64,000 nt of DNA. Source: Psilocybe cubensis (taxonomy: Eukaryota). Both the position numbers and the translations under genes were made by a program. The notes beneath the pieces were generated by a model. The model was not told the DNA's origin. It made no database searches and saw only the letters and a program-made list of their open reading frames with translations. Of the stretch, positions 1 to 64,000 are shown one piece after another (within the stretch, counting starts at the first letter, position 1; the number at the start of each line of letters is the position of its first letter). The stretch covers positions 372,001-436,000 of the forward strand of contig CM039007.1 of NCBI GenBank assembly GCA_017499595.2, written 5' to 3'.

Positions 1-122
1 GCCCGTGGAAAAACAACGCGTAAACAATCGAGTGTCACGTGAATATCACTGTCAGAGTTGCCAAGAAATTACATGGCAAGGTTCCTTGCGCAATCTTCGC
101 GGCGACACGACCAAGTTCTGCA

Positions 123-1374
123 ATGTTTGGTCTTTTCTCCAAAAAGTGGAACCCGGAGGGCAAAGTCAGTGGTCTCCCCCTTGTCTCGAATGGCGAGTCA
201 TTGAATGTCCACGTAGCATGTCTATATAACAGGAGGAAGTTCGGGATTGGGATTGGGTCTTGCCCATATTCTCGCTCAAAAGGGAGCACACATTTCCATT
301 GTCGCGAGGAGTCAGAGCAAATTGGACGAGGCCATTGAATCTATCGAGGTGAGAATGGGACCTTGTCTAGACGGTTGTTGCGCCTTACCTTGAAACTTCA
401 GAAACTGCGAGTGAACCCCTCGCAAATCTTCAAAGCGTATTCTCATGCGCTGGACTCTGGTGATGCGGCAGCCAAAGCTCTTCAACTGGTTGCTGAGGCT
501 CATGGCGGTGAACTGCCCGACGCCATCTTTACATGCGCTGGATCTTCAAAACCAATGTTCTTCATTGACACAACGGAGCAGGACATGGTGGATGGAATGA
601 CGAATGCGTATTGGTTGCAGGCATGGACAGCTTGGGTATGTTACAGCGTTTTTCTACAGCGTGTTAGCTCTCATAAAAGGCAGGCCGCTACAAAACAAAT
701 GGTCAAGGCCGGGAAGAAAGGCGCCAAAATTGTATTCGTGTCATCGCTTCTCGGGTATATGAGTTTCTTGGGGTATACCTCGTACACGCCAGGGAAACAT
801 GCGCTAAGAGGTCAGTAGACTCGTAAACATTTTCATTCTAACCTCGCTAATGCAATCACACACCTCAGGCCTTGCTGACACTCTCCACTCGGAACTCAAA
901 CTCTACGGCATCGACGTCCACATTTACTTCCCTGGTACAATGTTTACACCCGGCTATGAGGAGGAGAACAAGACAAAACCAGCCATTACACAGGCTATAG
1001 AAGGTACGGACGGATTGACCTCGGACCAGGCAGCGCAGGCGTTATATAAAGGTATGCCGTTCCGCTGGACGATTGGCCTTGTAGACTGACGGATCTTAGG
1101 CGTCGTGAACGGAAATTACCATATCTCTGGCGACTTAATTACTGACCTATTCCACGCATCAACGCGTGGGTCTGCTCCGAGAAACAATTGGCTATTGGAG
1201 GGACTGTATGATTTGGTCGCTTATGTGGGTCAATCATGTTTCACTCTGGATAGTTGTTCATTGTTCTTTTTACAGTTTGCCGTCCCAGTGTGGCGGTCTG
1301 GGGTAGAGTCACAGGTACTTGCGCACCGGGACGAACATCAGACATACCTCGCCAAGAAAGGATTCTTCTCGTAA
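123..1374 (+). CDS. TSC10: 3-ketodihydrosphingosine reductase (SDR family), spliced
   Basis: ATG at 123 ([14 protein letters not shown]). The next exon gives [16 protein letters not shown] (SDR TGxxxGxG motif). Later [13 protein letters not shown] (YxxxK) and [18 protein letters not shown], typical of Tsc10/KDSR. Stop at 1374. Confidence 0.85.
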
Positions 1375-2123
1375 AAGCTCTGCGCACAGTTTCAACACCT
1401 ACAGATGCTACACCATTCTATTAACATCTATACCATTGTATTTATTCTGCTATGTTGTCTAACCTCCGTTACTCGAGGCCTATAATCTATAGTTTTGAAG
1501 TGCTGACCAGTGACGACCTCAGCGAGACTTTAGGTCATCAAGCTGAACAAATTTGTCGCAGGCTCGGCAAATAAGGACCTCGAACACTGCTATTTCCTAT
1601 ACAGCGATGGCATATAGTTTACTGGGAGAAATTTGTGCGTACCGTGCGGCGTACGAATGAGCTCGACAAGAATCATTTCGTTTGTATTTGGCAGCGGTGG
1701 TTTGGGAATGTTGCTGTGTCGGCAAAGGTTGCAATTTGGCTGATAGATAACCAGCAGATAACAAATTCACAAATCCTGCATCTTCCACTGCGTTTCATAG
1801 ACTCAAAAATTAATGCAGCAAATGCAGAGATGTAAACAAAATGCGTTGGGATGCTGGATGGGTTGGCCAATTTTTTTCCGAAGTATACATCTCACCACAA
1901 AGTTTACATTTCTCCCTGAATTCAGATTCTTGGATTTCAGGAAGTTCAGATTATGCTTTTGAGTACACTCTTTCTGTTGAAGGACTGGTCAAAATCAACG
2001 AGTTGCCAAGGGTCATTGTGCCATTGACGAGTTTCGGTGACATGGCCAAACATGAAAAGTGAACTGTACGGTTGAAACTCAACAACCATGCAAAAAAAAA
2101 AATGCCTGCTGGCTCATTACTAG

Positions 2124-3259
2124 TGGTGTTGCACAATCCCTGATAGCGTGACAGGCAGGGATAATCACGCGTCACGCAAGGTTTTGTCACAAAACCTGAT
2201 ACATGCCTATATTTCTTCATTCTAGACAGTTACCTTCTTATAATTCAGAACTAATGAAGTCCAACACACATATAACACACATTTGAGTTATAAAAGTAAG
2301 GCTTGAATGCAAATAGTACATGAAATAAGTGATTTATCAAAAATCACATGATGATAACAAAGAGAACTTGCATGCTGCAGATCTGAGAAATATGGTTTGG
2401 AATTTGAGATGAGAATAGACATGTTGACTTTAAAAAACCGAGCATTTATCATCTTGAATCATGAAAATCGGTGCAGAATTCATGTAGATATGCTCTCTCG
2501 TCTAAACATGGTCAATGCGGAATGACACAGCCAAAAATAGACGCGGCTAAGAGTGGCTCCCGCTCCCAGCCATCCAAAGGCCAAAAATTGTTAAAGGTGT
2601 AAAATGGTCATTTCTTCACCAAATCTCATGATTTTAACTGCGCTGGAATGCTGTTTTAAAGGGCATTTCAGTTCAACGATATATAATGTAATCAATAACA
2701 TCTATGATATATATAATGGTAGTAATATTGATCCATAACCAGTATTTGGCTATCAACTCATTACAGCCTCAAAACTGCAAGTAGTTTTGCAGACATAAAG
2801 TAATCTAATTTCTATATGCCACAACTCTATCAGAGCAGATTTTTTATATTGTGCCTCTAAGTATGTTAAAGTGCCTATTTTACACGTATATCTCAGAAAC
2901 CAGGAAGAATTTCAAAATTCGGCTCTGATAGGTCGATTCCAAATTCAATTCTAATGAAAAAAACTCTACAGATCATACCTATATGTGTATTTCTTGAGGA
3001 GATAATGCATAAATATCTTTGAGGTCTAAATTTGGCAGGCAAAACACCTTGATTAAGCATTTAAAACACATTGACAACTTTTTACAGCTAATTAATACCA
3101 TAGGTCCAGAGATAAACTATCTTCTGCCTCTATTGACATAAAAAATGGCGAAACCTTGATTTGTGCAAAGCACAAACTCGATGTCTCAAGAAATTGTCTG
3201 GTCACAGGTGTGACCTCGCCTGTCACTTGGTGTCACACTAACCGGGGATTGGACATCCC
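2124..3259. mobile_element. Degenerate non-autonomous TIR element flanked by a 9-bp direct repeat (MULE-like TSD length)
   Basis: CATTACTAG at 2115-2123 and 3260-3268. Imperfect inverted termini: left ...CAATCCCTGATAGCGTGACAGGC, right (reverse complement) ...CAATCCCCGGTTAGTGTGACACCAAGTGACAGGC. AT-rich interior with no substantial ORF. Confidence 0.5.
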
Positions 3260-4137
3260 CATTACTAGAAAAATGGTTACTTTTGCGTTAATTGTTACAG
3301 GAAAATGGTTTCCCCTTTAAAAATGTCCATTTTTATGCCAAATTTATGAAAAAGAACCGTTTCTCTTGTAAACGTGGGCATTTTTGTACCTACAAAACTA
3401 CGATGAATAATTATATAATATGTTGTTTTTGTTAACTTTTTCAAAAAATATGGTTTGGGATGCACTTCCGAAGAATTTTCTCTAAAAAAATGTCAACCAA
3501 AGGCACCTAATCAAATACATAACATGTATGTAATCCGTTTTATTTGACATATACGAATATGTGCCAACCAGGGGGCTCCCACCGAAGCTTACTGAGAAAA
3601 GAAGGGTGGCAAATCAGAGTTTTATTCTAATTGGTGCAGTGTAAAGTAACAAATGGGAGCGAGGTAAAAACTGAGTACTACTTGGAGAAGTCACATGATA
3701 TGTGATATTTTGTCTGATGTCCGGGGTCCCGCAGACATCCAGAAACAACAAGTGGCCGGCAGAAGGCGGCGATCAATGTTTGGCAATACCCTTGGAGGCT
3801 CGCAGCGCTTCGCCATTAGTTCCCGACTCATTTGATATTTCCGCGGGCCAGAGCTTGCCGCTCTGGACCGCACAAGCTAGCGCATCAGCCGGATTCCATT
3901 TACCTGGCTTCGTCGGTAAACGTTCGTAGTGTGCGTTCAACTACCTCGGCTCCAAATTCTTATCAGCAAAGGTCGAAATTTTGTGCACAGAACATGGGCG
4001 ATTATGAGCATGTTATTGCTGATGAGGGCCTGATTGAGAAGTGAACACCGTCGAGAAGATAATCTGGAAATTTGCGTGCTAAAATGTTGTCCTCAAAATA
4101 ACCAATAGCGCCAAATTAGGCAGGTTACGAAACGTGA

Positions 4138-4230
4138 TGACGTCTTGTTATGCGACGCCAGAGGACCATGGGCCCATCACGCTATAAAGACCCTCCCTAA
4201 TTCCCCCTTCTCTTCTCCTTCCCCCCTTAT
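4138..4230 (+). promoter_or_regulatory. Putative GPH1 core promoter
   Basis: TGACGTC (CRE-like) at 4138-4144, TATAAA at 4183-4188, then a pyrimidine-rich tract before the ATG at 4251. Confidence 0.4.
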
Positions 4231-4250
4231 CGCGCTTGTTGTCGGAAACG

Positions 4251-7200
4251 ATGACCTCCACCATCGATCCGAATACTATTGGCAAACCAGTGCGCCCACG
4301 TCGCCATGTCCGCACTCTCACAGGTTAGCGATCTCGTTCATGTTTGGACATTGTCAATCTTGTTTCTGTCTCACCATCGTGGGCCCATAGGTTATCTTCC
4401 TGAGAAAGACGAAGAAGGACGCGATAAATGGCCTAAGGGTGAAGAAAAGGTCTGGAAAGATGGGATGAGGTCTCTCGATAAGGGTGCGTGCGACAGATCT
4501 ACGGCGTTGCGAGTGGTTCTCATATTTATGCTGCGATGTGGATAAGATGTCAACGATATCACGCGTTCTTTTGTGAACCATGTCCAAACCTCTCTGGCCC
4601 GTCAACCATACAACATTGGTATGCGCATATATGCTCCATTTTCATCGTTGGAAGCTGAAATTTTAGCAAAGATGACCTCGGTGCATACCATGCTGCCGCT
4701 CTCTCCACACGAGACAATCTTTTGGTAAATTGAGTCTTTTTTGAACGCATATATGTACTCATACTTGCATCTCCCACGCCAGGTAAACTGGAACGATACC
4801 CAGCTAACATATACTCGCAAAGCCCCTAAACGAGCTTACTATCTTTCACTGGAGTTTTTGATGGGGCGAACTCTCGATAACGCTGTAAGTTTTGTAACCC
4901 CTATCTACTACAGCGCATATATCTCATCGCATCTTAGCTCCTTAACCTGGGGCTTAAAGATGAATATAAACAAGGTGTCCGCAAGCTCGGATTCAACATT
5001 GAAGATATCCTAGAGCAGGAGAGAGACGCCGGTTTAGGAAATGGTGGACTTGGTCGCCTCGCTGCCTGCTATCTTGACTCTTCCGCCTCTCAAGAGCTTC
5101 CTGTCTGGGGTTACGGTCTGCGATACAAGTACGGTATCTTCCAGCAGCTTATTTCTCCCTCAGGAGACCAGCTTGAGGTCAGATCCACAATGACGCTTTG
5201 AAGTGACGATGTTCTTCTGACATGACATACAGGCTCCTGACCCATGGCTGGACAATCAAAACCCATGGGAACTCCCCCGTCTTGACGTCACCTATCAAAT
5301 TAGATTCTACGGACATGCCGACAGACTCGACGATGGAACTGGGCGTGCTTTATGGCAAGGCGGACAGGAAGTCCTTGCACAGGCGTATGATGTTATGATT
5401 CCTGGGTATGGAACCCGGTCGACTAACAACTTGAGGCTCTGGGAAAGCAAACCCAAGCGAGGATTCGACTTGAACTCCTTCAATGGTACGCTATTTTCGT
5501 GCTGCTGTTGTGTAATCTGGCCTGACTCAATATGTGCCATGTATAGCTGGAAACTACGAAGGAGCTGTTGAATCGTCCAACAGTGCTCAAGCTATCACCT
5601 CTGTTTTGTATCCCAATGATCATACGTAGGTCTTTTTCTTCATTTCAACACTTTTTCTCTGACAAGCATATTTTTAGGACATGTACGTTCTCTTGCGTTA
5701 TAAACATCTGCATTGCAAATCTTGACATTGTGACATCTTACAGTTGGAAAGGAGTTGAGATTGAAGCAGCAGTAGTACGTGTTCTGGTTTCCGGCAAAGG
5801 TGCCATGGCTTATTCTGTCATTAGCTTCTGGACCGCTGCCAGTTTAGCTGACATTTTGCGTCGCTTTAAGAATCTTAACAAGCATATCCGCGAATTCCCT
5901 GACTGTATGTATCATCCTGGAGTGTAGCAATCGTTTCGTACTGAAAACCTTTTTTATAACAGATGTTGCTATCCAGCTAAACGATGTAAGTGTTTAAAAC
6001 TATGTTCGAGGCTTCGAGGTGTTCATCTATATCCCTTAAGACCCACCCTACTCTTGCCATTCCTGAATTGATGAGAATACTGATCGACGAGGAAGACCTA
6101 AGCTGGGATGCTGCCTGGTCCATCGTCACCAACGTTTTCTTCTATACTAACCACACCGTGCTTCCTGTGAGTTACGCTTTGAATTATGCCTTTCAGCGAA
6201 TGAACCCATACCTTACAGGAAGCTCTCGAAAAATGGCCTGTGCCTTTGTTGGAGCACGTCCTGCCAAGGTTTGTATTATTCGCTCCGCTTCCGTATTGTC
6301 TTTTTCTCATTCCTTTTCTAGACATATGCAGATCATCTATGATATCGTGAGTCTTCCGTGCACCTATGTTCGAATGTTAACTCGTCGCTGAATTCTATTT
6401 GACAGAATCTGTCCGTCTCCTAATTATTTTACCTTTAGGGGTTATTACTGATAGCTCTCTTATACACTTAGGTTCTTCCTCCAAGGTATATCTATTGCCT
6501 ATGAAACCCCGTAGGGCAATGCTGATTCAATGCGCCATTTTAGCTGTTGAGAAAAAGTTCCCTGGAGACCGCGACAGGCTCTCAAGGATGTCCCTGATCG
6601 AAGGTAAACTGTCTGTTTGCTCTGTCTTCAGCAAAAATCTTACGTTTGCTTCAGAGGGCATCCCAAAACAGGTTCGCATGGCGCACCTTGCATGCATTGG
6701 CAGTCGCAAAGTAAATGGGGTTGCCGAGGTGGGTTCCGTTCAAAGTCAGGGGTATTTATATACTGAATACGATCCATCACAGTTGCACAGTGAACTCGTT
6801 CGAACCACTATCTTAAAAGATTTCGTCGAATTTGAGGGAATCAGCAAGTGAGTCGGTTCAACGTCTGTTCCATATTATTTTTCTGATGTTGCCTTTTCCT
6901 AGATTCGGAAACGTTACCAACGGAAGTTAGTTTAAAAACCACATGTTTTTCTATCATTATTTCGATTCTGACGCTCTCTACTCCCAGTCACTCCCCGCCG
7001 ATGGCTCGACCAGGTTGGTAGTGATGACAGACATCTGTATCTTATAAGCATATTAACCAGATTTTAGTGTAACCCAGAACTCAGCGCCCTCATTTCCAAA
7101 ACCCTTAAGCTGGACAAGAGCGTGTGGTTGAAAGACCTCACCAAACTTGAAGGCCTGCTTCCATTTACTGAGGACAAGGCTTTCCGCGACGAGTGGGCAG

Positions 7201-8721
7201 CCATCAAGCAGCGCAACAAGGAGCGCCTCGCTCACTATGTGCAGACTACCTTGGGTCTTACCATTCGTACCGATGCTATGTTTGATGTGCAGATCAAGGT
7301 ACGAGTATCGAATATGTATACTTCATTACCTTACTAACGAGTATTTAGCGTATCCACGAGTACAAACGCCAAACTCTTAATATCTTGGGAGTCATCCATG
7401 TAAGAGCTGTCGGGTTAAAATGGAATAGCCTATGTACTAACTGTTGCTCCAGCGCTACTTCACTTTGAAGAACATGTCAGCGGAGGAGAAAAAGAAGGTC
7501 AACCCCCGTGTTGTATTCTTCGCTGGAAAAGCTGCCCCTGCCTGTAAGTTTTCACTAATCGTTCTTTACAATTGACTCATAAAAAATTTCTAGATTTCAT
7601 TGCCAAGCTCGTAAGTCTACAGGGAGCATTCGATAAGCATGATAATTTTAGCTTACACAAATTTACTAGACGATTCGCTTGATTGTGAATGTCGCCCGGG
7701 TCATCAACTCCGATCCAGATACCAAGGATTATCTGCAACTTTACTTCTTGCCAGATTACTCCGTCTCGTTGGCAGAGGTTTTGATCCCAGCTTCTGATAT
7801 CAGTCAACACATCTCCACTGCTGGAACTGAAGCTTCTGGTACTTCGAACATGAAGTTCTGCCTGAACGGTGGGCTTTTGCTCGGAACAGTTGGTAAGGCA
7901 TAGTTCTTATGCTGATATTCAACGTGGGCTTACTGTCTGGTGTGCTAGATGGTGCTAACATTGAGATCGCCGAAGAGGTTTGAAATATTTTTAATTATCA
8001 GCGCGAACTCTTTTCTGACTTTGATATCTCTGCAGGTTGGAGAAAGCAATGTCTGTGAGTATTATTTTTTAGTTTCAATAGGGTTATTTCAGTTCTAATC
8101 CTTTTTAGTCTTCTTTGGACACTTGACTCCGTAAGTTACCCTGTTTGTGCATCACCATTTCTTCGTATCTAATGATTGCTTCCAGTGCCGTCGAGGACCT
8201 TCGCTATCAGCACTTGTACCATCCCATCCCGATTGAACAGAAATGCCCAGCGTTGGCCCATGTTATCAATCAAGTTGCCGCTGGAGTGTTCGGCGATGGT
8301 CATGTCTACGAGCCGTGAGTACAATTTCCCTGTTGACTTTTGAATCGATGTTCAACGCATATTTTATTATTCGACAGTCTCCTCAACACCATCAGGCAAT
8401 CTGATTACTACCTGCTTACTGACGACTTCGATTCTTGTACGTCTCCCAATTAACAAGGATTTTTCTGATCTTCGACGTTGATATCCTTTGACTGTAGACA
8501 TCGCTGCTCTTGCTATGGTTGACGAGGCGTACCTTGACAAAGATGAGTGGGCTAAGAAGTCCATTAGGACGACTGCCAAGGTAAGCACTAGTTGTCATTA
8601 TGTTAACGTACGCTAACTTTGATTACCCTTTCAGATGGGCAAGTTCAGCTCTGACCGTGCCATCAACGAGTACGCGGAGAGTTACTGGAACATCGAGCCA
8701 GTCATTGTTGAGAAAGCTTGA
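4251..8721 (+). CDS. GPH1: Glycogen phosphorylase, about 33 introns
   Basis: N-terminal RRHVRTLTG phospho-site region; [68 protein letters not shown] (PLP-binding lysine); [14 protein letters not shown] at 8719-8721. Confidence 0.97.
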
Positions 8722-9179
8722 TTCCAGAAGGGAGGGGTGAGATATCTTGGGAAATGAAGAATCTTTTTGAAATAACGGGGTATTGTGTTGGAATTCAGAA
8801 GTGGTGGAGTCTTCAGGGATACCCTGAAGAATCGGGATATGGGAGAACAAAAGAATGTATGTTTTACAGATTTGTATGTAGGAATACACTTGAGCCACTT
8901 GAGCCACGGGGGTTTAACTGCTTTGGCAGTTTGCAGTTGTAAGTGAACTATGTTTATGTTTGATGGATTTGAGATGAGATTGTGAGACTTCAGAGTACTG
9001 AGTGCCTTTTCTGAGCCGTTGTAATGCTGAAGGCCTGAAATACCGCTATGAGCGGCGTCTTAGGGTGCGTGAGGGCTCCTTTGGTCTTCTAACCAGTTGA
9101 ATACAAGACCCGGAGGTTAAAGTTGAACGCTGGGCTATAGCCCGATATGCCATTGCTAATAAACTACCTACTTTACATA

Positions 9180-11671
9180 CTACTTACGAGACACGAGATA
9201 ATTGATTTTTCGGGGCGGCCACATTCTGCTTTGGTTGTTTGTCATTGCTGTGGGAGAAATCAAGATGTCAGAATCTCCTGGTTCGGCAATGCCATGCCTG
9301 AAGAAAGAAGAATATTAGAAGGGATTTCGAAATGGATGCATCAGACTTACTCCTTCCATACGTGTTCATTAAGAGTAGCACCGCACTCTTCCTTTCTGCA
9401 ATGGGCACAAACCATCGAAATATTGTTTGCGTACATGCGACCGTTATCGCTGTCTATGCACCTTCTTGCTACAATCTCATCTTCCCCAGTAAGCAATTCA
9501 TAGTTGCACACGGACCCCAATCCGGGGAGTAATTGTCGATCATGTGCAATGCGATGTTCATCCTAAAAGTGAATCCCCCCGAATCAGACCAGCGAAATTG
9601 TCAAGTGATGGCTACACCTACCAGAATATTCCACCTTAAAACACAGCGTCCCTTAATGAGACTGTTGCAAGATACACATTCGAATATCGGATCAGCTGCA
9701 TCCATCTCCTCAGAGGTAGTCACGGCCGGATCAAATCCAAACTGCTCGAGAATGTCCGCCATGGCTCGCATGCGATCTTTGTTGAAATATATACCGTTTT
9801 CGTCGTTCCAAATCGTGCTCCTGGTATGATGTGAAAGTGATCGACGTTCCAACTCGTCCAGTGCCTTTTCAGCACTAATATATGGTTCATATGGAATACC
9901 ATGATAATGGGCCAGGACATTAGGATACCGCAAGTGGTCGCTACGGCACGTTTTGCATGAGAAGATAGTTGTTGCCAGTCGAAGCACGCTGCTTTCGTCA
10001 AAATTATATGTAGTGCCACAGGCTGATTTGATCAGGCTTATAAGCTTCCCTTCCATCTGGGTCCGCCACTCATGGGAAATTTGTGCGTAATTGACACGCA
10101 GGGGATCGAGGTGCGCCGAAGTGAAAGGTTCTAATGATGTGTCGTCTATTAGGTCTCGCACCAGCTGTACCTTAAACAAATCCGCTGCAGAGGGAGTCGG
10201 AGTGTACAGCGAATACTGCGCTGCACATTCTTTGGCGACTTTGGATAATATTGGCAGCCGATTTTCCAGAAACACCCTGCGATCGGCTTGCAGTCTTAAC
10301 ACGCGGGACTCGCTCATCAATACATTGAGGTCCGGACCCATGGAAATCAATACTTGTTTAAGCATAAATTAGTACTTTCAAAGCAGTTTGTTAGGCATTG
10401 CGCACCTGTATCAGTCAATTCATTGCAGCATGCATCATAAATTTGAGGTATATCAAAAAGATCTTCGTAACCGTCTTCGCTCATAAGAGAGAGCTCGGGT
10501 TCCCATCCTAGTGATTTTAAGTGGGCGACAAGCCTGTCAATTATTCCAAAGGTGTTAGTGTCCTGGTGTATGGGTGTAGAAGATCTTCTCACCTTGATTG
10601 ACGACGAAGAAACAAGTTATCCTCTCTTTCGTTTTCGTCCCATGTCTTGTAGATGGCGGCATGCTTAACGAGTTATACCTTAGCTCAAGGGTCTCTGACA
10701 AAAATATCAGGCTTACCGTTTCTATGTTGTTCAATTCTTTAATTTTGTCAGTCATCCAACTTGCCGGGTTTACTGACAAGGAACATTCTCTCTTCCACTT
10801 TTTTCCAGTTTCAAGTAAGTAGTACGACCTGTAGGCTGGGTACCGTAAGTTGTATGCACTGAACAGGACTCAACACGGCTTACAATGGTCCTTGTACGGC
10901 AAGAGAACTCTGGGAAGGTATGGTATCAACTCCATGGGGCATGTCATCTGTACCTGCGCATCTGTTGATAATTGCCCACGGATCATCACGAATCTAGTCA
11001 TATCAAATAAGGATACAGATTCAGGAAAAACTTCAATCATATACGCGCCTGTATTGTATACACGGCACACAAGCTCGAACTCTTGCCGCAAAAACGGTGA
11101 TCGGTGCTCTATTGTCTGCGCCAACGAACCTTCCGCAGTACTGTAGAACAGGTCATTAGACAGAAAGATAGAAATTAAACGCTAAGGAATACCCACTTGA
11201 CACTTCTTACCAAATGCCAAATTCGTATACTGGATGTCCGTTAAATCTGGTGGACAGTCTGGCATCCCAATAAGCTCCCTGGAGGCTTTCCACAGAGTCG
11301 GCGCCACGTCTGAGCTCTTCAGAATATGTCGAAAATGTATTGAAGTGCACGATAGGTGCCATAAATCTTTCGGCTCTAAATCTGTGCAGATCTGATAGAG
11401 CAGGCAAACATAAGAGATGTATAGGGCGGCTACGAGAAGAATTTCTGACCTCAAATGCCAATATTTCTACGGGGAGCCCACCCAGAGAATTCGCGGAGTA
11501 TACAGAGGTCTCGTTCAACTCATTTGCTGGCGTTCTCATTTTCTTCGGTTCTCTTCCTTCATTCAAGACGTCAACATTGGTGTCCTGACTAGATCGCGAC
11601 CGCTTTACGGTCGCGTCTCTATTAGTAGTTGATGATGAAGAGTTGTCGACGGTAGAATGGAGTTCAGGCAT
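9180..11671 (-). CDS. F-box protein A (agaricomycete expanded family) with C-terminal Cys/His zinc-binding-like motifs
   Basis: LGGLPVEILAFE|ICTDLEPKDLWHLSCTSIHFRHIL...LWKASRELIGMPDCP (F-box). Downstream CKTC..HYH, CVSC..HRIAH and CAHC..HVWKEH. Stop at 9180. Paralogous to 24905-27443 across its exons. Confidence 0.85.
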
Positions 11672-11728
11672 TTCGACTGGGGAGAAAACAAGAAAGAATG
11701 CTACGAGTTCACCGTGTTGTGCTTTATA

Positions 11729-11772
11729 AAGACCAATTTCAACCAACGGTGCCCTCCAAGTGATGGGAGGCC
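11729..11772 (-). promoter_or_regulatory. Conserved upstream block of F-box gene A
   Basis: AAGACCAATTTCAACCAACGGTGCCCTCCAAGTGATGGGAGGCC is near-identical to 27499-27543, which lies at a similar distance upstream of F-box B. Confidence 0.45.
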
Positions 11773-11860
11773 CATCAGGGCCAGATTTGATGGGCCGAGC
11801 GGAAGCAATAAATATTAGATACTCTCTAGTCAAAGGTTTAGATGATTTTAAAACCCGCAA

Positions 11861-12068
11861 GTTTACGAATAGAAGTTTCTGACCTCAAATACCAATATTG
11901 CTTTGGAAAGTCCGCACAGAGAGTTCTTCTCTAGAGAGGTATTGCTTGCAACCCCGTTCAACCTTTTTGTTGGCTTCCCCTTTTTCTTCGGTGGGTTCTC
12001 TGCATTCAAGTCATCTACATTGGAGTCGGTAGCCTGTTGCGACGATGTTGAAGAGTTCTAATAGTAGG
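11861..12068 (-). pseudogene. Orphan exon-1 fragment of another F-box paralog
   Basis: Minus strand reads SQQATDSNVDDLNAENPPKKKGKPTKRLNGVASNTSLEKNSLCGLSKAILVFE followed by the same GTCAGA donor. No ATG and no downstream exons. Closest match is 33150-33285. Confidence 0.75.
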
Positions 12069-12515
12069 TCGGTGTGATCCCAAACATCGTAGACTGGGTT
12101 CGAGTCTAGAAGGCGACGCCGCGACGGTCCTGCAAGATCGCGTTGATGAGCTGTTTTAGCCGGCACCAATCGGCTTGGTTATTTTTGTTACTATGTTAGT
12201 GGTGCCGCGCGGCGCTGTCTGTGGCTTGCAGGCATATTTTTGAACTCCGAATATCGTCACATTATTCAAACTTTCCTTTCTCCAGGATATTTCTGTCAGC
12301 CTGCCTCTTTTACCTGATGTTCTCTGTTAAATTTCTTCCTAATCGATCTGTACCGTCAAAACGGTTTAACCTGCTCTACCTCCTTCTGTCGTCATTGAAC
12401 GACAGCACGGAAATTTAACAAACTAAGGAATGCGCGATGAAAGTTAATTTCACTTGAAGAGTATACATTGGCAGACACTATGTCGTATAATGCACGGTTC
12501 AAATCAACATGTACG

Positions 12516-14290
12516 AAGCTTTTATCCACTCAGAAAGTCCTTTACCCATGGTCAGCGTTTCCGATGCGGTGTATCCGACCTGAGGCTCCTGTTCAACTCA
12601 TTTGTCTTGCTTGACACTGAATTTTGGGAAGATTACACTGATCACCCTTTTCCATCAACGGGTGTCAGTGTGCAAATCATGTAGGATAAAGGGTCTGTTC
12701 TATATGTTTTTTTCTCCCCTTCTCCTCGCATTTGTGTTCTCAGACACCAAAAAGCTGTCTCTAAAGCCGACTTCTCCGCATGTGGTACGCCAATCCGCTG
12801 TTGGATTCCCGTGGACACACGCTATCTCCTTTGCACAGCAACGCGTGTGATTCTGCACCAGCACTCGAGGAGTGCTCGTGTCAGAATCAGCGTTATCAGA
12901 TGGATAACGATCTTTCGAAGCTTCGCTGTCTTCTGCAGACACGTCCGGGCCTGTACAGATTGTGCCAAAAAGCGTAAATAGTTGGAAAACCGACACTCTC
13001 GGGCACAGCAACGGTGACACATGTCGTGCACGGATGTGATAGAAGTCCAGAGCAGCATGCGTCGCCGTCCTTCAACTATTTTCCTTTTCGAGCATAATGG
13101 TATGTTTTATAAAGGGCTGTGCTGCAGCCTTGAATTACCAACAACCTCATCCTTTCCCTTGCAGCATTCTCCCAGGTGAGTCGATCTCGCACTACGATTA
13201 ACATCGCAGAGCTCATCGCTGGATGCAGAATACGGGGTGCAGTTCAGTCCACACGGACGATCTGCAGGCGAGCTTTTACGACATTGCGTTGATCCGCGCA
13301 TTCGCTGACTCGTTCAATTACTTTAGGCTGCATGCTGCATATTCATCCTCTTCGTCAACGAGTGGAGGATGTCTGCTACCTGGCGCAATAGCTGGGTAGC
13401 AAAGCCAGTTGGTTGCACAACGCGACCAATTGGATGTTTCGTACTGACCTGCCTCTAATCGAGGCAAGGACACACAGACGATGGAGCGGCGCCAACTAGC
13501 CGCCGCTCCTCGTCGACGTTTGGAAATGTGAGTGGTTGATTCTAAATCGATTGCGTCTTGATCTGACCTGTTTGTAGGCTACTGCTATGCCGTTTATATG
13601 CCCACATGATATGCTCAAAACAACAGTCCCGTTATCGTCTAACTCGACGAGGGACATGGTCCTATTGCTTGATGCTCGATGTCTTGATACCTGAATTACT
13701 GGCCTGCAGCCGCTCCATTCGGAGATAGCTGGGCGAACGCTGTCTGGTCTGCACTTGGTCTCTTGGTCTCTTGGTCTCGTTTGTCTGTGCCTCGATATTT
13801 GTCCCTGCCTGCAGCCGCTCCTCCAAACGGAGATTGCTGGGCAAAGCTGCTCGTTCCCACATCTACTCGATCTTGTCGCTCCTTTGAAAAGCTAGGGAGC
13901 GGCCGGACGGTAAAGGCTGCCTACCGCATCACCGCGGCCGCAGCAGTAATTTTTTTCTCCAAGGGTGGAGGGGTTCCGACCTCCATCGTGCATGCCTTGT
14001 CGTGGCCTTGGAGCTTGAACACTTTTCATCGGTTGCATTGATTGTGACCGGTGGAGGTTGACCAAATGCACACAAAAAAAAACAGGAATCGGTAAGATCA
14101 CATAGTCATTGTCTAGTTTTATAAGTATTTGCCTTTGTACCTAAACTCACTTTCAATAAAAATATATCTCAACTATACGCTACATCGTCAATGTTGAACA
14201 ATTGAGTTCTTCACTTAGAATGTTAAAATTTGTCACTCTTAAACTACACTAGTGGTTTCAAAACATGCTGAATACTACCCAGTTCGAGAT
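12516..14290 (+). repeat. Left arm of ~1.75 kb inverted repeat (partner 30703-32463)
   Basis: Reverse-complement match to 30703-32463. The ORF track gives near-identical mirror peptides (12700..13020- vs 31959..32279+; 13662..13862- vs 31117..31317+). High identity over 12516-~14110, clearly lower beyond. Confidence 0.95.
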
Positions 14291-14582
14291 GATTGATAAA
14301 GTCGTTATTATCGAATCGGCTCTATACTCGTCGGTACTTTGGGGAGAGAAATAATTTGAATTACCTAACAATATGCCCATAGGCCCTCCTAGTGCTTCAT
14401 CCGTGTTCTCAATCGCTCGAGCCTGTTCTACTCACGCCCCGGAGCATGTCTATTTTTTCGCTTATTTGAGACCCAAACATCGTCATTCTACTGTGTGTTG
14501 TGCGCGTATTTGAGAGCTCCGGAGGCCTACCTTTGCTTACCTTTGACCGGAGCACTTGGGAAGTTTGGGTCAAGTCATGTCA

Positions 14583-15129
14583 CACGGCGGGCAAAAGTGC
14601 TGACTAGTCAGCATGGGAGTTGGTCTGACCAGTCACGTGACTATATCGTGACGCGTTCCGTGACGAATCAACTGACCAGTCAGGAGAGGTCACACAAATG
14701 TTGTCACGCTGGTTAGTATTGGTAAATGAGTTCAGTAACATAAGATTAAATGGGAATAAACCATTGTCTTCCGAAGCACTGTGTCACTGAGGAAAAGTAA
14801 TGAATGACTCGGAATTGGATATTTCTTGTGTTTGGTTGAAATTCAGTCATTATTCAAACAAATGGATAACTAATCACGCTTTCAGAGTACTTGTGCATGG
14901 TCACCCGACGTTGTTTAGAAGGTACACGACGCCCGCCCTGTGTAAGTCTCTGGGGCATAGAAAAGAAATCCTCTGTTCTACAATCAATGAGCGGAATTAC
15001 AGAAACTTAGCAGCGTGACAATAAATGCGTGACAGCTACATGACTAGTCAGGTGACTAGTCAGCACACTGGTCAGGTGACTGGTCAGACCAACTCCCAGG
15101 CTGACTAGTCAGCACTTTTGCCCGCCGTG
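14583..15129. mobile_element. 547-bp non-autonomous DNA transposon (MITE-like), CACG termini, 3-bp TSD; CMC/CACTA-like
   Basis: 59-bp TIR CACGGCGGGCAAAAGTGCTGACTAGTCAGC... with 2 mismatches. TCA TSD at 14580-14582 and 15130-15132. Subterminal TGAC(T/C)AGTCA-type repeats. Confidence 0.9.
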
Positions 15130-15279
15130 TCACTGACATCAACATTAACACGTGATTGTGTGAAAAGAATTTACGGCTCCGAAGACCGCAATAATTCTTT
15201 TTTGAACCGACTTCCAGCTTTATTTCATGCCATCACCATACTTATTACCAACGATTCTAACATAAATCATACGCATTCG

Positions 15280-18200
15280 ATGCGCGAGATTGTATCCAAT
15301 CATCAGCTATGCGTTCGAACATATCCAACCAACCAGAATGATGCCTTTGTGCCCAATGTCAATGTTACGCTGTTGACGAGGTTGATCCACGATGGCACTG
15401 CCAATTTGCTACCCGGTCGTGATCTGAAGGGTAAACGAAAAGCATCCAACGATATAGAACAAGAAGAAAGGGAATCAAAACGGGCAAGAAATTCTGCAAA
15501 TTTGACCAGTAACACAGAGGAGAGTACTCAGCAATATCGTGTCACGGTCAGCTATCCAACGATCTCTTCACTGCGGTCCCAAGATATGCCTCACCATGGT
15601 GAGATGGCACCTATTTTGCATCATCTCTTGAATATACACTATGATAGTGACTTGACCCAGGATATTGGGTTTGCTAGACCAGACCCAGTCTCCCTCGACA
15701 TTTGGAACAGAGAGGATGATGAACTGCAGGCGGCTCTGCTGGCATTGAATGGGTCCAGCCTCGATTTGGGAATTGTCAGGATTACCCAAGACGGTGAACA
15801 TGTAGTTATCGTATCCGGAAAAGGGGAATGGTTGCTTATCACTCCTTCCCTTCGTATCGACGCCAACTCTCACGACATTCAGTCTGAATCGGCCGTTGAT
15901 CTTCTACTTGCCATCCGGACACTGCAACTGATGGGGAGGTCGCACCTCGAAGCCAAGTTGAAAGTACTGCCTCCATCAGAATCTTTTTTCTTTTCTTTGC
16001 AGCTAGAGTATACGGCATCAATCGTTCTCCCTGCAATTATGAAACCGTTTTCATCTAAACGCGTCAGCAAGAAAGATGTGCACTCGCGTCAGGATGCTCG
16101 GCGACGATTTTTAACCGCAGCTTGGGTCTATGACGATATGCATGACTCCGGTGGCAAAACCATGACAGTGTCCTCATTTTATTCTACGATGGGACCTGCT
16201 CCGCCGTTACCATCTCCGGAGGCGACCAAGGCCATGCAACCGGTTGCCCTCTCTTCCACATTGCTTCCTTTCCAACTCCGTAGTGTTGCCTGGCTTTTAG
16301 AACGAGAAGGCATATCAGTCACTTCTGACGGCAAACTCGTCCCACAGGAGTCTTCTGGCCAATTTTCGTTTTGGAGTGAGGTTAAAGATGGTGAACGAAC
16401 TTGGTATTACAATCGCTTGAGTGGTGAGCTAGCAGAAGAAGCTCCCGAGTTGCCTACGATACACGGTGCAATGTTGGCAGAGGAACCGGGGTTGGGTAAG
16501 ACTGTAGAAACCATTGCTTTGATGCTTCTCAACCCAGCCCCTAAGGACTGGAATCCTAGTTTGACACGGTGGGATCCCGATGGGCATCTTGATGTCAAAG
16601 CCATCAAAGTAACCTTTTTTCCTATTCGCTATATTGTGTGCTTAATTATTGTTCTGTAGAGCACTTTGATTGTTACTCCTCCTTCGTTGGCATCGCAGTG
16701 GAAGACAGAGTTGGCAAACCATGCACCCTCTCTCAAAGTTCTTATGTACGACGGATGGACCAAAGTTAAAGTCCCCATCAGTAAAACAAAGTGGGGCCTT
16801 GAACGATTCAAGAAGGTAGAATTAGAATCAAGGCCCAAGAAAAAAGGCAAATCCAAAGCACGGAATGTTGAAGAGGACGGGTCAAATTCGCGAAGTGATG
16901 ACGGTGAAGTCCTCGAGTGGTGTGAGTACGTGCACCAATTTGATGTGGTAATTACCACATATAATGTGCTGAGGAGCGAGATTCACGTCGCGCGTCCTCC
17001 GCCAGACAGACCGAAAAGAGAAGAGGCGTCTTATCATACATCTTCGCGGCTTAGGAGCCCTCTGGTCATGGTTGAGTGGAAGCGCGTAGTTATGGATGAG
17101 GTTCAAATGGTTGGTGGTGGACAGGCTGCGTAAGTCATGCTTTCTCCCTTGTCATTGATAACATCGTTGAATTTTGAACACATCTAGTGAGATGGTGTCT
17201 CTTATACCCCGCCTATCCTCTTTGGCCGTCTCAGGCACACCGGCTAAATCGCAGATGTCGGACCTTATTCATGTTCTCAAGTACGTCGTTTGTATCCTGA
17301 TACCGCCTTCCCTCGATGTTAATGTGTGTGTTTTCAAGATTTTTGCGCATCGATCAACTTGTTGGCGATCTACGCCTTTGGAATAGACTTTTGAAACCGG
17401 GGTTCGCCAAAGACTTCGCGGCTTTTTTGAAGCATTATGGAATTAGGTATGCTCACATTTTCAACTCAATAAACAACTTCTGATGCGTGCATACTGTAGG
17501 ACAATGAAGTCCTGCGTGACATCCGAATTGACGATTCCTCAACAAACGCGATACCTTGTTGGGATTGACTTAGGTCGAGTTGAGCAACATGTGAGCCATT
17601 TTGCGGCCTCTGAGTACATCTCGATCTTTTCTTACATTGTTCAACTTGATGCGCACTCCAGGTTTACGACCAGACCCTTGAGGCAATCTTACAGCAATTG
17701 GGTCTTGATGCGAGAGGAATTGCCGCTACCGAGGGCTGGCAGGTTAATGGAAATCTCCTACGATCTGCTATTCGTCGGTTGCGTGGGATCTGTACACATC
17801 CTCAAGTATACACCACTTTCTATTCTTTTTCTGTGCATTTTCATTCAAGGATCTTCTATGTAGGTTGGTCAATTACAGAAACGGGGAGATGGTCTCTATA
17901 AACCGGGCGCTCTGAAGACCATCGATGCTGTCCTTCAGGTATGGAACTTTATGTCACGATCAAAAGGCGTTCCTAACAGGATCTTTGTAAGTCGATGAGA
18001 GACCAGAACTGGAAAAATCTAATGGAAGATTGGAAAGCCAAAGTATGCTAAACTTGTTGTATATTGTCATTGTTTCTATTCTCAATCTTGTTTTCATAGA
18101 TCCAGCTTATGATCCGTTACGCACAACTGCAACAGAAAGACGACACGGTTCCTAATCACCAACAAAACGCACTGAGAACTCTGGTTCTTGTCGAGGAAGA

Positions 18201-21200
18201 TACCAACAAACACCTGGAAGAAATCAAAGATGCCTTGACGAAACATGACGCGAAAGGCAAGATCTTGATAGAAGAAGCCGCTCAACTGCGCCAACAACGG
18301 GAAGTCTCAGCTGAAGCTGGTGAGCCGAACGAAAAAGGAAAGGGAAAGGCTCGCGATAGTGCAGACGGTCGTGAAGATGATGGCGGGGAAGACGAAGATC
18401 CGGAGGAAAAAGGTCTTCCTAAGACACCAGCGGGAGAAGAACACCGCGTGAAACGCAGAACGCTGAAGAGCCGCCTGCGCGAGGGGTATGTACTACTCCA
18501 TAGGGTCAAGTTCCTACAGGGTGATGTTTATCATGTCCTGGGACGATCCAACGACGAGGACGCAGCCTATCAGGCTGCAGAACAGTTGCGGCGTCAGCTT
18601 CTAAAAGGTATATTTTTGTGCATCATTTTACCGGCATATCGATTAGCTAAAAGTTTATCGATGTTTTTGTAGTAACTGAAAATGAAGCTGCCAAAGCGAT
18701 GAGTATGCTCAACGGACCGAATTTGAAGCCTACTGTGACTCTAAATGATTTAATTATCGATCTCCCCTTGCTGGGCAAGGGAGGAATTAGGTCTACAGAT
18801 TTGGTATGTTCATGCCAACTTAAATTTGCGATGATGATACTCATTCCAGTACTTCGTAGATGGAAGAAGCTAACACCATCGTGGATGAAGTTCTCAATGA
18901 CCAGTCTGATCTTACGTGGGAATGGAGAACCCACATCATGGAGTTGTTAACGAAGCCCTTGAATCCAGGGGGCGCAGAAGACGACGTCGATGGTCAAGAG
19001 TATCAGCGCACTCTGGATGACCAAGGTGAGGCTGAAACGTACCTGCAGGCATATGCTGCCATTTTATCCGACCGCAGAGAAGCTCTCGTCAATGAGCGCA
19101 CGTTGTTGGCGGCACATGAAGTCCGTGAAAAACAAGTGCGCCAAACTAAAGCTGCGTTGAAGGCAGCCACCGCTGCTGCTGAAGCGTTGGACGTCCCTGA
19201 AGGTCTAGATATCAAGCCAGAGCACGAGGTGTTGCATGAGGAGCTATCTTCTCAACGCAAGGATATATTGATTCGTCTAGATGGGAGGTCTGTGAAGAGC
19301 GTGAGTCGCGATTTTTCTATTCCTTCTGTTGTTAACTAACTATTTGTTTAGATTCTTATTGATCTAAACGGCGTTGCTGTGAAGATATTACAAGAAAACA
19401 ACCCGGAAAAAGTTATTGTTAGGGAAGCTATCGATAAATTGCGACGCTTTATTTCTGAGCAGAGTAAAGTTGACATATTTTTCATCATGGTATAGGTCAA
19501 CTTATTCTTCGTGTCAGATTCCTTGCACGAAAAGCTTGATGCGGACCTGGCCCTTCTCAGAAAAGCATTCAATCAAAGGATTCTCTACTTCCGGCAATTG
19601 CAGGAAATTTCAGACTCGGTGGCTGATGTTGAGTGGGAAGAAGCTTCAGCGGCGGACGCAGGCCTGGCGTGCGTCACGGAGAAAAACGAGTTGGAAGCAA
19701 AAATCAATACTACGCGTGCACGGCAGCGATACCTTGATAACCTCGCAAAAAATCAAGATGAAGGTATAATGGATGAAGATGACAAAACATGCATTCTCTG
19801 TCGAAGTGAATTCATCAGAGGATTTATTACGCAATGGTAAGTACTTTCTTCTCAGTTGTAGTTCAATATCTGTGATTTTAATATGCCTACCAGTGCGCAC
19901 GTTTTCTGTGAAGGATGTATGCGAGCATGGTTACTACGAAAAGAGGGCAAAACATGTCCTGTTTGTCGGTGAGTCAATTGTTTACTGCGTAACTCCTCGT
20001 GCTCATCATGGTCTCTCTTGTCTAGCGTGGCTATCAACCCAGATAGCGTGCAACGATTTACAGTGAATGCTGCACAGATCGAACCTCCTCCTCAGCCAGT
20101 ATTGGGAGAGCCCGCCCCTCAATCTCGCCGACAGATTGAGTACAACAGAATTGGTATGTCTATCCGGTTATAATGCAGCTCACAGCTCATACGAGGTGAA
20201 TAGATCCAGCCATTTTCAAAGATATTCAAACTATGGAGACCTATGGCGATTTCGGAAGCAAGATTCAAACACTGATTCGGCATATATCATATATCAAGCA
20301 CATCGACCCAGGTGCCAAAAGCATAGTGTTTTCGGCTTGGGCCGATTCATTACATAGTCAGGGCTTCATTCAATACAAGGTCTTATTTGGTACATTTCTG
20401 ATATGCTTTATTCTAGTTGTCGAACGGGCATTCTCGGAAAATGGGATACCATGCTTGAGAATAGATCAGGGTTCAAAAAATGCCGCCGAGAAGTTTGCGG
20501 CGGATCCTGATATTCTTGTTCTTTTGCTACATGGGTGAGCTTCATTCGCCTCTTTAAATCTGAGCCAACATATGCTAATATCATATCAAGAGAGCGAGAA
20601 AATGCTGGTTTGAATGTCACTTGTGCATCTCGGGTATTCCTTCTTGAGAGTGTAGTTCACCACAGTTTCGAGATTCAAGGTATATGAATGATTTTCAGTT
20701 CAAATTTATGGATCTTTTTACCCATTATGACTATATAATTATAGCTATTGCACGGATTGACCGCCTTGGCCAAACGCGACCCACAGAAGGTGATGTTTCG
20801 ATTTTTACCGGAATGCATATGCCATTTCTGACCTTGCCATCTCCCTTCTAGTTTACTGCTACTATGCGGAAGGTAGATCCGTTTATTGTTTAAGTTTCTA
20901 CATCTCCGTTACTCATATCATTCGATATAGGTACAATTGAACGCAACATTCTCGACCTCGCTGCTCGAAAAGGGCTATCATTATATACCAAGGAAAATTC
21001 TCATGGTACTGTGAATGTGTCGCCGTTCAATCAAGACAACGAACAAGATGTCGATAATCCAGAAAGGCGCAAGGGACAGCAACGAGGAGACTTCATCCAC
21101 AAAATTGACGATATGCTTTCGATATTATTCCCTCACATGTTTGAGGATCTGGAATATCTTCTACCTCCATCTGTCGCTTTACCCTTTGATCCCTCGATAG

Positions 21201-21319
21201 ACGAGGTCCACGATGTTACAATGGCTGATAACGTTTCAGCGTCTATTACTCGTGCACTCAATCATGCACCTAATAGTGCTACAACCAATGTGGTTGCTGG
21301 CCCATCTAGACTCCGCTAA
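15280..21319 (+). CDS. IRC20: SNF2-family helicase / RING E3 ligase, IRC20/SHPRH-like; start codon uncertain
   Basis: LLPFQLRSVAWLL; LAEEPGLGKT; WKRVVMDEVQMV; AVSGTP; RING CILC..CAHVFCEGC..CPVC; C-terminal helicase domain GSKIQTL, IVFSAW, AGLNV, QAIARIDRLGQ. The long spacer before the RING fits Irc20/SHPRH. Confidence 0.85.
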
Positions 21320-21581
21320 TTTAGTTTAATCTGTTTTTACAAGCTCATTCAGCAGCCTTTGCGTATGTTGATAACACCTCTGAATGTTTAATCGTCATTC
21401 ATGTACCATAACCTTACGCATCAGAATAGATTACAAAGATACACATTATTACAAAATCGATAGTATTACACAAATGAATCGGAGTGTTGTACAAATACAC
21501 AATGCGGCAAACACGTCTACAAGCAAGGAAAAAATTACAAGACCGAGATTATTATATCGCCCGCTTGGAGTGGAGTAAGAT

Positions 21582-23541
21582 TTAGTTTCTGGAGCGAGCA
21601 GTCGTGGTAGTCGTTGGTTGGTCAACGTTAGTGGAGGCCTGACGTTTTGCGGCTGCCTTCTTCGCAGCCAGCTCAGCATCTTCAGTAACAGAGTGAGTAT
21701 GAGCTCCTCGTGTATCCTATGTGGTACATTTTCAGTCACCAGGCATCATCACGCAGTATATCGGAAGAACAGACCTGCTTGAGATTCAAATCACGTTCCA
21801 TGGTCTCGGCGATTCCCTCCACTTCGCGGGTGCACTGGCCAGTGTGAAGCACCTTCCTTGATATCTCTTCCTGGCTGATGGCACCATGCAGAGTACCACC
21901 CCTCTGCAAAAAGTGTTCCATCGGCACAGGTGCATGGGTCTGAGACTGATGCACGACGGGAGCTTCGTGGGTAACTTCATGAATGGGGATGGTGGTGTGA
22001 ATATGTTGCCTGTCGATGGCTAGAAAGAAAGTGTCAGCGCAACAACGAATGATCCTGGTGTAATGTATGACACTCACTTTCTTTTTCGATAACGGGCTGG
22101 ATGACGTGATGGACGTGATGATGAACCGTCTCATTTACAGTGGTACCTTTGTCAATAATGGTCCTTTCCTTCGAAGAGTGCATCTTGATGGTGTGTTGAT
22201 GAATATCACGAAAAACGAATGGCCAATAAGAGACATACCAAAGTGTCGTGGAATTGGTTGACTTGTCCTTCGAACAAGGTGTTATCCTCGACCTTGTTAG
22301 CATGTTTTTCGCGGACGTGAGTGACGGGGTGAATCTGAAAGAATTCAATCAAGACTCTGCCAGTGCGCATACGTACTAAGGGTACTTACGAAAGATTTGT
22401 GTTGTTCTTCCAACTCCTCAGCCGCAACAATGGGCTGAGTGTGATGTTGAATATGATGAACTTTCGGAAAGATATACTTTTAGCAAAACGTTCAAGGCAA
22501 AACGATGAATCGAACATACTATGGCGCTCGCGATCCTTAACTCGTGAAATTTCCTCTGTCTCAATGTGGCGGACCCGTTCATGAGTGACCGCTGCACATA
22601 GATAAGTTACACATTGTGACAGGACTTGTATTGAGACGTACGTTGAAGTTGGTTCGTGTCCTCCTCTGCATTAGCAGTGGGCATAGAGTCCTTCGGACTG
22701 TTTTTATTGTGCCCAAACACATGATCTCCAGACAAGACTGCGAAGATCATGAGCAAAAGTAACAGAACGATACGGGGAATACATGCCTCCCGTATGACCA
22801 ATCTCACGATCAACATCGTATTCACGTTCGCGGTACATGTAATCTTTGTCACTCGAAGGACGTCCACCTAGAAAGATGGTTATTGATGTTGATTAGACAT
22901 AAAAATACCATGTACATACGTTCGTATGTCGACTCTGTTACAACAGTACGAGTGACTGGAACAGGAGCTCGACCCTCGGTAGCCTCTTGGCTGTACGATT
23001 CAAGCGTGGTGCGCTTCGATGATGATCCGAGACCAGTACCGCCGCCAGAGGATGTCCCTGCATCCATCATTCGAGCTAATGATAGTCAGTAGGGGAACTA
23101 TCATATAAGAAGAATGAAATCGTACTCTGAGATTGATGAGTACCGGACAGATCGCCTCCTACCGCGGCAGCAGCGTCGGTTCCGTATCCAGAGATACCAT
23201 GAACCTTAGCGCGTTCCGCGTCCTGTTGCATGGCGAGCTCAGAAGCTACGTTACTAGGCTTCCCGGAAGTCCCAGGGCCGGTTCCAGAAGGAAGCTTGTG
23301 GGCAGGACCATGGGTAGCGCGGTTAGAATTGGTAAGGCGGCTAGACTCCCTGGTCAAACGCGTGTCGGCATTCGAGGATGGGTCGCTGCCTTGCATATCC
23401 ACCCCTGGACGCTCGTCCGACGGGCTGGTATCGCTGCTGAGCATGTTTTTCATAGTGTTACCGATACCTATGAGAAGATATCGTCAACAATTTCGAAGCC
23501 AAATGAATTACAGCGTAAAGAAAGTAAGAAGACATACCCAT
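21582..23541 (-). CDS. His-rich hydrophilic protein of the fungal 'allergen'-annotated family, function unknown
   Basis: First coding exon ATGG (23541-23538) followed by a GTATGT donor gives MGIGNTMKNMLSS. Motifs VTHERVRHIETEEISR, ETVHHHVHHVIQPVIEKE and HIHTTIPIHEVTHEAP. Stop at 21582. Confidence 0.7.
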
Positions 23542-24311
23542 TGTGAAAAATGTGTGTGCGAGGTCCTGAAGTTCAAAGAAGCGGACAGAGGTTTGAGTTG
23601 GATGAACGGATGCGAAACACCACTTTATATACCTCAAAATACGTACGTCATGTTTTCATTTAAAATACGTGATTCAGTTGGGCGGATGTACTTTGAAGGT
23701 CTCCCATTTTCTTTACAAGTGAGACGTGTGCACTCAGATGTCCCAATTCATCAGAACCGGGATGGATCGCGACGTAAAACTACTGAGAAGTTCGGGTTAT
23801 TCAAAAGAGTTCACGATATATTTATCAATTTGAGCTGAGGGTAGAGTTATGGTAAATGATATAAGAGAGCGTGATGGATGGAAAGTTTGATAGGAGGTTT
23901 GAGGTTCCATAATGTAGTCACATGATTTATCCGGAATATGCAAATTCCGAGAGTCTCCGATTGAAATTTAGAGAACACATATGTTAACTGTAGTGCTTGT
24001 TAATCGGTCAAAAGGACAATATTAATGGGAGCACCCAGAAAGTCCAAAGTGTTGCATTAGTTAGTATTTTGACATTTGTTAATACTTACATCATAATCAT
24101 CGCCCTAGCATTCAAATATTCACGGCTTGCATGTTTATGTAGCTACCTACCGCTTGAACATCAATAGTTTCATTCTTTGCAGTCCAATCTTTGTCTTCAA
24201 GTCAGTTAAAAATATGACTATATTATAATGACCTGGAATATGCACCTCCTATAATACATCAATATAATCAAACTGACATTGCTTTTTTGATCACCCAAAA
24301 ATTCGAAATAT

Positions 24312-24423
24312 GCCTGAAAATGTTGTAATCGAGGCTGAAAAACACTGTAATTGGGCCTGAAAAATATGGTAACACTTTAAATTGCAGCCCAACTTTCTGT
24401 GCAAAGCACGGGTACACTGCTAG
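24312..24423 (+). mobile_element. Helitron-like 3' terminus (5' end not located)
   Basis: Hairpin CTGTGC-AAA-GCACGG at 24397-24411, then CTAG at 24420-24423 followed by T. Three ~22-nt (G)CCTGAAAA..GTAA repeats lie upstream. Confidence 0.5.
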
Positions 24424-24904
24424 TTTCTTAGAAATTACAAAAAAAATTGATGACGGGACTCGTAACTGCCGTGCGTAGCAACGGCCTAGTCTCGTTCTGT
24501 GAGAGACCCGAGACTAATAAGCGGAGCTTTCAAGAAATTTGTTTGTTAATTAGTTCTGTACTTGAATTTCGTTGCTCTAAGCCGATGGTAATATTCACGT
24601 AAACTTAGTTATGTCTGAATATAGAGTACCGAGTTCGAGTTATGAGTACTGCCCGGTTCCACCATACCCACGAAGGTGTTTGTTTTGGTAGTGGTGTAAA
24701 GTTCTATTCATGGTTGATTGACAGACAAGTTAACGGTCTCACATTACCTTACAAGTCGTTGGCGTTGAACGTTGAACATTGGACTGGTCACTGGTCCCAG
24801 GCTAAAACACAACGTAATGTTAAACGAAGCCATTCCAAAGCTTATTTCTAAACAAGTTTTTTTAACCGTTTCCTGTTAGTTTGTAAAAACAATTCAAACA
24901 AAAA

Positions 24905-27443
24905 CTAAACTGTTGGAGCCCAACGTGATACGGCATAATTAATTTTTTGAGGTGGCCACATTCTACTGTGGTTGATTGTCTTTGCTGCGGGAGAAGGCAA
25001 CATGTCAGAATCGGCGAGCTCGGCAATGCCATGCCTAAAAAGTAAAGAGAGTTAGAAGGGATTTCGAAATGGATACATCATACATGACTTACTCCTGCCA
25101 GGCGTGTTCGGCAATCATGGTACTGCTCCCTATTTTTCTACAATGCGAGCAAACCATAGAATCGAGAGTGTTTGCTTGTCTGCGACCATTGTCCTCGTCT
25201 AAGCGCCTCTTCGCTGCGATCTCGTCGTTCCCACTCAGCAGTTCATATGTGAGCGGAATTTTACCAGTCCTAAAGTGGCGCTTGTGTCCCCATTGATGTC
25301 GTGCCTACAAGCCCCCGCGTGAGACCTGTAAAGTCATCAAATCTTGTCTAAACTTACCAACATGTTCCACCTTAAAACGTAACGTCCTCTGTGCGAGCAG
25401 TTGCAAAATACGCATTCGAATATTGGATCAGCTGCGTCCATTTCCTCAGAGGTAGTCACCGCCGGATCAAATCCAAAATGCTCGAGAATGTCAGCCATGG
25501 CTTGCATATAATCTTTGTTAAAAAATATATCGTTGTCGTCGTTCCAAAACGTGCTCCCAGTACGAATCTCAAGTGATCGACGTTCCAATTCGACAAGATC
25601 CTCTTCGGCGCGACGATTTTGATCAAATGGAATAGAATGGTAATGAGCCAGGACTTGGGGATACCAGAAATTATCTTTGGTTACACTGTGGCTGTCTTTG
25701 CACTTTGTGCATGAGAAAATGGTTGTCGCCAGTCGAAGCACGCTGCTTTCGTCAAACTTATACTCGGTGCCACAAGCCGATTTGATCATGCTGACAAGCT
25801 TCCCTTCCGTGCGAGTCCGCCAATCCAGGGAGATTTCTGCGTAGTTGAGGCGCAGGGGATCGAGGTGCGCCGAAGTGAAAGGTTCCAATGATGTGTCGTC
25901 TATTAGGTCTCGCACCAGCTGTACCTTCAACAATTCAGCTGCAGAAGGAGTCGGAGTGTCCAGTGAATATCGCGCCGCACATTCTTTGGTAACCTCGGAT
26001 AATATTGGCAGTCGGTTTCCCAGTAAAGCCTTGCGATTGGCGCACAGTCTTAGCGTGCGATACTGGGTCATCGATGTATTGATAAACGCCCCCATGTCAT
26101 TTAGCACTGAATTAAATCTAGATTAATACTTTCAAAGTAGTTCGGTAGATATCGCGTACTAGTATCAGTCATTGAGTTATTTTTGCATGCATCAACAATT
26201 CGGGGTGATTTGAGAAAATTTTGGTAATTTTCTCTGCTCATCTTAGAGAGCTCGGATGTCCATCCTAGCGATTTGATTTGGGCGATGACCCTATAAATTA
26301 TTCCAAAGGCGTTAGAGTCCTGGAATATGGATGTAGAAGATCTCCGCACCTTGCCAGGCGACGACGAAACAAATTATTATGCCTTTGTTTGGCGTCCCAA
26401 TCTTTGTATGTGGCGCTATGCTTAATGTGTTTTAAGTGAGTACAAGGTGTACCGACAAAGATGTCAGGCTTACATACCTCTTCTATATATTTCAATTCTT
26501 CAATTTTTTCCTTCATCCATTTCGCCTGATTTTCCGCCGCGGCACATTCTCTCGTCCAAGTTTCCCCTGTTGCAACTGAATAGTACATTTTTTTCTCTGG
26601 ATACCGTCAGCTACAAGTAATTACCGGGACTCCAAACGGTTCACCATAGTTTCTGTAAGACAAGAGAACGCTGGGCAGGTACGGGACCAGTATCTTCGGG
26701 CATTTCTTCTGTACCCGCGGATCCATTGAGACCTGACCGGGGCCCTCAACCATTACGAATCTAATGACATAATCAGGAGACAGACACGGTGATGATTGTT
26801 TAAAAGATACATACCTAGATCTTATACATGGCACGCAAGCTCGAATTCTTGCCGCGAAAAGGGTGAGTGGTCGTCTGTTGTCTTCGCCAATGAACTTTCG
26901 ACAGTACTGTAGGAGAAGGTAATTAGATAGCAAACTTGTTAAAGTTTAGGAATGCCGACCTGACAACTCTCACCAAATGCTAAATTCGTATACTGGATAT
27001 CTGTCAAATCAGATGGACAATCTGGCATTCCGATTAATGCCCTCGAGGCTTTCCATAGAGTCGGCGCTAAGTCTGAGCTCTTCAGAATACGTCGAAAATG
27101 CTTCGAAGTGCAAGATAAGTGCCATAAATCCTTTGGTTCTAAATCTGTGCAGATCTGATGGAGTGGGTAAGAATCTGCACGTTTACGAATAGGAGTTTCT
27201 GACCTCAAATGCCCATATCTCTACTGGGAGGCCACCCAGAGAGTTCTCCACAGTTTTTGCCTTCGCTACCGACTTCTTGGGCACCTTTCTCTTCTTCTTC
27301 TTCGGTGGGCTCTCTTCACCGTCGTCGTCAACATTGGAGTCCATAGTTCGCGACCGCTTCGTCGCGTCTCTAGTACTTTTCACGGCTGACGCTGAATGTT
27401 CAACGGCAGAAGGTACAGCTTTGCGATTACGCAGTGTAGGCAT
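24905..27443 (-). CDS. F-box protein B (paralog of A)
   Basis: MPTLRNRK...KKKKRK (NLS-like)...LGGLPVEIWAFE|ICTDLEPKDLWHLSCTSKHFRRIL. Same exon layout and C-terminal Cys/His motifs as A. Stop at 24905. Confidence 0.85.
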
Positions 27444-27498
27444 CTTGGAGGAAAGACCAGGCTGATTCTAGAAGACCACCTTGTCGTGGTTCAAGTTC

Positions 27499-27543
27499 AA
27501 GAGCAATTTCAACCAACTGTGCCACTCCAAGCGATGGGAGGCC
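27499..27543 (-). promoter_or_regulatory. Conserved upstream block of F-box gene B
   Basis: AAGAGCAATTTCAACCAACTGTGCCACTCCAAGCGATGGGAGGCC matches 11729-11772. Confidence 0.45.
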
Positions 27544-28753
27544 GTGCGCGTGATGTGCCACTGGGGCCTGGGCGGAGACAATAAAGGACTTCATGGCAAG
27601 TCGCGCTCGAAGATACAACGCTGGGCCGATACGAATTTGCCAGAAAGATAATGTCAAAAACAAACAGGAAATTGCCTGTCCTTGTTTTTCGGACAAATAT
27701 TAAGGTACTTTTCTCTGCTCTCTAACACCAAACTTCTCACTGAAAGCAATTTCTCCGATAACACGCCAATCCTCTGATGGATTCAGATTCCCAACCATCC
27801 ACGACGCGTATTTTTCTGCAGACCTAAATCTGGATGGTTTTCCGACATCAGGGCGATTGTGATATATTCAGAAGGTGAATGGGTTATGAGCAGGACTTAT
27901 AAAATCATGCACACAAGCCACCTGTGTGAAGTTCTTATCCACTTGAAAATTGCGGTTCTATAGTAAAACGAGGCATGAGGCGATCGGCAAGAACATAGTC
28001 TTTGAGCGAATGAATGAGGTGGTACGTGTTTCTCCTCCGTGTCACCTCCTTCACTGGTCAGAACCCCTATTGCGAAGGAAAGCCTGCTATAGCACCTTTG
28101 CCCGTCGTTCTTTTCACCCACCCTCCCTATAATAAGCAGTTTTGCATCTCGAATTATCATTGCGCGATTAAACTCGCTTTCAAATGTCCGTTTGGAACTA
28201 CCTGGTGAGCGTGGATATTTCTCGCACATAAAAGCGTAGAACGGGCATTCTTCGTGCTTTCACCCACTAGCTAATATTCTGACATCTGTGTAGTACACTC
28301 CCATTTAGTGCCTGCTTAATTTACGTTCTGTTCTTGACATCTCAAATGACCCTCAAAGAGTCCTGGTTTAAATAAAATCACTTTCTCACTTCTTGGCGAA
28401 GTGTAGCACAGAGTTGCAAACTATTCCAACCCATTTAGCCTTGGTTCTTACAGTGTTCTCTCCTGCTTGATAGCTTAGGCTGTAGGTTACCATCATGATG
28501 TCGTTCCTTATTCACACTTGAGATAAAATGCAACAAGAATGAGATATTGATAATGATAAATGTTCGTTCTCTATTGGATACATTTCGTTCTCCCTTTCCA
28601 AGGGGGTTAAAGCATTATTTTGGTCGTAAGCTCTAGATATGTCATAAGGTAGGCGATACAAATACAATTTCCGTGGAGAAAGCGAAGGCGAAGGTGAAGT
28701 CGAAAGCAAAAAAGAGGTCCGATTGAAAAGCGAAGGTGTGTAGAAACTGATTC

Positions 28754-29378
28754 TCATGAGCGGCGAAGGATAGCCCAGGCCGTAATGCCGCCGCCAACAG
28801 CCAGCACGGTGAGGATGCAGAACGCGCACAGGCATCGTCTGGCCCATTTGAGCTCGGTGGTGCGGATGGTGGCGATGATTTCTCTGCGTTCTTCTTCTGT
28901 CTTTTCGGGCATCCATGCGGGTGTGTCCTCGTCTGAGGACGGCTGTGAGGGCTCGCGGAGTGGAGAGAGGAGGATGAAAGCGCCAAAGAGCCAGAATGGT
29001 GGGAATACTACGAAAGAAAGAGGTAAGTTATTGAACACCAGACGGAAAGATAAAGAAAAGTGACATACAGAACCCGAATTTGAAAAGGAACATGGCGAGC
29101 GTAACGGGCTCGGGCGCGTGCAGTGTGTATTCGGGGAGAGGGATGGCAGATTCTTCTGCGTATGGTGGTGGTACGTCTGAGAGGCTTTGACGACGTTCGT
29201 CGTGGCGGCTGTCATGTGTAGAGAATGTGTATCCGAACTGCTCGTCTGTGGGATCGAGCATGCGCATGGGGGGTGCAGTCCATGTGGAGTGTGTTAGGAC
29301 TGGAACTGGGGATACTGGACTCTGTGCCTCGAGATCAAAGTTGGAAGAAGAGCTGGTCGATGCGATAGGAGCCGACAT
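28754..29378 (-). CDS. Small membrane protein with PY motifs, one intron
   Basis: N-terminal PPPY and LPEY; hydrophobic LAMFLFKFGF|..FPPFWLFGAFILL; ELKWARRCL followed by a C-terminal TM segment. Confidence 0.75.
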
Positions 29379-30702
29379 TGCAATTGTGTGAATGTGAATG
29401 TGGAGTTCAATTGTGAATGAAACGGTTTATAAGACGCGGCTGGCTGAGAGAGCTCTGAATATGTCGATTGCAAAGAGGCTTTGAAAAGGCGGATGGTAGT
29501 GGCGTATCCATTCGGTGTGAGCGAAGTTTTATATAAAATTGGGGACTAGCAATCCGATGCCAATCCAACCATTTTGCGTGGATTGACTTATATCTTGTTA
29601 TAGTAGGTATTGGGTAGTGACACCATGGCAACGGAAAAATATAGACAAATAAAGGGCTTGTACGCATTTCTGTAGGGGTCACTTGGATCGCGTTTCTCGC
29701 GTATTTTGCCGCATAATCTGTTACAATAATTTGTTTATAGCACCTTGAAACGATTTTTTTGATTTGAATATGCAACAGGAAGGTATACAGGACGAGGACT
29801 CTTAAAACATGCCAATTTGGGTATAATTAGAACCTTCTATATTTGGTAAAGATGCCTTTCATTGTCCGGCAAACTTATCGCGGATGGGTTTCCAATCCCG
29901 CACTTTTCCCCCTATCCGCGTTGCAACGTGACCAAGTCGAACAATCGAAGCGATTGACAGCCCTGGGTGGCATGGCGCACCTTTTTCCCACCCCAATCGT
30001 CCCCGCTGCGTTCTCTCGCTTATTGATTTCTGAGGATGAACCAATCCATCAAGGTCCGTCGCTCTATTCTAGGATACACGATGACACTGGTAAAATCCCT
30101 ATATCAACCCCCATAATGGTGTATTTACGTTAGAAAATATGTATGTGGCTGTAACCATAAATGCAAGGAGGATCTATTGCCCAAGCATGCATAGCTGGTA
30201 AATATCAATGATTGCCGTTGCAACCTGTTGCAACACTGTCATAGTCGCGGGTACAAAGTTCCTCGTAGTCGAGTTGGTCGACTTGACTGTCATCTTCTGC
30301 TAAGATTTAGTCCACTTAGTTGGATTCTCGACTATGAGTCAGAGTAAGTGTTGGCATAGTCTGTGACTTAGTCGGAAACTTCAACCCACCCGTATGTTGA
30401 ATCTTGAACCAATTTCTGAAGTCGTAATCTTCTGCTCCGGGATATTCAGAGTTGATACATCTCTCTGTAGAAAACTATTGCCACGGCCCACCAACGGCCC
30501 ACTACCCAGCTGCTCTGAGGTACATGTACTTTCTGTCTATTTACCATGTTCTATTTTTATCCCGTCTATGATAGTCGTCCGCACTGGCTGTGGCTTTTCT
30601 TGGTGACTTATGTTAAGGAAACCAACAGGGGGTCTTAAACATCAACGATTGAGCTGTTAGTATCATAGTCAATATTTTGTTCCAAAGAGAGGACCACATA
30701 CT

Positions 30703-32463
30703 CAATCTTGAACTCGGCTGGTCCAGCATGCGTTGAAACCACTAATAAATTTTAATCTTTCAAGTGAAAAAATTGTTCGACACAAATCACGATTTAGGTG
30801 AATAAATGTAGAGTTATATTCATTGAAGGTGAGATTAGATACAAAAGCACATAATTATAAAACTACACAATGACTATATGATCTTACCAATTCCTATTTT
30901 TTTTTGTGTGCATTTGGTCAACTTCCACGGGTCACAATCAATGCAACCAATGAAAAGTGTTCAAGCTCCAAGGCCACGACAAGGCATGCACGATGGAGGT
31001 CGGAACCCCTCCACTCTTGGAGAAAAAAATTACTGCTGCGGCCGCGGTGATGCGGTAGGCAGCCTTTACCGTCCGGCCGCTCCCTCGCTTTTCAAAGGAG
31101 CGACAAGATCGAGTAGATGTGGGAACGAGCAGCTTTGCCCAGCAATCTCCGTTTGGAGGAGCGGCTGCAGGCAGGGACAAATATCGAGACACAGACAAAC
31201 GAGACCAAGAGACCAAGAGACCAAGTGCAGACCAGACAGCGTTCGCCCAGCTATCTCCGAATGGAGCGGCTGCAGGCCAGTAATTCAGGTATCAAGACAT
31301 CGAGCATCAAGCAATAGGACCATGTCCCTCGTCGAGTTAGACGATAACGGGACTGTTGTTTTGAGCATATCATGTGGGCATATAAACGGCATAGCAGTAG
31401 CCTATGAATATGTCAGACCAAGAGGCAATCGATTTAGAATCAACCACTCACATTTCCAAACGTCGACGAGGAGCGGCGGCTAATTGGCGCCGCTCCGTCG
31501 TCTGCATGTCTTTGCCTCGATTAGAGGCAGGTCAGCACGAAACGTCCAATTGGTCGCGTTGCGCAACCAACTGGCTTTGCTACCCAGCTATTGCGCCAGG
31601 TAGCAGACATCCTCCACTCGTTGACGAGGAGGATGAATATGCAGCATGCAGCCTAAGGTAATTGAACGAGTCAGCGAATGCGCGGATCGACGCAATGTCG
31701 TGAAAGCTCACCTGCAGATCATCCGTGTGGACTGAACTGCACCCCGTATTCTGCATCCAGCGATGAGCTCTGTGATGTTGATCGTAGTGCGAGATCGACT
31801 CACCTGGGAGAATGCTGCAAAGGAAAGAATGAGGTTGTTAGTGGTTCAAGGCTGCAGCACGGTCCTTTATAAAACATACCATTATGCTCAAAAAGGAAAA
31901 TAATTGAAGAACGTCGACGCATGCTGCTCAGGACTTCTATCACGTCCACGCACGACATGTGTCACCGTTGCTGTGCCCGAGAGTGTCGGTTTTCCAACTA
32001 TTTACGCTTTTTGGCACAATCTGTACAGGCCCAACCGTGTCTGCAGAAGACAGCGAAGCTTCGAAAGATCGTTATCCATCTGATAACGCTGATTCTGACA
32101 CGAGCACTCCTCGAGTGCTGGTGCAGAATCACACGCGTTGCTGTGCAAAGGAGATAGCGTGCGTCCACGGGAACCCAACAGCGGATTGGCGTACCACATG
32201 CGGAGAAGTCGGCTTTAGAGAAAGCTTTTTGGTGTCTAAGAACACAAATGTGAGGAGAAGGGGAGGAAAAAACATATAGAACAGACCCTTTATCCTCCAT
32301 GATTTGCACACTGGCACCCGTTGATGGAAAAGGGTGATCAGTGTAATCTTCCCAAAATTCAGTGTCAAGCAAGACAAATTAGTTGAACAGGAGCCTCAGG
32401 TCGGATACACCTCATCGGAAACGCTGACCATGGGTAAAGGACTTTCTGAGTGGATAAAAGCTT
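30703..32463 (-). repeat. Right arm of ~1.75 kb inverted repeat (partner 12516-14290)
   Basis: Reverse complement of the left arm. Sharp outer boundary at AAGCTT (32458-32463 / 12516-12521). Confidence 0.95.
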
Positions 32464-33109
32464 TGCAGCCAATTGTGAGTGCACCCCGACATTGTGGGCA
32501 TGGCTGCATAATTTTCCGACATCAGCCAATAAAATTTACACATAAGTACACGAAAAATGAATTTTACTAAGCGGAGATCAAATTTGAAGACGGCAAACCC
32601 AAGAAACATTTAGTCTCGTACCCACCCGTTATATCGCGCGATCTCCCCCAGCGAGAGTTTGGGCACCTTTAGTCCTATTTTGAGTCGAAGGCAAAAAATT
32701 CGACGAACTTGATGGGGAAGATGCTTGAAGATGGTGTCATTTGCAACGGTTTTATTCAGAAAATTTGACTCTGATTTCGTTCTCCGCCGGAACTCTCCGG
32801 AACATCTGGAGCCGAGATTAGGAAATATGATTGCGAAACATAGCAAAATCGTCGATGAGTAATTACTAAAAGTCGATCTATCAGAACTAACATCGATACG
32901 ACCATTCTTAGAGCCATATCCTTCTCAAACTGTAAGGTATGTCGACGGTTTGGTGCAAAATCGTACCATGGTTTGAAATAAATTCAAGATAGGAGCATTC
33001 CCTATGTAACTCGGTTACCCAGAAATTCAAGTCCGACTTACGTTAGGCCTATCCATATGAAAGCAGCTGTAAAGTTAGTTATAAAATCCCTCTAGTCTTT
33101 CTTCTCGAG

Positions 33110-33620
33110 ATGCCTACACTGCGTAAATGCGAAGCTCTACCAATTACCATTAAAAACTCTTAAACATCAGCCCCAACAAAGCGGTCGCGACAGGCTACCG
33201 ACTCCAATGTGGATGACTCGAATGCAGAGAGCCTACCGAAGAAAAAGAGAAAGTCAACGAAAAGGTTGAACGGGGTTGCGAGAAAATTGCTTAGTGGAGA
33301 CGAGGAGATTGTATCAAGAAGGTGCATAGACGACGACAACGGTCGCAGACAAGGAAAAACTCTAACTTCTATGGTTTGCCCCCATTGCAGAAAGACAGGG
33401 AGCAGTACTACCCTGAATGAACACATATGGAGGGAGTAAGTCTTCTAAGTCATCGTATGGTCCATATATTTTGAAGTCCCTTTTAATTCTTCACTTCCTT
33501 AGGCATGGCATTGCCGAACTAACTGATTATGACATCTTTCCTTCTCCCGTCGCAAAAGCAGTCAAACACAGGAGAATGTGGCCACCTCGAAAAATCAATT
33601 TTGCCGTACCACGTTCGTAG
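33110..33620 (+). pseudogene. Internally deleted F-box pseudogene
   Basis: ATG 33110 MPTLRK; premature TAA at 33161-33163. Exon-1 sequence (KRLNGVA) is fused in frame to penultimate-exon sequence (KLLSGDEEIVSRRC..CPHC..HIWRE). The last intron and last exon (HGIAE..MWPPRKINF) are retained. The F-box and middle exons are absent. Confidence 0.85.
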
Positions 33621-33955
33621 GATGAACTAGGTATGAATTGAGAGCAATGAGCATAGAAAGAGCACATTATGCATATATCAGGTTGGTCAAGAAACAGAAT
33701 AAAGGCGCACAACAGCAACCTTTTTAGAACGATTCAACGACTCCATTTGTACCTTGTGGTTTGCAAGAAACGATAATCTCTCCCTTTCGTCTCCATTTTT
33801 TTGTTATTTCCCGTTTCGGGAATCTGTGTCTTCACGACGACGAGCAACACATGCCCACCACCCAACATGATCACCAAATTGCCAGAAGCGTCAAAAGAAC
33901 ATGGCATTACTAGAGCGGAGGACATTAAAAACTGTAAAATAGGTACAAAACCAAC

Positions 33956-34715
33956 TCAAAAATCAATTCTACCGCTGTTCAAAGTTCGTATCAAGCTCTG
34001 CCTCCAAGTTAAACGCAGAGGAATGTCATCCGGGTTCGAAGATGGCAACAACACTGGCGGTCGTTTGAAGGAGACGGGCTCATAATATTTGATAGAGTTC
34101 GTCTCCAAGACTACCATGAAACCGCCAATATTGCCTACCCGTTCATTCATCTTTGCAACCTCTACCAGGTACTTCCGAAAATGCTCGCACTGGCTTTGAC
34201 CAAAGTGTTCGATGGTTTCTGGTGAATCCAGCGACATGATCTTTGCATCTGTTACTCGAAAAGCCGTCTCAGGGCGTGTGGACGCCGGGTTTGGTACAAC
34301 TTGAATGACGAGCATTTCTCGGAGGTTTCGAGTGGTAGGCCGATCAAGGGTAATGCAAAAGGCGCCAAGTGTGCAGGACGCTATCGTGTCCTTGTGCAAC
34401 TTGTAGAACTCGAGGAGAGATTGTGATTCCTTGAGCTGGGCCTTTTCCTCCTTTTTGGACATGGCATTTGGCCGAGGACCGCAATGCTTTTTGTGATCTT
34501 TCCAGGCCGAAGCTTGACATTCCCGGTTCTGTTATAGGAAATATATTCAGCTCGCACTTTGATCGCCGCTGGGTATAGACTATAGGGACACGTACGCAGT
34601 AGAATACATTTTTACATCCACTACATTTGAGAAGTGGTTCCCCGTCAGCGTTTGAACCAATTCTCATACAGGCAGGGTTATGGCACAGAGGGGTGAGCTT
34701 TGGCTTGGTGGGCAT
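33956..34715 (-). CDS. MYND zinc-finger protein, one intron
   Basis: CHNPAC...LLKCSGCKNVFYC|NRECQASAWKDHKKHC is a MYND signature; continues into ORF 33956..34462. Confidence 0.85.
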
Positions 34716-34768
34716 AGTTTTTAGTCGAGAGTGGTAGTGGACTGCGAAAGGATATCGAAAGTTCGAAG

Positions 34769-34865
34769 ATTGTGTCCTATTTATCTGCACAGAAATTCTC
34801 ATGATTCGTTACTTCTATTGTGTCCTTATTTATCTTCATAGAAATTCTCGTGATTCGGTACTTCT
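34769..34865. repeat. Tandem duplication of 48/49 bp
   Basis: ATTGTGTCCTATTTATCTGCACAGAAATTCTCATGATTCGTTACTTCT (34769-34816) is repeated with a few changes at 34817-34865. Confidence 0.85.
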
Positions 34866-35420
34866 GTACCTAAATCGGCAGGCGATGTTCTTCATCTGAA
34901 AGAAAGGATTCTTCATGGGTCAAGAATACAAAGGGGAATAATGTCATTGTTTATTTAGCGGTGTATAATTTATTAGAAACATATTTCCAAGGTCTGATGC
35001 AAGCAGAAAGTCCCGTCCGCAAACTGTAAGGTTCGCCGAACCTTGAAGCTTGAACGTCGAACCGCGAACCGCGAGCCTTGAGGCGCAAACATTGATTATT
35101 GAACAGCGAACAGCGAACCACAAACTTGTTTGTAAAGAACCAAAGAAAGCAGCACAATTTTATAGTTTACCTTTTGTTCTGTTCATTCTCGGGCGCTCTT
35201 GCCATTGATTCCTTTGTTATTTCTCCGCAGTTCTACTGCAGCTTTACTCCTTGTTTCATAGTTCTTATTATGTATGTACAGTAATAGTGCACGCATACAA
35301 AATGTGTGCTTTCGTTCTCTTCGAACCTCAGTCGTTCTGCTCGAACAACGACTGAGCTCGCTACCAGTTTTCTTACATTTATTTCAAACAGAGAAAGAAA
35401 AAAATCCTCGATGTCGAAAA

Positions 35421-38351
35421 CTACTCCAACGCTTCGACATCCTCCTCGTCGTTCCTACCCATATCCAGTTTGCGCTTTTGTCCAGGCATGGCCTTTCCAC
35501 CGCCATAGCCAACACCAGCTTTCTTCCTGAGCACCTCGATGTCCTGCTCTGCCTCCTCGGCCCACTCCAGAACCAAATGTCGTCCGAGGAAATGGGTATG
35601 ACGAAGCGTATTGTACGCATTCTCAGCTTCATGCCGTGACACAAACTCGAGGAATGCAAAGCCGCGTGAGCGCGAGTCGAATTTCTTCGGAAGGCGCACA
35701 GATTTGAGATGACCATGAGCACTAGAAAAGGAATTGAGTCTAGCAAAAATGAATAATAATGAAAAGAAACGCACCCAAACAGATCCCGCATGTCCTTCTT
35801 CGTCGCCTCGAATGGCACATTCTTCACAATCATCTTCGTCGTCCTGCTCTTCCCTGCATCGACCTTGCCTTTCTTTTCAGCCTCAGCCTCTTCCGCACCT
35901 CTACCAGCGAAGGAGACATGCAGCGCATGACCATCTAGCACAAACCCTTGTACACTCTTAAGAGCCTTCTTGGCGCTCTCGGGATCCTTGAAGCCCAAGA
36001 ACCCATATCCCATGCTGAGACGCCCATCCGGCCGTTTGGGATCCGGCTTTGTCTGCACCCGCGCAAAGGAGAACGAAGGCAGATGTGAAAACACCTTTAC
36101 GAGCCGTTCCTGCGTCGTGGAGAATGCCAAGTTCTTGACGTACAACGTTGACCCGCCTGCGATCGACGGTTCTTCCACATCGTCCGTATCGTCTGCTGCT
36201 CCCACTTGTTCTGGAATGCGCACGGCGTGTGCAGCTGTTGTCGTAGGTGCCGATGCTGTGCCTTTGGTAGGTGGCACGAATCCCTCTATGAACATCCCTA
36301 GCGGGCCTTTCTCGAGATACACCACCGAGTTCCCGAGCCGTCTATACGCAACCGCCCTGAATGCTTTCGCCGCCTCATCCGGTTTCTCAAAGTCCACCAC
36401 GGCCATCGTCCCAGCAGGAGGAATCAGCACGCGGGCAAGTTCGCCATGAGGCTCAAACATCTCTCTAATCTGCTCTTCAGACGTCCCGTAAGGAATGTTC
36501 TTGACCAGGATCGTCGTATCTGAACGTGCTTTAGAACTGAATGCAGATAGCAATACACCTTGAGACTCGAGGTACGACTTTGTTTCCTGGATGATATGTG
36601 TTTCGGCGAGAGCCAGCTTCACAGCGGCATTATCCCCACTTTCTGGATTCAAGATCTCCGATTTATCGATATTCATTCGTGCGGCGATTGAAGAAGCAAC
36701 AGCATCACTCTAGAGAAAAAAGAAATGGACAAAAAGAAATTTTATTGGAATGTGTTACAAAAATTGTATAAGCTAGAAAGCTACGTACATTCATGTACAA
36801 CATGCTCCAGTTAAACTCCTGTCCCGCCATCGCCTTCCTCTTCTGGTTTTTCTCTTCCTTTAAACTCTTTTTATGACCTTCACCCTCTTGTACCTCTGGC
36901 TTTCCCTTCCTATCAACAGCCGCAAGGATGTGGAGCAGACGCCCCTGGAACGATCTCTTGTCAAGAGCCTCGTAGGCGGCTAGGGCATCAGTGGGTTTAG
37001 CGAAAGTGACATAAGCGAGTCCTTTATGCTGCTTCGTAGTTGGGTCGCGAGGAGTGTGTATCTAAAGAAAGATAGAATATGATTAGAAATGTCGTTGAAG
37101 AATAATCATAATCATCAAAAAAAAATCAGAAATATTTCTACTATCGGTTTTCCCAAAGGATCAACATGCCCGAAGGTCTGATGTCCCTATTTGGTTTATG
37201 CATCTTGGAAAGCAAAAAGAATGGAAAAGAATGTTTACCTAGAAGGAAAATAATGAGTTAGCGAGCGAGTTCGATGCATAAAAGTAGAAGAGAATAGGAA
37301 AGGATCAGAATAAATTTCTACTATCGGTATTCCACAAGGATCAACATTCCCGAAGGTCTGATGTCCCTATTTATGTGTCATCTTGTCGAAATTGCGTACG
37401 CAAAAGGAGGACGAACAGAAATAAACCGAGTCTCACCTGAGATATTTGTCCAAAGGGTTCGAATAGCTCTCTAAGCTCTTCGTCAGTACATGAAAAAGCC
37501 AAGTTACGGACAAAAAGTCGCGCTGTCTGGAGAATAGTTTCTTTAGTTGGGTCAACGGGTTTAGAAGCATCGGCGGTCGCAGGTTGAGTGCCCTGCTTCG
37601 AAATGGAAATAAAATTAGACAAAAACCTTCACAGAGAAACAACTCATGCGAACACCTACCTTTTGAGATTCAATTGCATTGACAGGCTTTCCCCCATCCT
37701 CTTCGTCTTGTTCAAAGACTCTCTCCTCAACAACTTCGTCAACGACAGCAGCAGACATTCTCTGGCGCATCCACTCTATGTCTGACATGGTACCTTGAGC
37801 CTCGGCATCTTCGGGGGCAGGTACAACTGAAGGCGTAGGCTCAGCTGGCATAATCGGAACAGGAGTAGCGGCCTCATTCGCCCATGCAGGCCCTTTCTTC
37901 TTCTCCATGAGTTTCATGAATTCCTCACGGTTCTTGTCGCTCTTCATAGGTGACTTCTGGTCTTTTGTGACTGACGATGGAGTAGTGGAATCGGAGTATG
38001 ATGTTGAGGGGTCCAGGCGCTGTCGTTTCCGGGGTCTAGGAGCGTCTGCTGCACCCTGTTGGATATTGAGCAACTATACAATATATAAAGAGAAAAAAAG
38101 CGCACCTCAGAAAAGCTAACATTAATTCTTGTCGAATCAATAAACGTCCTGTCAAACCATTTCTGCGCCTTCTGTGCTTCTGCCTCCGACTTGAATCCAA
38201 CGAATCCAAAACGTCTTGACGTGCCATCTGACTTTGAAGAGACTTTCACATCGGTGAGGGTCCCGCCTGGGCCTCCCTTCTGCTCAAAGTGCTCCCGGAG
38301 TCTCGCTGGCGTCACATACACCGGTAAATTTTTGATAATGAGGCGAGACAT
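35421..38351 (-). CDS. MRD1: Multiple-RRM pre-rRNA processing protein Mrd1 (RBM19 ortholog)
   Basis: MSRLIIKNLP..SRRFGFVGFK; TARLFVRNL; FQGRLLHIL; FNWSMLYMN; AAVKLALAETHII; TILVKNIP; LSMGYGFLGF; IVKNVPFEAT; HFLGRHLVLEWA. Confidence 0.95.
37126..37206 (-). ncRNA. snR64: Box C/D snoRNA, snR64/SNORD74-like, copy in the 3' half of the MRD1 intron (box C to box D coordinates)
   Basis: Minus strand: variant box C AAGAUGC, guide AUAGGGACA, D' CAGA, CC-UUCG-GG stem, C' AUGUUGA, GAUAGUAGA, box D CUGA. The guide is antisense to conserved LSU rRNA UGUCCCUAU. Confidence 0.8.
37231..37262 (-). other. Candidate recursive splice site / zero-length exon
   Basis: Minus strand GCTAAC branch point (37262-37257), pyrimidine tract, TAG (AG = 37240-37239) directly followed by the donor-like GTAAAC (GT = 37238-37237). 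Confidence 0.7.
37305..37384 (-). ncRNA. snR64: Box C/D snoRNA, snR64/SNORD74-like, copy in the 5' half of the MRD1 intron (box C to box D coordinates)
   Basis: Minus strand: variant box C AAGAUGA, the same guide, D', UUCG hairpin, C', second antisense element and box D as the other copy. Confidence 0.8.
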
Positions 38352-38568
38352 CGACACAGACGTCTTTAATGGCGATTAGCTATGGAAAAAACCAAACAGA
38401 AGGAGAACAACAAAATACGGACCTGGGAGATTTGTTCAGAAGAAAAAATGCACGGAATTTATACGCTTGACCCTATTTTAGACTCCGATCGGGTATCGCC
38501 GTCTGCCCACGCGCGTGCTATCAATCGTCCTGAATCAGCTGCACACCACCTCAGTCTCGGCGAGTTCA

Positions 38569-39481
38569 ATGGCTACCGCGAAACCTAAAACAGTTTTCTC
38601 AGACGAGAAAAATCCTAGAGGAATTCCAAAAGCGCCCTTTATTGTGAGGATGTTCAATCTATAACCCATGTTTGCAACTGATTAAAAAACTTACAAAACA
38701 GGCAGATGTCGAAGAATACATAGGCAGCCCTGACGCCAGCATCGAGTCAACGATGAAAGTCTTCCAAGATGCACTGGCGTACGCGTTTTCTCGAACTATG
38801 TTAATTTATCACCTCAATGAAACATGATTTCCTTCCGGAAGCTCAGCAAGTACCGATTCATGGACTCCAGCCTAACCCAGCGACGCGCGAGCCTTGAGCA
38901 GAAAATCCCGGATATTCGCAAGACGTTGGACATGGTTGAATATCTTCAAGAACGAAGAGTATGTATCTATTTTAACTCGTGATATTGATTGTTGATGACG
39001 ATCAACTATCGTTCCAGGAGGGCAAAAGTAAAGCCAAAGACGACGAGGACGACCTCGACGATCTTGATGATGAAGAAGAGGGCGATGCTGCGAAACCTCT
39101 TACCACGACATTCGAGCTAAACGACACGTTATACGCTGAAGCTGAGCTCGAAGATACGGATACTGTATATCTATGGCTAGGGGTACGTCTGCATTTCCAC
39201 AGCACATTGCGCATTTCGATCTCACATCAATAAACTTTCAGGCCAACGTCATGCTGTCCTACAAAATTCCAGCAGCCATCACTCTATTAAAGTCCAAACT
39301 AGACGCTGCACAGACAAGTCTGGACAACACGATCGAAGACCTCGAATTTCTACGAGAGCAACTCACGATCATGGAAGTCAATACCGCGCGCCTTTACAAC
39401 TGGGACGTCAAGCGCAGACGGGAGAAGCGCGAAAGGGAACAAAAAGCTGTAACTGCAACTTCCACTGTAGTCACAAAATGA
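38569..39481 (+). CDS. PAC10: Prefoldin subunit 3 (Gim2/Pac10/VBP1)
   Basis: NPRGIPKAPFI; KIPDIRKTL; TTFELNDTLYAEA; VYLWLG|ANVMLSY; DLEFLREQLTIMEVNTARLYNWDVK. Divergent from MRD1, with 217 bp between the start codons. Confidence 0.95.
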
Positions 39482-39829
39482 GATCGGGAGGCTTTGCATA
39501 CTCCAATGTAAACTATCGCCGTTTCTCGACCTATTTATCATTATACTCTTCCTGCTCCTATGTTTCATCACGGGGTTGAATCCAAGCTCAGAAGGATACT
39601 TGCAGTTAGAGAGCTCATACTGAATGAAATCCCGGGCGATACAAATCCCTACATAATACCATATGTAAATTTGTAAATTACACTCCGGTGAAGAAAATTG
39701 TCCGGAGAGTTTTTATACCCCTTTCAATGTGCCTTCATGTTCTGCAAACTTCGCTCTCAAAAGTTCAGTCACGTTGCAAAAGCTTACACACCGCCCAAGA
39801 CATAGCGGCTGCTTATTGGTCGTTACTAG

Positions 39830-41019
39830 CACGATGGGCACCTAACTGTCATGTGGCTATCTAACATGTTAGCTAGGTTGTTGCCATAATATTGTACTAT
39901 GTTAATTGTCATGTAATTGTCATGTTAACTGTTGGTTAACTGTCATGTTTTTTGAGTCACACTCTGTCTTGTCACTCAAGACCATGGGGTCCAGTAGATA
40001 CATATCCGGTTGACTTGGGGGAAAAATGAAAGGACATGTAGAGTGTATATATTAACACTGCACCACCTGGCCAATATTAAACACTAGGGGCATTGGCTTA
40101 AGAAAACAGTAATTTGTCTGAATTTTTTTGATTGATCAAGTTGCAATTAAATTTCAAGATTTATTGACAATAAAATTCATGTGGTGCACATCATGGCGGT
40201 ATTTGAATCCATCAATACCCATGCCGAACGGCCGTTCTCAAAGGTATTAATCATGCTCGCTAGAATCCCCCTATTCATATCAATTTCTTCCAATATGGCG
40301 CGTACTCGCGCGTTAGAGAGACAGCATGCACCTACTAGATATCAGCAAAATAAGGACAAGAATCTCACTTCCTGGGAAAAAATGGCAATTTTCCTCATTA
40401 ACGATGCAAAAACGGTCGACCAGCAAATAGTCGCAACCATGTTCTCACATCTCGCAAACTAAGATTGGAAATCACGTCGATTACAGGCTGAGAGGCTTTC
40501 TATAGATGGGTGTGATCGTTGACAGAATGCGCACCTTGCCAGGCATTGGAAAACATAGCTGAAAACGCGCGCAAAGAGGAGACGCGCCGCGAAATAAAGA
40601 CGCGTTTCGACGCGTCAAAGCTCCTTGACTACGCCGTTGCTGCGGTCGGCATGTTGGCCGCTTTTAAGCTCATTCAAACTCAGAAAAGCACACCAACAGT
40701 ATATACCACATGAATTTTACTACCAAGAACGTCAGCTAAACTGTTCCACATGGTTTTAAAAATTAAACAACATCGTAAAAAAGAGAATTGAGTAGCACTA
40801 TTGTCCCCAAGTCGACCGGTTATGTAACTGCCAGTTTGGGACTTGAAGACTATTCACGGTTCACAGAGACTTACTGGGTCTTGAGTGACAAGGTAGAGTG
40901 TGACCCAAAAAACATGACAGTTAACATGACAATTACATGACAATTAACATAGTACAATATTATGGCAACAACCTAGCTAACATGTTAGATAGCCACATGA
41001 CAGTTAGGTGCCCATCGTG
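39830..41019. mobile_element. 1190-bp non-autonomous DNA transposon, CACG termini, 3-bp TSD; CMC/CACTA-like
   Basis: The first 103 bp of the TIRs are identical (CACGATGGGCACCTAACTGTCATG...), then an 11-nt indel and ~40 more matching bp. TAG TSD at 39827-39829 and 41020-41022. Repeated TGTCATGT subterminal motif. Confidence 0.93.
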
Positions 41020-41304
41020 TAGGCCATTACCTACATGCCATGACCGCTTCGATTCACCCAGTCACTTATCTGACAAACGGTGCGAAAGTTCCTGATCCGA
41101 CGTGGAGGGATGGGCCAAGATAGAAGCCAATCCGGATGCAACAATCCACGCCTCGCCTAACCCAAATGAAGATTCCAGAATCCGTATGTAAAATCCAATG
41201 TGCCTATTTTCGTTCACGAGGAGCTGGTGGGGTATATAACATCTAATCACCCTTCCAGTTCCGCTTTGCCCCTCTCTAGAAGCCCACCCTTTCACTGACC
41301 TGAC

Positions 41305-43829
41305 ATGACGACCCTCGACGATACAACCTCCAAGACAAGGGGTAACGCCTCTGACGACATCCATGATGAAAAATCCCCAATCGATATGGCAGAAAAAGAT
41401 TCACATACGACGTACAGCTCTACTGAGAATTTGTACCAAGATGACGCTTTGGAGCCAGTGTATTATGCCAAAACGTTGATTCTGAACCGGGCAATTGAAG
41501 AGATTGGGATGGGCAAATATCAGGTGCGTCACTTCAGGTTTGAACTGAATGTTGAGGACGTTTTGAAAGCTAATTCTCATCCTTCTCTCCAAGTACATGC
41601 TATTCCTCGTATCCGGCTTCGGGTGGTTTGCGTAAGAATTCACCTAACATACCCCTGCAAACATGGACTCAATTGACAATCGTTGTTTCGTGCAACAGCG
41701 ATAGCGTATGGCCGGTATGTCGTCCGACCTCAATTCGACTATTTACACAGTGACTCACACGATCTTTATTTTCATGCCTATCTCAACACAATTTTATAGC
41801 TAATAACAGGCCTGATCTTGACACCCGTAGTCGACGAGTTCGGATTCAATCCCCCATTCCTCAGTCTTGCTGTAAACGCAGGCCTTCTTGTGGGGGCTGT
41901 ATTCTGGGGTCTAGGTTGCGACGTTTGGGGAAGACGGTTCGTACTCGCTCGATCCATCTTCCAGACCTGGAATTGACACGTTTCTCTCGGACCATCTCAC
42001 TTGCATGCCACGTAATTTTTCCATATCTGCAGATGGTGCTTCAACATTACATTGCTCCTTGCTGGTGTATTCGGTCTAGCCGCAGGAGGCGCGTCGAATT
42101 TTATCACCTTGGCGTCGTTGCTCGCCGTCATGGGCGTAGGAGTTGGAGGTAAATTTTGTATCGCACCTCGCATATTCATATGAAGCTCAATATCGCAAAT
42201 TTAACTTGCAGGTAATCTACCTATAGATTCAGCGGTCTTTTTAGGTCAGTAATTCGCAACCCTACGGTAATCGCGGTAAAAAATGATGACTTCGTTAACC
42301 TTTGCCGAACCAGACTTCGTTCCTGCATCCCGCCAATTCCTCCTCACATTCATGTCCATATTCTGGTGCCTCGGACAGCTCGTCGTCAACCTTGTAAGAT
42401 ATAACTTCGTTATCTCTAATAAATTACGCTCACCCATCGCTTTTTCTCTCCTAGCTCGCCTGGCCACTCATAGCAAACTTTTCTTGCCCCGTGGCAACGC
42501 CCACATCTCCACCATGTACCCGTTCAGCTAACATGGGCTGGCGCTATTTGCTTTTCACCCTCGGTGGGCTCACCCTCCTCCTCTGGGCCATTCGTTTTTT
42601 CGTCTTCGAGCTCGCTGAAAGTCCACGGTACCTCATCGGCAAAGGACGTGATGCGGAGGCAGTGATGATCATACACAAGATAGCTGCGTATAACGGCACA
42701 ACGAGCACATTGACCGTCGACCAACTTGCGGCTGTCGGTGGCGGGGAGTTCTCCGACAAACAACAGGAAACGAAGGCTGAAGGTAAAAAGTTGTCGTTGA
42801 CCCGCACTTCCGACTTTACTCTGGGACATATCAAATCTCTATTCCGGACGAGGAAAATTGCTTATTCTACATCTCTGTTGATATCCGTATGGGGTGCGTC
42901 TGGTGTTCTTTGATATTTGATGTTCTATAACCAGCTTTGACTAATGCATTTGCAGGTATAATTGGCCTTGCTTCGACTTTGTACAACAATTTCCTATCTT
43001 TCCTGTAAGTACTCACTCTTCTTGAAATCCTCTGGGTGTATGGTTACTTACTAACTGAATAAATGACAGATTGAACAGCAAAGGGGCACATTTCGACGAT
43101 GCAACCCTCAACATCACTTATCGCAACGTACGTGCTCCCTGAATGAGTGCCAGGCGAATATTTACTTACGGATAATTGTATCAATTATGCATAGTCCTTC
43201 ATTTTGAGTGTCGTAGGTATCCCCGCTGCGTTCTTCGCCACATGGCTCGTCGAGATCCCCCAACTGGGACGACGAGGTGCCTTGGCCGTATCCGCAGGTA
43301 ACTCACAATCCACTACCCCATCCATGTATCCATGAAGATTAAATAACTCCTCATAAGCTCTTACTGGTGCCTTCCTCTTCGCCACCACCACTGCACGAAC
43401 CTCGAACGCACTTTTGGGGTGGAACTGTGGTTACTCATTCTTCAGCAACGTAAGTCCCATCCACACTTTACCGTATCCCACGAAGCTTAAATATCCCCCC
43501 CTTGCCGTCTTGAAACTGACAGGTCATGTACGGTATTCTGTATGCCATCTCCCCCGAGATCTTCCCTGGCAAAGATCGAGGCACAGGCAACGGTCTGACA
43601 GCAGCAGCGACCAGAGTGTTCGGGCTCATCGTACGTGATGGTTTTCTAGAACAAGTTCGACAAATTCTAAATACACACCTTCCTTCTTTCATACCAGGCA
43701 CCCATCATCGCATTGTACGCCGATATTACAACATCCGTCCCTGTGTACATCGCAGGAGCTTTGATCATCTTCTCTGGATCTCTGGCTCTATTGATCCCAT
43801 ACGAACCTCGAGGCAAAGCTGCCATGTAA
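41305..43829 (+). CDS. MFS transporter (SV2/sugar-porter-like), multi-intron
   Basis: IGMGKYQ; GCDVWGRR; GVGG|NLPIDSAVFL; GWRYLLFTLG; ESPRYL; YAISPEIFPGKDRGTGNG; stop at 43829. Confidence 0.9.
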
Positions 43830-44352
43830 AATCCACAAAGGATTTAGAACACTATTTGCCATGTCAGATAGAAATTATTTCAGTTTTACTTTGGGATTAA
43901 GGGGTGTTGTGCAATACCATTAGACGTTATAACCATGATTGACGAAATTCAAGAGTACGTTGTCGAATCGGAGAAATAACGCTTAAGAGAAAAAATAATG
44001 GGTATTGGAAAATCGAATGGTTACAGAGAAGAATGTATAGACGCAGTGGGAGATCACAAATGTGATCAAAAAATCCGAGAGTTAGAAATAAAGAGCTTGA
44101 AAGGTTCAGAAAATAGAGAGATACGAGATGATAAAGTAGGAGGATGAGGGGTATTACGGATAGAGCAGAATAAGAAAAAAAAGTGTGTAAAAAAGCTAAC
44201 AATAGTTTGATAGAGATAGAGTGACCGGGCAAAAAAGCATAACCTGATCGACACAAGTTGTGAAACGATCTTAAAGTATAAGAAGAAAACATAGAAAAGA
44301 GACGAAAAACGATCAACGGAATAAAAAGAAAACATAGAAAATTTTAAAACGT

Positions 44353-45208
44353 TCAAGCTATACCTCCATCCCAACTCGCCCTCTTTCTCTTATTGTCGCT
44401 GCGAAGCATGAGGTCCTGTGGACAGACAGCGCTCTGGCTCTGGCCCCTATGATGGCTCATTGATCTCCCAAGAGTCCCATTTCCCGAGCGGTGTGGTTGT
44501 TTACGACTCCTAATAGTCCCGTCCTTGTTCGAACCCCCTCCACCATCCTCGGCACCACCGTGCCCATCAACAGTCGCACCTACGATCCCCAACTCGCTGA
44601 GCTCCCCGTTTACAGTGGACACCGTCTGCGAAGGCGCCACGAACCGTGCAGGGATCGGCGTTTTCTCCCTACCCATACCGCGCTGCCTGATCGTTCCCAC
44701 AGGGGAGGGGTTGAACCCTCTCAGCGACGCGCCCAGGTTCATATTGAAGCTTCCAAAGCCGGCACCGTTAGCACCGAACAGAGACGACGAGGACGACACA
44801 GCCGTTTGAGCCAGATCTAACGCTAGACCTTGTCTTGCTTCTGAATAATCCTCTAGCGTCACATCTAGCCCACCGCCTAAGCCATGGTGGTTGTTCAGCG
44901 CACCGTACTGAGAATGATGATGGCCCGGGGCATGCGTGTAATCCGTGTGCAGATCTAGGAACGATAAGTTGTATGGGAAGACATTCCGCCATATTTCGTT
45001 ATTGAGGTTCTGTTCGTTCATATTCATATGGACGGAGTGGCCAATGCCAATGCCATGCTCTTGATGAGCGGCGGCGGCGGATGCAGAATTTGATGATGGC
45101 GAAAGAATTGACGGGGACGATGGCGAAAGGAGGTTGTTCGTATACACAGAACCCGTAGCCTGTTGTTGCTGTTGCTGTTGCTGATGATGTTGTTGCTGTT
45201 GCTGATGA

Positions 45209-45240
<32 letters not shown>

Positions 45241-48200
45241 TTGTTGTTGAATCTGCTGCTGAACACTACCATTCTGCTGCTGTCGCAGAACCGGCGACAT
45301 GGGCGGCTGCATCGAACCAGTGCTATTGGCCAACCTCATCGGCTCCGACGCCTTATGCCTCTGTTGCGCGATAAGTCCATGTCCATGGCCGTTGCCACTG
45401 ACAGGAGACGACAGATGCGGGTTGAAAAACGCGTGCAGCGTCCGTGCAGACTCGGCCAACTGTTGTTGCTGCAGATCTACGGGGGCATGCATACTGTGCA
45501 GGCCGACATCGTCCATCGACATCGGTATTCCGCCGCCGAGAAACACGTTTCGCGCCTCAGAGGGTGGGACGGAGATGGATCTTGCGTGATGTCCACCACC
45601 ACCACCACCGCCTCCTGTAAGTGGGCTATCGAAACTGTGCATCATCGTCCCAGAGGCCCGCCTCATCGGCCGCGGCTGCGTCAACACGGGTGTGGCTGGT
45701 GGCGTTGTATGGAGCTCATTCATATCCACAAGATCATCCAGCCCAAACGAATCCGAGCTGAGCGAGTTGTCCAAATCAACCGAATTAGCCTCCTCCTCTT
45801 CCTGGAGACTCCTCATCTGCTGCTGCTGCTGCTGCTGCTGAAGTTGTGCCTTTTCCGGTGAATGCGGGATCCCAAACGCCATCTCCATCATAACAGCATC
45901 TTGCTCGTCATCGTTATTCCCAGTACCTGCACCTCCGACCCCATCTCTCCTTCCATCATCCATCGCATCGCCCCCATTTCCAGACGCAGTCGACGCACCG
46001 GAGCTCGAATCCACACGGTCGTTCAACGAAATACCCGTCAGCCCAAGCTCATCAATCGCCGCCAAACTCGTCGAGTGCGAATGCCCGTGTCCATGTCCAT
46101 GTCCATGCAACTGCATCGGATGAATACCCTCCAGCCCCAACCCTGAAATCTCCCCGTTCTGCCCCGCGCCGCCGAACCCAGCCCCAGCACCCCCATATGC
46201 CGCCCCCGACGAGAGCGACAGCGGGAGAAACGCGGCGGCGAACGACGACGGCTGCTGGTGCATACGCGCGCCGCCCGAGATGAGGTCGCCCGCAATCTGC
46301 GAATGGTACCCCTTCGACGTGCCGCTCGCACCGCCCAGGCCCAGCCCGAGCCCAAACTCGCCCGAAAACGTCGTGTGCGCGTCGCCGTGCCCCACCTCCG
46401 ACGAGTTGCTGTCGGGCATGTACGGTGGGAAGAGGTCGTACCGGTCGAGCACGTCGTGGTTCAGATGCGGGTGGAAGGAGAATGGCGAGGCGGGCGAGAA
46501 GCTCGAGGCGTCGATGTACGACGATGACGAGGCGCTGCTGCTTGCGTTCCCGCCGTTTCCGCTGTCCAGCCGCGGATTAGGCGAGAACCAGTCGTTGGTG
46601 CCCCAAGCGCTCTTCCCGATCATGTTTCCCATGTTGTGCGAGCCGGGAATGTCAGTACGTCTGTGGATGAAAGGTGACGAGGCGCTTGATGCACTGTTGC
46701 TCGTGGCATTGCCGGTCAAGAAAAAGTCTGAGACGTGGCTAGAAGTCGGTGACGCAGCGGCTGTGGACCATGCAGCTGTAGACGAGTGAGTTGGAGTGTT
46801 GAGTCCAGACGACCAGGTCTCCATGTCGGAATGTGTATGATTCGGGAGGAAGTCGGGGATGTTCAGCGGGTCCGTATCGACGAGCACGAGATCCATGTCC
46901 TCATCCTCAGGTCCATCATTGTATTCAGTCGGTTGGGAGACAGGAGCCGACGTAGTAGTCGATGGGGCAGTTGTATTTGAAGAAGCAGACCCCGAAGTCG
47001 AAATCACCGGCGCACTGACAGACGTAGTACCCTTCACGGGCCTTTTCATCTTCGACCCCGCCCTAAAATCATGATTTCCATCCACAAACACTGGCAACGG
47101 TGGAGTCTTAAACACCCTTCGCGAGCTCTCGCTCTCCTCCTCCCCTCCCGAACTGTCCTCATCCTCCGAACACGCCGTGCTCTGTGGGACACTCTTCGTA
47201 CCGCCTCTCAGGAGCCCCTGACTCGTATGCGCCCTCCTTCGACTCCTCACCGGTCCAGCGGTCGCCAGCTGATCATCGGCCGCCCTCATAACCTGCGGCG
47301 CACCATCCAAATTATCCTTATCCCGCTTCTTGCTCGCTGCCGCCGTGCGCGGTTTGTACCCCGCCGCTTGATAGAGCATCGGGAAAGCATTGCGGAACCG
47401 GTCACGCAGATCTGTCGAGCGCCGGTTCTGCTCCTGGAAGATCGGGTCTTTGACAATCGTCGCCCACGTCGTGCCGTGTTTCTCATAGCCTGCCTTCAGT
47501 GCGCGGTCCTCCGCCTCTGTGAATGGCCTCCTCCGCTTACTGCGTGTTTTCTCGAAGAGGGAGGTTCCATCCGCAAAGGTCGAACGAATCTTGCTGGAAA
47601 GGTGTGTGCGTGCATTCGGGTAGTGTTTCTTGTATGCATCAGGGAAGTAGGTCCGGAATCTACAGCCCCAATACATTGTAAGCGTCATATGTTAGTCATT
47701 AAAAAATAAAGCGTGCCTGTCTTTAAGATCCACGGCTGAGCGATCATGAAATGTGAATTCAGGGTCTTGTAGAATAGTTTTCCAGTTTCCAACGCCATGC
47801 TTGGATTCCGTTGAATACGAACACAAGGGAGGAAAGCATATAACATGAACTCACCTTATTGCACCCGTCAACCAGCATCTGCGTCTCCTCCGAAGACCAT
47901 TTCTTCCTAGGTTTCTTCTCCAGAACCAAAGCCGAGTCGTCGCTGTTCTGCGTCGGGTCAATCTTCCGCATCTTGCCCTTCTTCTCCGGCAGCCCGTCGG
48001 TGGGCGGCGTCGTCGTCTCTGAAGGTGATCCTGCCAACGGCGAACTCGCAGCGGTATTAGCTGACGTAGCCTTCCCCGCCGCCGTCGTAACACTCGCATC
48101 CTCCGAAGCCTGTGGCTGTAACCCCATTTCGTCTCTGAAGCTCCATGGCTTGACAATACGAGGCGACGAGGGCGAGGCCAGCGACACCCGGCGGTGCTTC

Positions 48201-48358
48201 AGCGCCGTCACATTGGCCGCCGACACAGGGGACACAGGGAACGGGGCCTTGAACGAGAACGTCGACGTCGACGGCAGGCCCGGTGCAGGGGGCCCAGGCG
48301 ACGACTGTCCGTTTCCCGCATGCGGTCTCACCGTGCTTGAATTATAACTCGCCGCCAT
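44353..48358 (-). CDS. Double Myb/telobox protein, Tay1/Teb1-like, with long low-complexity C-terminus
   Basis: KPRKKWSSEETQMLVDGCNK|HGVGNWKTIL..RSAVDLKDR|FRT and RRPFTEAEDRALKAGYEKHGTTWATI..RRSTDLRDRFRN are two TRF-type Myb domains. Confidence 0.85.
45160..45261 (-). repeat. CAG/CAA/CAT trinucleotide tract encoding polyQ
   Basis: QQQIQ(14)HHQ(5)HHQ(8)-like run inside the Myb-protein ORF. Confidence 0.9.
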
Positions 48359-49470
48359 AACTCGCGCCTTCTTCTTCTTCTTCTTCTCCCACAATTACAG
48401 CCCGCCTTGTTTGTTCCTTTGCTTGCTCGCTCGGGGGGAGCCTACACGGGGAAATGAGATAATCCCTGCGCCTGTGTTTGGAGTGTGAGGCCAGTCGGTT
48501 GTAAGCACAAGACAGAACAAGACAAGATCCGATATGAAAAGAGTATGAATGAAAGATGTTTCTGATAGGAATGAAGAGAAGAAAGAGAAAAAAAGAGTGT
48601 GTCCAAACAGAGCAAGAGAGTCCTCGTTGCTGCTGCCAGGCTTGGGTGCGGCGGTGCCGTGTACGTATGTATTTCTGTGCTGTTTCCTCCTTCCTTCCAA
48701 GTCTGGGTGCTGATTCAGACCCTTGATTCCGGGTTTGAAATAGCCAGCGTGTGTCTGTCTGTCAACTACGAGTCCACGTTCGCGCCGCAGCTGGATATGT
48801 TGAGAATAGGACGAGTTTTGGGTGAGGAAAGAGGCGTATGTTTGGGCACGTTGTAGTGGTAGCAGTTGAGAAGGGGACTGACTCCCTTCCTTACTCGGCG
48901 ACCACGCGACAATAATCTCCATCAGTCCAAGCCTCATGATGGCTTAGAATCAGAACAAAATATATCTACGCCGATACTTTGGGGTTTGATTAATTGCAAT
49001 CGATATTTCACAGAATACAAACTACAAGCTACATGAAGTTATGAACAAGCTTTGGAATCAAGTATTATCACCTGAACATAGGAGGCGATCCAACTTCCCT
49101 TGCCCAACATGTGTACTCCCACAAACATGCGCAGGTCGGATGCTATCGGCATTGGGACGGGCAAAAGATGGATTTCCAGACATAACGATGTGTCGTGCGA
49201 TCCGGGAACGGCATCTGCGAGAGAACAAATCCACAAAACCTCGGTATTATTCTCATGAAAGTAGGGCAGCGGGTTTGGCAGCGATATCGCCTAGCGGACA
49301 TACCCCGACTATCACACACGCGCCTACAAATACCTTCTTTGAAACAGGGTCCGCCGAAACGTGCCAAAAAAGAAGAGGAGAAAGAAAAAAAAATGTACAC
49401 GCGTCCCCGCCTCATGCTCATTAAATATATGTACACGCCGCCAACGACGCTTGAAGGTTATAATCGTACC

Positions 49471-51077
49471 CTAAGCCGTCTGCGGCACCTCAGACGCAAG
49501 TCTGGTTGCGACTTTGTTCAACTTGTCAACCCACTCTCCGATCCTATTCGACAAACCAGCAATCTGTTCCCGGGACAGCACCCGCGGCTGTACCCAAGTG
49601 ATGAGTACTTTCTGATCAACCTCGTCGATGGAACCTTTGATAAGTTTCAAACTATACGCAGACGAAAAGTTATATTAGATTCTTTTGAATATCGCAAAAC
49701 AAAAACAAAGCCTAACCTCAATGCTCTCATAACCAAAAATTCAACGTCCTCAATCGGCAAATGTGTCTCCTCAGCAATTGTCTTGAATGACATTGTTCTG
49801 TTATTTCCCTGTCGTCTGAAAGCAGATTCGATCAACGCCATCAGGCAGATCTTTTGTTGTAGGAACGCGATGTTCTGCGCCAGGGGTGGCTTTGCGGTTC
49901 ACCGACATCAGACAGACAGAAAAAGGTAAAATTATTGGATTTAAGCTTACCTTGCTCGCGAAAAGTGGAACAAGGGCCTCGTATTTCCCAATGCTGCCCT
50001 CATTGAAGGTGAACAAAAGTTTCTTCAACCACGCGTGATTTGTGCCGTCTAATGAATCCAAAATTGGGTGTTGAAGCTAAGAAAGACGCGCGTTACATGG
50101 AATGATAGCAAAAAAGATCAAGAAAAAGTGCTGTACCAGTTCACCAAAGTTATAAATGGTATCTGCAAGCAGCGCCGACAAGCTAAGGTCATGCGCTCTC
50201 TCCAATCGTTCCTGAGGCGACATATCCTTCTCAATATCGACACACGCAAGGTAAAGCAGTGAGTTCTTGTAATACGACGCAAAGTCACCCTTCATCTGAT
50301 AATCGACGACATCCTATCAATAACTATGTTGACCACAACAATATAATACAGACTTACCTTGAAATAATCCGCCGCGACACGGTAGTACGCCGCGTTCACG
50401 CTATTCTCCACGCTATCTAGGCTGTCTAGAATTTTCTGCGCCGCGTCGATGTCCGTCTTCGTTCCCTGCTGGTCCCCAAACAGTAGCTTCGCTTTTGCGA
50501 TCGCGGTGAGCAAGATGACGTGCGCTTCAGGTGCTGTCTCCTTGTCGATCCGCGAGAGGAGCGCAGTGAGGAAGTTCTGGGGCGCTATTCCACCATATCA
50601 GACCCACAGGAATATTTTTCAGGGAGTCAAGAAAGATCATAGCATAAGAAAGAACATAAAGATGATCAGCAACCTATGAACATATCGCCCGACCAAAATA
50701 CGGGCACTCACCGTCGATCACACCCGCTACTTTAACAGCCATCTCCGCCAACCGTAGCTGGTTCAGTTTCGACTCGAAATCCCTTACAAACAACTCAAAC
50801 ACTCGCTGTCGGAAAGGTCCCGATGACGGATGGTCGAAGAATTCGAAGAGCTTCAGTGTAAGCTGATGCCATAGTCTGCATTATCATTAATTTCCAAAAC
50901 ATCAAAACGATCGATAACTTCTCAGCGCATGTGTACATAATCAACTCACTTCCGTGTGTACAGAGTCTTGAACGACTCAAAGAACGGATGCAGCTCCGCT
51001 GGAGTGTGCGCAAGCGCTCCGGAGATGAAGTCCTCCAGCACAAGCTTGGGTGGTTGAGCTGCTGTTGGCTGTGCCAT
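49471..51077 (-). CDS. RPN9: 26S proteasome lid subunit Rpn9 (PSMD13)
   Basis: LYTRK|LWHQLT; YYKNSLLYLAC; ALLADTIYNFGEL; LQQKICLMALIE; VEFLVMRAL; ITWVQPRVL. Confidence 0.95.
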
Positions 51078-51904
51078 ATATTCTTGATATCGAGTTCCTT
51101 TTATTTGGTATACAGAACAAGTATAGAAAAAAAATGGAAAGGGAGGGCGATGTGCGGATGGGAGATTGGGGTTTACAGAGTGATCATATCCCTGTCGAGC
51201 AAGGGCGAGACGCGTCGCCCTAAATGTGTCCTTGTTTGGCTGGCACGTGAAGTTCAAGCTAGTCAAAAAATCGTAACTGGCACCGAGCTGCAGTCCTTTG
51301 AACAACACCACACGATTTGAACCCAAACCAACAACTCGACTTGTTCCGAATTATCTATGTATGAGATAAATTGTCCTCGGAAACAATGAAGAAGTTTTAC
51401 TTACAGATATATGCCACCTCAACTGCTAAATCGATACGAAGATCATTTTTCATTTCATCCGACCAAAGGTGGCGCTAATAAATATAAGTACGTCGAATTC
51501 TCTCTACGGCTTCTTGAACATGCTCCAGGACTAAGGAATAACTCTTGACAGGCGTCTAAAATCTTCTTTCGACACTTAGATTCATTCATTCTACTTTGAA
51601 TGCCAGCACTGCCATCTGATTCAAATCCGCCAGGCAGAAAAATATCCTGCACCTCATGATGATCCTATCGCCATATCAGCTTGACAAGTCTTGACTTATC
51701 GAGCAACTTCCAAGTGATCTTCAACCGAATTTAAGCCGGCACTTCGACTAGATTGTTTTCGCTCTATTTTTAGAACGACCCTCAGCGTCGTGTCGCTGCA
51801 GGAAAACCATGAGGCTTCAGCAATGCCATCAAATCGTAATGATACTTCAAGCCTCTAGGCAGCAGGGACAATGCTCTTAACTGAACCTTTAATCTCACAC
51901 TAAA

Positions 51905-53286
51905 ATGTCAAGGACCAACATTATTCTCTCAACGCCTCATAACTACGACCTCCAAGGCCTGGCCGAAACGACCCAACAGTCTTTAAGCCTCCTCAAACCA
52001 TGGACAACGCTTCCCCCGTCTCCGTTCGTAATTTTTTCCAATAGGCTCATACTTCCTTCTAAATTGCTGCACGAAACTATAGATCAAACCCACTCATTGG
52101 GGAGATATCTACAAAAGCAGCTAATTATGTATCTGCCATACAAATGGGCGTATCAGCAGCATACAGCGGCTTCACCGTAACCGAAGAGGTACTGTTTCTA
52201 GCAAAAGTGCTCCCCGTAGACGATCAGGAGGATCTTAAACAATACCTTGTCGGCATGATGGATCTCGCGCGGGAAGCACGGGAAAATGCAAACAGCGCAT
52301 TCCAAGCCTTTCGCAATGTGCGCACCGACATCTACGAAGTAAGTAAATGGATTTTTTCTACTAAACTGCGTTGATATTTACTGCTTATTGCATAGACGAT
52401 GTCCCAATTGACAGAACAGCTCAAATCTGCTGACCACCCTGGTCATAGGGCTAGAGACGACTATCCACAGTATCGCAAGGATGATCTCGACGTTTTAGTC
52501 AAATTCAGCGAATACCTATCCAAATACGCAGAGTGGTGGGACTGGATCAAAGTCGAGACGGACCCCTCCTCAAGCTCGAAAAATGAACCCCTTGCTTTTC
52601 AGCTGGACAGCCTTACTGATCCAGAAGCTGTCAAAAGGTGGACACAGCTTAGATCGCAGTATACTGCCTACGTTCAGATGGTGAGCACAGAACTCTCCGA
52701 TCAATTCAGCATATTGACCATAAGCCTGCCTCATCATTCATTATATGGTCAGATTGGAGAATTCGAGGACTCGGATCCACAGTTTTTCAACCGATCTATT
52801 TCACCATCTCCTGAAGGCTCTGGTCAAAGTTCGACTAACAAACATATAATGGACGTTTCATCTACCCCATCCTCAACGGCCACACTACACGCCTCAGCTT
52901 CTCATGCGACTGGACCTCAAACTGTCAATGGCTCAAGCACTCCCCCTCATAATTCTTCTAGTCACCAACCCAACAAACCTACTCCAGAAAGACCTTCATC
53001 CGTCGATATTAAGCTAAATGGCAATAAATCTTCGGGCCCGTCATGGCACATCAAATCCGTCAATCTTATATCAAAATTCATCAAATCTCTCCAAAGAACA
53101 AAGTTCGGACAAATAGCAATCCGCTGCGTCACAAAACGTGGTTCTTACGCGGCGCAGAATCCAAACCAAACCTCTACTGAGCCTTCGCCCAAAAAGAAGA
53201 AAAATGAAAAGAAAGCACCCACTCCATCTTCCTCCGTCAATCCTTCGCCGACAAAAAACAGTACTCCCAAAACCGGCAGTGATTGA
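51905..53286 (+). CDS. Hypothetical protein, alpha-helical N-terminal half and Ser/Pro-rich tail
   Basis: ORFs 51905, 52144 and 52399 can be joined through GT-AG introns of typical size. No motif recognised. Confidence 0.6.
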
Positions 53287-53971
53287 CACGGCTCTGTACA
53301 CAGTTTCGATACTTTATTCTAGTTTGTTTGCGTCTATGACTATACGATATGTTGTGAGAGTTCGCAGACTTAATCACATCCCTGCTCAGTCCAATCTTTC
53401 CATTTATTTACCAGTTTTTGATTGACACGATTGCTTTGGGAACGAAATTGATTATACATGATAACCCTGGGATTTTGTGGGTTTGAGCGGCGTTCTCCTA
53501 CGACACCGCCTGCCTGGCCATGTCTCAAAGTCAGACTTTGGCTCACTGAATAATGCCAATCGGACTTTCCTGATCCTGTTTTCGCTTTCACAAGCCATAT
53601 ATAACAAGGTCCACAGTCAAAAATTCTTAATATTTCTGCTTTGTATGCGTTGCGTGTAAATAGCCAAGCAGTGAATGCATTGATATCAGAATGGATGAAT
53701 GTGTACGTAAAGAAAGAAGGGTGAAAAAAATGAAAAAACAGCCAAGAGCCGTACAAATCAACTCGAGGAAATTAGGGAATTCGTTACGAATGAATGCATA
53801 TTAGGTGAACTACGAAGGGGTGTCCATAACATGGTCAAAAAACCATCATCATCAAAAGGTTCGAACAAAGAAAGAGCCACAGGGATAAATAAAGTCTATG
53901 AGCGAAGTACCATGAACATCAGGTTCTTCTCGAACTCAAGCGAAAAACGACGAAGGAGACCCCTGAGCCAC

Positions 53972-54703
53972 TTAGAACTTGGTGACAGCAGAGCGGGCGG
54001 ACCTGTAGGCGTTTCCGACAGAGCCAAACGAGCGGCTGTTGTCCCAGTTGTTGCCGCTGGGGACGATGTAGGAGTTGCCGAGGTCGTGGCCGGAGAATCC
54101 CCAGTCGTTGACGCTGAGCGAGCCGTCGCTCTCGTAGAAGTCGTTGAAGTGGGAGAGGATTCCAGAATCGTAGCCGACGTTGCGACCGGAGAAGCGGCGC
54201 AGGTCGCGGCTGAAGCCGTGCAGGCTTGAGTGGAACTGCTCGAAGACGACGGTTTGAGTCTCAACTTCACAGATCTGCTCGGAGATGATGCTGGAGAGTG
54301 GTTGGAGGGTCAGTCAAGTGTATGGCTTGGGAGGAGAAACACTGACCGCTTGGCCATCTCCTGGAGGACGAGGAGACGCTGTTGGATGATGGTAATGCTC
54401 TGCGAGTGGCAGACGACTTCCTTCTCCTTAACTACGGAGATGGAGCTCTCGCTGAAGTGGCTATTGTCAAAGTTATCGGCTCCATAGAAGTTGTCGAAGT
54501 TGTGGAAGGAACTGAGTCCTTGGTAGCCGTTGAAGGAGTGGAATCCACCGCGGGCGACTAAGAAAAGATAGAATTGAGTGATGCAGATCAGCGACATAGA
54601 CATAGTATGTCATACCTAAATCGGTGTTCGTGGGGGCGGCAGAGACACCAGCAGAGAGGACAGAAATAGCGACAGTAAGTGCAGCAGCGAATTTAGCGAA
54701 CAT
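53972..54703 (-). CDS. Small secreted protein of an agaricomycete family, function unknown
   Basis: Signal peptide MFAKFAAALTVAISVLSAGVSA; two introns; core IIQQRLLVLQEMAKR|IISEQICEVETQTVVFEQF; TATAAAA on the minus strand at 54965-54959. Confidence 0.85.
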
Positions 54704-55563
54704 GATGATGATTTAAAGTGACGAAATGGAATAAAAGACGAAGTCTAAATAGAATACAAATCAACTTCATTGTTCCAGTGTAGACCATGGGTGTGTATAC
54801 TCACTTGCTATAAGCACAAATGTAAGGCCTTCCCTGGAGGATTTGTACGAAGTGATCAAAGACTGTGGATGGGCAACCGGGCCAAACAAAAGAGCGAAAA
54901 GCGAAACAGAAGAAATGGAACGAAAGGATGATGCTTCCCTCCCAAGAATCCCACAGGCTTTTATACCTCTTTGTTGGTCTTGGCATTTTATCGCTACCAC
55001 CATATTTCACAGGAACATATGGAACATGACTGGAAGTACAGGCTTCCCGGTGCCTCCACGAACAAAACCACGGTTTGACACGGTAATACACCTGTTTACT
55101 GTCATAGGTGTGACGGTCGCACAGGACGAGCCAACGCCCGTCTTATTTTTGGCAGATATTCTGCTGTGAAACGCTGTGAGACGTCGCAATACTCATGGTC
55201 CCATAGGCGTCAAATCAAATGCCCATCACAGAGGAAGTCAAACTGGATTTTTGAATGATGAGTCTATTCTTGTAAATGAATCAACTGCTATAGGGACAAG
55301 AGCACAGACGTACCATTAAGAGCCGTTAAACCCATAAACCCAGTTTCATGCCTGCTAGTAGACGACTTCGTTAAAAGGCGAGTCGAGTCGGGCCCAAGAT
55401 AATGCAAGAGATGGAGGCGGAAGGCAAGTTCGGACTTTGTCGGCGTGTGTATTTCATTAAGGTCGCTCTGGTGCTTGTATTTGTTTGGTTCCGAGGGCAA
55501 TACATGTTCCAAGTGAAGTCGTTCTGTTTTCTTTGTTTTTCACTTTCTTGACTATCGCTACAC

Positions 55564-58500
55564 ATGACTTCTAAAGCTAGATTGAAGTCGTTCGCCGACG
55601 ACGTCGAGGACGCTGAGGTTGCATCTCTGTTGGAAGCGCAACACAGCTCAGGCGACAATGGCCAATGGTCAAAGGACAAGTCTGGCGACCTCGATTGGAG
55701 TTATACGGCTCGAACCGTTCGTACATTGAGCCATGACCAGTTGCTCAACGAACTTTGGGAGAAAGGATTTTCAATCCCCCCAAGGGAATACAATCCTTCA
55801 GCGCCATTTGTCTACGTCAAAATGTTTAATGGCGAAGTCGTCACCCTTCCACACGGTTACCGCCTGCCTCTTATGTTCGTCGCAAGATATTATTGGGGAA
55901 TCGCTCTGAGCAAGCTTAACGACGTAAATCTATGGAAGAAGGAGCGGGCAAATGTGTACCACCTCTCGCGTTTATGCGAAAATTTGTTCCAACGAGCACG
56001 CGCCAAGGCTTTTGCTGGTGGCATGGAGAAGGGGTGGCGATGTGTTATGTTCGATCGATTGTTGGCGAGATTTTATAAATCATGGTATCGCAATGACCCT
56101 CCAGCTGGGAAGGAGTTTGAGCAAAAATTCAGTGTAAAGGAATACGATAGGGACGTTCTCAAGCATGGTGCGTGTAATCTGCCATTCAACCAATTTCCCA
56201 CTCATATCAATGTTGCTCAGACTGGAAAAGATGGTGCACAAGAGGTCTCAATGGCGTCAGAATGAAGGAGCAAGAAGTCTCCGATGGTATCACAATTGCT
56301 GAGTTCCGGGCAGGCTTAGAAAGACTGGGAGATGGAGAGTGGTCTCTTTTTGGCGAACGTCTAACTTGGATTGGCGATGATGAGGAATTATCATGGAGCT
56401 CTGAGTCAGAGCTTACAGAATTTGAGATGGACGATGAAGCCGAACAGGGGGCACAAGAAGAAGAGGAAGAGGAAGAAAATGCGGACAGCGATCTCGATGC
56501 TGAAGGCGATGAAGTAGGGGACGATGACGACGATCCTACAACTCACCAATCAGGGCCTACTGATTTAGAGGATGCCCCATCGAAAAGGGTTCGAGACCTC
56601 CCTATCGACGAAGACGAAAATGAGCGTGCTACGAAACGCGCTCGAATCGAGATGATCAGTGATACCTCACATCGTCGCCACAAGGTCAACAATATCGTCG
56701 CCCTGACCCGTACGCTGGCGGCCATGGAAAAGAATCCTATATGGGCCAGAAATAATTTTTCAGGAGCTTCAGGATCTGGGAATGGGAATGAATCTCAGGA
56801 ACCTAGACAATCAATCGGTCCCACACCACCTGCAAATCCTTTAGATCCAGAGGCTGAGGAGACCATTGTCTCACGCCCGCGGCCTGTATCTCAACCGCCC
56901 ATAGGTTCTGGTGTAGATTCTTCGTCTGTGACAAACAATGGCACTCTCGCCAATAGGGGAGAGCGTCCGAGTAGCCCAAATTCAATGCCTCTGCAAACTT
57001 CAGTTCCTCGCCGTTTCTCCTCCGTCACCCTTAGTCAATTAAGGAGCCCTTCTGCCAATGCATCCTCGAGCAAGCTGTCTTCCGCTTCCAACCCCTCCAC
57101 AAATAAACCCCGTCGATCTGGGAAAAAGGCTCCACATCCATCGCTTCTTCATCCATCCGGTTCGAAACCCCGTCAAACTCGCGCTTCACAGATTGCTGGT
57201 GTGGCCACCGTGAATGTCTATGTTAGTGACGGAAAGCCTCGGGGTGGTGCGGTAGCTCACGCTGCCGCGCGTGCTGCGAGGAAAGCTGCCGAGCAGAGCC
57301 GGGCTTCATCAGTCTCTTCATCTTCGTCTTCATCAGGCTCATCTCGGTCACCTTCACCAACTCCATCCGCATCGCAATCTAACCTGCCTTTCCGCTCACC
57401 GGCTCCTCAGCAATCGACATTACCCCCTACGGGACACACCTCTACTGAACAGGCGGATACTGAAAACACGCTGCATGCGCAAACGGGTAAATGGGCAGCG
57501 ATTGCACCCCCGCCTCCGCCACCTGGACGATCTGCCGCGGCCAGGAACAAGCGTGCTGCTCAGGCTTCTGTAGGAGCCGAATCCCATCGTCCGGAGAACT
57601 CGCAGGAATTTATCACTAGCGAGGCTTTGAAACTCTTGGTGAACCTGGTCACCTCTAGCCGGAACGAGGGTGAGAAGTTGATTAATGCCGGTAGTGCATC
57701 CTCCTCTTCCACCGCTGTGCCGTCGATAGGTACTGCCCCTGCCTCTGGTTCTGCGATTGACCAACAGGCGTTGGAAGGTCGATTCCAGCATTTCGAGGGG
57801 CGTTTCTTATCCGTGAAAGAAGAACTTGTTGGGATTGTTGATAGGTTGCAAGCTTTGGAGAAAGAGGCACGGGAACAGAGGGAAGCACGGAAGGCGTTAA
57901 GTGATAAGGAGTTTTGCGATCGAAATATAGGGTGTGCTCCTGAGGGGACATCTCAGAGCACGCAGACGGAGCGTAATTCTGTCGACAAGAATCAAGGTGG
58001 AGATGAGGATGTAGAGATGATGAGTGTAGAGAAGGAGAGTGGCGAAAAAGAGAGGAGTATTGATCTACGTCGGGGTGTGCAATCCGTTCCACGGGCAATG
58101 GGCGAAATTGCAATCCAGACTGACCAGGTGGAGGACGACTCAGCGGCTAAATCGCACGCCTCTTCTTCCAGCCAGTCGGGCACTCAGCGGGACACCGACA
58201 TTGGTTCTGGTGCGAATCGGAATGGGCCTGACACTCACTCCTCAGGTCATTGCGGGGGTTCCGAGACGGATACCGATTCTACGCTCAATGCTGCAAAGGA
58301 CGAGACCATCGATCCATGTGCGGCTGAGATGTCATCGAACCTATCTCTTTTGGTGAACAACCTCGTGTCTGTTAAGATGCTGTCGCTCGTCGGGGACATG
58401 GTTAAAGGAAAGTCTAAGGACACCTCAGCTGCTGACCCAGACATATCTATCCGGTCGATGTCCCCTGTAATCCCGTCATCGGACTCGTTCGCCATCAACA

Positions 58501-59045
58501 ATATCATGGACGAGGTTAAGGCTTTAAAAGACGAGGCCCGCGCAAGGGAGCAGAGAGACAAAGAGGAAATAATGGCATTGCGACAACTACACTCCGCCGA
58601 AGTGGATGCACTTAGGAGACGACTGTCCTACCTCGAATCACAGAGCCGATATCTAGATTCAGACCGCTATCGTTCTTCGTCTCACCACGAAGAATACCAT
58701 ATTTCAGCCCCTGTCGGCAATGATCACCATTACCATAACGAGGGAGGACGACACAGCCGAAGCCGACAACCCGCATTCCACAGCGCCAGTGCTCGCGTTC
58801 ACCGCTCGCCAGTTGTCGGGGATGGTGATCAACCACACTCGCAGTCGCATACACCTGTGCCAGATAGGGACAGGAATGGCACCGGGCCCTCCTCGAGCTC
58901 CAGTTCGAACCCTATGCCGACCCCATTGAATTCCGAGCGTAGTTTCTCGTTTACACGACCGGGTACTGATCGCGAGGATGATATTCCTTTACCCATCAAG
59001 TCGCAGCGGAAACATATGTTTGCCACTCGTGCAACGTTTGGCTGA
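55564..59045 (+). CDS. Large hypothetical protein (folded N-terminal domain, acidic tract, disordered regions, two coiled-coil segments)
   Basis: 233-aa and 927-aa ORFs joined by an intron at ~56169-56220 (KH|DWKRWC). Confidence 0.8.
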
Positions 59046-59727
59046 TCTGATTTGACCTGTTTTTTCAGGATATTAAACACTTCTGCGCCGTTTACGCATA
59101 CTATTAGTAATTATTCTCTATTTCTCGTTATGACTTTCCCATCTCGCACGCTTTCCCTATCGTTTTATCATATGCGTTGTAAAGTTCACTCTTAACCCAC
59201 TTTTGTGATAATGAAGCCTTGATGTCAATCCGACGCTCACTCCATGCTTTCTTCAGTTTATACATCCTTTCCTATTTGTCGAGACTTGTATGGTCACTTG
59301 TCATCCAAACATTGCAAGCTCCCGTAGTCAGTGTCTCATCTGTATCCTCTAGCTGCTATTCTGTCTTCAACCGGTGTACTCGTCCTTAACTTTACCTTTG
59401 AACGAAATTTAGGCACTGTTTTAACCCCGGATATTCGAATTAGAGCCGCAAGAACGGGAAGACAGGCATTCGTAAATCAACTTCAAGTTTCAAGCACCGC
59501 ATCGATAGCTCCTGGCACCCCGGTTGCATCACCTTTGTTTGACTACTACAGCTGTTGATGGACATCACTTGGGCATCCGACACCATAATCTAAACAATCT
59601 CAAACGCCGGAGGAAACGGTCCATAGAATCAGCCTATTAATCATCACTGATCAGCAGTCGGGCTTCTTTATCACGACGAGGATCATCTATAACCTTTGGT
59701 CTTTTCTTGAACTCAGGACATTCCTCT

Positions 59728-60905
59728 ATGAGCGGTATTAATTCAACCACTCCTCAGGATCAGCGAATTGGTCTGGCTGCTTTGAATGCATACATTTCAG
59801 GAATCAAACCACAGCTCTACGTATTGATGATTTGTGCGGTCTGGCTAGGTGTTTCTCTGCCACTGATGGTGATCCTGTTCTACACGTCGTCCAAATCGCT
59901 ACGCCGATCAGGTATCTTCATTAGCAACTTGGTGGGAATATGCTTGAGCGTCACAATGGGTCTCTTGTATCTCTCAATCCAGGCAAGTTTCATTCACCTG
60001 TGCAAGACCAAGAACGTGAATTATATATTTTCCATTTCGAAATTTTTGACGACAGATGACGGCCATTTTAAAGCCTTTTGATCTGCTTAACCGCGCAGAA
60101 GTGCTGGCCTATACATTTATTGCAGCATCGCTCGGCATCTACGTCGATTGTATTCTATTCTTTCGTGTGTTGGTCGTTTATCCTCGCCATGCGACACCCG
60201 AACGTTTGTGGAGCTGTATCATTACCCTCCTAGTCACTGTCAAAATTGCTCGGCTCATCAATTTTTGTATCCTCTTTACCCATATTTTTCAAGGAAGCAA
60301 AGCAATATCCAGCAATGCGGATTACATTCCAATGGTCAAAAGCTTGCCGGGAGAAATTATTGAATGGTCTCTCCAGCTAGTAGATAACGCGTATGATACC
60401 TCTTCCAGACTGAAAATCGTTTCATTAACTTAACTTTTACATCTTTTTAGACTTTGTTCTGCCCTTTTTCTGTGGAAAATCAACGAAGGGAGTGTGTATT
60501 CCCTACAGCTTTTTCGTGGAAGATTCAAAAGTAAGAGATGCCCATTGCCTATCGCATACTTCCCGTTACTCGCATCATTCTGATACTGGACGTAATTCAG
60601 ATAATCAATATCGAAATCCACTTGGCACATTATTCTGGATTGCCACCACCAACTTCGTTTTTCCGTGTCTGTTCGACATTATTGTGATTGTGCTCTTCTT
60701 CAAAGATCCACATCCCAGTCATTATTTCATCATGATGATATCCAACGTCAACGTTCAGATAATTGGGGTACTTTTTGCCACGATTTGGAAGGCAACAAAA
60801 AATGGAAGCTGCATCACGGATATCACATTCGAGGCTCCCAAATCGAATATTCGTTTTGCTCACTCGGAAACAGCGATAAGCAAGGATCAAGCAAGACCTC
60901 AATAA
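59728..60905 (+). CDS. Seven-TM-like membrane protein, possible remote Ste2-type GPCR fold
   Basis: About 7 hydrophobic segments over four exons. The first intron is GC-AG (GCAAGT at 59983, AG at 60054-60055). Confidence 0.7.
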
Positions 60906-61483
60906 GGACCATGGCGTATTTTATTTTGCAAAAAACCTCGTTTATTCTCATATTGTGGTGAACGATATGGTTACCTTTGTACAGATAAATCCAATCAATC
61001 TACTATGCACTGTAGCTTCAAATCCACTCCCCTAAAATTGTCCTGACTATCTTCCATAATTGGGGTGTATGCCTGAGCGCTTCTTGTGTTGAAGCGTAGT
61101 CAAAACCATGGCCACCTGCTCTTGTACCTGCATGTGGTACACTTGACATCCGATTTTTCAATAGGTAGGAGTCAAGAAGTTTAGCTGCGGTTTTGAATCG
61201 GGAATTAGCAGGGTGGTGACTTAAATATTAGCAGTGTCGGGAACTCACGTAAGACAAACGGATTGGTACGATTCAGTGCTCGTGCATTAAGTGCCTGATA
61301 GTCTAGCTTTCTTTCATAGGAGCGGCCGACTATCATCGTAGACGCATAAGGAACTGCATATTTCGGCGTACATATGGCCTAATTTGTCAAGATTTCTACT
61401 GCTGTGTACCTTGGTGTACAAATTGTAATGTGCGTTATTGTCATGTCGTTCAGGTATAAGTTGTACAATTAGTGTTAAATAAG

Positions 61484-63400
61484 CTATGTTTTAGCAGACC
61501 AAAACTCAATCCCTGCAGAAGTCATAAATAGTAACCATGTCCCAGCAATTAGAAGGGCCGATGTAACGAAGAACACCTTCCCTCTCGCCCTCTCGGCAGG
61601 AGACACGATCATATCGTGAGAACGCTTTGGGCGTCGTGAATCTAGAGGCTGCAGCTCCTGCGAGACTTCCAATGAGTTTGGCTCCACGTTGTCGTCCTCA
61701 GGTAATGCCTCGTACTGCTCGTACTGGGGAAGCTGCTCCACCAGCAGCTGTTGGCGGAATTGATCGAATTTCATCATTGAGAAGACGCCGATCATCTGGA
61801 TGATATTAAGAGTGAGGAATGCGTTGATCACCTTCTGGATACTGGCCGACGATGTGCGGGACTTGGAATCTAAGGCAAGGCCAGCAAGCGTTTGCATGAT
61901 CGTTGACCCAGAAGACTCGATCTGTGTGTTGATGTGTTAGCTGTTGTGTGTGGTTTCTCAATGAAAGTTTCCGTGCTCACACTCTTATGGGCACCAAGAG
62001 CAGTTGATACATATTGAAGGGGGACCAAATGAGGGACGATGATGACGAGAAGAACTAGAAAGTTACTTCAGTTATGTGCTGGATGAAGTTACGCAAGTCA
62101 TGAACTAACGCGGTGAGAAGCCAATTCCAAGTCCGAATGACAGCATAGCAGGAAGAGGCGTACCCGTGGAAGTTGGAGGGAGTGCAAGCCAGGCATAACA
62201 CGCCAGTGTAAGGACAGAGGAGAGAAGCAGGAGGCGGTGGACGATAGAGCGCTTTTTTACCCGGTCTGTTATGTATCCACACTTTCAGAAGTCCCGGGAG
62301 GAGTTCAAGTAAGGATATGATTGTTGATTAAGAGAAGGTGATGCTCACGATAGGATATAAGAATGCACTTCCCGCCAGTAGAAATGATGATTGCTCGGCT
62401 GCCTTGCCCTCAGATAGGCCGTAACGGTGTTCAATAATGTTTCTTGATCGTTATGTCTTCAGTTTTTATAACCTTTCTGGGACACGGGCAGCGACACTCA
62501 CGGAGCAAGATGGGGAAACGGGGTCCAGATGAATCCGCAGAATATGTTGATACCAATATATAGCCAGAATATATCCCCCATGCTTAGCAGATCTCTGAGT
62601 TGTACCTTCCTCTTTGAGGTCACGTCATGCAATGCCTCTTGCTCTGAGAGTCGTCCCGAATTGTCTGCTTCAGCGCCGATTTCCCCAGCAATCCACTTTT
62701 CATACCACAAGTACAATAGGTTAACGGTGAAAGAGAACCCTGCCAAGAATGTTGAGGCAAAGAATGGTGCGTGTGGGCTCCATTGGGAAAGAGGAAAAGA
62801 GACGCGTGCCGATATGAATGATGCACTTTTGCCTGCTACCAGCCCAAGTGCAAGGGATAGCCCTAGCCCATGATCTTTAAAATAACGTACAATGATGGTT
62901 TCTTGCACGACAGCGAGCGGGGAGATTCCCAATCCAAAGATAAACATCCCGAATACCATGGTCTTCACGGACCCGGAGAGTTCACCAAGCAACAGAATAA
63001 GCTGACCGGTGAGGATGATGGACGTTGCTATAATGCTACTAAGGGAAGTCCCAAGTCTTGCTGCGAACAGACCGCCAACTTTGGAAGCAAAAGCTGGTGG
63101 TGAGCGGGTAATCTTCTATATAAGCCGCCAACGAACCTAAGGGTGTCCATGTGCTGTTGAGCGCGAATGCTGCAATCAATAGCCCAAATTGGCCATTAGT
63201 AGTTCCCTTCTCCCTAGAGAGCTGTGATTTCAGAGGACCAAGTGTATTCTGCCCACTGAAAGGAATAAGAACAGTTAGCTCCATGAAGTCCTTACTGAAT
63301 CAGTAGACACTTACAAATGACTTCCAATACTCAACGAACACGCACACACCAATGCCAAACCTCTCAGCAGAGCAACTCTTCTAGAGCTGGGGGAAACCAT
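61484..63400 (-). CDS. MFS transporter, MFSD1-like; start codon uncertain
   Basis: RGLALVCACSLSIGSHF|GQNTLGPLK; LNSTWTPL; FGLGISPLAVVQETIIVRYF; LGAHKS; stop at 61484. Confidence 0.8.
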
Positions 63401-64000
63401 AGCCTCAACGTGTAGTTAAGCCCTACGGTTCCTCCCTTGATGTATCGGTGGCCAGTGGTACGTTGCCCCAGACAGCAAAATCTGTCATGAAGGGGCGAAG
63501 AAACGAACAGGAGACTAATTTGATCGTGGTCGGAACTTCCGCCCATCCTGTGCTCATGCCGGGGCTCGAGGCTTCCCGCAACATGCATGCCGTGATAGAT
63601 TAAACCCTGAAAGGACCAAATGTAAGTAACATGGTGGGAAAGGACTTGAAAAAGGTACTACCTCTAGCGTAAGTCTGCTGGCTGATCGTGGGAAGGTTTT
63701 TATGACCCGATTCCGGCATCTCGCCTTGATGATTGACCAAGATTGGGTATTTCTGCGTACATTGATACGTTCCACTCAGGTGAATGGTACTACTAAGATT
63801 AGCTGAAGGTAAAACTTAAGAAGACTCTCCAGTATCACAACGACTATATGCAGGCATATTCAGTTAAAAACCGTCCTCCCACGTCAGTGACTCCACCATA
63901 CTACCTGTTATCTGTTTTGGTACTTTAGAAGCTGAGGCCCGATCTCTAAGTAGATTAGTTTGACCAATAGTGATCTATTCCTATCACCTTTTGACCAGAA

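Follow-up and report, generated by a model that had tools for sequence, protein, structure and literature searches.

Two probable abutting introns with a zero-length exon, each carrying a snR64/U74-like snoRNA, in an MRD1/RBM19-like gene of Psilocybe cubensis

The window, a 64-kb stretch of Psilocybe cubensis DNA, carries on its minus strand a gene for an RNA-binding protein whose coding sequence is interrupted by a gap of 375 nt. Four exon pieces of this host gene all match the Pfam RRM_1 profile, and the gap sits in the second RRM-coding region, with the upstream exon encoding the first part of the domain (profile positions 1-26) and the downstream exon the rest of the same domain (profile positions 30-70). 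Among solved structures the most specific names were the RRMs of RBM19 (2cpf, 1.2e-16; 1whx, 1e-17), with PABP scoring higher overall. The gene is described here as MRD1/RBM19-like from these RRM matches, the name MRD1 being that of an earlier note on this DNA. Contigs of two runs, X1 and X2, join position 37061 to 37437 with CT..AC ends, and all 375 nt are thus removed; both runs come from one study, their kind was guessed as RNA, and assembled contigs of this sort drop rare forms and short RNAs. The other joints of the same gene in these contigs skip 53, 79 and 50 nt, so that the gap, which the earlier note had put at about six times the length of other introns, is 5-7 times longer. On the minus strand it reads GTGAGA...CTAAC...TAG/GTAAAC...CTAAT...TAG from 37436 to 37062, in parts of 198 and 177 nt (the slash marks the internal cut), with the following features:

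37437..37598, minus strand: upstream exon (...FEPFGQISQ), with its 3' end ...ATCTCAG at 37437, where the X1 and X2 contig pieces end or join
37239..37436, minus strand: putative intron A, 198 nt, with donor GTGAGA at 37436-37431, a pyrimidine tract and acceptor TAG at 37241-37239
37261-37257, minus strand: putative branch site CTAAC of intron A, with the branch A at 37258, 19 nt from the end of the TAG
37233..37241, minus strand: zero-length exon junction, the TAG of intron A fused to the GTAAAC of intron B, cut 37239/37238
37062..37238, minus strand: putative intron B, 177 nt, with donor GTAAAC and acceptor TAG at 37064-37062
37086-37082, minus strand: putative branch site CTAAT of intron B, with the branch A at 37083
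36789..37061, minus strand: downstream exon, starting IHTPRDPTTKQHKGLAYVTF, the contig piece 36789-37061 that is joined to 37437

At the internal junction an AG is fused directly to a GT, and the AG is preceded by a branch site and a pyrimidine tract of its own. In the 64-kb window, both strands counted, the composite CTRAY-N(6-28)-YAG/GTRA is present a single time, at this MRD1 junction. Block shuffles gave 2.8 +/- 1.6 composites per 128 kb, or about 0.002 for the 107-nt spacer, and in the shuffled spacer itself the composite arose by chance at 0.005. The earlier note had divided the gap into intron A (37436-37239) and intron B (37238-37062) with no exon between them; coordinates and splice signals were re-read, and all of them hold. 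Its mention of a further GTAAAC donor at position 6604 also agrees with the sequence, which fits a 51-nt intron there that would restore the reading frame. The observation made in that note is confirmed, every sequence statement included.

Each of the two parts holds one copy of a box C/D snoRNA-like element:

37305..37384, minus strand: snoRNA copy A, about 80 nt from box C to box D, in intron A
37384-37378, minus strand: box C of copy A, AAGATGA
37370-37357, minus strand: D' guide and D' box of copy A, ATAGGGACATCAGA
37325-37317, minus strand: conserved extra element of copy A, GATAGTAGA
37308-37305, minus strand: box D of copy A, CTGA
37126..37206, minus strand: snoRNA copy B, about 81 nt from box C to box D, in intron B
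37206-37200, minus strand: variant box C of copy B, AAGATGC
37190-37177, minus strand: D' guide and D' box of copy B
37145-37137, minus strand: conserved extra element of copy B, GATAGTAGA
37129-37126, minus strand: box D of copy B, CTGA

Both copies contain a GATG core and a CTGA, and the last base of box C is non-consensus in copy B. A direct repeat of 59 nt with 93% identity and a spacing of 180 nt (37134-37192 and 37314-37372) links the two halves, which barely align outside the snoRNA-like core of about 80 nt. Differences between the two copies lie near box C and in the internal loop. The distance from box D to the branch A is 46 nt for copy A and 42 nt for copy B, in agreement with the earlier placement of one snoRNA copy per half with its box D about 40-50 nt upstream of the branch point.

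Rfam models were used at several levels. A scan of the whole window at gathering thresholds gave no match, and an E-value scan of 15 kb gave only a chance-level miRNA match. In a 401-base scan, weak matches were obtained for copy A over 37303-37389 (snR64, 16.6 bits; TtnuCD23, 23.3 bits) and for copy B over 37113-37211 (snR64, 20.1; TtnuCD23, 24.2; Afu_335, 14.9 bits), the best scores of 20.1, 24.2 and 14.9 bits standing against gathering thresholds of 38, 70 and 50, respectively. Because the scores lie far below threshold, it is the shared guide that supports family membership, and the model score does not. Alignment of both copies to the consensus of snR64, TtnuCD23 and Afu_335 runs via the guide AUAGGGACAnCAGA and the (GA)UAGUAGA element; ATAGGGACA followed by T and CAGA aligns to (G)AUAGGGACAnCAGA of snR64 and TtnuCD23 and also to the Afu_335 guide. 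The two copies thus appear to resemble snR64/U74-type box C/D guides. The Neurospora crassa homologue, Nc CD36, is described as an intronic snoRNA with a D' guide forming a 10-nt duplex, equivalent to snR64/snoR44/U74 (PMC2780460), and snR64 is listed among the snoRNAs with a conserved extra rRNA pairing (PMC3116282). By homology, the function of the MRD1 copies would be 2'-O-methylation of one large-subunit rRNA cytidine via the D' guide. On folding, the two copies gave no better structure than shuffled sequence (z = +0.76 and +0.79), and a terminal stem is not apparent.

When metagenomes were scanned with the guide motif, 66 loci were returned, and at least one flanking MRD1-like exon was found in 58 of these, at the same intron site. 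The number of units at this site varies from one to three among the relatives, whose breadth as a clade is judged from sequence divergence only, because metagenome contigs carry no taxonomy. The expectation of the earlier note, that the branch-AG/GT signal would be conserved where two copies are present and missing where there is one, was borne out. Every one of the 43 adjacent copy pairs, taken from 39 sources with the window among them, has an AG/GT in its spacer, and 42 have CTRAY 6-28 nt upstream, whereas all seven complete single-copy introns are without an internal AG/GT, a comparison that left out ten loci in which tblastn stopped short of the exon borders and L056 with its wrong upstream match, several having been inspected by eye. 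Shuffled spacers contained AGGT at 0.04-0.25 and the branch-AG/GT composite at 0.004-0.023. Because the loci share ancestry, statistical independence does not hold for the 43 pairs, nor for the 21 lineages to which they reduce.

Reduction to 24 non-redundant junctions gave AG/GT in 24, a pyrimidine at -3 in 22 and a purine at +3 in 22; in this set L011 and L017 were aligned on a second AGGT that lies 5 nt further 3', which displaces their positions +3 to +6, and both were re-anchored for the 21-lineage figures. Outside positions -30 to +6 of these 24 junctions, ungapped identity is 0.31. In the 21 non-redundant lineages the junction is kept in 23 of 23 cases and a strict branch motif in 22 of 23, with a median of 19 nt (12-24) from the branch A to the AG and a median of 44 nt (35-63) from box D to the branch A, upstream units included. 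When the two units of a locus were compared in 15 two-unit lineages, their tails were 0.57 identical, against 0.55 for shuffled sequence, and their snoRNA cores 79% identical. Such retention of the junction signals while the surroundings diverged to random levels indicates that the internal splice signals are under selection.

These values also bear on the origin of the arrangement. The tandem intron duplication proposed in the earlier note is upheld as an ancient event common to many lineages, given the saturated tails and the 79% identical cores, and not as a local event. A maximum-likelihood tree of 55 snoRNA copies (32 sources, one per cluster) left 28 of its 52 forks open and is compatible with one ancient duplication as well as with several; what it supports is confined to orthology of first copies or of second copies on a local scale and to additional, recent duplications in L027 and L032.

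The same comparisons can be set against a simpler possibility, in which the gap is one ordinary 375-nt intron removed in one step from 37436 to 37062, the snoRNAs are cut out by endonuclease and exonucleases, and the internal branch-AG/GT is an unused relic of the duplication. The RNA-derived contigs contain the outer joint only, which speaks for this possibility; none of them covers the interior of the gap or shows an intermediate, but as contigs of this kind lose rare forms, that absence counts neither way. GTAAAC is also a weak donor, and internal donors are weak in general. However, a relic would be expected to decay like its surroundings, whose tails are at shuffle level and whose flanks stand at 0.31, yet the AG/GT persists in 43 of 43 pairs and the branch motif in 42. 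The spacing of 35-63 nt between box D and branch A is held in upstream units too. In addition, units with a decayed snoRNA remain as separate small introns in L018 (62 nt), L037, L013 and L009, and the collapsed single-copy locus L022 lost its AG/GT along with the second copy. We therefore regard a single intron as very improbable, the least probable of the readings that we weighed.

A different concern is that intron B is real and separate while copy B is a decaying pseudogene, with copy A as the only functional snoRNA. Copy B has a box C that ends in C and not in A, the downstream copies of several relatives read GATGT or GATGC, and decayed copies are present in some lineages (L008, L011/L017, L048 and L009). 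Against this, the 14-nt guide with its D' box and the element GATAGTAGA are identical in both window copies, the repeated 59-nt core has kept its 93% identity next to saturated flanks, the GATG core of box C and the CTGA of box D are intact in copy B, and second copies are conserved across lineages. Loss of function in copy B is accordingly given a low probability.

The internal donor GTAAAC is without the usual G at +5, and in the relatives a G at +5 is present in 9 of 23 internal donors versus 22 of the 24 donors next to an exon (Fisher p = 1.8e-4); G at +5 together with T at +6 was found in none of the 23. By consensus, the internal donors are weak. A mixed outcome could be built on this, in which part of the transcripts takes a two-step route and the remainder a one-step route, the weak internal donor setting the ratio and so tuning the amount of each snoRNA. 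The difference in donor strength next to internal branch motifs that are strict in 22 of 23 cases is in its favor, and snoRNA polycistrons of Candida are reported to reach one product by different splicing routes (PMC5033589). However, it may be that weak donors do no harm in short, intron-defined fungal introns, and we consider such a mixture improbable, about on a par with loss of copy B.

On balance, the gap most likely consists of two complete abutting spliceosomal introns of 198 and 177 nt, separated by a zero-length exon and each releasing its own snR64/U74-type paralogue, and the interpretation of the earlier note is supported by the sequence comparisons to that extent. Each snoRNA paralogue would lie about 42-46 nt upstream of the branch point of its own intron, and the two introns would be spliced out one at a time. 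In the likeliest order the upstream intron is removed first, during transcription, which would place the exon end CAG before GTAAAC. Separate excisions would yield two lariats, each of which would be debranched and then trimmed by exonucleases to the snoRNP-protected snoRNA. The mRNA would be the same as after removal of one intron, and the protein is therefore unchanged. For P. cubensis itself we infer the use of the internal splice sites and the order of the two reactions; both snoRNAs would be expected to accumulate, and the doubling of snoRNA output that was proposed earlier may hold on the same reasoning. Among the points against two working introns and two working snoRNAs are the weak donor GTAAAC, the AAGATGC box C of copy B, the sub-threshold Rfam scores and folding no better than that of shuffles.

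A broader proposal, which we offer only tentatively and consider rather doubtful, is that the MRD1 site is an old cassette that can expand and collapse, made of one to three self-contained snoRNA intron units with zero-length exons, in which strict branch-site and acceptor signals would without exception precede a donor kept weak by design. The asymmetry would enforce ordered 5'-to-3' recursive splicing and so hold constant the spacing between each snoRNA, as it is assembled, and the branch point of its intron.

Precedents for parts of this arrangement are found in other fungi. In Schizosaccharomyces pombe, the snoRNA61 host SPNCRNA.445 is reported to have an intron of about 336 nt with a zero-length exon (Chen et al., bioRxiv 10.1101/226894); according to the same account, the splice sites are conserved in sister species, RT-PCR gave full removal, and 5'-P/3'-OH peaks were seen. 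As at the MRD1 site, a 3' splice site lies directly beside a 5' splice site in a fungal snoRNA-host intron. However, the S. pombe host as described is non-coding, whereas the MRD1 junction lies inside an RRM coding region and its units are paralogues of the same snoRNA; the former was demonstrated by direct 5'-P/3'-OH peaks and the latter is known from sequence.

In the Candida clade and Debaryomyces hansenii, the polycistrons snR57-55-61 and snR41-70 are described as having internal exons only 1 or 0 nt long, an arrangement termed recursive splicing, for which Luo et al. 2013 (PMC3596301) is cited (Donovan et al. 2016, PMC5033589). These polycistrons, as far as they are described there, share with the MRD1 site one box C/D snoRNA per intron and separating exons that have shrunk to one or zero bases. 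Their hosts are non-coding and belong to ascomycete yeasts, with different snoRNA families in neighboring introns, while MRD1 is a protein-coding host with tandem paralogues of one family in one to three units among relatives. Mitrovich et al. 2010 is reportedly another work that Donovan et al. cite on the Candida-clade snoRNA polycistrons.

In BOT1/CNAG_07884 of Cryptococcus neoformans, a 375-nt intron is reported to be recursively spliced as 210 + 165 nt, with junctions and branches observed for both halves and two extra 3'-end peaks read as premature transcripts (Burke et al., bioRxiv 10.1101/224170). Like the MRD1 gap, it lies in a basidiomycete protein-coding gene, is equally long overall and is divided at nearly the same point; BOT1 is a different gene, and its description in that preprint, as far as available, is without mention of snoRNAs. 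Recursive splicing at ratchet points is reported for long Drosophila and vertebrate introns of tens of kilobases (cited in bioRxiv 10.1101/224170 and 10.1101/226894). There, too, an AG/GT composite allows the 5' exon to be spliced again from a regenerated donor, but ratchet sites as described serve the stepwise removal of length, whereas the MRD1 pieces are each shorter than 200 nt and each hold a snoRNA.

Stwintrons of filamentous ascomycetes are described as two U2-type introns in one intervening sequence that are removed consecutively (PMC8469720), and two introns sharing one intervening sequence are likewise what the MRD1 gap appears to hold. In stwintrons, according to that source, the internal intron interrupts the donor, branch or acceptor of the outer one, and the order of removal is therefore obligatory. 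Unlike these, both MRD1 introns have uninterrupted signals and merely abut. A stwintron was considered for the gap and rejected, since both units have a complete donor, branch motif and acceptor with no element split.

The background given in the earlier note, in which recursive AG/GT sites belong mainly to very long animal introns and twin introns to ascomycetes, is incomplete: it has to be extended by the zero-length exons described for snoRNA-bearing introns of S. pombe, D. hansenii and the Candida clade, and by the recursively spliced 375-nt intron of C. neoformans. In our literature search no paper came up on a snoRNA within an MRD1 intron or on intronic snoRNAs of Agaricomycetes, and the main text of 'The fungal snoRNAome' (PMC5824354) mentions neither snR64 nor host genes. 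Given the precedents in S. pombe, the Candida clade and Cryptococcus, the MRD1 site is a new and well-conserved example and not a new mechanism.

If read correctly, the site would be a clear example from nature of the rule by which every box C/D snoRNA located in an intron requires an intron and a branch point for itself. Where a snoRNA was duplicated at a coding exon junction, evolution would have kept a complete splice-site pair with a zero-length exon while the surroundings changed. Gene models and RNA-seq junctions would report one long intron at such sites, hiding the internal site and two snoRNAs from annotation. The relatives with one, two and three units, together with the decayed units, provide material for testing the coupling of splicing and snoRNP assembly in fungi, and the same series lends itself to the question why weakness of the internal donor is so constant. 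If the tentative cassette proposal were a general rule, short recursively spliced basidiomycete introns, including the 210 + 165 nt of Cryptococcus BOT1, would all be snoRNA cassettes and not splicing oddities. Separately, BOT1/CNAG_07884 appears in a table of EV-RNA with many more intron than exon reads (PMC6115741, Table 3), an entry that we note only as a lead.

Read on the minus strand, the 375-nt gap in the MRD1-like gene consists of two halves of 198 and 177 nt, which meet at a zero-length exon where the acceptor of the first is fused to the donor of the second (AG|GT).

Features of the double intron (window positions)
37437, minus: end of the upstream exon, ...CCCTTTGGACAAATATCTCAG, followed by the donor GTGAGA
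37261-37257, minus: CTAAC of the first half, followed by a pyrimidine-rich stretch
37241-37239, minus: TAG acceptor of the first half
37238-37233, minus: GTAAAC donor of the second half, zero bases after the TAG
37086-37082, minus: CTAAT of the second half
37064-37062, minus: TAG acceptor of the second half, after which the exon resumes with ATACACACTCCT

A direct repeat of 59 nt (93% identity, spacing 180 nt) places one snoRNA-like core in each half, copy A in the first and copy B in the second, and beyond this ~80-nt core the halves are scarcely alignable. Each copy's box D ends upstream of that half's branch adenosine, by 46 nt in copy A and by 42 nt in copy B, in agreement with the ~40-50 nt proposed in the earlier note. 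The composite of branch motif and AG|GT occurs once in 128 kb of window strand, at this intron, compared with 2.8 ± 1.6 occurrences in shuffles.

A search for sequencing runs gave five, all from one organism, and contigs assembled from X1-X4 were compared with window positions 35300-38500. Those of X3 and X4 were colinear with the window DNA, and those of X1 and X2, presumed to be RNA and belonging to one study, skipped 53, 79, 375 and 50 nt at joints with CT..AC ends, equivalent to GT..AG on the gene strand. The joint 37061-37437 was present in both X1 and X2, so the exon join across 375 nt claimed previously is real, and a gap 5-7 times longer than its neighbors bears out the claimed sixfold excess. 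Intermediates, lariats and an 80-nt RNA are beyond what assembled contigs can reveal, and the joint is therefore neutral between removal in one step and in two. A 1272-nt X3 contig (36772-38043) differed from the window at 11 positions, 11/11 of them outside 37062-37436; this is at most a weak hint of constraint, as the numbers are small and chance or haplotype structure may account for it. All four exon pieces matched Pfam RRM_1, with one RRM divided by the 375-nt gap between profile positions 26 and 30. Solved-structure matches of the host exons were to the RRMs of RBM19 and also to PABP and nucleolin, and an MRD1/RBM19-like host is plausible on these sequence matches.

Elements of the repeated core
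Box C-like element: AAGATGA in copy A, AAGATGC in copy B
14-mer in both cores: ATAGGGACATCAGA
9-mer in both cores: GATAGTAGA
Terminal CTGA in both cores

A search of Rfam at gathering thresholds gave no match. In a 401-base Rfam scan both copies weakly matched box C/D families, all three below threshold: yeast snR64 (20.1 and 16.6 bits against a threshold of 38), Tetrahymena TtnuCD23 (24.2 and 23.3 bits against 70) and Aspergillus Afu_335 (14.9 bits against 50). Common to the alignments were the guide (G)AUAGGGACA and the D' box CAGA with a single free base between them, then (GA)UAGUAGA farther downstream and CUGA at the end. Because the guide, D' box, extra element and CUGA align with these families, we read copies A and B as snR64/U74-type methylation guides with a predicted rRNA target, on the basis of guide homology and not of model score. 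The N. crassa homologue, Nc CD36, is described as an intronic snoRNA of 90 nt whose D' guide serves a single 26S cytidine; snR64, plant snoR44 and human U74 are given as its equivalents (PMC2780460). Additionally, in 13 yeast snoRNAs including snR64 an extra, conserved element with complementarity to rRNA beside the methylation site is reported (PMC3116282), which the invariant GATAGTAGA fits.

A scan of metagenome contigs with two guide motifs identified 66 loci, and in 58 of these tblastn with two window exon peptides located an MRD1-like exon on at least one side. Of the other eight, six were AT-rich and carried a Tetrahymena-like version of the snoRNA, and in two the snoRNA lay in another host.

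Loci without MRD1-like exons
L002, L004, L060, L062, L064, L065: AT-rich, compact snoRNA version very near the Rfam TtnuCD23 consensus
L033 ~2390-2700 and L049 ~725-1035, snoRNA strand: snR64-like snoRNA in an intron of another, apparently non-MRD1 host

The six AT-rich loci are probably ciliate DNA within the metagenomes. In L033 and L049, a branch motif and CAG|GTAAAT before the snoRNA indicate an abutting upstream intron there too, and the box C/D snoRNA in that upstream unit, if any, may be a different one. When as many as two substitutions were tolerated in the 14-nt core, copy number among the 67 sources (the window and 66 loci) was one in 28, two in 35 and three in 4. For 39 sources the alignment covered both exon borders (10 others and L056 were left out). 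Within this set, AG|GT lay between the copies in 30/30 sources with at least two strict copies, and seven of the nine single-copy introns were without any AGGT; in the remaining two, L018 and L037, AG|GT was upstream of the copy and bounded a short unit, or intron of the cassette, without a snoRNA.

Across all sources, AGGT was found in the spacer of 43/43 adjacent copy pairs, preceded 6-28 nt upstream by CTRAY in 42 (the exception, L013, has TTGAT/CTCAC), and per-spacer shuffles gave AGGT in 4-25% of trials and the composite in 0.4-2.3%. Since shared ancestry inflates raw counts, the data were reduced to non-redundant sets. Junction windows less than 80% identical gave 24 rows (two anchored 5 nt off), in which AG|GT was invariant, with a pyrimidine at -3 in 22 and a purine at +3 in 22; ungapped identity outside -30..+6 was 0.31. 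One source per cluster gave 21 lineages with 23 junctions, of which 22 had a strict branch motif; the branch A was a median of 19 nt from the AG (range 12-24), and box D a median of 44 nt from the branch A (range 35-63). In 15 two-unit lineages, the tails of units 1 and 2 were no more similar to each other than shuffled sequence (0.57 versus 0.55) and the snoRNA cores were 79% identical, indicating that the duplication is old in every lineage. Judged from these alignments, only the snoRNA and splice signals are kept while their surroundings are saturated, and retention of the internal acceptor and donor in such surroundings is a signature of selection on both. The conserved AG|GT accompanying two copies, which the earlier note had put forward as a comparative test, was found and supports the interpretation. 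The observation itself is confirmed, and the MRD1-like double intron is a real, selected and deeply conserved feature.

The units also behave as modules. Three abutting units were present in L027 and in L030, L032 and L046, the guide of the first copy in L032 being ATGGGGACA. Units with a decayed snoRNA persist as separate introns of ordinary size, namely unit 1 of L013, unit 3 of L009, the initial part of L037 and, in L018, a 62-nt unit that retains a TGATGA remnant.

Variant cassettes
L027 1380-1846, snoRNA strand: three-unit cassette, first copy without D' box and extra element
L022 274-497: single intron between MRD1-like exons, two occurrences of CCGATAGTAGAAA with a spacing of 10 nt, ahead of box D

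The L022 intron is without AG|GT, and its sequence suggests that two units collapsed into one by recombination between the copies, with loss of the junction.

Most likely, each unit is a self-sufficient intron and the two would be excised separately. The upstream unit would be removed first because its transcription is complete first; in the second reaction GTAAAC would then follow the exon end CAG. Each lariat would be debranched and trimmed down to the snoRNP, allowing snoRNA to accumulate from both units; this is the general pathway, with the rule that an intron holds a single snoRNA, as a review describes it. Where the snoRNA sits with respect to the 3' splice site is reported to matter (PMC2780460), and assembly coupled to splicing would require the distance from box D to the branch to be fixed, as it is in upstream and downstream units alike. 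Were the internal site not used, the sole branch point would be over 220 nt away from copy A. Sequence anatomy, outer joint and conservation are shown by the present data, and use of the internal sites, the order of the reactions and snoRNA accumulation are inferred.

The internal donors were systematically weak, with G at +5 in 9/23 compared with 22/24 exon-adjacent donors (p = 1.8e-4; 21 lineages), and G+5 together with T+6 in 0/23. Before and after the first reaction the -3..-1 context (YAG) would be nearly identical, and it is therefore not obvious that "regeneration" makes the donor any stronger. Possibly, weak donors avoid a U1/U2AF clash at the fused site, or tune one-step and two-step routes. 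The GTAAAC internal donor is also present in L027, and the P. cubensis genome seems, as judged from one candidate, to use GTAAAC as a donor at another place too.

6604-6654, plus: candidate intron of 51 nt (donor GTAAAC, branch-like CTTAC, acceptor CAG) that restores a phosphorylase-like frame

The branch motif of the last unit was often non-consensus, compared with the strict motif before 22/23 internal junctions. The exon-adjacent donor of L052 is a GC donor, CAG|GCAAGT (snoRNA strand, exon/intron border ~855).

The mechanism is not new, and the MRD1-like locus joins known fungal zero-length-exon systems. The earlier premise that AG|GT sites belong mainly to long animal introns is out of date, given cases in S. 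pombe, the Candida clade and C. neoformans. In S. pombe, spliceosome profiling showed that the snoRNA61 host has, within its 336-nt intron, a zero-length exon, which sister species conserve (10.1101/226894). SnoRNA polycistrons of the Candida clade and D. hansenii are described in which each intron holds a single snoRNA and internal exons are reduced to one base or none, "recursive splicing" being those authors' own term (PMC5033589, PMC3596301). The BOT1 intron of the basidiomycete C. neoformans is reported to be divided by a zero-nucleotide exon, with junctions and branches found for both halves (10.1101/224170); like the MRD1-like intron it totals 375 nt, with a similar split (210 + 165 nt). 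Intron reads of CNAG_07884 (BOT1) are listed as far outnumbering exon reads in extracellular-vesicle RNA (PMC6115741 Table 3), and this intron, too, may be such a snoRNA cassette. A literature search, with supplementary material outside its scope, returned no description of a snoRNA in an MRD1 intron or of intronic snoRNAs of Agaricomycetes, and the main text of "The fungal snoRNAome" gave no snR64 hosts. Specific to the MRD1-like case are the position within a coding RRM, the tandem paralogues of one family, the series of one to three units and the weak-donor asymmetry.

Finally, a weak match to the mir-3613 model at 41093-41157 on the minus strand (23.7 bits, threshold 91, E = 0.37) is most likely due to chance.
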